Of a stretch of DNA of 64,000 nucleotides, positions 1 to 64,000 are shown in pieces. Origin of the DNA: Zygnema circumcarinatum SAG 698-1b (lineage: Eukaryota; Plantae; Zygnematophyceae). The translations under genes were made by a program, and so were the position numbers. The notes under the pieces were generated by a model. That model was not told the origin of the DNA. It did no database searches and saw only the letters and a program-made list of their open reading frames with translations. The stretch spans positions 2,046,001-2,110,000 of the forward strand of contig CM074806.1 of assembly GCA_037447605.1 (NCBI GenBank). Direction: 5' to 3'. Numbering within the stretch: position 1 is the first letter of the stretch; every line of letters begins with the position of its first letter.

Positions 1-84
1 GAACCATAGCAATGAGAATTTAGCATTCAAAATGGTCCGTTTAAAAACAAAAACTACAAAATCACAAGTTTTCTAACTTTGTGC

Positions 85-363
85 GTATGTCAGCAGTACC
101 GCCTTCCCGGTTCCCAGATTTCGATCGAAAGTCTTGATGTCATGACCATATTCGCACTAAAACTAAGGGGTAAACCTATTTTCAGGCACCTTGCGTTTCC
201 GCTGTGGCCAGTTCCCTTCGGTCATCTGCTTTATGCGAAAAAAAAGTAAAAAGGAAAAATCTTTATTTTTTTATTTCAATGTGTTGACCAATGGAGCAAG
301 AGATTTCACCTGCTATCGCGTGGCAACTGTCAAGGGAAACGGTAATCTGTTTTTGTGCCCAGT
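85..363 (+). repeat. Dispersed repeat (probable TE remnant), copy 1; inverted homolog at 9429-9604
   Basis: Three blocks match the reverse complement of 9429-9604 in the same order: cagcag..cccagatttcgatcgaaagtcttg, ggaaaaatct..tcaatgtgttgacca and gagatttcacctgctatcgcgtggca..ttgtgcccagt. This copy has about 115 extra bp after the first block. Confidence 0.7.
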
Positions 364-1473
364 AGTGCCGTATTCGTAAAAAAATCGGAAAGGTTCTTTA
401 TGTCGCCGTGTCCTTTCAAGCCTCCCTCCCCGCCAGCTTCAAGCTGAAGCCGCACAGGCAGACGGACGGCTCGCAGTTTTTCCTAATGGCCTAAACCGGG
501 CTGAGTTCGCAGCTTCAGAAAGAAACTCCGACATGGGACCGGACCCTGAAAGGCCGGACCCTATAAGGCAAACATCTTGCAATGCGTAAACTATTTTTAC
601 ATTCGTATCTGGTGGACGCGTGCTAATCAGAATTCTTACTCAAGAATCGGAGGTTTGATAAAGCGCTCAAAGACTGCGCCAGGTTGCCCTACATCTACTC
701 CTGGCTCACGCCATGTCGACAATCCAACCCGTGCGCAGACAGCCTGCATTTGCTTGCTTAACAGAATCTGCTCGTTTCGTCTGAAATGTTCCCATACTCT
801 ATTTGAATGTCCGAACACACTGAATTAAGACTAGAAATTCTTCTGGAGACGGACTGGGTTTCAACTTACATTGTCCCCCTACAGTAAAGAAACGTATTCA
901 GGACCAACAAGAGGTCTCCACTTGGCAACGCTTCAAGCCTGCACGCTCGATCTGTCTAAGGCACTTTACATGGCGCACGATTGAACTGCACTCCTTCACC
1001 CCCTCATCTTCAAACGTGCCGGGGATATGGACCCTGATCCGAAACCTCCATCAAAACAACCAGATGAACCTAGATAGAGAATCACACATAGGTCTATAGG
1101 CTGGAATTAGAGTTCCCTTTCACGTGAGAAGTGCGTGAGGGGTATCCCCGACCGTGGCCTCTCCGTGCAGTTGATCGATTCCATTGTCCCGCGGTCCTCC
1201 CTCTTGTCTGCAGCATTACTCCCCCCGCCCCCATACTGTCAATACTGGATCGAACAGGCTTATGAAAACACCAAGAAAGTGTACTAAGAAGATACTTCAG
1301 AAACAGCAGTATAACGGGATCTGCACAGACGAGTATGCCGCAATCCGGGCCGCAATTCATAATCTACTCATCGTGACTACTTAAACGGTCTCAATATAAA
1401 ATAGAGTAAATCAGCATAGAAGCGATCTCGACAGGGTTCCAAGTTTTCCTTCAGAGGAGGTCTCGACAAAGTT

Positions 1474-4400
1474 TCATGTTCCTTTTAGTCCGCGGAACAG
1501 AGGGTGCACAACCAATAGGTCTCTCTGTATAAGGACAAGCTGAGCGCAATAAGGACAAACCGCCAATTTTCCCTCGCCAGGCTCCCCTTTCTAAAAACAA
1601 AGAACTTCAATGACCAAGGGAAGGAGGGGTGATGCAGCCACCTGTACGCCGTTTTGAGCTGCTTGTGCTGCGGCTGCTTCCAAGCTATAGTCATTTTCCA
1701 TGCTCTGAGGTGCTCTGATATCGGATATATAATGCTCTGCCCTGAGGTCTCCACCTGTGCCCAATTCTCGTTTCAATATCTCCACTTGCCCTTGCAGCTC
1801 CTTCAATGCCTGCAACCACCGTGTGCCCCCTTCACCTTCAAACCCCCACACGACCGATTGCAGCTGGACCCAATGTTGACTCAGAAAGAAGCGTTCCCCT
1901 TGTGAGGCCATTCACCTGCCGATTCTCTGCTGCTGCTTGAAGCATGGCGGCGCTCTGATTGAGCTCGCCCTGCATCATGGCCATCGCCTCCTCTCTCGAC
2001 TCCATCGACTTCCTCAGAGAGTGCGCTTCTTCCTCCAGTTCACGGTTCCTCAGCTCGACTTGCCGCAAAGCCTGCATCATCCAAGTACTCACATTGACCG
2101 ATTGCATCATTATCGCAAGTGACAAGAGACAAGAGTTTCATATGTTATCCTAAGTATCGCATCCTACAGAGGTCCAAAAAGACAGTAAATAGGAACATGC
2201 TGGACTTGAGCAAAAAGTGTAGGGTCGTTGAATTTGACATTTGAGCCCAATAAAAAGCAGAAAGCACATTCTACTAATAAAGGGCAATAATTGCCACTGT
2301 AACTGGCATTGCTCTATCTTGCATTGGCCTCAGGCTCACCTGCTCTGCCCTGTGTGCCCTCAGATTGTCTTTCAGCTCCTTCCTCAGCTCCATCAGTAGC
2401 AGTTCCTTTGCCTCCAGATCCTCTTGAAGCTCTGCCTCTCTCTCACGCACTTCGTTAAGCTCCTGCGATGTTGCGGAAACATCACAGGAATTCAAAATAG
2501 AACAGAAAAAAGCTCACATCTTTCAATCCCTCCTCACTTATGTTTCCTCATTTTTTGGAAACACCAGGAAATGGAGGCTGCAATCGCAGTCCAGCAGACG
2601 AAGAATACAAGCTTTCAAGCCACAGGCACTATCCCTCAGAAGCTGCACCTGCTTGTATCGTGAAGCAACTTGCAATGCGTTTGTGCTGCTTCTTGTTTCA
2701 GTGCGGATCTCCATTAGCAGCGTATCTCTGGATTTGACCTCCTTCTCCAGGAAGGCAACTTGCCCTGTCAATTGTCCTATCCGTTTCTGGGCAATATCCA
2801 GCTCCTGCTCCCAGCTTTATCCCACAACACATCAGGCTGCAAGCTACACCGCATCGCGACATCATAATTTCCCATTATAATCACAAACCTGCTTTTCTAA
2901 AACTCCCTATAATCGAGCCACATTGATCCCATACATTACCTTGCGAGTTTGCGCAGCTGCCATAAGCATCTGCGCATTCCGAATAGTCTCCTCCTTCATG
3001 ACAGCCATTGCTTGCCCTTGCTTCACCATCTCCTCCTGCAAAGAGATTCCCAGGCCCGTCATCAATCAGTGAGCAATCACTACAACACCCCTAACACAAG
3101 AGGCAGACGGACGATAGCAATAGCAGCTGCAGCAGCATGGAAAAAATATACGAAACTAATCGCCAAGTACTCACTTCCATACCTTCAGTGTAGCCAATTC
3201 AGAAGAAAGCTCCTGAATCGTCCCTTCCGCTCCCCGCAGTGCCTGTTCCCGCTGAGCAGCACTCCTCAAAGCGTCTGACGAGGCTTCAAGTTCTTGCCGA
3301 AGCTCTGCCGAACCTGACTCTGATCGCTGTTCCAGTGCTTCTATAGTTTCGCGTGCATCTGCGAGTGACTGCCCATAACATGGAACAAAGAACAAAAATG
3401 ATAGATCGATGAAATGAAGGATAAAGCATCCATAACGCACACAACTTCGAAACAACAAAGCACATGAGTTGGAAAATATATGTTTGCTTTTCACTTCTGC
3501 CGTTGTTGCTTTTAAGTTTTCATAACCATGAGCTCTGCATTTGTAGCAAAAGCTAACTCATGAATTTGACTTTTCCTGTCACAAGTTTGGTGAACTGGCA
3601 TGATGAAAAGGAAGAACAAAAGCTATTTCTTCCATTTGAGAGTTATCCAATCATAAAACCCTTTTGTTGATGTAATCCGCCGTTTCTAGTGACTGAATGA
3701 GAAAAGTGGACGATCCCGCACAAAAAATTGGGAACAAAGAAGTCCACGATTTTCCAAGATTAGTTCATTCTCATACTGAAGGGTTCAAAGCCCACCTTTG
3801 AAGTCATATCAAGCATTTCACGCGTCTTTGCTGCTTCCTCTCGAGTGCGCTCCATGAGCTGATCTTTCCGTGAAACCTCAGCAGCGAGTTGTTCCAAGCG
3901 TGCCTTCATTGCCTCCGCTTCTTGCCGGGCTTCGGTCAATTCCTGTCAACCGCGCGTATAGATGCCCTCTTGATTTCTCTACATTACCAGCACTGAAATA
4001 GCCAGCACGTGTATGCTTAGCTTAGCAATTGGCACAACCTTACTTCTGTTTTCGTTTAAAGGAAACATCACTTGTAAACCATCTACCGAGAAAGAAAAGT
4101 CAAAATGCAAGTTAAGATGTGAAAACATGTACACTTCAAATCCCCGCCAAGTGGGATACCTCAATGGGCTAACTAGTAGGGTCAACAGTAACTGCCCCAA
4201 CGTAGGGTGCTCCTTTTGTCTTTGATGAAGCTGAAATACAGAAATACGAAAACTACTATCCTCATATGACAGACAGCCCCCCAGGCCCAAGCCTCAGGCA
4301 CTTAACGCCATTGGAGGAATACCATCACCAATACATGATGGGACGACCCACCGTTTGCAGCTGAATTTGATGTTCCCGCGCACGCGCTGTGTTTTGGCTC

Positions 4401-7400
4401 TCCTTCGCCAACATATCACCCGTGTGCTCCAATTGCTCTTCCATTCGCAGCGTTCGATCTCTTGCAGCCACCATTGCCTGCCAGGTGAAGAGAGCAAAGA
4501 TGAATAGCTGTAAAGTTCTATACATCTCTAGTACAGTGTTGAGTACTCGGGGGGTAAACCAAAGCCGCATCTTTGAAGTCAACACGCCCGGAAGGACACA
4601 TCTGTTTGATCATCCTATAGGCCACATTTATCAGGAATTTCTCCCTCCTTGTCTTTGCCACTGCCATTATCCATGATAACATTAATTTCTTTCTCCCTCA
4701 CCTTTGCCGCCTGCTGTAAAGCACTTGATGAAAGTGCGGCTTCTTGCTGAAGCTGTTGCAGCAAAGAGTCTCTCTGTCCCATGCCGTCCTCCAAAGCCTT
4801 CATTTGGCTGAGCAAATCGTTCTCTCTTCCTTTTGCCAAGTTCAGTTGCTGCCCCATCAAAACCCATCAAAATGTGAGGAACTACCACAACCCTTTTCAC
4901 CAAACGTGACAATGGCTTACCTAGGAACGTGGCACTGACGACAGGAAGACAGGAAGACAGGAAGATAGCCCGTATAGGCATAAACACATTGCAATTAACT
5001 GTGGCCAGCATTACGTTGCTGGAAAAAAATACTTTAGGCGAAACAAAACACAAAATACATGCCTACAGCAAACAGCACCCAAAAGGTGGACTGCACGATG
5101 ATTCCTTCCTTGGCCTTTTTAAAGTTCTTTCCATATTCCATCCTTGACGGAGATCCGGATACTCATCAGCTTTCCCATTCATTATCGCCTAAGTTGCATG
5201 TACTCAAGATGAAGGCAAGGAGGATCAGTTCTATGCCGTTGAAGCATTCCAGAGTCTGAAGCTTGCGTATCTTCAAGAAGATTATCGAAATCCAAATAGT
5301 TTCCGTATCACTTAAGCGCAAGGATCTACCTTCTGCAGCTCTGCCTTCTCTTCCTGCTGCACCTCCACCACTTGTCGTAAATCCTCCGCCTCCGAAGCTG
5401 CCACCTCAGCCTCCTTCAAGCGCTGGCAATATCTCCACCTCCCAACCATCCTCCAGCATCTTGTCACTATGAGAACACTGACAGGGGAATGCAAGGTAGG
5501 GCCAAGTTGCCAGGCCACGTAACATTGAAAACTGTCTAAACTGCATTCATGAGACTTACTTCATTTCCTGATAATTTGAATCACTCTAAAACAGTAAGAA
5601 ATTGCAATATTGAGCAAAAGACAGTCAAAAAAAGCTATCGCAATAAGTTCCTTTCAATTTAAAGCATTTTTACTCGAGAACCCATCCAGGCAGGTGTGCC
5701 TTACAGAGAAGAGGGCAATAGCTGAGCTTCACCTGGTAGACACGCTGATAGTCGGTTTGCAGTTTCTGAAGCCGTTGTTCCCCTACTGCTCGGTCCCTTT
5801 GCAACCCCTGCACCATCACTTGAAGTTTACGGACACGCTCTTCTGCTTCACGCATTGCTTGGCCCTGGCAGCAGAGTCACAGCAGTTTCAAGAAGTCACC
5901 AAATAGTCACTGGAGAATTCCTTTTGAGTTGAAGCCAAGCCCTTACAGCGCCTAGGTGATGGTCAGGAAAAAGTGCCCTGTACCAGCTCCATGTACCAAT
6001 GAGTAAATCTGGAATTATTACAAATCTGGCTTGTATACGGAATTGCGCGAATATGTGTTAGTGGACTTATGGTGAAGCGACTTGGTGGTGGTGGTCGCTA
6101 AAGGGAGGAACAGAGGGGAATGCAAAGTAGCACAGAGAGAGAGAGAGCAAGCGAGGAAGGGATAAGGGGAAAGCAAAAAACAAGACATCGTGCACCTTCC
6201 CTACACTACTCATCACTGTAGTCCTGTTGTGTCACGGGGTCGAGATGAGACCAGGTTGTAGGCGTAACTTCTGCAAATCAGTGAACATCATGTGGGTATG
6301 CCTTGTGCACACCTATCATAAATGTGATAACACTGGTGAGACACTGGTGTGACCACTGTAAACCTTGCTGAGAACCACTCCATTTGCTCTCAAAACATCA
6401 CTTTAAACACAAGCTGAAACAACTGCATATGTACAATGCCGCATTCCAAGGTGATCCAGTTCTATTCGCCTGTATGCATATGAAGCTGACGAAGCAGCAA
6501 ATGAACGTTACCGCTTCCGTAGATGGGCCGGCACTGAGTATGGACTCGATTTGTCGAGCTGAATTTCCAATATCCTGTGAAGCAATCCCCAACCCAATGA
6601 ATTGCTTAGCTTTAGTTCAGTCTACTTTCTTATCAAATGGCCGACATTTTCAAAATCTCCATACGGGTGAAAACAACGACAGCAGCTACAAAGGCAACAC
6701 CAAACATGCAAGAGAGGAAGTCCAGAATTCGCTTCAATGCAAAAGCCAAAGTTCATCCTAGTGCATCTCCACGAGCGAAGGCGACATACACGGTGAAATC
6801 AAAATGTTTCAACTTTGCCTATCTCACGCTGGTGACGGATACAACTCGAAACAGTTCAAGAAAGTAAACAGACCTAAAGCCAAAAGGGCTTCATGTATGA
6901 GGAAGCGTCACGGCTTACTTTCATTGCCAACAAAAGAAGTAGCAAGCTACAATGCACACAGGCAGAGTGTTTACGAACAATTTTTGTGAAAGAAATCAGA
7001 ATAAAAGTAAACCATTTTTTGGTCAGGAGTTGAGTGAAAATCTGCCGTGTTAACAGTAAACAGTATGGAACACCTAATAGCCTATTCTAGAAGAGCTCCA
7101 ATACCGAGCCAAAAAAATAGCTGATGTTAGGCATCAGAGGTTTGAAATTCCCAACAAACGATTACAGAGAGGAAAGTGAAATAAAGTAGGTACTTTCACC
7201 TAACTCCAAAAGAACAAGTGAACCCTCGTGAAGATGAATACACCAAAACTTTGTGGTCACAGTTTGCTTGGTGCTTACATTTCTTCGACTCGTGATGTCT
7301 GTTTCCAGCTGATTGACTCCTTTTGAAAGGGATGACAGCAGGCTTCTTGCTTTCTCGTAAGTGCTGCCCCACCCCTCACCCCCACCACTTGCATCGCTGT

Positions 7401-8522
7401 CGTCGTTGTCCTCCTCAAAAGCCTCGTCTCCATCGCCACCATCTACTGACAATCGCCTGGGAATCAATCCGGCATCCTGGTGAACAACCTGCACTGACCT
7501 GCAGCAAACAATAGCCTCATTGAATGCAGTAATAAATCACACCCACGGCGTATGACTTTTTCGATTTATGCATACGAAGTTTCTGGGCAGGCCAATACAC
7601 CTTGAGCTCACTTAGTTCACCCCTCCATTCCACTCATTACTTCCAAAAGAAGGGCCGTGAACTTGGGCTATAAGTTTACCGGACAGAAAAATAAAGAAAA
7701 TTTCTTTCATTTGCTGTGCGTTACTGGTATTAAAATCCACTATGACAGTACATATAGTGAGCTTACTGTCCAGGGGCGATAAAAAAATGGTTTTCACAAC
7801 AACAGTATTTAGAGAAAGCGCGTCGATTCCTACATTGAACCTTTCGATGCCTGCCTATAGCGTCAGACTTTGCAGCACATAGCCACTTCAGACAAAGCCT
7901 GCGAAAAAAATAATTCTTCAAACTAACGGACAAATCTGCAGAAGGAACAGTCAAAAGCTGTTCATCATGCTTTTCATCATCCCAACCCAATCGACAAGTC
8001 ACAAATAGCTTCAGTAAGGCCGAGATTAAAACTAATGGCAAAGCTTCTGACTGGCGAGTAGCCTTCTAGTTACCTTAGGACTGTTAAGGTGAAATCCTAA
8101 GGTGCCAGAAAACTTCTTGAACTTCAAACCCTCAATGGGCGAACTCAAGAGGGTGAGGGAATCCCTTAGTTCTTGAACCCTGAATGTAGAATCCGCATGA
8201 GAAAGAGGCCTAAATCTCTCACTATACAGTAAAGCAGAGCTTCATAAGCTTACTTGTCTCGAGCAGCGAATGCCACATGTCGCCCACCGCTTGTTCCTCT
8301 CCTTGCACCAGAGCAAAGCTCCAACTTTGGGCCAGCATCGACTCCAGGAAGCCTTTGACCGCAAATAGAAGTGCTCTTCAATGCCAGCCTGGCACTTATT
8401 CTCCATGTGTCAGCTCCGCCTCCATCGAGCCGCAACCCTACGAGCCCTAATCTTGCTTGCCACTTGTCAGGATGATAGAGGAACGGAGTGATTGAGTTAC
8501 TGCTGCTGCAGCTGACAGCCAT
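1474..8522 (-). CDS. Long coiled-coil protein (~710 aa) with Ser/Arg-rich plastid transit-peptide-like N-terminus; family not recognised
   Basis: 15 exons with GT-AG sites and consistent phase: 8522-8254, 7498-7279, 6574-6512, 5864-5733, 5422-5330, 4848-4702, 4477-4352, 3942-3796, 3368-3183, 3035-2940, 2804-2649, 2462-2340, 2071-1916, 1809-1642, 1524-1474. Content is E/Q/K/L heptad-rich (e.g. ELNEVREREAELQEDLEAKELLLMELRKELK). It starts MAVSCSSSNS. The first, third and last exon choices are less certain; an alternative stop at 1591 applies if the last intron is not spliced. Confidence 0.8.
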
Positions 8523-9428
8523 AGCCAAAAGTTGCCAAGAACCTTCCCTGGAAGAGGAACCTTTTCTCGACCAGGTAGACTTATCCTGCCCTCTGCGGGA
8601 CAAGCTAGGGCATTTCGAGTCAACGCTTCAGAACGACCGTCCAAACCATGCTTCTTGAATACTGCGCTCACTGCAGCATCTTGCGTCCAACGAAGATACC
8701 TTCTTGCGTCCACCCCTCCAAAACGGAAGCGCCATGTTGTAACCCCTCCTTCCCAAAGAGCTCAGCTCAGGCTGGGCCTTTCACCGCCTCCTGGCGCTGG
8801 TGCCCACTCTCTCCCCACAGTCCCCAGCACCTCGCCAAGGCCCCCGTTCAGGAGCGGGCCCAGCTCCCCCCGACGCTCTCGCGGGTGCCCTCCCTCCATG
8901 GCTGCCCTGCCCTGCCCTGCCCTGCCTTCCGCGGGCCTCCCTTCCCTTCCGTGGCTGGCTGGCTCCCTGCTGTTCCGTTCGCTCGTGCGGACCACGTGAC
9001 GTGACGATCTCAGAGCTTTCCTGCGCGCGACACGTGGTGCGCAGCACTTTGTCGGCAGCCAAAGGATGATTCGTTTTTCCCCTCGCTCGGCCAATCACGT
9101 CGCCGCGTCCGCTGTAAATTTGAGACAAAGAAATGCGCGGCCCCGTTGAACAGTACGGGCTTTGTTACATGGATCGGCGGCATAGAACCGTATGAACTGT
9201 GCGGGGACCCCGGAGGGACATCGTTGGTCCTCCCTCTCACTGAAACATCCGTCGCTGGGGCTCCCTCTCACTTCTTCTCAGGGAAGGGAGAAGAAGGGCA
9301 GCCCTAGGGTCCGTTTCCTTGGCGGAGTTTCTTCCCGGTTTCCTTTTGGAGCTGCGAACGCAGTCCGATTCGGGCCTTTAGCAAAAGTTGCGCGTGCGGC
9401 TCCAGCTGACAAACAAAAACCCTTTTAC

Positions 9429-9604
9429 ACTGGGCACAACAACTTCCCGTATGGCCCAACTGCTGCCACGCGATAGCAGGCGAAATCTCTCGCAGCAGTG
9501 TTCTGGTCACCACATTGAGGTGAAAAAGTAGAGATTTTCCCCATTTTGTACCAAGGCTTTCAATTGAAATCTGGGTACCGCGCGAACCTAAGCTGCTGAT
9601 ATAC
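9429..9604 (-). repeat. Dispersed repeat (probable TE remnant), copy 2; inverted relative to 85-363
   Basis: The reverse complement contains gagatttcgcctgctatcgcgtggca, ggggaaaatctctactttttcacctcaatgtggtgacca and cccagatttcaattgaaagccttg, matching 85-363. Confidence 0.7.
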
Positions 9605-9849
9605 GCAAAACGCCAGAAGAATAATTTGGCCCACATGACAACGGAACCTTACAGAAATTGTTTGATCACTTCCCTCAGAGTCTAATCAATCGATTTCTTA
9701 GCCAAAGCAAGCACAGCAAGAAGCAAGTAAACAAACCTACACAGCATGTTTCACGACACATTTTTTTTTTGAATAAAAGAATTGCCTCAATGAAAACGAC
9801 GAAGTAGAAACTTTCGACAGCAATACAAAAATTATGCTCATAGCTCTCT

Positions 9850-9909
9850 CCCCCCCCCCCCCCCCCCCCCCCCCNNNNNNNNNNCCCCCCCCCCCCCCCC
9901 CCCCCCCCC
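9850..9909. other. Poly-C tract interrupted by a 10-N assembly gap (9875-9884)
   Basis: 25 C, 10 N and 25 C are read directly from the sequence. Confidence 0.95.
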
Positions 9910-10273
9910 TTGTGGAGGCTCGTACATCTTTCGTACACGTTGACTGAACTAATTTCGATCTCCGGAACCATAGAACGCTCTTAGCTTCCCTTCCAAGTGC
10001 CACCCAAAATCTTGTTAGGCTCTCTCTTAAAAAATAAAAAAAAATGGGCTCAAACTAACGTACGATACACAAGTTTTCATCTACATTGCTGCAAAAAGGC
10101 AGGCAAGGCTGCCGGAACACACACAAGTGGAAGATCTCAGCAAAAGAATCCTGCTCTATCAAGTACACCATACAAACTACAAAATTGCAGTATTCGCATT
10201 GAAAGGGAAAAACACAAAATCGGCAGCTGCGCCCGCCCATGCTCTCACTTAATTCGAGTGAACCACACTCTCT

Positions 10274-12942
10274 TTAAACGTATCCGCCGCCCATCCTCAG
10301 GTCTTCCGTTGCAATGACGCCTTCCTCTACGAGCTTTTCTTCAAAACTGCGCAGCTGCCTCATAAATCCCGAGTTGGGGCACGCCTCCGGTCGAACACGC
10401 CTTACTTTGTTCAGAGCCGCCTCTAACGACAACCGCTGACTCTTCATCAAATAGCCCACCATCACCGTTACACTGCACCAAGAAAAGCAGAGCGCCTCCC
10501 CGCCAATCTTTCGTTTCATAAAGGAACACTTAAAGCCAAATTCCCACTTGATGCAACAGTCCCGTAGTGCAGTTTCTTCGTATGGTTCTCATGAAGCAAG
10601 CATGAACTTACGCCCAAAGCCGTAATACCCTGTGCCTTAGGGGTTCCAGTTCTACATCATATGCTGGGCTTTCAACGCGAGAAGAAAGCCGGAACCACTC
10701 CATCATCAGTTGGATGTGAAACCAGACTGAAGCAAGAAACTTCAAGTTCACAACTTTTACAGAAGGAAAATAAGTATAGCAAACAGACAAATTTACTTGT
10801 AAAGAAGCAGAATAGTATATATCCTTTTTGTAGTAAACATGCACATGCCCTTCTAATACTGCTGTCCCGATGGTGAGACATCAGCCAATACGAAACGCCT
10901 GGGCAAAAAGACCAAAGCTTCACCTTCTCGAACGTCCAGCAAAACAATGGATGAGAATGGCCCCTCCAGAGTTGATTGCGCCGTCTATTACCGCAAAACA
11001 TTCAGCAAAATGGGCTACCAAGTCCACCCTAGGAGAGTCGAGCACTGGGAGGTCCACGAGCAACACAATGCCATGAAGTTAGAGTTGTGCGGTGAGTCCA
11101 CACGGGTTTATACTGTCAAAAATCTGAACACTTAGCGAACGTTGCTTACACTACATCACATATCAGAGCAAGGCCTTATAACGTGAGCAAACAGCTTCCT
11201 TTGTGCAATCTCGTCAATCTATTGTCGAGAACAACGGAGAACAGTTTGTAAAGCACTTTCAATTATAGATGACCGGTAGAACTATTTTGTATTCACAGGC
11301 TCGACAGGGAAAAGTGAGGCAAAGCCTCGCAAGAGAAGCGCCTCGTCTGTGTACTCGGATTTCTGAGCAAGCCTTGTCAAATTCCAATCGACACAATTTG
11401 AAGAACTGACGTATTTTCCAGCTATGGTCGGGAAGGGAGTGCGATGCCATACAAGTGTCACGCTTTAGCCTTTCACGTCTGTTGTCAAAAAAGGGACAAA
11501 AGGGATCACCTTCAATGACAGTGTAATGAAAAAAGCCCGGCCATGGTGGCGGCAGGTGGTTAGCTACGGTGAGTACGTGAGTGACGCCTCTCTTCTGCAA
11601 TTCCTGCCGATTGTGTGCTGCTCCCACGGAGCCTAGGAATAAGCCCTGCACCAAGTTTCAATCCCCTACCAACCAAGTTAAGAATACACAGTTCATGAGG
11701 TGCCACAGAAAAAAAAAATCGAAACTCTTCCATGCAAAATGTACTTGCCTGGTCTACATACGATGGATGGCAAATGCAGCAAAAATAAAATTCGGGTTTG
11801 TCCCTGTCACCATTTCACTCCAATGAACAAAGAAACGCAATAATGAAAAGACTGCATGTGGTACAGCATACCTTATCGACCTCAACGGGCATATGATCTG
11901 ATTTCACACGTCTTGCCATCATCATGCTTCGCATAATATGCATGATTCTCTCCCTTTCCGCCTGCTCGGCCTCTGTAACCGCACCACTGATCTCCTGCAC
12001 AAATCTTGGAGGCATTCCCTTCGTTCTGTCGTCATCATCGTCATCTCGACGGTTGATTTCAATTTCCTCTTCATCATCTTCCTCTCCTAGGGCCCACCCA
12101 CCTTTCCTTCCACCATTGCACGCTCTGCCTATGCCGATGACCGGACTGTGACAGCCTTCTGCATGGCAACCTGCACTTGTACTTCGCCCCGTGTGTATGT
12201 TCTGACAAGAGGTACTTTTCCCATCCCTCAGTCGCTCAGCCTGACATTCGATTCCTCCTACAGCAGCGTCAGATTGTCCCCCCAGGTCGTCGCGCCAGCT
12301 GGAAGCATCAAAGTGGGCTGCCGAGGCTTCTGCACCTACAGTTTTCCGCTGAATATCTCCTGCAGCCGCATTCTCCCGTTCCTTCTCCTGTTCATTCTCA
12401 CCATCCCTTTTGTCAACTTCTTGCTTTTCACCCCTGACTCCTCGTCCTGCTAACTCCCGCAATTTCCTTACAACATCTGCGAATGCCGTGCTCGTAATTT
12501 CAGTGCCTTGTGTGTGCAATTTTTCATTTTCTCCACCTTCCCTCCACGGCCTTGATCTTTGCCCATTTCCCGTAATGTGCCACATGGTTTCTGCCTTCGA
12601 TGTTCTTGAAGCTTCAGTGCCTCGTCCGCGCAGTCTTTCAATTTCACTAGCTCCCCTTCCTGGCCCCGAGGTTTGTCCTATCAATGAGCTTGTCCACGTG
12701 TCGTAACCATCTACCCTTCGTCTCACTGTCGTATCACAAGCCTCCAAGCCAATACCATTTCCTAAAGCTTTTTCTGCTGTGAAACCATTTGCAGCAGCAT
12801 CTCCAGAACCATTCCATTTTTCTCTATCCTGCCAAGCAGTGGGATCAAGCACCCCACTTCGCTCACATTCCCTCGCCTCTTCCAGGTCGGCATCCTCGTT
12901 TTTAGTTGGTGTTTGCGCACCATCAAGTTGGCCCTCCTCCAT
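10274..12942 (-). CDS. Dual-specificity protein phosphatase, DsPTP1/MKP2-like (~508 aa), with a long low-complexity N-terminal extension
   Basis: Exons 12942-11872, 11645-11510, 11044-10924 and 10472-10274 (phases 0,1,2). The spliced product reads GLFLGSVGAAHN...THVLTV...VLDSPRVDLVAHFAECFAVID...ILIHCFAGRSRSVTVMVGYLM...RVRPEACPNSGFMRQL. This includes the HCxxGxSRS catalytic loop, the general-acid Asp and the PNxGF motif. An acceptor at 12955 suggests a 5' UTR intron. Confidence 0.92.
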
Positions 12943-13901
12943 AGCTTGCAACTTCTGCGATAGCTGTGTGACTTACAAAGTCTTTCAATATCCCCAAGCG
13001 CCAAGAAATACCTTAACTATCCACTTCGCGTGCCCTTGCAGGTGGTGCAAGCGGATGGAATTGATACAAAAAAATTGATAATCATGTTTTTGCCTGCGAC
13101 CTCCTTTCAACACCTCTCCCCCCCCTCCTCCTCTCCCTTATGCCAAAGGCATGTCGCCAACGCCAGTCTATGAAACGCCACGCCACGCCACGCCACGCCA
13201 CGGAATCAGCGCATCCTTCAGCCAGCCATCTTCTCTGCTGCCAAGCCTCTGTTCTGCATGTCACTTCATGGCCTCCCCACGGAGACTGTGCGCAGCTGAA
13301 CGACCCTTCCGGCAGCCTCAGTCATAGCCGTGCAGACGCCAACCTTGAAAAACTGATGGGCGGCGTGACCCCGGACTCTATCCTCTCTCCTGATGGTTAC
13401 GGTATATGCCAAGACAGAGTTCTATGCAAGAGGGGAAGGGGGGATGCAAGCAGCGAAGGGATGCACGCAAGGGAGGGGAAAGAGAACAGACGCGGCATTG
13501 AGGTTCTAGTTACCAGTTCCTCATGCTGATCTTGTCAATGTACATTTGATGGCCTTGCCATCGTGAGTTCAAACAAACATCTTTTACCTTCTGAAGGGAA
13601 GAGAAGGCATGAGTGGGCGTCGACCTCACAGTGGGCGATGCCCAGGAATGGGCCCATGGCCATGCCAGTCATGGTAGCATGCCCATGCTTCTCTGTTCTC
13701 ATGTCCCATCAAACTGTACGGTAAGGCACTGCTGTACTGTACTGTACTGTTACAGTACAGTACTGTAAATGTGTGGGGCATGGCATGAGGGTACGGTATG
13801 GTCGACGGATGGCATGCCTTCGTCAGGCCTGCCATGCGCACAGTACGGTCCGGTGTTCGATATTGTACGGTATTCGATATTTAACCCGCGGGTGTGCAAC
13901 A

Positions 13902-13911
13902 TTTAGGGTTT
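13902..13911 (-). promoter_or_regulatory. Telo-box (AAACCCTAAA) in the 5' region of the SR45a-like gene
   Basis: TTTAGGGTTT lies 68 bp upstream of the ATG at 13979. Telo-boxes are established promoter/5' UTR elements of plant RNA-processing and translation genes. Confidence 0.55.
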
Positions 13912-13978
13912 GGCCTTGACTTACGCCGGAGGCGGCTTACTCTTTAGCTTTCGGAGGGCGCTGTTTAGGGTGAGCGGC

Positions 13979-15567
13979 ATGGCGGACCTCGGCATTGATC
14001 TGGAGAGGCCAGCAACCGCAGATGTTGATGATGAGGCTGAGCGGGAGGAAGATATTGAGGATTTGGATACACAAGAAAAGGAGAGGCCCCAGGAGCATCT
14101 GAAAGACGCCGCTCCTGAAGTTGATGGAGCCGAGAAGGAGGCGGTCGAGGATCACGGAATGGAGACTGAAGGCCAAAAAGAGAACGGAAGTTCAATCAAA
14201 GAAGTAACAGATGCAAAGATTGAGGATGCAATAGTTGTTGGTGAGAAGGAGAAAGCCCATGGCGGTGGACACGAAGATGGCGATGGGAAGCAAGAGCAGC
14301 GAGAGGGCAAGAAGAGAGAGGAAAGAAGGAAGGATAAGGAGCCCGAGGACAGGCGTAAATATGATAAGGGTGGAGAGGAACGTCGCCGAGCTGACAGAGA
14401 GGAAGGGGACGGGAGGCGCAGCGACCGCGGTGTTAGAGAGAGAGATCGTGACAGATACGAGGAGAGGAGTGGGAAAAGGGGAGATGCAGACGATGATGTG
14501 CCACCTGGAGATCCGGAAGAGCTGGATGAACGGGATCGGCGGAAGGATGATCGTTCACCCCCTCGCAAGGAATACCGGGATCGTTCACGGAGCCCTGCGT
14601 ATAGGGATAGACGCTCATTCTCCCCAAGGTAGGTAATGAACTTGTCATGGTGTGTAGGTATTGCAATTTAATGATAACGTGCATGCTGAGTAGAAATAAA
14701 TTTGCGCACGGAAGAAGGAGAAGAAGAAGACGAAGAATAAGAAGAGATTAACATTTTTCATGCTTAGAAGGTGGTCGCTGGTGACTTCGTTTGCCAAGCT
14801 GAGGAATCCTTTAGTATTAACAGAGAAACTGACTCGTTTCTGCAGCAGTTGCAAAAACGAGCAACCCCGTGATGTAGTTTAGTGATATGCAGACTGCTGT
14901 CGGTGGCCCACTGGATTTACCAGTGGGCCCATTGGATATACCAGTATTTCTGAAGCATAATTTCAGGAGGGCACGCATATACAGATATTAAGAATTATTT
15001 TTGAAGATAATTTTCACGTGATGCCAGCAGATTGTTAGATGTTTGACTTATTTTCAAGTTTATGCATTATTTGCCTGCAGACGTGACGACCGTTATGACC
15101 GCAGTGATAGACACGATCGACATGACCGGAGGCGGTCTCCACCTCGAGATCGTTACAGGTCTCCTCCTCGTCGAGATCACGGCGCTCGTGGTCGGAAATG
15201 GTCACCTCCTCGCAATCGTCACAATGGAGTGGGCCGACCAGGGAACAACCTCTTCATTGCGGGGTTCAATTTTATAACTACGGAGAAGGATCTGGAACGA
15301 AAGTTTAGTCGTTATGGCCGCGTCTTGGATGTCCGCATCGTTCGGGATGCAAGGTAATGTCTTGCAGTATCACCGACACGGCGCTTTTCTATTGCATGAA
15401 CTTGAAGAAAGCTTTGAATTTCGTCTAGCAAGGTGTTGCGTCATGGGGCAAACTGTATGGCTTCCTCCACAGTGGAAGTCATTTGTGTACTTTTTTCCTC
15501 GGAATCTTGGCTACCTCACGTATTGACCGAGCCCCGATAGAAACATCACAGAGTTATGATGCGCAAG

Positions 15568-15608
<41 letters not shown>

Positions 15609-16097
15609 GAGCGAGAGAGAGAGAGTCACCATTTAACAACGGAATGTTGCTGTGAGGAACGTATAGAGCAGAAGAACGGGTTCTTCTTGAGGATGTGTGT
15701 TTTCATCCAATTGTACTCCTCCAGGGGCGGCAGTTAGCACCTTTCTTTTGGAGCCTAAGAAGATAATTCTGCTGAATTCTACATCGGAGTCCGAATTTCT
15801 TTCATGAGGTTGCTTATGGCGACCTTACAATGTTTAGCGAGTCCAAAGCAACTGAAGTATTATGTATGGAAGGTGTCACTTAGCAAGTGAGGCCTTCAAG
15901 CCATCAGGTACGGCAGCCCCTGATAGCTTGATTGTGGGCCTATCTGCTGCCTCAGGAGTGGGGAGTCTCGCGGTTTTGGCTTCCTCACCATGGAGCATGA
16001 CGAGGACGCTGATGATGCAATTCGGGCTCTTGATCAGACGGAGTGGCATGGTCGGACCGTGCTAGTTGAAAAGGCCAAGACTGACAGACGGCCGTAG
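13979..16097 (+). CDS. SR45a/TRA2-like RRM protein with acidic and Arg/Asp/Ser-rich N-terminus, isoform using terminal exon A (354 aa)
   Basis: Exons 13979-14628, 15081-15353 and 15956-16097 (both introns phase 2). The RRM reads PGNNLFIAGF (RNP2)...TTEKDLERKFSRYGRVLDVRIVRDAR|SGESRGFGFL (RNP1)...DDAIRALDQTEWHGRTVLVEKAK. RSPP/RSRSP repeats lie upstream. Confidence 0.9.
15570..15625 (+). repeat. (GA)n microsatellite in intron 2 of the SR45a-like gene
   Basis: About 28 GA units with two interruptions. Confidence 0.95.
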
Positions 16098-16424
16098 TTT
16101 CTTAGCAAGAACTTCATAGGTGACATGTCCGTAGCCACTCTTTGAGCGGCATTAATCAGCCTCAGAAAGGTTGTTGTCGACTTTTTGTGTTGTCTAAAAA
16201 GTTCTTTATGGATTATCCTCAATACGCGCCATTCAGTCATGACATGGCACTTTTAGGTTAGATACGTGAAATGGTTGTCATTCGGATACGCAGGAGAGGA
16301 TCTTGTCGTATCTGAGAATTGTTATACGGACACTGCACGGTAATTGTTGAAATGCAATTTAGGAAAAGGACTCATATGTTGATTGTGCTGACAGATAATC
16401 TATGGGAGATGTTGGTGGATGCAG

Positions 16425-16566
16425 GACAAGGGAGTCGCGCGGTTTTGGGTTTGTGGCGATGGACACGGATGCAGAAGCCGATGATGCCATAGACGCCTTG
16501 GACCAGACTGAATGGCATGGGCGGGTTGTCCTGGTGGAGAAAGCCAGAACAGGGGGTAGAACATAA
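16425..16566 (+). CDS. Alternative terminal exon B of the SR45a-like gene (paralogous second half of the RRM)
   Basis: Acceptor gatgcag|G in the same phase (2) and of the same length (142 nt) as exon A. It encodes TRESRGFGFVAMDTDAEADDAIDALDQTEWHGRVVLVEKARTGGRT*, 32/46 aa identical to exon A. Confidence 0.85.
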
Positions 16567-19500
16567 GCTGGAGATAGCAAAAGTTTTGTGTGATTTGGTC
16601 TCTCTGTCTGCACGACATTTTGGCATTTTCTCACTCAGTCGTAAACACTGGAATATGGGCAGGAGAATTATGTTGGACCACTTGCTGGAGGATGGCATTC
16701 CTTTCGATAAATAGTTGGTCCTGTCAGCTGAACCTGTGTTATTGCAAATTGGAGAAGGTGTGATCCAGGGGGAGGCAGGGAATGTCGTGGCAGGATAGCA
16801 AGGCGCCACGATTCAGCGCCACATGGCGTACTGACCACATCAGCTGCGCAGTATAGGAGCGCTGCCTTTGTTCCTTTCCTCGACACTCGATACTGGCTTG
16901 TGTGGAGATGTTGGATTTAAAGCCTTCTTTCAACACCTGCCTTCTGATAGGCAAGTGCAGGTCATGGCAGCTTTTGTAAGCGGGGTTCAGACTGTTCCTA
17001 GTAGGTAATCTTTCAACATAGTGATTGGTCTTGCATATTGTTTCAACTCAGCCAGGGTGTTTTTTTCTGCACGTATGGAATGTCTATCAAACGATCAGGA
17101 GAGGCTAAACCTGTGTCTCGCTGGTATGTGTCTTGATTTGATTGACAGCATTTTTGGCATTCAATGCAGATAACGTTGAGGCAGCAATTTGCTGATGTCA
17201 ATATGGGTCGCAGTGATTCTTGGGATAAGCCACAGGGTCTGTACATTGGACTTCTTTCTATGGGGCAAAGAGACCAAACTGGTTGGTGCACTTTTCTGTT
17301 CAGGTCTAAAGAACCATGTACCTTGAGAAATGTGCTCCTTTAGAACGTTCCAAGTGAAAGGGCTGGAGAATCTGTGCCTGCCAACGTTGGATTTGTTCCA
17401 GTTCCCTTTGCCTGTTCCATTCCGAAGTACGGACCTGTACGATGCAGTTCCAGTCGGGCTGAGCCTACGGAACCCGTTCGGAATCATGTACCTGTCATCC
17501 TCAAACTCACGTGTCATTCTGCAACAGGAAAGCACACCTCCCAAAATCATGTTGCTGCCCTTTGCAGGACGGTCTCCATACCGTCCTGTTCTGACTCCTT
17601 GTGCAGAGCCATTGCAGAAAGCCAGTCACTTGGTCTGTGAGCCATGCCTGGGTCGGTTTTGCAAAGAATGAGGGTTACCTATGCAAGGGCGGCTGTCTGT
17701 TTTCTTGAGAGTGGTGAAGAATGCGATCCTGTTCATACCCATTTGTTTGTCTACGAAACCGGGCTCTTGTTTTAGACCTTGTCATTTCAAAGATTAGCCT
17801 GATGACCTGAGCAGAGGTCTTTTTTGTTTGTCCTATTGAGAGGAACACCTGCAAATGGAGTACTAAACTGGAGTCTCGAAATCATGATTGTCTTGTCTTA
17901 GAAATTGGAAGGACTGGTCTTCTGAAACTGCAGAGGTACTTATGGGAAGAAGACGAACGTAGCACCGCCTTTCATAGAGCATGGCATATGTCTCATATAT
18001 CAATGGAGGTCTGCACGGAGTGTTCGTTGCAGTTCACTTGTTCTTGAATGCGTTCAGGCTGCACCGAGAGTGAGTCCTGGGCTCTGTTCAGATATTTTTA
18101 AAATAGCCTGCAAATCTTTACTGTCGAGCGAAGGGGAATTTTCAAGTGTCGCGCAGGGTCTACTTTTCTGTAGCACAAAAGAATAGGTATTTTTAACAAA
18201 AAATAGGGCTTGGTCTCTCACGTTCCTTAAGCATGTCCCCTCCTTGCTCAAGCCCCATCTATTGTCTTGCTGTTGTTCGGGCTGGTCGAGCTATCGAAGC
18301 TCTCACGTTGAACGAAGGTGATCATTTCCTTTGCCGGAAAATAGGAGACTTCATTAAACATTAAGGTTCTCGATCCATGTAAGGCAGTAGCTGTGCAAAA
18401 GACTGAATTATCGGCCATGATGCAGGGCAGGGTGGTTTGCAGCTTACGAACCCCTCACATCTTTGTTGGTTCTGAGTTGTAAATATATTGTCAATGTCGA
18501 CATTTTTGAGGTGCAGAGCAGGTTCACTCAGTGATGCTGAGTCAAGTCCACTCCTATTGCAACTGTTAATCTCTTTGCTGTTTGAGGTGATACGAATCTT
18601 CTATTGTTGTAGGTAAAGTTGCAACTGCAGAAAAGCTTGATTTAATCTACTCCACTTACACTGTCGCATACCACGTAACAAGGGTTGGAATAGTTTTGAT
18701 ATTAGGAGAACAATGCCTTGGGCAGGTTGCCAACTGCATGACACCTGGCATCAGTTATGTGTGCGAAGTCTAGTGTTTCGGTGGTGTATGGTATCGTCTC
18801 ACTTTTACCTTCTCTCTGGAAGATAATGCTGTGGTTTTCTGGAAATGTCTTGAAAAAAAGTTTAATGGTTCATAATGCCTTGATGAGCTGTAGTTAAACA
18901 TTCTTGCAATCGGAGGGGAGGCTGATTTACTTTCATCCCTCGCAAGTTTTTAAACCTCGTGAAATAATGTTTTTGAACATATCGTTCAAACACAGCCCTC
19001 TGCTGTGTGGAGCCGCTGGCTTGCAAGCGATCATCTGATTCTGACGGAAGGGGTCAAATGTCCATTTCCATTTCCTTCACATCCATTTCCTCGTCATTTC
19101 CTTCACGCTCCCGCGCGCTACGTTTGTCACGGACCGTCTGATGGCCTTCCGCCCCTCCCTCTGCGCCCACGTGGCCCACATCGGCGACCTCCGTGGGCTG
19201 CTTCAAGAGCCGTGTCCTTGACTCGGGCTTCCAAGCAGAGTTCCACTCATAGCTCTCCTCTTTCGTCTTTGGGTCCCGTTCGAGCGGTTTGGTTTCTCGT
19301 GGTTCCCCATGCTGGCTTTGCCTAGTCCCGTACATTCGATGGCGCATACAGTACGCCCGTCCCCCTGCCTGTGCGGGCCCCACACGCCACCGCGAGGACC
19401 TTCGCGGAAGAAACGCGCGCCCCCGCCGATCCGCCCTCCCACGTGCGTTTCCGTACGGTCTTTGTCGTGCTCCGCACTCCGCCCCCCCGCCGCGAACCGC

Positions 19501-20507
19501 GCCAGAAGCGGACCGCCCCCGCGGCGGCGCGCCGACACGAGCGCGCTACCACGTCAGCGGTCCCACGTGGGTTTTCCCCCCCGCCCCCCCCATCCAAATC
19601 TTCCCTCGCGCGGCCCCGCCACGCGTCGCGCGCGTCCTCGCCAGTCGTGCCAGCGCAGGTCCACGCGCGCCTCGCTGGCCGCCGCGTGCGCGATCCGAAG
19701 CCAACGGCCGCCGCCCGCCGCACGTGCCACCCGCGCGGATTCAAGTCCTCGCCAATGAAGGGCCGACGGCTGGAGGGGGCGGCCCGCTCCATCCAACGGG
19801 GGCGCGCCACGAGGCTCTGGCGGGGCGTGGCGGCGCGGACGAGGTAACCGTGACCGTGACCGTAACCGCGCGGCGGGCGGGCCCGTTCGGCCGACGGCGA
19901 GCTTTATCCCGACGCCGCCCCTCCTTGTTTTCGGAACACTCGTGGACGGCCACGATTCGAGGATTTTATCAATCGACGGCAGGTGTTGCCTCCACGCGGG
20001 CGCTTGTCCCTTTGCGTTCGAAGGTACGGCCGTCGGGACCGGCACGACGAGGATGCAATCCAAAAATCCGTACGGCTTCCACGTGGACCAGTGTCCGCGC
20101 GCGTCCCCGGAGGGATACCGTTCGACGGAGAGCAAGAGGGGGGCGTCCCCTGCGGAGCGAGATGAAAAGGCGGCTCGGCTCCAGAGAGCGGTCTGCAGAC
20201 TCGAGCCAGTTGTGCTGCTGCTTGCGCGCTCGTACAGGATTTCTGACGGCCGACTCGAGGAAGCAGACTGCAGCAGGGGGATAAGAAGCACACGGAAGGC
20301 GGCGCTGGCACATATTGTTGAATAGGGAGAGAGCGACACGAGGGGACAGAGACAAGAGCCTGCTGGATAGGGCCGGCTGGAGGAGTAGGTACGGAGAGAG
20401 AGGTGCCGAGGAGCGTGTTGTAGAGGGGGGCGGAGAGGCTCTGCAGGACAACGAGCTGTTGTTTTTGAAGCCAGCTCTGGGAGGGCCGGAGAAGGACAGA
20501 CTCTGAG

Positions 20508-22299
20508 ATGGAACCTATTCTGCCATCAGACCCTCGGACTGTCCTCATTGCAGTGGATGGTAGTGAAGGTGGGTGACATCATTGGAAGATTTGTTTAAGG
20601 GCAGAGATAAATTTTCCTTGCGTTAACTGATTGTGGGATAACCCATTCTAAGAGAGCAGCCTCCCGAGGGCAGGTCTACTTCTGATTTTGCACCGGCTTT
20701 TATTTAGTTCTTCTCTGTAAAATTGTCTTGTTGTCCGTGCTTGCTGATTCTGGTGAAGTAATTTCGATTTCTGGCATCGAAACTGATGCTTTTCTTCCAT
20801 TGCTTGCTTGTCATATGCAGGGTCCGACGTTGCCTTTGACTGGGCTTTAGCGAACTACTGCAAGCCCAAGGACATGGTGCAGTTGCTCCATGTGAGGCGG
20901 CCACTCGATGGTGAGCTCATGGGGCTGTTTTTTTTTTTTTCATGTGTGATTACTTTCCAGGTTCACCAGTCACTCGATGTGCGGACCCTTTCTCATCGAC
21001 CTTTCAGTAGTCGTGGCTTTTCCATAAGTGGCCATATCAGTAACCCCAAAGACATTATTCCTTAGCATATTTTAGTCCAGTGCTGCACTTTTCAAAATCT
21101 TTTCCTTGTAGCAATTGTTTCAAGGGAAAGAGTCTGTTGTTTCCCCCGGCTTAGCAGCACCTTTTCATGGAAAATACCAAATCAAGCTGTCTGAAGGTGT
21201 GCTTTGAAACAGAAACTGCCAGCCGCTGAAATTGCGGTAAGAGTTCTTAGTTCTACATTGTGTCAGACATATAGGAGCATAGTGTGAGGTTGGAACTCTG
21301 TCGGCTTGCAGTTTCTGATCGTTCTTGGAGTCTTTTCTTCGATGACGAGCTCCCACTCCCTTATTTCAGAGGTGAGGCTTTTTTCCCCTGCATCTGCACT
21401 GTTTCAGAACGAAGCAGTGCTGGAACTAGTCGCAATATCTGACAGTGTGCAATTGTGATGATGTGTAGACCTTGTGCGGTGGAAGTTGCCAAGTGAAGCT
21501 GTGTCCAAAATGGAGTTCCAGGCAGACATTGCCTGCAGAGGGATAATTAACGGGCACATGAAGAAGTGTGCTGACGCAAATGTAAGGTGCCTCCGTTACT
21601 GAGTGAGGCTTGATAATGCGTGTGCAGTTGCAGTGCCGTTCTCTTGCCAACGGTGAACTTATCATGGTGGGCACCATGTTTGCATGCGGAAGTATTCAGT
21701 CTCGTAGCATGCTCACAATTTCTTTTGTGGCGTCCCATTCCATCTTCAGTTGAATTGTGGATGGAAGATTGCTGAAGGAGACGAGAGGGAGGAAATCTGC
21801 AAAGAAGTATTAAGGGTTTGTGCAGATGTGCTCATCGTTGGCAGCCGGGGACTCAATGTCGTAAAGAGGTACCCTTTAAACCTTACTCTTGAATCCTCAC
21901 GTTTGTTTTCCTGCTTTTGTTACATTTAAGTTTATGGTTTGGGTTTTTTGTCATTGTCTTTCAGGGTTTGTCTCCTTCTCTAAACTTTCCTTGTGTTCAT
22001 ATGTTTCAGGGCTCTCCTTGGCTCGATCAGCGAATACTGTGCTCATCACTGGTGAGTGACACATCAACTCCAGTTGTTACTTCTCTTTCGTTTGAATGTG
22101 TGCAAGTCTCTCTTTGGAGTTTTCAAACGGGCCATTAGTGTTCAATAGTTTTTTGAGCTTATCTGGACGTGCCACTTATTCTTCTGTCTGTGTCCGTTTG
22201 CCATGCAGTGCGTGCCCTGTGATCATTGTGCGAGCAAAGGACGCGGCAGCAAAGGCGGGCAAATTCGTTTGCGATGACAGGTTAATGACTGCAAATTAA
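20508..22299 (+). CDS. Universal stress protein (UspA domain, ~171 aa)
   Basis: Exons 20508-20568, 20821-20910, 21469-21581, 21750-21868, 22010-22051 and 22209-22299. Motifs: TVLIAVDGS, AFDWAL, LLHV, GDEREEICKE, DVLIVGSRG..VKRALLGSISEYCAHHCACPVIIVR (ATP-binding G-2x-G-9x-G-S type). Confidence 0.92.
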
Positions 22300-24059
22300 G
22301 CCAACCTTGGAGCGGTTTCGGGGTAGTAGGGGTTTTTTAGGCGCATGCACAAAGGGGATAGTAGTACTAGTTGTTCAATCTAACCAAGCACTATCTCATG
22401 AAGTCAATCATAGCAATTTCAGCCGATCATGTACAGGATAGAGATAAGGAGGTTTTCAGTACTTTCTGCTCTGAGCATGAATCACGAATTCAGACACCTG
22501 AAGGGCGGAATGAAGAATTTCATAGACCTAGTGCTAGATACAGTAGGAGCAGCTCCCTCTCGGTTTTTTCTGTAGAATAAGCCTTCCATTTAGAGAGAGG
22601 AGAGCCGTATATACAGCAAGAGGCGGTATGCGGGGGAGAAATGTGAAGTTGCGGAGTACTGGAATCGCCTCCTGCTCGGGGTCTCATCATTTAGAATGCT
22701 TCTGGAGTAGCGAAGCTGAAATAATGGCCGTCATGACGGCAATCTCTGGCCGCCCTTCGCAGCTTTCGTCCCCGACGTGTGCTTCTAGGGAGGGAGCAGG
22801 CACGAAGAGCTCAGCTGCTCGCAGGCCATGCGAGGGACATGTTTCGCTCATGCTGTGACTCAATACATCACTCCAAGAGGGACTCTTGCAGTCTGAGAGC
22901 ACCTCCAACGTTGTTGGCTGATGATCGTTTCTTGTGGGGAAGGAGTGTTGGGCTGGCGGGAGTGAATGCATTCCTTTCGTACTGTGGCGAGGCGTGGCAT
23001 GGCAGGTTTATCCTGCTGTTGTAGATATGTATCGCTCCAATCCCGAGGGGCTTTTGTTGTAATGGCATCTTTCTGCTGTTGAGAATTCGTGACCGGGGTG
23101 TTGTCGTGGATGGGAGGCGCACATGCGGGAAGTCGAACCCTGCCATGGTGTGCAGAGCAGCTAGAGACGCTGGGCAGCCAGCGCTATTAAGACGTTCGCA
23201 GGAAGAAGCTATCGCTGTAGCTTCTTTGCGGATGACCATCATGCCGTGTCCTTCTGCGGTGGAATTGACGCTCTCGCTGGGATCCTTCCTGACCTCCTGT
23301 TCTATCTGCAGCTTCTCGTCGCTCGCCTTCTCGCTGTGACAACTTGTTTGCTTTTATGTTCGATGCACGTATAGAATGCAAAATCTTCGACGCCGTTGAT
23401 GGAAACGAAACTAGCAGCAAGCTATATTAAACTCCTGCGCGTATTCCGACCTGTTTGGAAGATAAATGATGAGGGGGAGTGCAGCTATGGCCTCAGATAT
23501 GCCTGCAAAAAAGATTTCGTCGCACCCTCTGCGTTCCTTCAAGAACATTCGTTTCTGAACGATCTGTCTACTCATCTCCAGGACTCGTCTATCTGAAGGA
23601 GTTTCTGATGTTGATGGTTTTCAACGTGAAAGTTTACTGCGTCGTAGCATTGCATCCGAGAGTACAGGAATGTGAGAGAAAGAGGAACAACCATTGAAGG
23701 TAGCATCTAACTGGACACCGTTCTTTCATATCCTTTCAAAAAAATCCCTATACACTGGTACAGTACGTGCGGGACAAGCGCTGCCAACATGCACTGTTGG
23801 CCAATCTCTTGAAACCAGCAGCGATTTGTTTTTGCTTTTTTTTTCTACTAAAGTAGCAACAAGAAGTTACTGTACACGTTTCTCAAACTATTTGTAGGAA
23901 TCCACTGCAGTGCGACCTGCAGTGGTTCACTCTCCTTCCTCAAAGGCCTCTCTACAGATCGCCTGAAAGCGCCAAAGCATTTTGAACCCCACGCGCTGAA
24001 CTGCAGGCGAGGAGGTTCGGCCGTCTCCCTCCCAAACCCTCCCCCGCATCCTCCGCGCT

Positions 24060-27000
24060 CTACCAGTCGCCCAGGCGCAGCCTCCAGCGCAGGCGGCTGC
24101 TCTTCCCGCCCTTGGCCTGCGCAGCCTCTTGGCCGTCCCCGCGGCCGCCCGGCAGCTGCTCGATTAGGGCGTCGGGCCGCGCGTCCTGGCTCAGGTGCCG
24201 GAAAGTCTCGATGCTCTTCTTGGAGCGTCGGATGACCTCCTCGCCCACGAGGTAGCGCATGTAGGAGTCGAACACGACCCTGCGGCCATGGCCGACCTCG
24301 TCCTTCATGGCCGCCGCCCAGTCCGAGGTGGGCGACCAGAGGTGCTGGAAGTCGTTCAGAGTGCGCACGTCATAGTGAGGCCTGCACAGTTCACTGCAGC
24401 AGCTCAGTGCCTCTCCTCCTGAAGGCATAATGTTGCAGGGGGCTTCCCGTCCCCTTCACTGGCTTGCTTCTCAGGCTTCAGTAGACCTTTATCATACACT
24501 CGAAGGGAAGCAACAATGGAGCAAGCGCAGGGTGAAGAGGGGGGGAAAAGGAACAACAAAAAGAGTGTCTCCGCTCCGCTCCGAGTGATTGTTCAGAGGA
24601 GCGGGGCAAACACCTTTGCCCTCTCCAGCTCCAACACCTTTCATTTTTATTGTTACATCCCTATCCTTTTCTATTGCCGCGACTGCATTCCTCTCAGGGA
24701 CAGTCCATATTAGTCAGTTTCTCATGACACTGCCGCACCACAGAGTCGGCTGCATCACGAGAAGTGTTAAGCAAGTATGCTGTCTCAGTCCGCTTTAGCA
24801 GATGAATTCCACTTTTCTATCGTTCCTGTACCTGAGGGGGCCGAAGAAGCGGGTTGCCGTTACGTCGGTGGTGAGGAAGACTCTGCGTCCCGTCTTGATG
24901 CTCTTCTTCATGACGGCCAGAACAGCCTCCGGCTGCGTGTCCTCGTCAAGACGAGGCCACTGCTCATCCCCAATCCGTCCACGCAGCACTTCCACCGAGT
25001 CGAAGTCGTCTCCCATCTCCTTCGCAATAATGTCCGCCATTCGCTTCAGTGCAGGATGCAACTGCAGCGCTTTCTGGGCAAGCTTCAAAGACTGCAGCAG
25101 ACAAACAAAATGCAAGTTTAATATGCGCTGCAGAGCTCCACTTTTACCACCATTCCCTAACAGGACACCGTGCTTTTGCTTTCAACATCCCCAGTCGGCA
25201 TCGGCAATTCATCTCCTCACACAAACAAAATTTGCGAAGAGGAGCATTCAAATTGCGGTTTGCAAGCTGCTGAATAGACCGCTCTCCCATGCATGTAAGT
25301 GTTTTCGCACCTTGTCGTGACTGCACACCGCCGACCATGTCTTGGGTTCGCCCTGCAAAATATTTCTGCGAACAATGGGATGCTGCTGGTGTTGGATGCC
25401 GCGGCTGTTCTCAAACTCGTGCACGTCCATGATGGGCTCCGCGTTCTCGCGGTGCTCGAGGTTGTGCAACTCCAGCTCGTTCCAAAATTCTTCGGCCTCC
25501 ATGATCTTTCCTCCAAGCTGCACAGATTGGAGATACGCATACATTGTGCACATTACAACTCGGTTGTGAGCTGAGGTCCTGATGGAGAAAGGAGCCGGCA
25601 AGGAAGAACTTATTAACGGGTTTACAGAGGAAACTTATGTCTGTGTTGAGGTCACGGAGCTGTTGAATTCACCAACAGTTCACACTTAGAGAACAAACAT
25701 GCTCTTTTTTTCCTACTAAACTCACCGCCTGTTTCAACGCGTCTATATCATAGTAGAGTCGGAACTCGTGCAAAGATCGGTGCGTCTGTCCCGCTGTTGA
25801 ATTTGCCTCCACGCAGAAGTAGGATTCCATGATCCACGTGCGCTTCAGTTCAATCGCTTCTCCAACAGCGCAAAGGAACGCATCCTGCTCCAAAGAAGAT
25901 CCGGCTCGCAGGGACCACTTAGACCCTTCCCTTTCACCAAAGAACTATGCAGGAATGCCCAAATTCCCACAGTAAAGTACACAGCCACGGGATCATATAC
26001 ACTATCGGATAGTCAACGGCTTGATGCAGTTTGGAGTGGGGATAAGGGAGGGAGAGTCGGAGAGAGCAGCGCGGTGTTCTTACCTGCCACTGTTCAACTG
26101 TGGGCAGACAGAGCTCAGGCAGAGCAGGAGAGTAGATCAGCACCTCCCTCCCATTCAAGAAGACGGCTTTCGCGGGATCCACTCGAGCTTTAAATCCACT
26201 TTCGGCGGGTGACCGCACTTCCGGGCTCGTCGAAAGATTCAGATCCACATTTTCTGCGTTCATTTCCTTTTCCAAAGGCTTCTCCGGATTGAGACGAGAG
26301 TCAACGATGCCCTTTCTCCCTCCAAGGAACTTCTCTCCACTCTTCTTCCCAGCCATAGCTGAAGTTGACCGAGGTTCCACTTGCATGAGTCTGCGTCCCC
26401 CCCGAGATTCGCCTGCGATCCCAATGTTGAAGCTTGAGGCAGAATTCGACCTCTCGAGGATTGGGGAGCTTTCTGAGCTCAACAGGGAGTCTCTCTGCAG
26501 AATGAGAAGTATGCCACACGCGATAAGCGCTTCAGCTCTCTTGCAGGAATGGAAGGAAAGAGGAGGAGAACTGGAAAGGGAGGAAGAGGATGGACTAAGG
26601 AGAAGGAGAGCAAAGTATGCGTCGAATGTTGGCAAATGATATGCCTTTTCTCTATTTAAAATTTAGTTACTGTACTCTTTGATTTTCACTAGACGTAATT
26701 TACACGATTTAAATATCAAGAAGGAGTCTGCGATGCTATGGCATGGCTTTCATTTGTTCCACGGCCAATTCTTACTCTCAGCATTCGAAAACATGCAGGT
26801 AGCCCGAACGGCTGTGGAACTGCTGTTCTCTGACAGAAACCGCTTCACTTGGGGAACGGACGACTCAACAATTTTGAGTGGCAAATAAAAATAAATAACA
26901 CTGGAACGAAGCAATAAGTTTGGCTCTAAGACGAAGTCTTATTGTATAACCTATGAGGCCTGTACACGCCATCATACGTAAGAGTAAGGGCTCCATCTGT

Positions 27001-27586
27001 CTGTTTCACAGATTGCCATGAAGCTACACCTAACAATGCAGCACATGAGCTTCGACAAATACAGAACGTTCAGTGAATCCCTATGGAATTCACCCTAGAC
27101 AATGCCATTTCAGCTTGGAGCCTGGCCATTCCCTTGACATTTTCAAATTGCGTACAGAAACGAACAGCTAGATTTCGGAAGATGATTTCTCACCACGCCA
27201 AGGCAGCCGACAATGACGAGGAGCGCCACGCAGCACGCGGACATGAGGCGAGCGGTGTTGAAGACGCCTTTTCCCGCCGTGCGGAACACTCCCATTGAGT
27301 TGCGGGGTCGGCTGTGGGAGCCGCCGTGCGAGGCGCGGAACGAGTTGGAGCGGCTGCTCGCCCTTTCGTCACCAGCAAAGACGCTCTGCAGAAGAGCGCG
27401 GCCACTGAAGGAGCTCACCGGCGTGGGAGGCTGGGGCTCTACAATTCCCTTCTCAAAATCATGTGTATACTCCCACAGCTCATTGCTGCGTCCGCTGGAG
27501 AGCGTCCTCCTCAGCCCTGAACTGGCATCCGCCTTAAACCAGGAATCCCCGCTGTTAAAGGAGGAGCTCCGCTGCGCCGAGACCAT
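24060..27586 (-). CDS. SUB1-like (At4g08810 family) type-II membrane protein with an O-fucosyltransferase-like fold
   Basis: Exons 27586-27194, 26494-26084, 25944-25726, 25517-25311, 25091-24832 and 24381-24060; an optional 54-nt phase-0 exon at 26829-26776 is possible. The TM helix is LMSACCVALLVIVGCLGV. Family motifs recalled from SUB1: AFLCAVGEAIELKRTWIM, EFRLYYDIDALK, MGDDFDSVEVLRG, WPRLDEDTQPEAVL, VFLTTD, LNDFQHLW, FDSYMR, IETF. Confidence 0.85.
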
Positions 27587-27959
27587 GTTGGGCGGTGTAG
27601 CTGAGGAATCTCGAGAGTGAGGATTGCAGTAGCGGAGAGCAAGAGAGAGAGTGAGAGAGTGAGAGAGAGATGGAGGGCGGGAACCGCGTCTCCTGCTGCC
27701 CTGCGCGGGGCGGCCTTTAGCCCGGCCCCAGCGCGGCCATAATGCGCGCCCCCCCGCCGCTCGGCCGCTCCGAGGCCCGTCCGTACGCGGCCCATGCCTC
27801 CCATTGGCGCACGCCTGCTCGCGCGCACGGAGCTGGCCACGTGGCGTGCGGCGGTTGGCGGGTGTGAGCGGCCCGTGTGAACGCGGCGGAGGGCGCCCCC
27901 AGTCGGCGTTTCGCATCGCGCCCGCTCGCGGACCGCGCGCGTGCGAACGGTTCGGGCAC

Positions 27960-27990
27960 GCCCGCCCGCCCGCCCGCCCGCCCGCCCGCC
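27960..27990. repeat. (GCCC)n tetranucleotide run (GC-box-like) upstream of the SUB1-like gene
   Basis: About 8 consecutive GCCC units in a GC-rich promoter region. Confidence 0.9.
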
Positions 27991-29901
27991 AACACGCTCA
28001 CACGGCTGCCCCCACATTGCCCGACGGCGCCTTGGCTGGCAGCCAAGAGGACAGTTCATGGCATCGCCATCGCGAGGTCAATGCCGCATCATTCCTCACA
28101 AGCCCCTTCACCGTTTCATTACAGAGTTACCTGAGCGCGCCATTGAGCGCGTCTGAGCCAGGCACTCGCACCTCCCATAGCAACGCGGAGCTTGCGCCTT
28201 GCGCTGCATGACTGGATGTAAGGCCCCACCGGCTAACAAGGGTTCAAAACTGGGGTCCCGCACCTATTTTGGACATCTCGGCACGCACTATGTCGCACAC
28301 TTTCTCTCAAATATGAAAGCCGTCGAAGGACTTTAGTGTATAATGGATAGCTTGTATACCCGTCACCGGTGACCACCTACATAGCCCACCCGATTTCCAT
28401 TGAAGTGAGGGATGAAGAATGGGTCAAGTTAGAATAGAGCATGCCGACGGGTTAAGCCGCGCTTAGGTTTCCGCATTCCCTCGAGCACACTCAGCAGAAA
28501 ATGGCGTCAAGGGGAAACCGCAAGGCCTTTGCTAGACATAGTCAGGATCGAAGTTTGACGAATTTGATGAACGCGCTATCGACACCAGATACGGACTTGT
28601 AGTGGAAAAAAAAACTCTGTTCTCAATCTGCGGAGCCGTTATGTGAAAATAGACATGGCATTTCGGGCTCAAAACTGCCAGTGAGAGCCATCAACAATTG
28701 CAACTACGGGTTGTCGACATTGCAGAGATAATTAGTATTTTCTACGTGGGCGTATCCACTCATAGTCACGGATCAATGCCCGACCGCAAAAAGTGTCATA
28801 ATATTTTTGGGCTCTACGTTTTGGTCCTTCATTCGTTTTTCTGTGTCCGGTTGGTTCCTCGTAGATCTTGACGCTCGCTCGCTGATTTTTGTCCCTCCCC
28901 TATTGGCGACCTTAGCGGCTGCTTCTAGTGCCATGTTGTTGAGCCTAGAAGTAGATTTCCGTTTACAGGCTTTTTCCTTTTGTCCGTAGGTCCGTTCTGA
29001 CCAATTTCTTTGGTTCCCCATGTTGATTCTGTCCATGTACATTTGATGGCCCCCCCATGCGTGAGATCAACGCCATTCTTCTCTCCCCGCACCTTTCACG
29101 GATGGCATCATCATCATCATCACGAGGTCACTGGCCGCCAATTCACTCGTACAGTATTTGAAATTCCAAAGGCGTGTTGGAGAAACGTCGGCCGTACAGT
29201 TTCGTACACCTGCGAGTGCACATGCGACCTCCTTTCGCACGTGCGGGCCGCCTGCACCCCCCCCGGCCCTGCGGCTGCCCGCCCTCCTCCCTCCGGCGGC
29301 CCGGCCCCGTCCGGAGCCAGCGCGGCGCTGCCAGGGAGATGGAGAGGGAGAGGGAACAGGGCGCTGCCCCCCCCCCTCCCCCGGTGCCCCCTCACAGGCA
29401 TCTCTCCGCATCTCATCTCTCTCGCCCCCTCTCCGCTACGCATTGAGGGTAGCGCTCCATGTGCAGGGCTTTCATTTTGCGTGTTTATCTTAGTTCCTTG
29501 TGCTTGGCTTTCATGCTAGAAAGCAGCTGATCAGCAAGAAGACCTTGTAGGCAATTCGTATTGCTGGAGGATTGTCTTAGGGTAAAGCTCATCTTCTTAC
29601 GGCAATCTTGATGATTGCGGTTTGTAGGATTTCCTCCGACACTAAACTTTGCTGGATAAGGTATACAAGGAACAGGGACAGTTTCACTCGCCGCTGATTT
29701 GGTCGATTCAATTTCGTTTACATTTGGATTAGCGATTGTCGAATAAGTCTGTGTATCCATCTCTGTTTCCTGCCAGACAATTTGATGCTAGCGACTGCCA
29801 TCAAATTGGGAAGTAAAGTAAAGGAAGGCTTTGTAGATATTCATCGCGTGTAATCCAAGTTGAAGCTATCCTAATGGTTGCGAGACATTTCCTTACTCGA
29901 G

Positions 29902-32418
29902 ATGATAATTCGTCACCAGCGGGCAGCTTATGCATGCCTGCAGTTTGCCCTTGCGTTCCGCCTTGTCCGCTCTGAAGCGAGTGTTTTGCTTCATCATGCG
30001 CTCTGGCCACGTATATGTTTCAGGCCGAGAATTGGCTCAGCTTGGAGCCGGATACTTAGCACATGCTCACCAATTGCAGATAGAGGTCATCCTTCTGAAG
30101 ACGAGGAAAGTGCATGGACTCAGGACGCGATACACTTGAAGGTGAAGGAAGGTGGATTGCATGACAGTACATATCCATCAGGGGAGCATGATAAACGGAC
30201 GGAGCAGTTGAGGGCTCAAAACTTGGGAGGAACAACTTTGTTCCGTATAAAGTATTTGATTAATGAGCTTCAGAATGCTCAATCAGAAGGAAATAAAATG
30301 GATGAAGGTTCGCAGGCAATGTCCGCAGTGGAAGCTTGCTTGAAGAAATGGGATCGGAGTCTCAATAACTCGGCAGTGCAAAGGCTCATGGAAGCATTCA
30401 AGCAAGACGCAGGCTTTGCGCTTGCAATTTTTGAATGGGCGAGGAGCCAACCGGGCTTCAAGCCAAGCAAATTCAATTTAGGTTTGCTTATTAATATCAC
30501 TGGTCGAGCCAAGGATTTCAGGCAAATGAAGAAACTCGTGGGAGAATTTAGCTCGATTGTGGGTGAACCACCAGGTGTAGTGGTTTACACCGATGTAATG
30601 AAGTCGTATGCACTAGATGAGCGGTTCGACGACATGATCGCAGTGTACAGAACCATGCTCAAGGAAGGCGTCGAGCCATCTGTGATGACATACAGGTGGG
30701 TTATGGGACGGCTCTTGTGAGTCTGAGAGGTTGCTGTTTCTTGAATGTGTCAGTCTTCCATTCAATTTAATCCCTTTTTTTTTTTTCGATTTTGCCTTTG
30801 GTTAATTTTTAAGCAGCAGGCATGGTCTTTTGAAAGAGAAAACATGACATGACTTCGTCACTTGCTTCGAGCTTTTATTCCAGCACTTCAGCATTCGTAA
30901 CTTTTGTTGGAGCTACTGTGCGCAGCACGAAGTGCATAATCTTGATCGTTATCTGCAAACTGGTTGTCTTTCATCTTATGCCTGCCTTCAACCTCAGTCT
31001 TTGAGAATATTTTGTAGCTGCAGCTTGCTCACGATTTACAGGTCTTACTCTGCAACCTTACATGTGTTTTGTTTGGCTGGCCACGTGGATACAGTGTTGT
31101 TATTGGTGGCTTAGCTACTGCTGGACGGGTTGAGCTTGCGATGGATCTCCGAAAGGAGATGGAGACCCTTGGAGTGAAGCCGAATGCTCATGTCTATGGC
31201 GATCTGATTGCACTGTGTGGCAAAACAAGGCCGGAGCGGGCAGAAGCTTTGCTTGAAGAAATGAAAGCAGCGGGGATGGCTCCCACTGTTTATCATTTCA
31301 ATCGAGTCCTTGCAATTCAACTAGAGAATGGTCAGCACGAGAATGCTTTGAGCTTGTTTCAGCGCATGGTCGGCGGGGAGGCTTCACCAAACCGTGTGAC
31401 ATACGTCATACTGCTTGACTTTTTCGCCAAGCGTGGGATGGTCAAGGAGGCTAAAGACCTTCTGCACGACATTTGGATAAGAAAGACTGTAGGTTTAGAA
31501 GCAAAATTTTATAACGTTTTGATAAATATGTATGTGCAGCACCGACGTTTGGAAGATGCAAAGGCAGCTTATGCAGACATGCTAGCGAAGGGAGTGAGGC
31601 CGGACAACGTGACTCACAGCACACTCATTTTTGGACTTTTGAAAGCAGACAAATATGAGGAGACTCTAGCTGCCATTGATGCCATGCAGAAGAGGCGAAT
31701 GGAGATAACATTGCTTGGATACACAGCGATGCTGAACCTTTGTAGTCGATGTCAAAGTAAGGAAGGAGTGGTTAAAATAGTGGAGTGCATGGAGGCTTGC
31801 AAGCATCGCTGCCATGACCTTTTGCTGCTCGCCCTCGGCCCTCAAGTAGAACGCTCGGACTACTGGGAGGAGGTCGGGAGACGGTTGGATGAACTGGTTT
31901 TTGAAGATCCCGTCAGCAGAAAATCCTTCGTGGACGGACTGATCACTTGTCTTTTAAAGATTGGTCTCAAATCAAGAGCAGGGCGGATTTGGAAGGAAGC
32001 CCGAAATCGTGGGCTCTTAGATCGGGCACGCTTTGAGACATCTTCTGCTTGGGTGTTGGATTTGCACAATTTTGGTCCTGCGGCAGCAGAGATCGCGTTA
32101 TGCTTGGAGCTTTTGGGACTTTGGCAAAGATTACAGAATGATGAAGATGTGCCAGCAGAGATCCGCATTGTCACTGGCTGGGGTCGAGCCGCATATGCAA
32201 CTAATCTCTATGCAAAAAAAAATTCGACCGGCTGGGGCCACGGTAGCTACACTGATCACATGTACATGAAGATGTTTTTAAATGTGAAGCTCCGTGATCT
32301 TTCATCGCCATTTTGTTTCAATCCAAATGGAGGATACTTCGTGGCAGGCAGTGCTTCTGTGTGGAGATGGCTACAGGATTCGCTGATCAGAGAGCAGCTC
32401 CGGCTACGTGATGGCTAG
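29902..32418 (+). CDS. PPR-SMR protein (~705 aa; ~9 P-type PPR motifs plus C-terminal Smr domain), At1g18900/At1g74750-like, probably organelle-targeted
   Basis: Exons 29902-30695 and 31095-32418. The phase-2 junction restores the PPR motif EPSVMTYS|VVIGGL. The C-terminus reads EDPVSRKSFVDGLITCLLKIGLKSRAGRIWKEA...WVLDLH...IRIVTGWG...SPFCFNPNGGYF...WRWL, typical of Smr. The N-terminus is Arg/Ser/Leu-rich. The start codon is uncertain. Confidence 0.9.
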
Positions 32419-34532
32419 TCTCCCTTTGCGCAGTGAGTTCTTCAGCTGTCATCTCCTTTTTGGAGCAGAGCACCTTGCTACGATGGACATCGTTCATATG
32501 TTGCACATGCTTGCTGCATCATTAGCAGTGGAGTCAGTTATTATTTCTTTTTCAAGTGTTTCTAGATTTAATAAACAGCACAAAAGCTAAGCTAGTCAAT
32601 TAAGTCAACTAGTCAGGGGTCCCCTTCTCTAAACTCAAAGTATCTCTCCCAACTTATTGTTTAAGTTTGGTAACTGGATGGTCACGACTTATTGTGTCTA
32701 TTGTTATCCAGCTAAACTACAACAGTTGGCCAACGAAAGACCATAGCGATGCTTTCAAAATACACAGTTCCTTTGGGCCACACTCTAATTAATTTGATGC
32801 GGTTACTGCAGAAGATCAAGAATAGCTAACCATGCGCAAATTCCAGCACCTTCACAGCAGTCGAATGGTGCCACACATTACAGTGACTGCGTACCGCTAC
32901 ATCGTTGTCGAAGGGACTTGCTTTGGTAAGAAGCTGACTTCTACCCTATGTACATTTTTCTGAGATTTTCCATGTCTCCGGGCCAGTCATGGGATTGAGA
33001 GGCTCAATGCCTTGGGTCCCCAATGCCGATACGAGTCAATGATGTGAAAGACTGCCTCCGTTTTGCGGCCGTACGTAGTAGATGTGGCTGCCCTTTGGAA
33101 TTGTGAGAAGTCCTTGCCCCAGCTTTCGACAAACTAGGCTGTGAATGCGAGGTGTTGCTGATAGGAGCTCTTGCAGGTGCTGTTTTCCTGCAGCTGAGTT
33201 TGTAAGTGCTCTGCCTTTGCAGGTTTAACAGGAGACCGATGCTGGGCATGTTTTGCCGCATCAACTCAAGAAGTATTTCTGCCCCTCACAGCTCCTATCT
33301 TATTCACCGAACCCGTCCACTTCCCTTATGAGCAGCGAAGCAGTGTTTCTTGTCCGTGGATACGTTCTGGCAATAAAAAAATTGCATAAATGAACGAGCA
33401 ATCGTGCTGCGGCCACTTATTTCCAGCAGGGTTTTTCTGCTGTACTAAAAGAGTAAGAGTGGCCCAATGCAGTGCGTTAAACCCCGCGTTTCCTATGATG
33501 GAAACGTGATACCATCCGCAGCCAGCAATAGAGCCAGTCACTGTCTTGGCCCTATAGGAACTCAAGAGTGCCAACAAGCAGGTAACAATGTACATGTGTG
33601 TACATTTATATTCTATTTGAGCACTTGTCATTTATTTGAGTGAGAGTTTGTTCTCTGGATCATGAGGGTCGGGGCGCCTTTGCAAGTTATGTTCATATTG
33701 AACTTTTCGACGTCTGTGCTGTTTCAAACGTGTGGTACTTGAGGCGATTTTTGGATAAGTTCGGTGAACTGTCCTTCGTAGGCATCTCGTGATTTGTGTC
33801 ACAGCACGTGAACGTTAGCGAAATTTGGACACCTCATATTTCTGGGTACATGTCTTCGTCCTCATATGCCATTAGAAGAAAGTTCGTTAGACAGTTGATA
33901 CAGTGAAGGGCATGTGGCTAAAACTCTTCACATCTTCTTTTTAAAGGGCATGAAATCTCCAAAAAATCAGAAAAAATGTGTTACTGTCGTGGTGCCATAA
34001 GCACACCAATCACAGGCCTCGGCGGATGACAGACTGACAAGTTCACCTCACAAATGTATCTCAAAATTGGAGAACACAGCGACCGCTTTACCACTATTGA
34101 GTTGGATCCCAGCTTGTATTGGATCGGCTAGCCGTACAGGAGGACCTACAAGAAGGATCAACCTGGAGTTCCGTCGGCTACTCAGAAAGTCACCTCAGCT
34201 TCTGACACAACAAGCAACTTCCTTATATCCAAGCCCCCTCTTTATTTGCAAGACCTGCAGAAGAAGAGGCCCCCACATATGCTGATCGCCTAAGCGAGGA
34301 GTTCACAAGAATGTTAGTGGGCGAAACAGCACCTCCCGAGCTTAGCCAATGTTCCCGTAGCGGAACTAAAACTGCTCTCTCTTTTGGTTGCTTGTTGGCT
34401 TATACTCAGGTATGAATTGGTCTCGGAAAGGAGAGCAGCGCAAAGCAGCTGGTTGCAAGCGATGGAAGTTGTAAGAGCATGGGCAGGGGTCCATTCATCT
34501 CCCTGGCCTCTGCTGCTCAATTGTTTCGCTTG

Positions 34533-35075
34533 CTACTCATTCACCACCTTCAGCTGCTTTTTTTGCTTCTTAGACATGTTCTTCAATTTCTTTGGATTTG
34601 TAATCATCTGAAGCTTCATGCCGGACTTCAGCTCGTTCTCCGCCTTTCGCTTTTTCCGCTCCTCCGTAGCTTTTCGCTTTTCCACTTTATTTGCCCTAAT
34701 CCCCTCTTTCAACTCGGCTAACCTCTCTTTGTAAGCCTTCTTCACCTGCTTCTCTTTTTCCTTTTGTTCCAGGGACAACTTTTTCCCACTCTTCACCTTC
34801 ATAGCAGACGACCTGACCGTCTTTGGTACTTTCCACTTCCTCCCTGACACCTTGCCCGCCATCACTCCATCGAAAGTTGGCGCCCCGTAGCCCACCTTGT
34901 TCCCTCTCACAGGTCGATCGGCGTCCTCCTCCATTGCAACAGCAGTTCTCTTCGCGTCGGGAAAGGCATCTTCAATGATGGCGTCAGCTTCGCCTTCATC
35001 CTCCTCCCGAGCTCTCTTCCTCTTCTGCCCTCCCTGCCCTTCATCCAAGAAACGAAAGTCGATCATCGACGCCAT
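34533..35075 (-). CDS. CCDC86: Coiled-coil domain-containing protein 86 / Cgr1 family nucleolar rRNA-processing protein (180 aa)
   Basis: Single ORF MASMIDFRFLDEG...GKVSGRKWK...RSS...SLEQKEKEKQVKKAYKERLAELKEGIRANKVEKRKATEERKKRKAENELKS...ITNPKKLKNMSKKQKKQL. This matches the Cgr1 pattern (SGRxWK, KxENExKS, ITNPKKL). Confidence 0.9.
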   Translation of the reverse strand: MASMIDFRFLDEGQGGQKRKRAREEDEGEADAIIEDAFPDAKRTAVAMEEDADRPVRGNKVGYGAPTFDGVMAGKVSGRKWKVPKTVRSSAMKVKSGKKLSLEQKEKEKQVKKAYKERLAELKEGIRANKVEKRKATEERKKRKAENELKSGMKLQMITNPKKLKNMSKKQKKQLKVVNE

Positions 35076-35238
35076 GTCCTACTGAATGCCTGGAGCTGAC
35101 GAGAAAGCGCTCCTTTTAATAAAACAGGAGGAACAGAGGGCTGTGATCGCGCGGGTCGAAGGGCGGCAGCAACAGCAGCAGCAGCAGGTAGGCAGGCAGG
35201 TAGGCAGGCAGGCAGGCAGCGCTTTAGGGCTGCAGGGA

Positions 35239-35246
35239 TTAGGGTT
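35239..35246 (-). promoter_or_regulatory. Telo-box-like element (AACCCTAA) upstream of CCDC86
   Basis: TTAGGGTT lies about 165 bp upstream of the ATG, with further (CTAGCC)n/TAGGGTT variants at 35363-35392. Confidence 0.45.
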
Positions 35247-36436
35247 GCGGCGGCGGAGGGAGTGCGCTCGCAGCAGGGGAGGGGGAGGGTGTTCTGCCGC
35301 CTAGCGTGAATCCGTACCATACGGCAATTTTTGTCACGACGCAGAACAATACACGGCATGTGCTAGCCCTAGCCCTAGCCCTAGCTAGGGTTGGGGCACT
35401 GCCATGCAGGCCGCGACAAACCTCAAAACGATCATAACTTTATTCGTTTACGATACTCGTTTTAAATCGATTTATAAACTAGGATTTTATTTTCGCACGT
35501 ACGGGCGGCCGTCCCTACTGGCGGCTCGCTCATGATGGGACCGCGGGCGAGGGAGCGGTCGTGGGAGGACGATCGAGTACGGACGGGCGCGGCTGTGGGC
35601 TGTGAGAGTGAGCGAGCGAGGGAGGGAGGGAGGGAGGCGCGCAGGGCCCTCCCTCGAGCAGGCTCTCGCCGCTTTGACGCATTGCTGTACCGCAGAGGCA
35701 GAGACAGCGTCGCCATTGCGAAATTGATTGAAGTAACATCAGTTTCACCATAACGTGTCATACAGAAGTGTAATTGAAGTCATCGAATTGATGAATATTT
35801 CTGTTGTGTTCTCCAGACACGTCCCCCTGCAGTATTTGCAACCAGGTTCTGTTCACATTTCTAGAAGACGAGCGTTCTCATATTGTTCGTTGCCTCTAAG
35901 AGTTCCCAATGCCTCCTTCCCACCCTCTCCACATTCTGCATTTCCTGCAGCCCCACATGAAGGGGGCGGAAACTTCCAAAGTACGGGAGCCGCGAGGAGG
36001 ACAAAGGGCCACGGGTGATGGGGCTGCAGTGAAGTTACATGATGCGAACCCTAACAGCATAATTCCTTTTTTTGCAGATTTCCGATGTTCACCTACATTA
36101 TTGCATTCAACTATAAAGTACAAAATCTGTTGTTACAAAACAAAGTCGCCAAAAAAAAAAAAAAAAAAAACAAGAACATCGGAACACGAGCGCAGGTTTC
36201 TAAGGTTCTCTACTCGACCTGTGTAAAGAGCCCTCCTCGAAATCCGCAGCCTGTATGGCCGGCCCTTGACCATCACCTCCAACGCGTATTGCCTCCCCGT
36301 CCTGCGAAATGCTCCCACCACAATTAGTCCATCTCCTGCACCTTGAGCTCACGCGCCATGCAGCAACCTCTCCCCTCCTGGTCACAGCTTGAGCCCCATT
36401 TCCTGCAGGCTCCTCCTCTCAATCCTCAAGCAGAGC

Positions 36437-39400
36437 TCACTCCCTCAAGCTGAATCCCCTCGCCTCCCAGGAGAGTCTCTGCACCTCATTTTGCCGGAAG
36501 GTCTGCAGTGTGTCTGTGCTCAGTGCTCTCCCTACAGCAATATGCTTTTGCTCGTATAGCTTCTGAGCTAGTAGATAGAAACCTGCTTTATTACAGATTC
36601 GAATAACGTAATTATAAATGTGTTTGTCAGGAGGGGGTCCTTTCCTTCGCATCTCGCTGCAAGCAAGAAGAGTTGAGTTGGTATTAGTTTACGGATGCCC
36701 GCGAAGCCATAATGAGATGGAAAAGCCAAACCGCGCATACAACTTGATGCATTCATGGACTCTCCCGAAAGAGAGGAGAGACACAAGACAACAAGTGCAG
36801 TGGAATCGTTAACTCACTTAAATATACTAAGGGCCCGCTTAAAAGATCCTGCCTCCTCCCACATGAGGATGAGAGTAGCGTAGGTCGCCTTGTTCGGCGT
36901 TACTCCCTCCCGGCTCATGAACTTGTACACATTATATGCATCTCTATACATGCGTGCCTTCCGATATATGTTGATGACTGTATTGAAGGTGATCACATTG
37001 GGACAGATGCCCGCATCCTGCATGCGATTAAACATCTTTGTCGCCTCTAAAAGCCTTTCAGCTTTGCCGTACCTGCGCCCTTGGTGACATTCCCATTCGA
37101 GCTTAAGATGTATGCTTGGATGCCGTATCCCCTCCCCCCATGCAAGGCATATGAACCATTCAAAAGCATATACAAGCGTTCTTTACGATTTCCAGAGGAG
37201 TGAATTCCACTAATTTTTCAACAACCCTCTCTCTCTTCCACCGGCTCAATTCAGAAATCTCAGCACGTACACGTGGATCATGTTGGTGTAGGTGAAGCTT
37301 GTGGGTTTAACTCCTTTCTGAAGCATTTCGTCAAAAAGAGAAGCAGCGTCTTCGACCTTTCCCTCCTTCCCAAACAAGTCGATCATAGTGTTGTACACCA
37401 CGTCATCAAGAGTTGCTCCACTGTCCTTTAAACCCTGGAAAACAACCTGTAGTCCCTCCACCACCTCCACTCTTAAGCAAACAAACATCATCCATGCCTG
37501 CCACTTTCACTGTGCCAAGTCCCCACCCAATGCACTTCATTTCAATTCATCTTCACCTTCGCTTCATCGAAGCGCCCCGTCTTGGCGTAAAGGTTGATCA
37601 TGATGCTGTAAGGCACCGCCTGACATCTCCCCGCCTCCGAGGCCTGCCCTCGCCCACATCGCAGAATTCAACACAAGAGACGAGCTCGCTAGCAGTAGGC
37701 CGCGATGTATTGCTTCATGGCATCCTCGCAGTCCTTTATCTTTCTTTAAAAAAGTCATGTTTAAAACTGCATTACTCACCACCACCTCCTCAAATAACCT
37801 CTGTGCTGCCTCAATCTGTCCGTGCTTGCCAAAGGCATCCATCATGGCGCAGTGAGAGACAATGTCCACGTTTGCCCCAGACTTGTGCATCTCCTTGAAC
37901 ACTTTCACGGCGTCCTGCAGCCGCCCCAACTTCGAGTACAGCGCAATCGCTGCACTGCCCGAAACTTGGCGCGTGCCCTCTCCGCTAGGCCTTTGCTGCA
38001 GAGTGGGCCCCTCCATCCCCATTTTCAGGATCAGCAGAACTTCGTGTCTATCAAAAAAGTACAGCGCACCCTGCGTTAAAGGAGTTGCAGACGCAGGATG
38101 TGGCAAAAAAATAGGCAGGAGAAACACACTCAAGGAGCTCACGGGAAGAGCAGCGGCTAGAAACATGTATAGGCAATATAAAGACAAGAACCAATGCTCA
38201 GGAAGGCAGTTCAAAAACTTGAGCTCTGTCTACGAATTTTCAAGTAGTCAAAGAAAACTGCCTGGCCATATTTAGGTCAATCACGGGACTTGTAGCTCTA
38301 TATTGTAGTATTCAGAACCTTTGCTAATTTACCCGTTCCAAGGTCTACATGAAACACGATTCCAATCGCAGGCGAGTTTGCTTCAGAGGCCGAACCCTCC
38401 CAGACTAACCTGCGCTGTCCTCAGCACTTTCTGCGCTTCTGTGTCCAACCCCATTCGGCGGAACAGGCCCACCATGGTTTCCAAAAGCACCATAGTAGGT
38501 TGCACTTTGTTTGCAATCATTTCCTTGTAGATGATGGCTGCTTGATCGTCTTTCTTTGCACGCACAAGGGCGGTAATAATTGTTCCATACAGCACTGACG
38601 TCATCTGCCAAACAATTTAATCCATGCCCCATTTCGTTCTAAGCTTGTTCTCACACTCAAGAAAGGTCGAATCAGATCAGCATCCTTTTGACGTATCAAC
38701 ACCCAAAATAGTAACTAAGCTGAAGCGAACAGTTTAGACAATTTCTTGTGCACAACTGTATGATGGAGATTTGGCGTTAATGCTTACACCCATTTGTTAT
38801 GATCATGTATGGCAATGCATGAGAAATGTTTCGAAAAGCACAAAATGTTCGTTATCACCCACAATATGTTAATCCTTCCGTAAACTGTACCCAATGAATA
38901 ACATCTTTAAATTCAAATTTATTTGAAACTTCTGTTTGAGATAGGAGTGTTTAAGGATCCAAGAGCTAGGCCAAGGCGTTTGAAGGCTGAGTACAGCTAA
39001 AGAACTAATGAAAAGAGGGAAATCTATGCATGAGGGCTAAGCATGAAGTAAATCTTCTGCAAGATATTGCTGTACTCTCAAGAATGTAAGGCTTCGCCCC
39101 AAACCTGAAAATCTTGCTGCAAGCTCCGAAAATGCAGAAGGGCATCATCGACTCGCCCCAGATTGGCATGAAGCCAAATAAAGTTATTATATGTGTAGAG
39201 GTCTGGAGGACAGCCCGTTGCTCGCATCGTTTCCAACAACTCCTCCGCTTTCTTCACGGCAATCTCCCCTATCCCCTTTGCCATCTTGCTATACATGGTC
39301 ATTATTGTATTATATGATATCAAGTCCGGCTTCATGCCCTTGTCTCTCATGCGCTGCCACAGACAGAGACGAAGGAAGATTGCTGCAATTAGCCCTCATT

Positions 39401-42400
39401 TTCTGCCACTGTCTTAACTCACTGAAAAAAAAAAAAAAAAAGGGAGGGTCAATACTCACATCCATGAGCGACCAAAGGCAATGGGCATAAACACAAAGTC
39501 TATCATTGCTCCTCTGTTTAAGTTTTTGAAATCGCTACTATTCGAAACTTGCGACTCCTGTCTTATTTTAGATGTCTAAACACGACATCACATGCAAGGG
39601 CATGCGATGGTTGAGCATGTGTGATAGTTCATTGTGATACTCAATGAAAATGAAGGTTAAGAAAGTGTAAGTGGTTGATACTGCATGATCAATTCTACAG
39701 AAAAGATCCGTCCCTACAACAACCTATGGCTCTTAAGAGAAGGGAGGAAGAGAAAACAGAGAAAGAAAATGCGTGTGAGAGAGCGAGAAAGAGAGAGCGA
39801 GAAAGAGAGAGCGAGGGAGACCAAACCTCCAAAACATTTTGTGCCATTTCCAAATCGCCAGTCTCTGCATATACGTCAATAAGCGCATTGTACGCTATTG
39901 CATCTGCAGGAACGCCTGCCTCTTCCATCTGCCGTACGACTCGCTCTACATCTTCTGACCGGCCCAACCTCCGATAGGCAGAGGCCATGGACACCCACAG
40001 AGCCTGGTCGATGGGCCTCCCTGCCGCCAAAACCTGCGCAAAGGTCTGGAGATAGCAGAGCGGAGAATGGTTCAGGCCATCCAGAATGTGCAGTGCTACT
40101 AGGGCGCCTTGCAGGCTGAATTTCAGCAAAGGAGTCATATTACAACACTTACAACTTCTGCCTCTTCGATTCTCTTTGCTCGGCCATAAACGCTAATTAG
40201 AGTACACATTGCATTCTGATCTTGGGCGGCTCCTTCCATTCCTCTCAGCTTATCGCATAGGAGTACCGCATCTGCCAGGCGGTCTGATCTACTTAGCAGC
40301 TTTATCACTGTCGTCAGGACTTCCTGCACACATGAATAAAGAACAGTTGGCAGCTGAAAGTGACTTACACTGCAGAAAACATGGCTTTGCCTGAATCTTT
40401 GATGCTAATAAATGGAATATGCCGCTTACCTTGTTTGGCACCAGGCCGCGGTTCTTCAAGCTGCCGTACCATGCATGGGCTTTGCTGTAACGTTCTCCCT
40501 TCGTGTACATTGCAATCATCACATTGTGTACATATAGATCCAGTTCCACACCTGTTCCCATCCTGTTTAATGATGAAAATTTCTCTGCTGAAAATTTCAA
40601 CACATAGGTCAAGCTGACTGCAAACTTACCTTCGTTCTATCTCGACAGAAAATGGACACATAAACTGTTGAAATACGAGCAGAAAAGTAACAGGAGGAAG
40701 GGCAGGACATTGGGTGCTCCCTGCTCCTGAGTTCTCATATGAGCAACTATTTTTTTGACGTCCAATACCAGAAAGTGGCTGCTAAGAAAGAGGACTTGAT
40801 GCGTACTTCCTATCTATGCATATAGAACTTACCTTTTTCCTCCATGTTTTTTACAAGTTCCTCTGCCTTTGCCCATTGGCGTGCACGGCCCAATGCTCCG
40901 AGCACGGTAGTCCCCAAATGTGGACTTGTCAGCTGCTTTTTCTCTGCCCATTGATACACGATCAGACCTAAATCTCCTGATACCTGCTGAACAAATTCCA
41001 CATCATATACCACACGTGGCTTAATACAAACCAATTGCACAACTGGACTCCACCTTAGAGATGCTATGCAGGTTCGTAGTGCACGCTTTCCATAGCAGAT
41101 CGAACAGGACCCCCGAAAGTGAGCACTCTAGGAGCCAAACAATGCGACAAGAAGCACGTTGACCGTCTTAGCTTCAGCCAACCTATCAAGGCAGGAAAGG
41201 TAGTGCGAACGTGGGGCACGGTGTTGAATTCATCTTGACGACAGCACTTAGAGACAAGAAAGCACATTAACTTGCCGAGAACGGACCTTTTTTGTAACTG
41301 AAACAAGGGAATAGCGATTGAGCTTTCCCTTAAAGCCATCCAAGGCAGCCATGACTCCCGCCTCCGGATCACCTCCGCTCTGCTTGGAGGCCTCGTATGC
41401 CTCCGTTACAGCTATAACAACCTTCTGGACAAGCTCCTGCTGAACCCAGCAGTCCTAGCAGAAGTAGCTATTAAAAAACGAATACCTTCGTGAAAAGAGT
41501 AGCTATCAAAATGAACTTAAGTCCTTCTCAAGTTTAACAGGTGAAGGAAGAATCTTCTAAGCTGCTGATGCAGGAAGCCAGCAGATTAGACCGGATGTCA
41601 ATTCACCATTTGTCTGACAGTAACCCCATTTAATTGTCCTAGAAGCTTAAAGTTACAGATACTAACAAAATAACAGTAGCTCTTGAATTTGAACAAGAAT
41701 GAGAACGAATGTTGCAACCTCGCCATGTACGCAAAACACTCCCAATTTTTCAGGCAAAGAAGCTGCAGTTGCCAAGTTTTTGCATCGTGCTTTTGATTTT
41801 TAACTAAAGTATCGCAAATTCGTAAATTTTTTCGTAAAGTTTTTCAATTTGCTGGCTGGTGTATGACAGTGAACCTCAATTCCGTGATGGCGAACAACCT
41901 CTGCTTGCATGTTCGACAGGTTCCTATTAATAAATATGAACGGCATTCACTATATTGTACTCAATGAGTGTATATCCTAACGAATGAATATAAGCTAAAC
42001 GTCAAAGTTTTGGTTCAACTTTACAATTTCTGGCTGCTTCTGGACTTGACCTTTTACTTCCTGACATTGACCCGAAAAATCAGACAGTCCTTAAGTTCCT
42101 CCATCAGGAGAGCACATAATGTTCGGGGAAGTGGAGTGATGTGGGAAAATAGGAAAGTACTCACTGGGTCCTGTTGTGGTCTGCGTTTAGGTCGTGGACC
42201 AATGCTGCGCTTAGCTCCCAAAGCCATCCCCTTTTACCCCCGGTCAGCATTGTTAGTCTCGTGCGTGCATTTGCTGTCAGACCCAAAAAACTAGTATTTG
42301 TATCGTATTTGCCATCAATATGCAAAAAAACGCCAAAAGGAAAGATTCGCATCCAAAGGTGAAATTCTCTGAGTGCCGTTTAAGACCCTCGATTCCAAAA

Positions 42401-43235
42401 ACAAAAAAACCGCTCACCATGCTTAAAGGCAAATTGACACGTAACTACTTAGCAATGAAGGCACATAGAAGCAAAGGGAAAGAAAAGTGCAACAAATGCG
42501 TTCAGTTGCCTGATGGGAGGAGATTTCCCCTTCCTTCCATAGGCATGAGCGAGTACAGAACAGTACATTACGACTATATCAAGATGCACAAGCAAATTGT
42601 ATTTCAGGTTTGCTGTTCAGACATTTCCTTATTAAGTAGAATTGATACAAACGCATATCCGCTGAAGATTGCAAAGGGACTGCAGGAACATTCTGCTACA
42701 TGAAGAGAATTTTGAAAGCCAAACCCAATCTAAACGTTGCTCCCAATCTAAAGCAAGCCCAAACTAAAGACCCGCTTACAATTGCGCGTGCGAAACATCC
42801 CACTACCGTTCTGTCGTAGCGACACTACTACAAAGGACGAAGTTATTGTATCTTGCCTCCTGTTAATGAGGAGAAGAAGCTGAATAGTGAAAGGAGGAGA
42901 GGACGAACCGTGATAAATCTAACCAGAGGAGAATTAAGTAAGAAAAAATAAAAAATGCAGTTAAAAAAACTAATTAATTCTGAACTAGCCCTCCGGCCCT
43001 GGGAGATACATACTTGGTGCTCAGCAGGAGGTGCAGTTGCACTCTCCGGAAGAGTGTTGACATTCACTCTCGTCGAAAGAGGAACCGCTGCTGAGGCGCT
43101 TCCTTCAGCTCGCAGCTCATGCCGCCCGCGGTCTGCAGGCAGACTGCTGGCCGAGGCAGGAGTGGCGAGCGCAGGGTTGGTCACGCCCAGAGCGAGCGAG
43201 CTCCCGACTGCGGACGGGAGCGCCGTCATGGCCAT
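36437..43235 (-). CDS. P-class pentatricopeptide repeat protein (~18 motifs), probably plastid-targeted
   Basis: Exons 43235-43014, (possibly 42230-42165), 41454-41287, 40983-40833, 40551-40430, 40323-40153, 40045-39827, 39353-39105, 38604-38410, 37995-37780, 37643-37557, 37446-37271, 37072-36818 and 36656-36437. Junctions rebuild continuous 35-aa motifs, e.g. YNALIDVYAETGDLEMAQNVLE|RMRDKGMKPDLIS and YNTMIDLFGKEGKVEDAASLFDEMLQKGVKPTSFT. The N-terminus is Ala/Ser/Pro-rich. No E/DYW domain is seen. Confidence 0.9.
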
Positions 43236-43748
43236 GGCGGAGTAGGAAAGCAGACGCCGCAGTGTATGTCGATGCGCAACGAGGAGGGAGGAAGGAAGGG
43301 AGGGAAAGTAAACTTCCCTTTCAGGCTTCCGCTGGCAGGACACGAGGGAGGGGTTCAGCTCGGAGGCGCCATGGCCGCTGGCCTGCTCCTGGAGGCCGGG
43401 ACTGCCCTTTCTGCGGTTCCATGGAGGATAGCTCTGTGTGCACGGACTGGATAGAGCGTTCCCTGCTGCTTCAGTAACATGCTCGGGCAATCCGTTCAGT
43501 TCAGCGACACAGAACCCCCGCAGGCCCGCCGTACAGGAGTCACTTTGTACGGAGCGGCGACGGAAGGGCGGACAGCAGGAGCGGGGCCAATGGCGCACCG
43601 CCAGCTGGACAAAACTATCCGCCTCTCCGTATTCTCTTGCGATAAGGCTGACAGCGCTCTTGACTTTCCACAAAAAAAAAACTTTTTTGCGTTGCCGTAG
43701 GCAAAAGCTTTGTCATCGTTTTCATCTGTACGACGAGTTCGATTAAGG

Positions 43749-44070
43749 TGTCAAAGATGAGTTTGATGAAAATGGAGTATAGTTTCCGCGAGTCTGACGT
43801 TGGCACGTCGCGCGTCCTGATTGGTTGTGTGTTTTGTTGGATCGAATGTGCAGAAAATGGGGTATTCAGTTATTGCCACGTGCTTTTGTTTTATGTGACC
43901 TACGGATTCGATTATGTTGTCAAAGGTGAATTTAATGAAAATGGGGTATAGTTGCCGCGAGTTGGACGTTGCCACGTCGCGCGTCCTGATTGGTTGTGTG
44001 TTTTGTTGGATCGAATGTGCAGAAAATGGGGTATATCGCGTATTTATGTAGTCATTGCCACGTGTCTTTT
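43749..44070. repeat. Tandem duplication, unit ~169 bp, 2 copies
   Basis: tgtcaaag..gaaaatgg.gtatagtt.ccgcgagt..gacgttg.cacgtcgcgcgtcctgattggttgtgtgttttgttggatcgaatgtgcagaaaatggggtat starts at both 43749 and 43918. Confidence 0.9.
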
Positions 44071-44201
44071 CTACGCACGACAGCGTTCTGTTTGAATGTT
44101 TTACGGGACTTATTGTTGTAATTACGGTTTGTGTTGCAGCGTGTTTAACTAAACTGAATATCCAGTCAGTTATTGCCACGTATCCGCTTTTTTTTTTTTT
44201 T

Positions 44202-44900
44202 GGATTGTCGAACGGAATGTGGTATACCTCTTATCCAGTCAGAAATTGCCACGTGGGTGTTGTGGTGTTTTTTTGGATCGTTTGTAGGAAATGGGGTATG
44301 TTTTTTATCCAATCAGGTTTTGCCACGTAGCCCTAAATTTGGAAAAAAATAAAAAAAAAAAACCACACACAAACTGCGACGACAGAATGCGGCGTCATTC
44401 TGTTGTCCAGTTTGTGTGTGGTAAAAAAAAAAAAAATTGATTTTTTTGGATTGTCGAACGGAATGTGGTTTACCTCATATCCAGTCAGAAATTGCCACGT
44501 GGGTGTTGTGGTGTTTTTTTGGATCATTTGTAGGAAATGGGGTATGTTTTTTATCCAATCAGGTTTTGCCACGTAGCCCTAAATTTGGAAAAAAATAAAA
44601 AAAAAAAACCACACACAAACTGCGACGACAGAATGCGGCGTCATTCTGTTGTCCAGTTTGTGTGTGGTAAAAAAAAAAAAAATTGATTTTTTTTTTTTTT
44701 TTTTTTTTGGATTGTCGAACGGAATGTGGTATACCTCATATCCAGTCAGAAATTGCCACGTGGGTGCTGTGGTGTTTTTTTGGATCATTTGTAGGAAATG
44801 GGGTATGTTTTTTATCCAGTCAGGTGTTGCCACATAGCCCTAAAATGGGAAAAAAACTGAAAAAAAAACTGTCGTTTCAGTTTGTGTGTGGAAAAAAAAA
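44202..44900. repeat. Tandem repeat, unit ~246 bp, ~2.8 copies, containing G-boxes and a 61-nt hairpin
   Basis: ggattgtcgaacggaatgtggt starts at 44202, 44448 and 44709. Copies are near-identical apart from homopolymer lengths. Confidence 0.95.
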
Positions 44901-45139
44901 AATCCGAATTTTTTTTTTTTTTATATAGAAGCCAATTCACACACACACACACATACTGTAACAAACCTGCCAACTGCAAGGTTTGAACACAAGACCTCCC
45001 GGTACCCACACCAGTGCGTTTACCATTAAAAGGCAACCGCGGATGTAAATACTAGGCCATACAACACATCTATAGCGTTTCGCTACATTCCTCCCCACCT
45101 AAACCCGAGGGCTGCGTCCTCGGCGCACTCAAGGGATTT

Positions 45140-45239
45140 NNNNNNNNNNNNNNNNNNNNNNNNNNNNNNNNNNNNNNNNNNNNNNNNNNNNNNNNNNNNN
45201 NNNNNNNNNNNNNNNNNNNNNNNNNNNNNNNNNNNNNNN
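45140..45239. other. 100-N scaffold gap of unknown true size
   Basis: A run of exactly 100 N. Confidence 0.99.
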
Positions 45240-48200
45240 CTTTCATCTCCCAGTAACTCTTCCAGCTTCTGTTCATCCGCAGCGGCCTCCGTGAACGTCA
45301 TCCGCACAAAGGCGTTAGCAGCATTCATGTCTGCTTCGCTGCTTTCTTTGAGGTTCAAAGACTTCCCCAAGACACTTAGCTGCGATATTGAAGTCTCCCC
45401 AGAGTCCTCACTGGCTTGGTTAACCAAGCTCTCTTTAATAGAGTGCAAGGATACAAGCCAAGAGCGCAGTCTCTCTGCAGCCTGACCGCAGCACGGACTG
45501 CATGCTTTCATCACACCATGCATCCCGCTCACATCTTCATCTGCAGAGATCTGAGAAAGCTCATCTTCTGCAGTAAGAACTCTCAGAACGAATTTGTGAG
45601 CAAACAGGCTCCATGCCCTGTCCGCCATTGTCAGCAGTTTATGGCCGCCATTTCTCCCCTTCCTGTCCTCCAGGCCTCTCCCCTCGTTTTCGATGAAACT
45701 TCCTTTTTTCTTTCCTATTTTCGGGGCTGAGCTAGATCTCTTCCTCGTGCTTGTCAAGCTCCCATCCTTCACTTCACCATAACCGTGTTCTACCTTCCCG
45801 TTTGCACCTATCAGACCTGCTGCTTCTACTTCAACAGCTCCCTGAACGCTCTCAGCATGAAACATGGGGTGATTTAAGATCCCCATGGACAAAGAAATGC
45901 TGCTCTCTCCCGCCAACCGCGCCTTCAGGTTCGACATCCTTTGGGGCGGTTCCTCTTCAAGCCGACCCATCTTGCTTTCTCCGATGACCACAGCTTCCAA
46001 AACAGAAAACAAAACCGCCAGCCGACGCAGCCAGTGTGCTTGAGAAAGCTCTTCTACGAAATGCGTACCAGCTTCTTGAGCCGCACTACCGGCTAACCCC
46101 ATGCCTCTACCTCTTTCATGGACTCGCCATCTATTCAGAATGTGGCGAATACCACTCAAGACGGCCCTGACAGCAATGCACTTGCTTGAAACCTCTAAAA
46201 AGGAGTGACTGAATTCAGGATTCAGCGGTTTCTCACCAGCTTTAGAAACCTCTCGCGATTCCCTTAATACCTCGTTTTCACATTTCTCTAGGAGAACAGC
46301 TCTCATCGGCTCTAGATCTAGTAAGTGTCCTTCTTTGAACCTAATAGCAGCAGCCAGCAACCGGACAAAAGGCGTCTCTCGTATGGCGGTAGCAAGTATT
46401 GAGGCTGCACCGCCTCTATCGGTACAAGGCCCACTTTCCATTGCGCCCTCGTTATTTCCACTCTCTGACATTTCATAACCTTTTCCTACTCCCATACCCT
46501 GTTCCCCCTTCTTCCTTTTGATGCTCCTTTCCCCTTTCATTTCTTGCCCTGTTCGTCGTCTTTTCCGAATCTTACATCCTACATCGCCCATTTTTTCTTT
46601 CCTTGCCAGCTCCAATGCCTGCTTGACCAAGCTTGGCTTACTTTCCATCATGTCTCCAATCAATCTTGAATTCGATTTCAGTAGAAAAGGCAGGACTGAT
46701 ACATTGGCTTCAAGTGTTTTGCTACAGACTTTGAGGAGTTTGCCCAGGTTAGCACCCAGCTCTTGTGAGGGGAAAACCAGAAAAGCATTCTCAGCAGCAA
46801 GAAGCAATGTACCCAGTTCCAGGTTTTCAGCTGCCAAGGCCGTATCTAAGACCGCTTCTAGACCAGACAGTTGCTCCGGCACACCTTTCCCTTTCCTCCG
46901 AGTTTCGTCGTGCAACTCTCCATTTAACAATCTCAAGTCCTGGACCTCCCCTGCTTTTCGTTTTGCTTTTTTCACTACTTCTTGATAGCCATTTTCATCT
47001 TCCACGCTTGTTTCAAAAAACGAATCTTTAACATGAACTGTTTCAGATGCTTCAAGAACTTGTTCCGCCATTAGCAAAAGCGCCTGCAGTGGGGCCCACT
47101 CGCATTGGAAGGCTGCTGCAGGCGAAGGCAAGTGTGACTCCTTCGCGAGCGTGGCACGTATTAGGGCTGCGAGGGCGGAAGGCTCCGGCTGCCAGCGCGG
47201 CCACAAAAGAAAGGTACATTTGAGCTAAAAAGAAATGGGTGATGAAAGAAATGCTTGAATAGAAAATGGGGGATAAGGGTGGTTGAGTACAAAACAGCAG
47301 CTGTCTCAAACAACTCACCTGGACTAGCAGCATGGAGTCGAGAACACTTGCGGAATATCCCACTATGGCTGCCCTTTGAGGGAACCCTAAATTCCCAGAG
47401 GTCGAGCGGGCAACGCGCATGGCATTTGACAGTGCACATACGGCAAGGGGGCTTATAAGGAGAGAAGTCAGTTGAGAGAAATCTGCAAAGAGTAGAGCGA
47501 AGGCAAAGCAAAGAAAATACAAATAAGTTTGGTGGCGAGGGACCCACGGAATCTGCAATCAGTCACTGGCTGAAAAACAAAAATCTTGAAGATCTCTTGC
47601 AAAAAAGGAAGGGGGGGAAGGGGGGGAAGGGGGAGTTGTTGGTTAGAGAAAGTCGCTAATTAATACAGACTCACGCCTACTCCTGCCAGTGAAAAGGTCC
47701 TCTGTGTCACATGATCTGAAGTGATCCCGTAAGATCCCCGCAAAAGGAATCCAATCATCAAGCTCTTCTTTTTGCATGACCTTGCCATGCACTAGAACCA
47801 AGCCTGCTGAAATCTGCTCTGTTCATACCTCTCTTGTCAAAGATCAGTTGTCCCACCTTCCTCAACAGCCGTTGCCCCTTGCATCGCGGAAGCCGCAGCC
47901 TCATGGCGTGCAGACATCGCTGCGTGCATCTCTTCCCAGAACTTGTAAGGATTTCGCCCAACAGCACCCACGGCATCTGCCAAAAAATTGACAACTGCTT
48001 CCCTCCATGATTCCTTTCCGTCCCACCTTTTCTTCTCCACCTCCTCTCTTTCGCTGATATCACCCTGTCGTCCCCTCCCTCCCCCACTCCCTTCTCCCTT
48101 GTGACTTGTCTCTCTCCCACCAGCATGGTTGGACCGCAAAGAGGGCAGTCCCTCAAGCCACAGACTGATCTCTGCCACGTCACTATCAAATGCCCCAGTG

Positions 48201-51200
48201 CTTACAAACGCCGCCCACACCAAAAGCTGCGCCTGCGCTCGCACAGCGGCATCTTCCGAACCAAGAAAAAGGTGCATCAGAGGCAAGCAGTGCTGATAGA
48301 GTGGACCGGCATAAGTCCAGAGAGCGAATTTGCCGAAAACAGATGCAGGCACTGTGAGGGAGGCGGGCCCAGATGAGGGAGATAATGGCGCATGATAAGG
48401 GGTGGAGGGCATAATAGCCGCTGAGAGAATGGCAATGACACCGCGCTGGCGGATGAGGGGAAGCATCAAAGGGTCCTTTGGGAGCAGCTTGAAAGGGTCA
48501 AACCGGCAATCAGCTAGAGATTGAGGGATGCACCTCTGCACAAGGGGACAAGTGAGACAGGAAAGTACACTTGTAAACTGCACTAGCAACTTGGTATCAA
48601 ATGGTAAGAGGACAAGACCACCAAATGAAATAGTCTTTTTTGCCTGTCTAGGCCTGATGGCCTGACATTTCACAATAATTTAGCTGGAATACTGCCACAA
48701 ATTCTCGCTCTGCCAAGTTGTGCAGATTTTAAAGCGATTGCTTGACTCACCTGATAGCCAGCCAAAGCCGCAAGAACCTGAGCCTCGAGCAGTTCCCCTA
48801 GGGTCCTCTCCACACCTTCCTCATCCTTCATAACATCCCCAAGCTCGTCTGCCATCGCTTCGCCCTCCTGACCCTTCCTCAGAGAGTCTGTGACGTTCTT
48901 CTGAGTTGCCGATGCTTTAGCTCCCAGAGCTCCCTCCAACCTTTGAGCCTCATTTAGGTCAGAGACCGCATGCACGCCTCTTTCTCCAACTTCTCTTTCC
49001 TGGCTGTCTTGCTGTTGTGTCTCACCCCCTATTCCAGTACTTTGATCCCCACCACTCCATTCCCGTTTCCTGTTTGATGCAACCTTGTCTCCTTTTGTTG
49101 AAGACTTCCTCTTCAGCAACAAGTCATTTTCAAAGCGGTCAAGCGCTTTATTCAAAGCAATCAGAATTTGAGGGTCCGGAAGTAAGACCCGCAAAGTTTC
49201 ACTTATTGTCTGAGATAACTCTGCCCAGACAGACACTTTGACATCCGCGCCTTTCGGCTCAGCTGAATCTGTATGTGACTCCTCTATCTGCTGACCTTCG
49301 GATACCGAACTACCAACAAGTTCTCCAACTTCCAGACTGCCTCTCCAGATGTGGTTATCCGTGTGCCCAGCAGCTGAAGTCCTCCAAGAGTTCAGCTGTT
49401 CAAAAGGTTTTCTATTTTCAGAGCATTGTGATCGAATGGCCAGCTCCGCCAGAACCTTTTCCAAAGCATGAAGGGACTCCACCAACGCACAGACACATGC
49501 GTACTTCACAAGTGCACTTCCATGCTGCAGCCCCCTGCTAAGCGCTGCCTTGGGAAGGTTAGGAGGGCAAATCCGTCTATAGGCAGATCGAAACATAGGG
49601 CTATCAGCCGAAGGTCGCGAAATCACTGGTAATGAACTTGGAAACAGGGGAACCTCGGACGCAATTCGTATAAGTTGTGTAACAATCGTGATTGCAGCGA
49701 ACCTGGGCGCCCTCCCACATCCCCCACAACAGAAACATTAGGCAAAAAATCAGAAAGGAAGGAAAAACATCAGGGGTATCCAAGCCCAATCTGGGCCGGA
49801 TAAGGGATCCTAGCGTCTAGGATATCAATGTTTCCCCTCCACGCCAAATCCCCCTTCTCCATCCTCCTCCACGAGCAGAATATGCATGCCTGGGCGTCTA
49901 TTTGATATGTCAACAAAATTCCCGCACTTCCCCCAAACTACAAACATTCTTCAATTCTTTACTAAAAGGAAGCATGGAGACTTCATAACTGCATATACTT
50001 CCAAGGACATACAGTCGGTTCCATGCCAAACAAACAGAGCCAGCCATTCATCTACAAAGATGTTTATATTCTAGTTACCCAGATAATTCCGAAATATGGA
50101 CCTCGCAAAATGGCCTTAGCAAATGGAGACCTTCCCATATGCAAGGAGTCAAGGTGGGCAGTGTCCAAAACAAAGATGCGGGCAAGTTTTTGACAACGGC
50201 AGAAAAATAAAAACCCAGGCGTGGTACAGTTCACATAATAAACATTGATCTTCTTCTTCTTACTAGTGGCAGCACAGTAACTGAGCCTCACAGCGGTACA
50301 AGGAAGTGTCTGGGTGCGATGGTTCAGCTCCTACCAGCGTTCTGAAACGCGTGGCTCCAAAGAAAATGGGACTGAAGCAAGGTAGGTCCCTGCAAGAGCT
50401 GGTCGCATCTTCGCCGCAACCAATAGCAGCTCTGCATGCCGCTTAACCTCTGTGACTCGCAGCCTCAAAGAGAGGCGCAAAAGGCGCCCTAAGCCTCCTC
50501 TAGCGTCTTTCTCGACATGGCTATGGAGTCCAGCTTTCTGAAAATGCTCACTATCAGTATATGCAGCCGCTGCAGTTGGGTAAGGTGAAGGGGGCTGGGG
50601 TGAAGGAGTAGGGTGGCAGATGCCATGTGAAGGGTCAGTGAAGAGGGCAAGTAATATCCGATGAGCCAGTTGAGCTGCAGTTGTAACTGCGTCTGATTTG
50701 CCATCACCAAAGGCTGAAATCTTCATGATCTGTTCCACAGCGCCGTCACCAAAGAAGGCCCCCTGAACACAAGAGCAAGTACAAGGCCGCAAAGAGTGTA
50801 AGTGAAAAAGGTCATTCTCAGTCCATCTGAAGTTTGCACACAAAGGTCATCAGGTGTCAAAAAGAGAACAGGAAGGCAATGAGCTTCGGAAGGTTTGTTC
50901 TGCAGTCTCAATAGGTTCAACCATGAAAGCGTGTGGCATTAATTGTGAGATATGCCCTTTATCGCCCGAAATTGCATGTGCGAATCCTTGGCGAGAAGTT
51001 GACAGTAAGCAGCACACTAAAATATGAACTCTGCTACATACGTCCTCGAGCCCTTTATGCCCAGAGAACGTGCTCACTAATCTACTTACCTATACACCTC
51101 AGTGATTTAGTTATGCACATAATGACTGACGAGGACGAGCCCATGCACCTGTTCTCAAATCCGATGTGAGCTTCAGGAGTCCGCTTCCCAGTAACAAGGT

Positions 51201-54015
51201 TCGTTTGACATACCTGCAATCCACGTGGTACTCCAGTACTGGCTGCCATGACCCGCCCCCTCAGCACCTTCAGGAATCGTAGAATGATGATTGGATGGTC
51301 TGTCGCAAGGCTGTGTAAAATCGCCGTGAAGAAAGTTCTCTTCTGCAATACAGACCTTACTACGGCGGGATCTCCCACAACTAGAAATGAAAGTGCAAAG
51401 TCAACGTAGAAGACTCTAGTTGGGTGAGCCAAGGAATTAACCGTGCCAGTTTTATCAGGTAATATCTTCTCCTTCAATGGTTGCACGTTACTGACTGTTT
51501 CCAAGACTGCAGCATCAAAAACTAGATTGTGGCCTAAAATCATGCTGGGTGGTGGAACAAAATCTTCTTGAACGGGAGATACTTTGTGACTTTGCCGCGG
51601 CTGGGCTGCAATCTTCGGCAGGGCTGCAAGGTTGAAGTCAAAAGTGGCCGCTAGCTCTCGCGCCGATACTTTACTCCTCGAAGCTATGGAGGTGAGGAGG
51701 ATGAGAACAGAGTTGACTCGGTTCCGCTGTCCTGACGACAAGTGCGAGTATAGGACCCGCATATGCTTTTGACAAATGGCATGAGCCAGCTCATTGATCC
51801 ACGCTACCCCTGCTGCCCTAAAGCAATGCAGAATAAAGAGGGCACAAGAACATGGGCAAAGCAAAAATAACGACTGTCAGGGTGGTGGAGCAGGAACCAG
51901 TGAGTTCGACACCATTCTTCTGAACCTCGGATTTCAGCAATATGAACGCAAAACAAAGAAGAAGATCAGGAAATTCTCCTCTGAGGCTATGCATTATTAC
52001 AGGATGGAATCTATGGAACAGAGAAAAAGGTCATAGCGGGTCCTAGGAAGCTAGCCTAAGGGAGACCGTAACCGCAAAATAATCCAAAATACAAAATAAT
52101 ACATAATACAAAATCTTATCGTCAAGTTAACTGGCTTTACTACAACAAAAAATAAATGGATTTTCCTCCACCAGTGACAAGGTGCAGCAGAGAGGATCAG
52201 CTCCATGCTAATGTTGAACCTCGAACTTTAACATTGAACCTCCATATCAATAGGCATACTGGCACTTTCTACCAAACACATTCTACTCCCACGATCGCAA
52301 AAAAAATCTCGCAATTGCATGGTAGATTGTTACTTTTCTAGTATCCTCTTGTCTATGTGTTTGAAATGGCATTATTGTCTAATGCATTTGCATGGAGTTC
52401 GCTGGACATGGTCCTCTCATGTAGAGGAAGGAATTGGCAAGATGCAAGCCACGCTTTCGACTGAAAGCCACGCTAAATATAAAACATAAACTAATTGGCA
52501 ATCATCAGCCATAAATACACAGCCATTCGTTTATCCATACTCGACAGAAGGAGTACCTTACTTTTCAGATCCTGGAGGTTGAGACAATTGAGGAGCCATC
52601 AACGCAGAAGGATGTCGAATCAGATCCGTCAAAAGTAGAACAAGCATAGTAGAGATCTGCATCGCCAAACGCCATGTCTCCAAAGGTCAATTTCAGAAAG
52701 GGCAATAAGTTTGATGACGTCCGTATTAGAAATATGAGAAACAAACAAAATAAACATCCATAAAATCCTTCTGTAAAACACTGTTAAGTTTTGTGTCAGA
52801 GTCTTGAACGTAAATGTCTATTAGATGCTTCATTCAAAAACTTGCGTACGGCCGGAGCGAAAAGAAGTCCAAGGCAGGTCCGTTTGTTTCGAGTTAACAA
52901 GGTCCCAGAATTTTCACTCAAACCTAGCCAAGTTAAACAGAAATAAGACGGCTGATAATAGGCAAGAAAACTTAATTTTACTTTGAATGCTGACACTGCG
53001 CACTTAGACCCCACAAGGTTTAACGCAGCCTCACTGAGTGGATTCCTTCGTACGAAGCAGAAAGCTAGCCGTACCTAACTGACAGCTATCCGGGTTCAAA
53101 GATTGAAAATCTGAACATATCATTCCTCAGGTCCAGATTAAGGAATTCCTGTCCGGACTTTAAATTATGATTAACTGCAATCATAGAACGATATGTTACG
53201 AATAACGAGGCTAAAAAAAAAAAGATTTTGGAAAGGTGCTATAACAGCAGCTAACTAGACGTAAAAGAACTGGAAAGTATTTAAGTTTTATAATAGCAGC
53301 CCTGTCCGCTCAACTTTTTATGTAGAAAAGAGAGGAAAGTGACCGATTAAGTTATGTTTTTTATCCAAAATACTTCTACGATCTTCTATTAATACAGCCA
53401 TTATGTTGCTTGAATGCAAAGGCACGTTTATACCTTCATTGCAATAGAAGAATGCTGCAACTCCCAGAGCTGAAGTAAATCTCCCCACTGAGGAGAAATT
53501 AATTTGTACTCTAAAAGTATTTCCCAGCTGTCGGGCCTCTTTAAAAAATATCGAAATAGAGCCAGAGCTGCCAGTTGTCGTTCTGAGTCGTTGCTCGCCA
53601 GAGCAGCGTGAAGATTTTTTGCCAGTTCAGCAGCAGGGGCGTCGGCTTCAGCAAGCTCAGCCTCATGACCTTGAAGCTCCTTATCCTCCTTATCTCCAGA
53701 CTCTCCACTTCCAATTGCGTCCTCACGTTCAGTTGCTTCCATCACGACTTCATCTTCACCCGAACCACCCTCATCTCCAGATTCTCCTTGACCAGAATCC
53801 GTGTCATGTTCATCTTCTCTTCCCTCATCCTCTTGACCTTCAGGTGCTCCAAGTCCACCACCGTCGTCAAGCGCTGTCTCTTCGTCTTCATCTCCATCCT
53901 CAGCTTCTTCATCAGCATAATCTTCAAATGTTGCACTGATTTCTGCTTCGTCTTCGCCGTTCTCTTCCCCAATTCCTCCTTCCCCTTCCTCCCAAATATC
54001 CTCCGCCGCAGCCAT
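45240..54015 (-). CDS. URB1: Nucleolar pre-ribosomal-associated protein 1 (URB1/Npa1), ~1,800 aa visible, running into the gap
   Basis: Phase-consistent exons 54015-53434, 52656-52562, 51817-51214, 50762-50335, 49702-48751, 48535-47857, 47482-47319 and 47188-45240(gap). Npa1-domain motifs: ELAHAICQKHMRVLYSHLSS, ARELAATFDF, PTRVFYVDFALSFLVVGDPAVVRSVL, LLALFTDPSHGI, LRVTEVKRHAELLL..RPALAGTYL..PFSLEPRVSERWFAAI, ICPPNLPKAALSRGLQH..LVK. The N-terminus is acidic. Confidence 0.88.
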
Positions 54016-54571
54016 GACGGCGGCGCAGCTCTCTTTCTTCTCCTCTGAAAAAGAGATCAGTTGCTCGCCAAAAAGAACAGGCGTTGCACCGCTGCCAGGG
54101 CCGCGCCCTTCTGTGTGGCCGTACAGGTTACACTCTAACCTGTACGGTCCGAGCGTACTACAGTCCGTCCGTGCGTGTCTGCGCGTAACTTGTACTTTAG
54201 GGCTGCTGCGCAGTGAAAGCAGTCGGCTGCCGCATGCAAAGGGCGCTCAGTGCTGGCCAGGGCAGGGCAGTGCTTTCTCGACCCTTTTGCCATCTGTGTT
54301 TCGCACTCTGTATGCAAAATGTAGAATTTAGAGTGCAGAGTGAATAGTTTGAAAACTAGCTTTCTACAGTTTTCTACATCGTACATCGTACATCGTGCAT
54401 TCTGCATACAGTGGGGGGTCCTCGTATTTACCACCCCAAGGAGTGCGTCCTCAATATTTTCGCCCCAATTTTGCCGAAACCACTTTTTTGTACGGTAACT
54501 TGTGTTAGCCGTACTGTTCGTACTGTTCGTACTGTCCGTTCTGTCCGTACTATCTGTACTAGCCGTTACGG

Positions 54572-54790
54572 TGTAGCGTAACGGAGCTGCGTTCGGCGGA
54601 TCCGCGTCCGTTCAGTTGTACTTGACATAGGCCTCTTCCGTGTCGCGGATCAGCGGAATCCAGGAGCTGCCAACGGAGATTAAGAGAAGGCGGCGCCATG
54701 CGTTGGCGGCCCACGGAACGGCACACCATCCAGCAAGGCGCACTCGGAAGCGCCGCAAGATGCCGCCGATTGTCATCAGTTGACCTATCC
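54572..54790 (+). repeat. 5' LTR (partial, ends in a 10-N gap at 54791-54800)
   Basis: Starts TGTAGCG and aligns by eye to 59649-59850 at roughly three-quarters identity. Confidence 0.75.
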
Positions 54791-54800
54791 NNNNNNNNNN

Positions 54801-55182
54801 ACCCGAAGAGAGAGAAGCTGCCAGGGCCGATCTGCGCCGTCGGATGACAGAGGCAGGGGTTCCAGAGGGCGTTTGCCTTGCCTGCGGCCTGAATCACAAT
54901 CCGCGGCTGCGTTGTGGACCATGGACCTGCACCTTCTGCCAGATCACGGGACATGATGCCCGTGTATGCATGGGCTCTAGAGTGGGCAGCCGGAAGGGAA
55001 AGCGGCAGCAGGAACTCACCTGCGAGATCACCTTCATGGATGTGTCAGATGCTCCCACACCACCGGAGCACCGGCTGCCTCATTCCCGCCTCCACCTCCC
55101 TACACCCGCTTACACCATCCTGCGCGGCACCTGCTGTCCATCTCCACCGTCAGAACTGCCTTCCCTGTCAAACATCCTTTAG
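54801..55182 (+). pseudogene. Gag C-terminal fragment with two zinc knuckles
   Basis: The frame is open from the gap: PEEREAARADLRRRMTEAGVPEGV-CLACGLNHNPRLRC (54874-54915, CX2CX3HX5C)-GPWT-CTFCQITGHDARVC (54928-54969, canonical CX2CX4HX4C). Stops and frameshifts follow downstream. Confidence 0.8.
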
Positions 55183-55914
55183 GTCCTGAGACCGACCTGC
55201 TCCGTCACGCGATGATGCCCAGGTTGCCGCGGCATTTCAACCAAGCTTGTCCGGATCCCCCATCAGCTTCGCACCGATTCTCAAGCCCGGATCAGAGTTG
55301 CAGGCTGCCCTCAAGGGCTCCCTGTGGCCGAAGCGATCCTCATTCTCATCCCCTACCATTCCTCCTGCCGTGTCGACGCACCAGTCCCTCGGGCACGGCT
55401 CCACGGTCGCGCCCACCTCTCCGAAGAACTTCAGGTCATCCCCTCCCTTCACGGGTCATCTCCCTTGGGATCCCTCCTGAGGAGGAAATTGAAGATCTCG
55501 ATGAAGGAGCGGCAGCGGGCGGCCGGAGACCGACGCCACCGCAGAGGGGAAGATGCACGTCGGGCCCTCCACATCGTGTCGGGCGCCGTTTACCCCCAGG
55601 AGGCCGAGATGGACCACCCCCCAGGCGGACGGCCTCTGCTGCGACGCGTCGTTCATCGCTCATGGAGACAAGGCCTAGGGATCGGCATGCTTGTCAGCAG
55701 TTGATGCGGCTCTGTACCCAGCTCCTGCCGCCGTGAGTTCGAAGGCCGGGCGGCAAGGGGAAGCCACCTGCGGCCTCCCACGTATGGGCCACCTCCGGGC
55801 GTCCTCGCCGGCGGTGTCCACCACATGGCTCCGGCGTCTCCTCCGCACCCAGTCCGCTCCCCTCGCCATCCTGCTCGCCAGATTCAGATCCTCCCTCCCA
55901 TCCCAACGCCCAAC

Positions 55915-56250
55915 GTGCGGATCATTGTCAATGTATGGCTCAACGGTCATCCCAGCAAAGCCATGATCGACACGGGGGCTATGCGCACAGTTCTGTCCAA
56001 GCCTGTGATGAAGGCTGCAGGGGTTAAGTTGGACAAGACACTTGAGCCCATTCCCCGATATGTGGGGGTTGAAGGGAGCTTACATGAAGGATTGGGCAGC
56101 GCCCAAGTGGTCATCAGTCTTGGCGAGATGGGAGCCACAGTGAATGCAGTCATCACGGCCGCTGAACACTATTCTATCCTCCTGGGCTCAAATTGGCTCA
56201 TCGCGATGGGAGCACAAATCAACTTTGCTACATGTGGCTGCACTTGTCTG
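55915..56250 (+). pseudogene. Retropepsin-type aspartic protease domain
   Basis: VRIIVNVWLNGHPSKAMIDTGAMRTVLS (DTG at 55969-55977)...YSILLGSNWLIAMGAQINF, within ORF 55825-56403. Confidence 0.9.
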
Positions 56251-57791
56251 CTGGCGGGGCAGAATCTCTCCCGTCATCCTCAAGTCCCTCACCACCTCCG
56301 CCTTCCCCAAGCGCCACGCCACGGCGCAGGTCTCCTACCCGGAGATCACCATGTACCATTCGGTCGGCAGCTCCCATTCTTCTTATGGATCGGCCAATTC
56401 TGATACCGATGACGAGACTCCCCCTCCTGCTCCTCCGAGTCCAGCTCTCGGTGCGCCGACGGAAGAACTGTTGCCGCCAGTGATACCTGCACCCAGCTTT
56501 CCCCCCCATGAGACCATCAGTGATGAGGAGTGGCTGGAAATGTGAGAAAGGCAGATCCGATTGAGCATCAGAGTGCTTCTCTCTAAGACCCAATGCAGCA
56601 TTCTCAACTGCGCAATGCTGCCGCCAAAATCACCTCCATTTGACAGCAACAGTCACTCGACTGGCCAGACTCACCTTCGTTCAACACCCACATTATGGAT
56701 AAGGATGATCTCCAGTGATAACCCTAACCTCCACTTCCGCCAGCGCGGCGGCGATGGAGCGAGCGATGGCGAGGGAGCAGTGATCCGATTTGATGAAGCA
56801 CGAAGAAGGATGAGCCAGCCAGGCGTTTGGCCGGATGGCACACTCTCCCATGCAAACTCAGAAACTGAATGCGTAGAATGGGATCTGTACATCCAGGATC
56901 TGATTCCTGACTCTCAGCATCTCCCCCTGATAACCGATGGTTCTGGCACGTGACATGCGGGAATCCTCTGGCGGTGCCCAGCTGCGGCAGGCCGAGTCGC
57001 CTGCAGGGCGGGCTGCGCACGCGCCACACGCTCGTGAGTGGGCAGTCTCCTTCAGCTCGGGGAATAACCAGTTAAGGGCCTGGCCGCCCAGGGGCTCGCG
57101 GCCACTGCTCACATTTCTGCGACCTTCGTGGATGATGCCTCCCTCAGCGAGGGCTGGGCCTCACCTGACATCTTGGCAAGAGTCCTGCGGCAGCTCATAG
57201 CATGCAGCGCTGAAGATTGCACCCAGAAGTCCAAATGGGGCCGTCAGAGATCACTCATCTGAGCACCGCCCTGGCATAGCCTGAAACCATCACTCAACAA
57301 GGATTGGAAGCAATTGCTCTGGATTCACAGGTACCCTGGCTCAGAGTCCTTCTTGGGGCTCACTTCCTTTCTCTCACCGGTTCATCAGCAGCTGTTTCGT
57401 CATCCATTGTTGGAGAAGCCGGAGTGGATGGGATGAACGAGGCGCAGATTTGACTGCCACGCTCGGGAGTGCCTATGAGGCTGCTTGTCTGCCATGATTG
57501 CCTGCAGCCCGTGATTGGCTGGCTGAAGTAGACGGGATTGGCGGCAGTGGCGGTCAGGCTCAGGTTCCTGGATGGAACACCGGTCTAGGTTGCCTGGCGG
57601 GATTCCTTAGAAGGGGATCAGGTAAGTCCTGCTGGCAGGAGGCCGCAGCTGTTTCCTGCTGGGCCCTAAGAAGTTCAGGCCCACACTCCAGAGCAGGTAT
57701 CATGCGGGGATGACCACATGCCCCCTCCACCTGGCTGGCATGAGTGGCCTCCCTCCCAGCACAGTGTGCACGATGGTGTGGTGATGAAGGG

Positions 57792-59612
57792 TGTAATGTC
57801 TTAAGGTCACTCACGTCAGCGTAGTCACGGGCGTCCTAGTGGCCTCGGTCAGCAATCCCTCAACTCCTCCTCCTGTGCAGCGATGCGGCGTCTAAAACCC
57901 ATCCCTCCACCCACCCTCCTGAACCCTGAGCAACTCCCATGAGATTTTTATTGCCTCTGAGCCCTCATGATTACCTGGGATCCGCTGGTCGTGTTATCGC
58001 AGCGCACCTCCATCGCTAGGAGGACCCTGGGCTTAGCCACAGCCACCCATGGGTCAGGTGGGCCCATCATGGATGGCGATGGCGCTCCCCTTGCTTCCTC
58101 CCCGGTTCCCCCCACGCCAATGACGTCCATTCAGACTCCTCCCTTCTACGCTACGTCATGACCGCACCGTACCCCATTTATCACGGACACCGAGAAAGAC
58201 TCGCTGCTCGCCGCTATGGAACTTCTCTGTTTGATGATGACGGGCAGATCCTGTGCCTTCCCCCTCTGGCCTTGCTGTTTTTTCCCCGATAAACGCATCG
58301 AAATTCTCGGGTGGGCGGGTCAGGCACAGCGGGTTCCACTGGCCAGAAGAAGGGGTGGTCGCCCTCCTCCAGAGCGCTGTTGTGGCCCGGCTGGCGGCGC
58401 GGTGAGCCGCTACATGGAAATGCCTCGTCCAGCGCGCGAGCGCTTATCTCCCCAGGACCATCGTCCCCTGGAGTCAATGAGATCCCCATGCGGCGTCGAA
58501 ATTGGAACGTGGCGCCTTTTCTATCCCCGGCTCGGCACCCCTGCTGGCTGCATTCGAGATCTTGTCACGTGAATAGATACACCAAGTGGGTGAGGGTTCG
58601 CTGCGGAATCTAAGCATTGCCGTCCACTGCAGCGCCTCCTGGCGGCCAGCACCGCCACTCTCTCTCCTCTCTGTCACTATGGCGATGGCACCGATGCGGC
58701 GGGCGTTTGCGAGGCTGTATGCGGGCTTCGGCGTCATCACCACACCTCTGGCCCCTCCTCCAGTGAAGGAATGGGCTGCGGAGCGTGCACTGCGCGCCGG
58801 CGGATGCGCTCGTCGCGGCTGCCCCCGAACTCGAGGCGGGAAGCTGGCGCGGAGGTCATCCTCCCTGGTCTCCACGTGCAACACCTTCGTTCACCTGCTC
58901 CACAGGCTTCTCTCCTGCGAGCTCCTCTATGGCCGTGAGCCACCGCATCCCCTGACCTCCTCTCTGCCTCGGCCCCTCTTCCCCGATGGCACGCCTCCCG
59001 GTCGGGTCATCCCAGCTTGAGCTCCTGGGCCTCCGCTCCAAACCCTAGGATTCCATGGCCTCCCACCACCTCGACCGAGCGCACAGACGACAACTCACCG
59101 TCTTTGGGAGGCGCCGACGTGCTGCTCTTCCGCCCAATCAGGTAGCGCCACATCAGCTCTTTTGGCTCAGGAATCTTGCCAAACCTACTCCACGGGCTTT
59201 TCCGTGGTTGGGCCCCTTCATTTGTGTCGGTTCGTCGGAGATCCCGGGTTGTGGGCCATCGTTTCGGAAGGCCGGACTCTAGTGTGGAAGGCGCCGGGCG
59301 GGTCGCGTCACATTGGTTTGACATTCGTATAGGCGTGAGCGGTCCCTCCCCCGCAATGGTGGGCATTTTCCGACCGCGCGGCCTCCTGCGTCTCCTGCCT
59401 GGCGACTCCTAATTCAGTCATTTCTAATTCCCGCGCCGTGTCCTCCGCCACTTTGCCCCTCGCCCACATCGCCCGGCCAGAGGATGTTGCTTGATAAATC
59501 CTCGGATCTCCAATTGCAAACCCGCGGCAGCTTCTTCACAGCGGGACTCAGCAGCTCAGGTCCACATCATCATTGGCTCCTCCGCTGCCTTTTGTCTGTT
59601 TTCTCATTAACA
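57792..59612. mobile_element. Candidate nested 1.8-kb solo LTR or short-TIR element
   Basis: Begins TGTAATG after a purine tract and ends CATTAACA (imperfect terminal inverted repeat). It is flanked by GG on both sides. No second copy is present in the window and no recognisable coding domain was found. Confidence 0.4.
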
Positions 59613-59648
59613 GGCAGGGGCATGCTTGTTTCCCCCAGCGTGTGTGGG

Positions 59649-60628
59649 TGTGGCGTGGCAAGGGCTGCGTTGGCGGCGGGTCCCAGTAGGTTAGCTGTCT
59701 TGACATAGGCCTCTGGTGGATCAGCGGAATGCGGGAACAGGGCGGAGATGAGGAGCGCGGCGCATCGTGGCGGCCCGCGGACGGCGCACCATCCGGCGCG
59801 GCGCACTCGAAGCGCCAGAGTGCCGCCCGATTGTCCATCGTGACCTGCCAAAGGCTCCACGTAGTCCATCGGGCCTCTGCGGGGCGGTTAGCCCATCAAG
59901 ATTCCACCTGCTTGAGCTCAACTCAGTGTTAAGTAGATGGGATGTCGGTGATGCTTTTTTGTCTTTTAGTAGCTGGGCTTAGTATTTGTATTTGCTGTGT
60001 AGTTTGTTGTCTTGTTCTTCTTTCTTCTTTTACCTTCCTCTTCCATTGCGGCGGCAGATGCTAGTAAGAGAGAGAGAGAGAGAGAGAGAGTTTTCATGCC
60101 ATAGATAGAGAGAGAGAGAAAGAGTCTTTATTTCCTGATAGCATTTAGATCCAGTACAACCCATTTAAAGCAGAGATTTCAATGAGAAGACAATTTCATT
60201 GTAATGACATTGCCGAGCCAGCTCACAAACAAATGAGCTCCAAAATACCACCTTTATCTAAGTTGTGTATATTTTACCCTCTGCTGTCACTATGCCAAGC
60301 CCCTATCTTGTCTGTCCTACCTTCATGTTCTCAATGACCAATGATCACTAGAAGCCTAGCTAAGGAGACTCAGGGAGAAGGGACGGGGAGGAGGGTTCCC
60401 CAAGGAAGGGCTATTTGCAACATCAGGGTCCGCGGCCGCTCGTGGGAGACCTTCGGGTCCCACGTCTGGCTGCGCGTACCTCTGAATCCCCCGGATCCCG
60501 CTCTGCTGCTGCGCGCGACCCGCGGCACCACCCCGACCCTGCGTCAGTCGCACGGACGCGCGAGTGGCGACGGCACCTGCGGCTGGCTCGGCGGTCTTTG
60601 TTTAACCCCACTTATCTTGTGCTAGACA
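59649..60628 (+). repeat. 3' LTR (~980 bp), contains a (GA)n tract at ~60067-60120
   Basis: Starts TGTGGCG after ...tgtgtggg and ends ...cttgtgctagaCA. Host MITE sequence resumes immediately after. Confidence 0.75.
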
Positions 60629-61000
60629 GGGCTTGCGCAAAACGCGCCTAATCTGCCAGCTGGTGCGGCCGCCGTGAGCGCTCGCTATCCCCGTCTTCTG
60701 ATTGAATACGGTGCGATCCCGGTCGATATTGTCAATACGATACGCGAAACTCCCCGATGGTTGGATGACGACGGTGTGTGCGCAGTATATGCGTCACGGT
60801 GTGTAGCGATACGATGCGGTGTTTAAATGATACAACACGATACGGTACGATATGGTATGGTACGATACGTACGGTTAAACATGAACTCTAACAGAATACC
60901 GCCCGTCTATTCGTAACACGAACCTTATATATGCAAATTTAATATTTTCGCCTCATTTTGCCCGGAACCAGGGTGGAAAATATGAGGACCCCCTACTGTA

Positions 61001-61577
61001 CTGTAGGGAGTCCTCGTATTTACCGCCCTAAGGAGTGCGTCCTCAAGAAATTCGCCCCGATTTTGCCGAAACCACCTTTTTGTACGGTAACTTCGTGTTA
61101 CCGTACAGTCAACAGTCATCTTATTTTCGCCATGGTTTTGGCAAATATGAGGCGAAAATATTGATTTTTGCAAATAGAAGGTTCGTGTTACCAATAGACG
61201 GGCGGTATTGTTAGAGTTCATGTTAGAAATCATGTTGGACCGTACGTATCGTACCGCATCATGTCGTACCGTATCGTACCGTCTCGTTAAGTATCGTATC
61301 GTATTGTTTCGTATCGGAGCCAAAAAGGAGGAACGACGAGCGAGCGCCTCTTACGGCGGCCCGTGCGGGAAGATTCGGTGAGTTTTGCTGAAGCCCGTAA
61401 CGGCTACTGTAGTACAGAAAGTACAGTACGGCAAGTACGGCAAGTACGGTTTTTAGGGTTTCAGGGTTTTAGGGGTAGTACGGATAACACAGAGTTACCG
61501 TACAAAAAGGTGGTTTCGGCAAAATCGGGGCGAATTTCTTGACTGTACAGGGTGGAAAATATGAGGACTGCTGACTG
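61001..61577. mobile_element. Second copy of the Tc1/mariner-type MITE, sharing the TA at 60999-61000; interior inverted relative to copy 1
   Basis: Left end CTGTAGGGAGTCCTCGTATTTACCGCCC; right end GGGTGGAAAATATGAGGACTGCTGACTG|TA. A perfect 50-bp inverted repeat lies at 61043-61092 / 61493-61542. Bases 61142-61440 are the reverse complement of the copy-1 interior. Confidence 0.85.
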
Positions 61578-61582
61578 TACTA

Positions 61583-61850
61583 CAGTATTCGGACTGTTCG
61601 TACTGTCCGTACTGTCCGTACTAGCTGTACTAGCCGTTACGGGCTTACGCAAAACTCACCTAATCTCCCCGCACGTGCCGCCGTAAGAGGCGCTCGCTCT
61701 TCTCCCCTCCTTCTTGGCTTCGATATGATACGATACGGTACGGTACGGTACGATACGATACGAAACGTCCCGATACGGTACTATCCGTACTAGCCGTACG
61801 AGTTGTAGTAACCGATACGGTACGATACGGTACGATATGGTAATCGAAGC
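61583..61850 (+). mobile_element. Third, truncated MITE copy with (GATAC/GGTAC)n and (GTACTGTCC)n runs
   Basis: TA|CAGTA start. It contains the empty site ctagccgttacgggcttacgcaaaactcacctaatc and pentamer repeats as in copy 1. No right TIR is seen. Confidence 0.7.
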
Positions 61851-62211
61851 AGGCCATCGAAGAGGACTTTCTTCTTCAAAGTTCCCGAAGGCAGACCTGC
61901 TACCCACGGCTCTCGAGCACAGGCAAGAATAGGGCTCAAGGGAGACGGAGCTCACTAAGGTTTAGGCAGTTTTTTCTTTGTTTTTTTCTTTTCTTTTTTT
62001 AAGATTTTAGAGGGGGACGAGAATGTGGGTAGTTCGGAGGTTCGCATTGGCAGCAAGCGTCAATGTAAATAGCATTTTTTTCCTTCTTTTTTAAGGCCCT
62101 GTGGTTAGTTTTTTCTGCCCAGCAGCATAGGGAGGCTTATTCTTTGCCGCGTATGTGCGTCGGAGGAATTTTGAAGTGACCAAAAAAAAAAAGTTGTGGC
62201 TTTCAGCATTA

Positions 62212-62577
62212 GCCAGCCGATGTTGCAGTCGTTGGCAATGGTTGGGTGGGGCGGGAACCAATGGTCCAATGGTTGCAATCATTCGCAATGGTTGGGTAGG
62301 GCAGAAATCAATGGTCCAATGGTTGCAGTCATTGGCAATGGTTGGTTGGGAAGCCAGCCATTGCTTGCAACCATTGGCAATGATTGGGTGGGGCGGGAAT
62401 CAATGGTCCAATGGTTGCAGTTATTTGCAATGGTTGGCTGGGTAGCCAGCCAATGGTTTCAACCATTGGCAATGATTGGGTGGGGCGAGAATCAATGTTC
62501 CAATGGTTGCAATTTTTGGCAATGGTTGGCTGGATAGCCAGGCAATTGGTGCAACCATTGGCAATGGTTGGGTGGGC
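62212..62577. repeat. Minisatellite array 1: eight 50-bp (X) or 42-bp (Y) units with a palindromic CCAAT core
   Basis: Units start at 62217, 62266, 62316, 62358, 62408, 62450, 62500 and 62542 (X X Y X Y X Y X). The core consensus is CCAATGGTTGCA(A/G)(C/T)CATTGG. Confidence 0.95.
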
Positions 62578-63090
62578 AAGCAATATATCGCATTTTTACA
62601 CCGGGATATATCGGGCGGTATAATATCGCGATACATCCAATACTTCCATACCGCTTTATCTCGCGTAAGTTCCAGAATCGCCTCCTCCGCCAAGCTGCCT
62701 CCAAATCGAAAAATTTAAACTAACGTGGCGCCTACTCATTGGTCGCGGTGCGAAAACTCTCTATCTCTACCCCCGCCTCCGTGCGCTTACCGCGTCCCGC
62801 ACCACGGTGTGCCCACCATCGCTGGACGCGCTTTGATTGGCTGCGCGTGACTTCGGATCTCCGTCTTCGTGGCGCGTCTAGCGACTGTCACGTCACGCCC
62901 CTGAATTCGAGCACGTATTGATGTTTGCAGTCGGCCCGCAGGTGCGAGTTCGTCTGTGTGCGCCGCGTGGCGACTGTGGTCCCATCGAGGCAAAATCTTC
63001 TTATGCGTCGACCGTCGTTGGCCGTTGGAGGATTCCACACCGTCCGATTAGCCGTTAAGAAAAGCACTGCTGATGTCAGCCGTCCGTCCG

Positions 63091-63402
63091 TTGGGAAGCC
63101 AGCCAATGGTTGCAACAATTGGCAATGATTGAGTGGGGCGGGAATCAGTGGTCCAATGGTTGCAGTCATTGGCAATGATTGCGTGGGGCGGGAATCAATG
63201 GTCCAATGGTTGCGGCCATTGGCAATGGTTGGCTGGCTAGCCAGCCAATGGTTGCAATCATCAGATCCAATGGTTGCGTAGGGCGGGAATCAATGGTCCA
63301 ATGGTTGCAGTCATTGGCAATGGTTGGTTGGGTAGCCAGCCAATGGTTGCAACCAATGGCAATGCTTCGGTGGGCGGGAATCAATGGTCCAATGGTTGCA
63401 GT
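63091..63402. repeat. Minisatellite array 2, same 50/42-bp units
   Basis: Units start at 63103, 63153, 63203, 63245, 63298, 63340 and 63389 (partial). Confidence 0.95.
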
Positions 63403-63797
63403 TCCATTTCACAGAATGTGCTGAGAACAGAGGTAGAGGCTTGCTGGTTGCTTTTGAAACCCCTGCTGCGAACCTTCCCTTTGATAAGCAACAGTGTGGA
63501 AAAGCTGAGGCCAAGAAGATAAGAAGACGATGTTCAGCAGCTGCTGTACCGAGGGATGAGGAACTGCGATCCATGAGAGCTAGCACTATCCGCTGGTCTG
63601 CTGAAGAGTCCCTGTCAGTTGAAGCATAGTAATGCGCTTCAAGGTCAGCCATGGCCACCGCCGCGTGCTCTCCGAGCTGCTCCAGGCTCCTCCCTACATC
63701 CTCCGTGTGTTCCTCGAACTGAGAGCTGCGTTCTGCAATGGCGGCGTTCAAAGAGGCGAAATCGGCAAAAAGTGGAGTTGGGCTATGGCTATTGCAG

Positions 63798-63928
63798 AGC
63801 TCCTGCGAGAAAACAAGCGCATGCTGGATCGCTCCATTCGGGACATCGAGCGGGAGAGGCAGCAGTTGCAGGCACAGGAGAAGAAACTGATCGCAGAAAT
63901 TAAGAAGACTGCAAAGCAGGGGCAGATG
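63798..63928 (+). CDS. VPS2: ESCRT-III VPS2.1/CHMP2A exon (gene incomplete in the window)
   Basis: attgcag|AG...CAGATG|gtgggc encodes ELLRENKRMLDRSIRDIERERQQLQAQEKKLIAEIKKTAKQGQM, near-identical to the helix-1 segment of plant VPS2.1 as I recall it. The upstream FGKKKTP segment was not found. Confidence 0.85.
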
Positions 63929-64000
63929 GTGGGCCCTTCGCTTTCCTGTCGCTCCCTCGAGCCATTTGTTCAGCCGTGCGTGCATCATGACGAAGTGCAG

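What the first reader, a model, noticed from the sequence alone, without database searches (positions are those of the whole stretch)
15956..16566. Tandemly duplicated, mutually exclusive terminal exons give an SR45a-like splicing factor two alternative RRM halves
Seen: after the phase-2 intron donor at 15354 there are two CAG|G acceptors (15956 and 16425). Each is followed by exactly 142 nt encoding RNP1 to the end of the RRM, then its own stop. The peptides are 32/46 identical. Conserved residues carry many synonymous changes (GAT CAG ACG GAG TGG CAT GGT vs GAC CAG ACT GAA TGG CAT GGG), with no indels or stops. Known: RNP1 and the following helix and strand shape RRM RNA and protein contacts. 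Inference: both exons are under purifying selection, and exon or poly(A) choice swaps half of one RRM (SGESRGFGFLTMEHDED..IRA..KTDRRP vs TRESRGFGFVAMDTDAE..IDA..RTGGRT). I know of no description of this switch for this plant family.
Basis: partly seen in the sequence, partly recalled or inferred. Interest (0 to 1): 0.8.

Follow-up and report, generated by a model that had tools for sequence, protein, structure and literature searches.

The report
Twin exons swap half an RNA-binding domain
A gene for an RNA-binding protein in a green alga related to land plants makes two equally long proteins with different back halves of the RNA-binding domain, by keeping or skipping a duplicated exon that has its own stop codon; the same layout is known from human KRAS 4A/4B, but checked cases are few in the plant lineage.

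Summary
Two 142-nt coding segments (15956-16097 and 16425-16566) each follow a CAG|G acceptor. Each completes the RRM begun in exon 2 (15081-15353) and ends in a stop at the same codon. They match at 91/142 nt and 32/46 aa. Third codon positions are saturated (28% identity).

They also show a third junction, 16119>16425.

So exon A is not a terminal exon. It is a 164-nt cassette exon, and its stop lies 22 nt before its own donor. Exon A is always spliced on to exon B, and nothing points to a poly(A) site between them. Exon B is the only terminal exon and is coding only when A is skipped. This is the KRAS 4A/4B layout. Inclusion of A varies from about 10% to 50% between samples.

Exon A is the ancestral-like copy and B the derived one. 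Neutral drift cannot explain B's intact frame.

The pair is lineage-restricted. Riccia and Klebsormidium have one copy. The only close relative has A followed by a non-coding exon and shows no sign of skipping A.

The protein is not SR45a in architecture, because it has no C-terminal RS domain.

Verdict: real, and a new member of a known kind.

The parts
13979..14628 (+). Exon 1, coding part from the ATG: acidic then RS/RD/RE-rich region. Contigs start at 13937-13969.
   Evidence: ORF and translation. Junction 14628|15081, GT..AG, seen in all four runs.
15081..15353 (+). Exon 2: RS-like stretch plus the first half of the RRM (beta1-alpha1-beta2). It ends in phase 2 inside the beta2-beta3 loop.
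   Evidence: Pfam RRM_1 positions 1-33. Junctions. Secondary structure of the relative's RRM model.
15956..16119 (+). Exon A: 164-nt cassette exon. It codes the ancestral-like second half of the RRM, has its stop TAG at 16095-16097, then 22 nt, then the donor GT at 16120.
   Evidence: Junctions 15353>15956 (depth X1 524, X2 74, X4 95) and 16119>16425 (X1 471, X2 36, X3 47, X4 62). Closer than B to 95 of 99 homologues.
16120..16424 (+). Intron between A and B (305 nt, GT..AG). It is retained only at low depth, and its polypyrimidine tract is weak (36% Y in the last 25 nt).
   Evidence: contig 16091-16452 at depth 8-26..
16425..16566 (+). Coding start of terminal exon B: the derived second half of the RRM, with stop TAA at 16564-16566. 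It is translated only when A is skipped.
   Evidence: Junction 15353>16425 in all four runs (depth 500, 156, 295, 179). Translation. Pfam RRM_1 29.0 bits.
16567..18704 (+). Long 3' UTR of exon B. Contigs end at 18413-18708. The relative's mRNA also has a UTR of about 2.1 kb.
   Evidence: Contigs 16423-18704 (X1) and 16423-18510 (X3). L001 is 3391 nt with its stop at 1281.
16951..17303 (+). Optional 3'-UTR intron (353 nt, GC..AG: TAG|GCAAGT ... TTCAG|G). It is spliced in part of the transcripts in X2 and X4. The same junction is spliced in the relative's mRNA.
   Evidence: Joint 16948>17302 with 3 ambiguous letters. Sequence. L001 crosses the homologous point.
17304..17545 (+). Conserved non-coding 3'-UTR element just after the UTR intron.
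   Evidence: 72% identity over 248 nt by BLASTN, with long perfect runs, to L001:1756-1991. Gaps of 1, 2, 3 and 8 nt argue against coding. No Rfam match.

Best explanation
One gene for an RS-rich protein with a single C-terminal RRM makes two 354-residue proteins by keeping or skipping a 164-nt cassette exon, A. Exon A is an old tandem copy of the start of the terminal exon, B. When A is kept, translation ends at A's own stop, 22 nt before the A-B junction. That is too close to the junction to be expected to trigger junction-dependent mRNA decay. B then serves as 3' UTR. When A is skipped, exon 2 joins B in the same phase, and B supplies the loop3-beta3(RNP1)-alpha2-beta4-tail half of the RRM. 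The two halves differ at 14 of 46 residues. The RNP1 aromatic residues and the hydrophobic core are kept. The changes lie in loop 3 (SG>TR), RNP1 positions 6-7 (LT>VA), helix alpha2 (including a charge reversal R>D), beta4 (T>V) and the last six residues. Shown here: the gene model, all three junctions, comparable abundance of the two forms, and selection on B's reading frame. Inferred: that both proteins are made, and that they differ in RNA or partner binding.
For: All junctions are GT..AG and present in four runs.

Inclusion of A, taken as exon A depth over exon 2 depth, is about 0.51, 0.34, 0.10 and 0.37 in X1-X4. Both forms are therefore major, and the ratio varies.

Both ORFs are 354 aa. 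Synonymous sites are saturated while pN is 0.19. Neutral drift to that divergence never kept the frame and the identity in 20,000 trials. A and B fit Pfam RRM_1 equally well.

The exon boundary falls in the beta2-beta3 loop of a confident model of the relative's RRM (pLDDT 89).

The relative serves as a natural control.
- Its mRNA has A, then 21 nt, then an exon that begins like B (GACCAGGGAG against GACAAGGGAG) but does not code an RRM half.
- Its contigs run through the exon 2-A junction without a branch.
- In the window species, contigs break at the end of exon 2 in every run.
- Skipping is thus seen where B codes, and not where it does not.

The KRAS 4A/4B layout is the same (PMC5945503).
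Against: There is no protein-level evidence.

The RNA evidence comes from assembled contigs, not reads. Depths are therefore rough, and linkage between junctions is inferred from flow. Sample conditions are coded and unknown.

No orthologue of B was found, so selection on B rests on one paralogous comparison. A recent neutral phase of up to about 0.2-0.3 substitutions per site cannot be excluded.

The only close relative does without a coding B. Both isoforms carry a long 3' UTR with an optional intron, which could make either one subject to mRNA decay.
Confidence: 0.68

Rival explanations
1. Skipping of exon A is unproductive or regulatory splicing, used to hold down the level of the canonical A protein. 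The B reading frame is then a relic that no longer matters as a protein.
For: Genes for SR and Tra2-type splicing regulators commonly regulate themselves by alternative splicing (background knowledge; reviews listed). The relative has no coding B. The 3' UTR is long, carries an optional conserved intron and a conserved element, which suggests control at the mRNA level. A short recent neutral phase for B is not excluded.
Against: B keeps the exact length, the phase, the stop position, the RNP1 motif and every core residue, although its silent sites are saturated. The homologous stretch in the relative has lost all coding sense over a shorter time. The skipped form is the majority mRNA in three of four samples, which is unexpected for a form destined for decay.
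Confidence: 0.17
2. Inclusion of exon A is the down-regulating event, like a poison exon. It adds 164 nt and lengthens the 3' UTR, which marks the mRNA for decay, and B is the main working form.
For: A is the cassette exon and B is present in every transcript. Long 3' UTRs can trigger decay in plants (background knowledge).
Against: A is the form that every other streptophyte uses. A differs from the relative's A at only 2 of 46 residues. Its stop sits 22 nt before the junction in the window species and 21 nt in the relative, which is the spacing expected to escape junction-dependent decay. The A form reaches about half of all transcripts in X1. The UTR of the B form is only 164 nt shorter.
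Confidence: 0.08
3. One reading: two alternative terminal exons, chosen by splice site together with poly(A) site, with A-only mRNAs ending between 16097 and 16425.
For: Each segment ends in its own stop.
Against: The donor at 16119|16120 is used. Depth into A (524 in X1) is accounted for by the A>B junction (471) plus retained intron (26). The A-B intron is covered only by a low-depth contig that runs straight through it.
Confidence: 0.03

Closest known systems
KRAS exons 4A/4B (vertebrates)
   Same: In both genes the last coding exon has a homologous partner. The upstream copy is a cassette exon with its own in-frame stop near its 3' end and is spliced on to the downstream copy. The downstream copy is present in both mRNAs and is translated only when the upstream one is skipped (PMC5945503). 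Both forms keep the domain intact (PMC9882654).
   Different: Here the swapped part is half of an RRM in an RS-rich RNA-binding protein, not the end of a GTPase plus its membrane anchor. The organism is a streptophyte alga. The upstream copy is the ancestral-like one. The pair is so far known from one species, whereas KRAS 4A is conserved across jawed vertebrates.
Classical mutually exclusive homologous exons from tandem exon duplication (Kondrashov and Koonin 2001; Letunic et al. 2002, as cited in PMC9882654; Abascal et al. 2015, PMC4465641)
   Same: The origin is a tandem duplication. The two exons have equal length and phase, the substitution is domain-preserving, and both copies are under purifying selection.
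   Different: The mature mRNA holds either A+B or B alone, never A alone. Exclusivity is enforced by a stop codon, not by the splicing machinery, RNA structure or decay of double-inclusion products.
SR45a / Tra2 splicing regulators and their regulated cassette exons
   Same: An RS-rich region next to a single RRM with weak Tra2 similarity (E about 1e-8, 34-38% identity), and a cassette exon that carries a stop codon.
   Different: There is no C-terminal RS domain. The stop in the cassette exon is not premature: it sits at the normal end of the protein and 22 nt from the junction. The reported SR45a splice variants of maize and Arabidopsis remove domains rather than swap homologous halves (PMC8195531).

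Membership tests
SR45a (plant Tra2-like SR protein) | A single RRM | tested here: met
   Pfam RRM_1, split across exon 2 (profile positions 1-33) and A or B (35-69).
SR45a (plant Tra2-like SR protein) | RS domains on both sides of the RRM | tested here: not met
   An N-terminal RS/RD-rich region is present. The protein ends 9-10 residues after beta4 in both isoforms, and so do all homologues from Klebsormidium to angiosperms.
SR45a (plant Tra2-like SR protein) | Orthology to Arabidopsis SR45a or animal Tra2 | tested here: inconclusive
   Source names of the homologues are mixed (SRRM2-like, rsd1-like, CWC21-like, one 'SR45a'). Tra2 proteins match only at E about 1e-8. PDB hits are generic RRMs. 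No Arabidopsis SR45a sequence was available by reference.
Strict mutually exclusive exons | Adjacent homologous exons of equal coding length and phase | tested here: met
   142 nt each, the same phase, 64% nt and 70% aa identity.
Strict mutually exclusive exons | Each mature mRNA holds exactly one of the two | tested here: not met
   The junction 16119>16425 joins A to B. B is in all transcripts.
KRAS 4A/4B-type switch (stop-bearing homologous cassette exon before the terminal exon) | The upstream copy has an in-frame stop and its own donor, and is spliced to the downstream copy | tested here: met
   Stop at 16095-16097, donor at 16119|16120, junction present in four runs.
KRAS 4A/4B-type switch (stop-bearing homologous cassette exon before the terminal exon) | Skipping the upstream copy puts the downstream copy in frame | tested here: met
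   Junction 15353>16425 in four runs. The resulting ORF is 354 aa.
KRAS 4A/4B-type switch (stop-bearing homologous cassette exon before the terminal exon) | Both protein forms exist | not testable with these tools
   No proteome data were available.
Alternative last exons coupled to alternative polyadenylation | A used poly(A) site after the first terminal exon | tested here: not met
   No 3' ends and no fall in flow between A and B. Caveat: contigs do not show poly(A) tails.
Poison exon coupled to mRNA decay | A premature stop more than about 50 nt before a downstream exon junction | tested here: not met
   A's stop is at the normal C-terminus and 22 nt before the A-B junction (21 nt in the relative). 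The optional UTR intron lies far downstream of both stops and affects both forms alike.

The most novel reading that the evidence does not exclude
The two RRM versions give one splicing-type regulator two RNA or partner specificities, and the cell sets their ratio by condition (inclusion ranged about five-fold here). This gene would also be one of many homologous-exon switches in this alga. Other notes of this scan list several more candidates in the same genome. If that holds, substitution splicing of duplicated exons, held to be rare in the plant lineage, would be a regular tool in at least one streptophyte alga.
Probability: 0.25. Interest if true: 0.7.

Novelty: new member of a known kind. 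Interest (0 to 1): 0.45.

Why it matters
Checked cases of alternatively spliced homologous exons that change a protein domain without breaking it are few in the plant lineage. The plant-versus-animal review I opened treats them only in passing (PMC6581706). Here such a switch sits in an RNA-binding, probably splicing-related protein, so it could change the splicing or RNA-binding programme of the cell. The case comes with a built-in comparison: two RRMs that share their first half and differ at 14 known positions. That makes a clean experiment on RRM specificity possible. It also shows how a stop codon placed close to a donor site can turn a duplicated terminal exon into a protein-level either/or switch without any special splicing mechanism.

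Tried and rejected
- A protein search with exon 1 alone (216 aa) gave 740 candidates, none significant. The region is low in complexity.
- A protein search with the 54-aa ORF over exon B gave no candidate. No B-type exon was found in any other organism. This blank is weak, because only short ORFs could be hit.
- The window's own protein is not in the protein collections searched.
- I tested whether the relative's exon after A is a decayed B. Local alignment to B is no better than shuffles (score 20 against 20.0 +/- 3.2). Alignment to its own A is only suggestive (26 against 19.9 +/- 3.2, 28 of 500 shuffles as good). Only the first 10 nt (9/10 identical to B's start) and the position argue for homology.
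- A tree of the 42-residue halves leaves B's place unresolved.
- Rfam found nothing in 13400-19000.
- No paper mentions the relative's run numbers, so its species stays unknown.
- Weak GT sites just before each stop (16094, 16556) would give exons of 138 and 131 nt, which are incompatible in frame. No junction uses them. The idea of two internal mutually exclusive exons was dropped.
- The reading 'B belongs to another paralogue' was dropped. B is joined to this gene's exon 2 in all runs, and the window has no further copy.

Full report
**1. What is in the sequence**

The + strand between 13979 and about 18700 holds one gene.
- Exon 1 (ATG 13979 to 14628) codes an acidic then RS/RD-rich region.
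- Exon 2 (15081-15353) codes more RS-like sequence and the first half of an RRM. It ends in phase 2 at AAG|GTAATG.
- Two segments follow, 15956-16097 (A) and 16425-16566 (B). Each lies behind a CAG|G acceptor and is 142 nt long up to and including its stop.
- Either segment closes a 354-codon frame.
- A and B match at 91/142 nt and 32/46 aa, without indels.
- Nei-Gojobori gives pS 0.91 and pN 0.19.
- Identity by codon position is 0.78, 0.85 and 0.28.
- Both fit the second half of Pfam RRM_1 equally well, at 29.4 and 29.0 bits.
- The window holds no third copy.
- Outside the exons only faint similarity is left: a branch-point-like CTGAYAG upstream, and TAGCAA(G/A)A and GTGA downstream.

**2. 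What the RNA shows**

I laid the assembled contigs of four public runs of the same organism on 13400-18900. Exons are covered 100 to 1000 times deeper than introns, so these are RNA libraries.

Junctions found, all GT..AG:

| Junction | X1 | X2 | X3 | X4 |
|---|---|---|---|---|
| 14628>15081 | present | present | present | present |
| 15353>15956 | 524 | 74 | 0 | 95 |
| 15353>16425 | 500 | 156 | 295 | 179 |
| 16119>16425 | 471 | 36 | 47 | 62 |

The last junction changes the picture.
- Exon A has a donor (TAG|GTGACA) 22 nt after its stop and is spliced on to B.
- In X1 the depth entering A (524) is accounted for by the A>B junction (471) plus a low-depth retained intron (26).
- Hence there is no sign of transcripts ending between A and B.
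- A is a 164-nt cassette exon. B is the single terminal exon and is present in every transcript.
- The ratio of exon A depth to exon 2 depth is 0.51, 0.34, 0.10 and 0.37 in the four runs. Both forms are major and the ratio varies about five-fold.

Caveat: these are contigs, not reads. Depths are rough, and the sample conditions are hidden from me.

**3. The 3' end**

- Contigs run from 16423 to 18413-18708.
- An optional 353-nt intron is spliced in part of the transcripts of X2 and X4. The reported joint has three ambiguous letters, and only the placement 16951-17303 gives canonical-type ends (GC..AG, TAG|GCAAGT).
- The relative's mRNA is spliced at the homologous point and also has a UTR of about 2.1 kb.
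- Just after this intron lies a stretch, 17304-17545, with 72% identity over 248 nt to the relative. That is about the level of coding exon 2 (75%).
- This stretch has long perfect runs and gaps of 1, 2, 3 and 8 nt, so it is conserved non-coding sequence. Rfam has no match.

**4. The family**

An exhaustive profile search with exon 2 found 370 relatives. The listed ones range from Klebsormidium and Coleochaete through a liverwort, ferns and a conifer to many flowering plants.

All have a variable RS-rich N-terminal part and end about 46 residues after the exon 2 boundary. An RRM at the very C-terminus is therefore the family's architecture.

Source names are inconsistent: SRRM2-like, rsd1-like, CWC21-like, and once SR45a. 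Tra2 proteins match at about 1e-8. Solved structures give only generic RRM hits. SR45a proper has a second RS domain after the RRM. This family does not, so I do not file it as SR45a.

**5. Which copy is which**

- A is closer than B to 95 of 99 homologues, with a mean of 30.7 against 24.6 identities over 41 residues.
- At most of the 14 differing positions A has the family consensus (G2, E16, R23, K41), and B is derived.
- A few B states (V10, T14, D23, V34) are shared with Klebsormidium.
- Both A and B, and the relative's A, have H in TEWHGR, where 0 of 98 other homologues do. This points to a duplication inside this algal lineage, or to past gene conversion.
- A tree of the 42 residues cannot place B.

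**6. How old, and is B kept by selection?**

The only close relative in the collections is P0001, from RNA contigs of three runs.
- Its exon A differs from the window's at 2 of 46 residues. Third-position identity between them is 0.57.
- A against B within the window is at 0.28, which is saturation. If rates are alike, the duplication predates the split of the two species.
- In the relative's mRNA, A is followed by 21 nt and then an exon that starts GACCAGGGAG (B starts GACAAGGGAG).
- That exon has roughly the same length as B with its UTR up to the intron, and it ends in the homologous UTR intron. It does not code an RRM half. Skipping A there would give a truncated RRM with a 41-residue nonsense tail.
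- All three contigs of the relative run through the exon 2-A junction without a branch. In the window species, contigs break at the end of exon 2 in every run.
- The simplest history: an ancestral A-B pair; decay of B in the relative, with A kept constitutive; retention of a coding B together with frequent skipping of A in the window species. Homology of the relative's exon to B beyond its first 10 nt is not statistically supported, so this history is an inference.
- Riccia and two Klebsormidium loci have a single copy, with the intron at the same place.
- Neutral simulation: at 0.5 or more substitutions per site, none of 20,000 copies kept an open frame, the stop in place and at least 32/46 identity. 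The observed silent-site divergence implies about 1.5. A last neutral phase of up to 0.2-0.3 cannot be ruled out.

**7. How it most likely works**

A confident AlphaFold model of the relative's RRM (pLDDT 89.4) puts the exon boundary in the beta2-beta3 loop. The swapped part is loop 3, beta3 (RNP1), alpha2, beta4 and the tail.

Between A and B:
- The RNP1 aromatic residues and the core residues stay.
- The changes are SG>TR in loop 3, LT>VA at RNP1 positions 6-7, EH.ED>DT.AE before and in alpha2, R>D on alpha2, T>V in beta4, K>R after it, and DRRP>GGRT at the end.
- From general knowledge of RRMs, loop 3, the sheet face and the C-terminal extension touch RNA, and alpha2 is a common protein contact. 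A change in RNA or partner preference is plausible but untested.

The stop of A lies 22 nt before the junction (21 nt in the relative). That is under the distance of roughly 50 nt at which a downstream junction triggers decay, by background knowledge. The A form should therefore be a normal mRNA, in keeping with its abundance.

B's acceptor has a poor pyrimidine tract (36%, against 60% for A). What sets the ratio is unknown. Self-regulation by the protein is an obvious guess.

**8. Comparison with what is known**

The layout is that of KRAS 4A/4B. There, 4A is a cassette exon with a stop near its end. 4B is present in both mRNAs and is untranslated when 4A is kept, and the authors note that the exons are not mutually exclusive at the mRNA level (PMC5945503). 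The KRAS pair also arose by exon duplication (PMC9882654).

My paper searches found no description of such a switch in an RRM or in this plant family. The maize and Arabidopsis SR45a variants remove domains rather than swap halves (PMC8195531). These searches cover open-access text only.

Other notes of this scan list further candidate homologous-exon pairs in the same genome and call the organism a streptophyte alga. I did not check those notes.

**9. Verdict**

- The mechanism is corrected from 'two terminal exons with poly(A) choice' to 'a stop-bearing duplicated cassette exon before a homologous terminal exon'.
- The protein is corrected from 'SR45a-like' to 'RS-rich protein with a C-terminal RRM'.
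- It is a new member of a known kind, restricted so far to one species, with good sequence and RNA support and no protein or functional data.
- Interest is moderate.

Noticed in passing
window 17304-17545 (and L001:1756-1991): A 3'-UTR stretch just after the optional UTR intron is about as conserved between the two algae as coding exon 2. It has perfect runs of more than 20 nt and gaps that are not multiples of three. It is probably a regulatory RNA element. No Rfam family matches.
   Followed up: partly
window 16951-17303: A GC-AG intron in the 3' UTR, far downstream of both stops, is spliced in some transcripts and retained in others, and is conserved in the relative. Splicing it should expose both isoforms to junction-dependent mRNA decay.
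   Followed up: partly
window 15352-15357: The donor of intron 2 reads AAG|GTAA, so retention of the intron ends the frame at once (agg taa), in the middle of the RRM. Many database homologues (for example P0010, P0011, P0019, P0027) are predicted proteins that stop exactly there, so this may be a conserved feature of the family.
   Followed up: partly
window 13400-13584: A very highly expressed exon of a neighbouring gene (depth 1000-1750). Contigs leave the window sequence at 13584 and at 13538-13545, which look like splice junctions to exons outside the stretch I laid. The gene was not identified.
   Followed up: no
window 15566-15625: A (GA)n microsatellite of about 60 nt lies in intron 2. 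The read tool skipped it as a repeat.
   Followed up: no
window 13727-13770: A run of TGTAC units followed by its inverted copy (tgtactgtactgtactgt tacagtacagtactgta) lies about 200 nt upstream of the transcript start.
   Followed up: no
same genome, other windows (notes s1-343938, s1-321699, s1-319548 and others): Other notes of this scan report several more tandem homologous exon pairs with either/or use in this genome (ferroportin, RGLG, a B3 protein, SnRK2, YchF and more). If they hold, this alga uses the device unusually often. A genome-wide count would be worthwhile.
   Followed up: no
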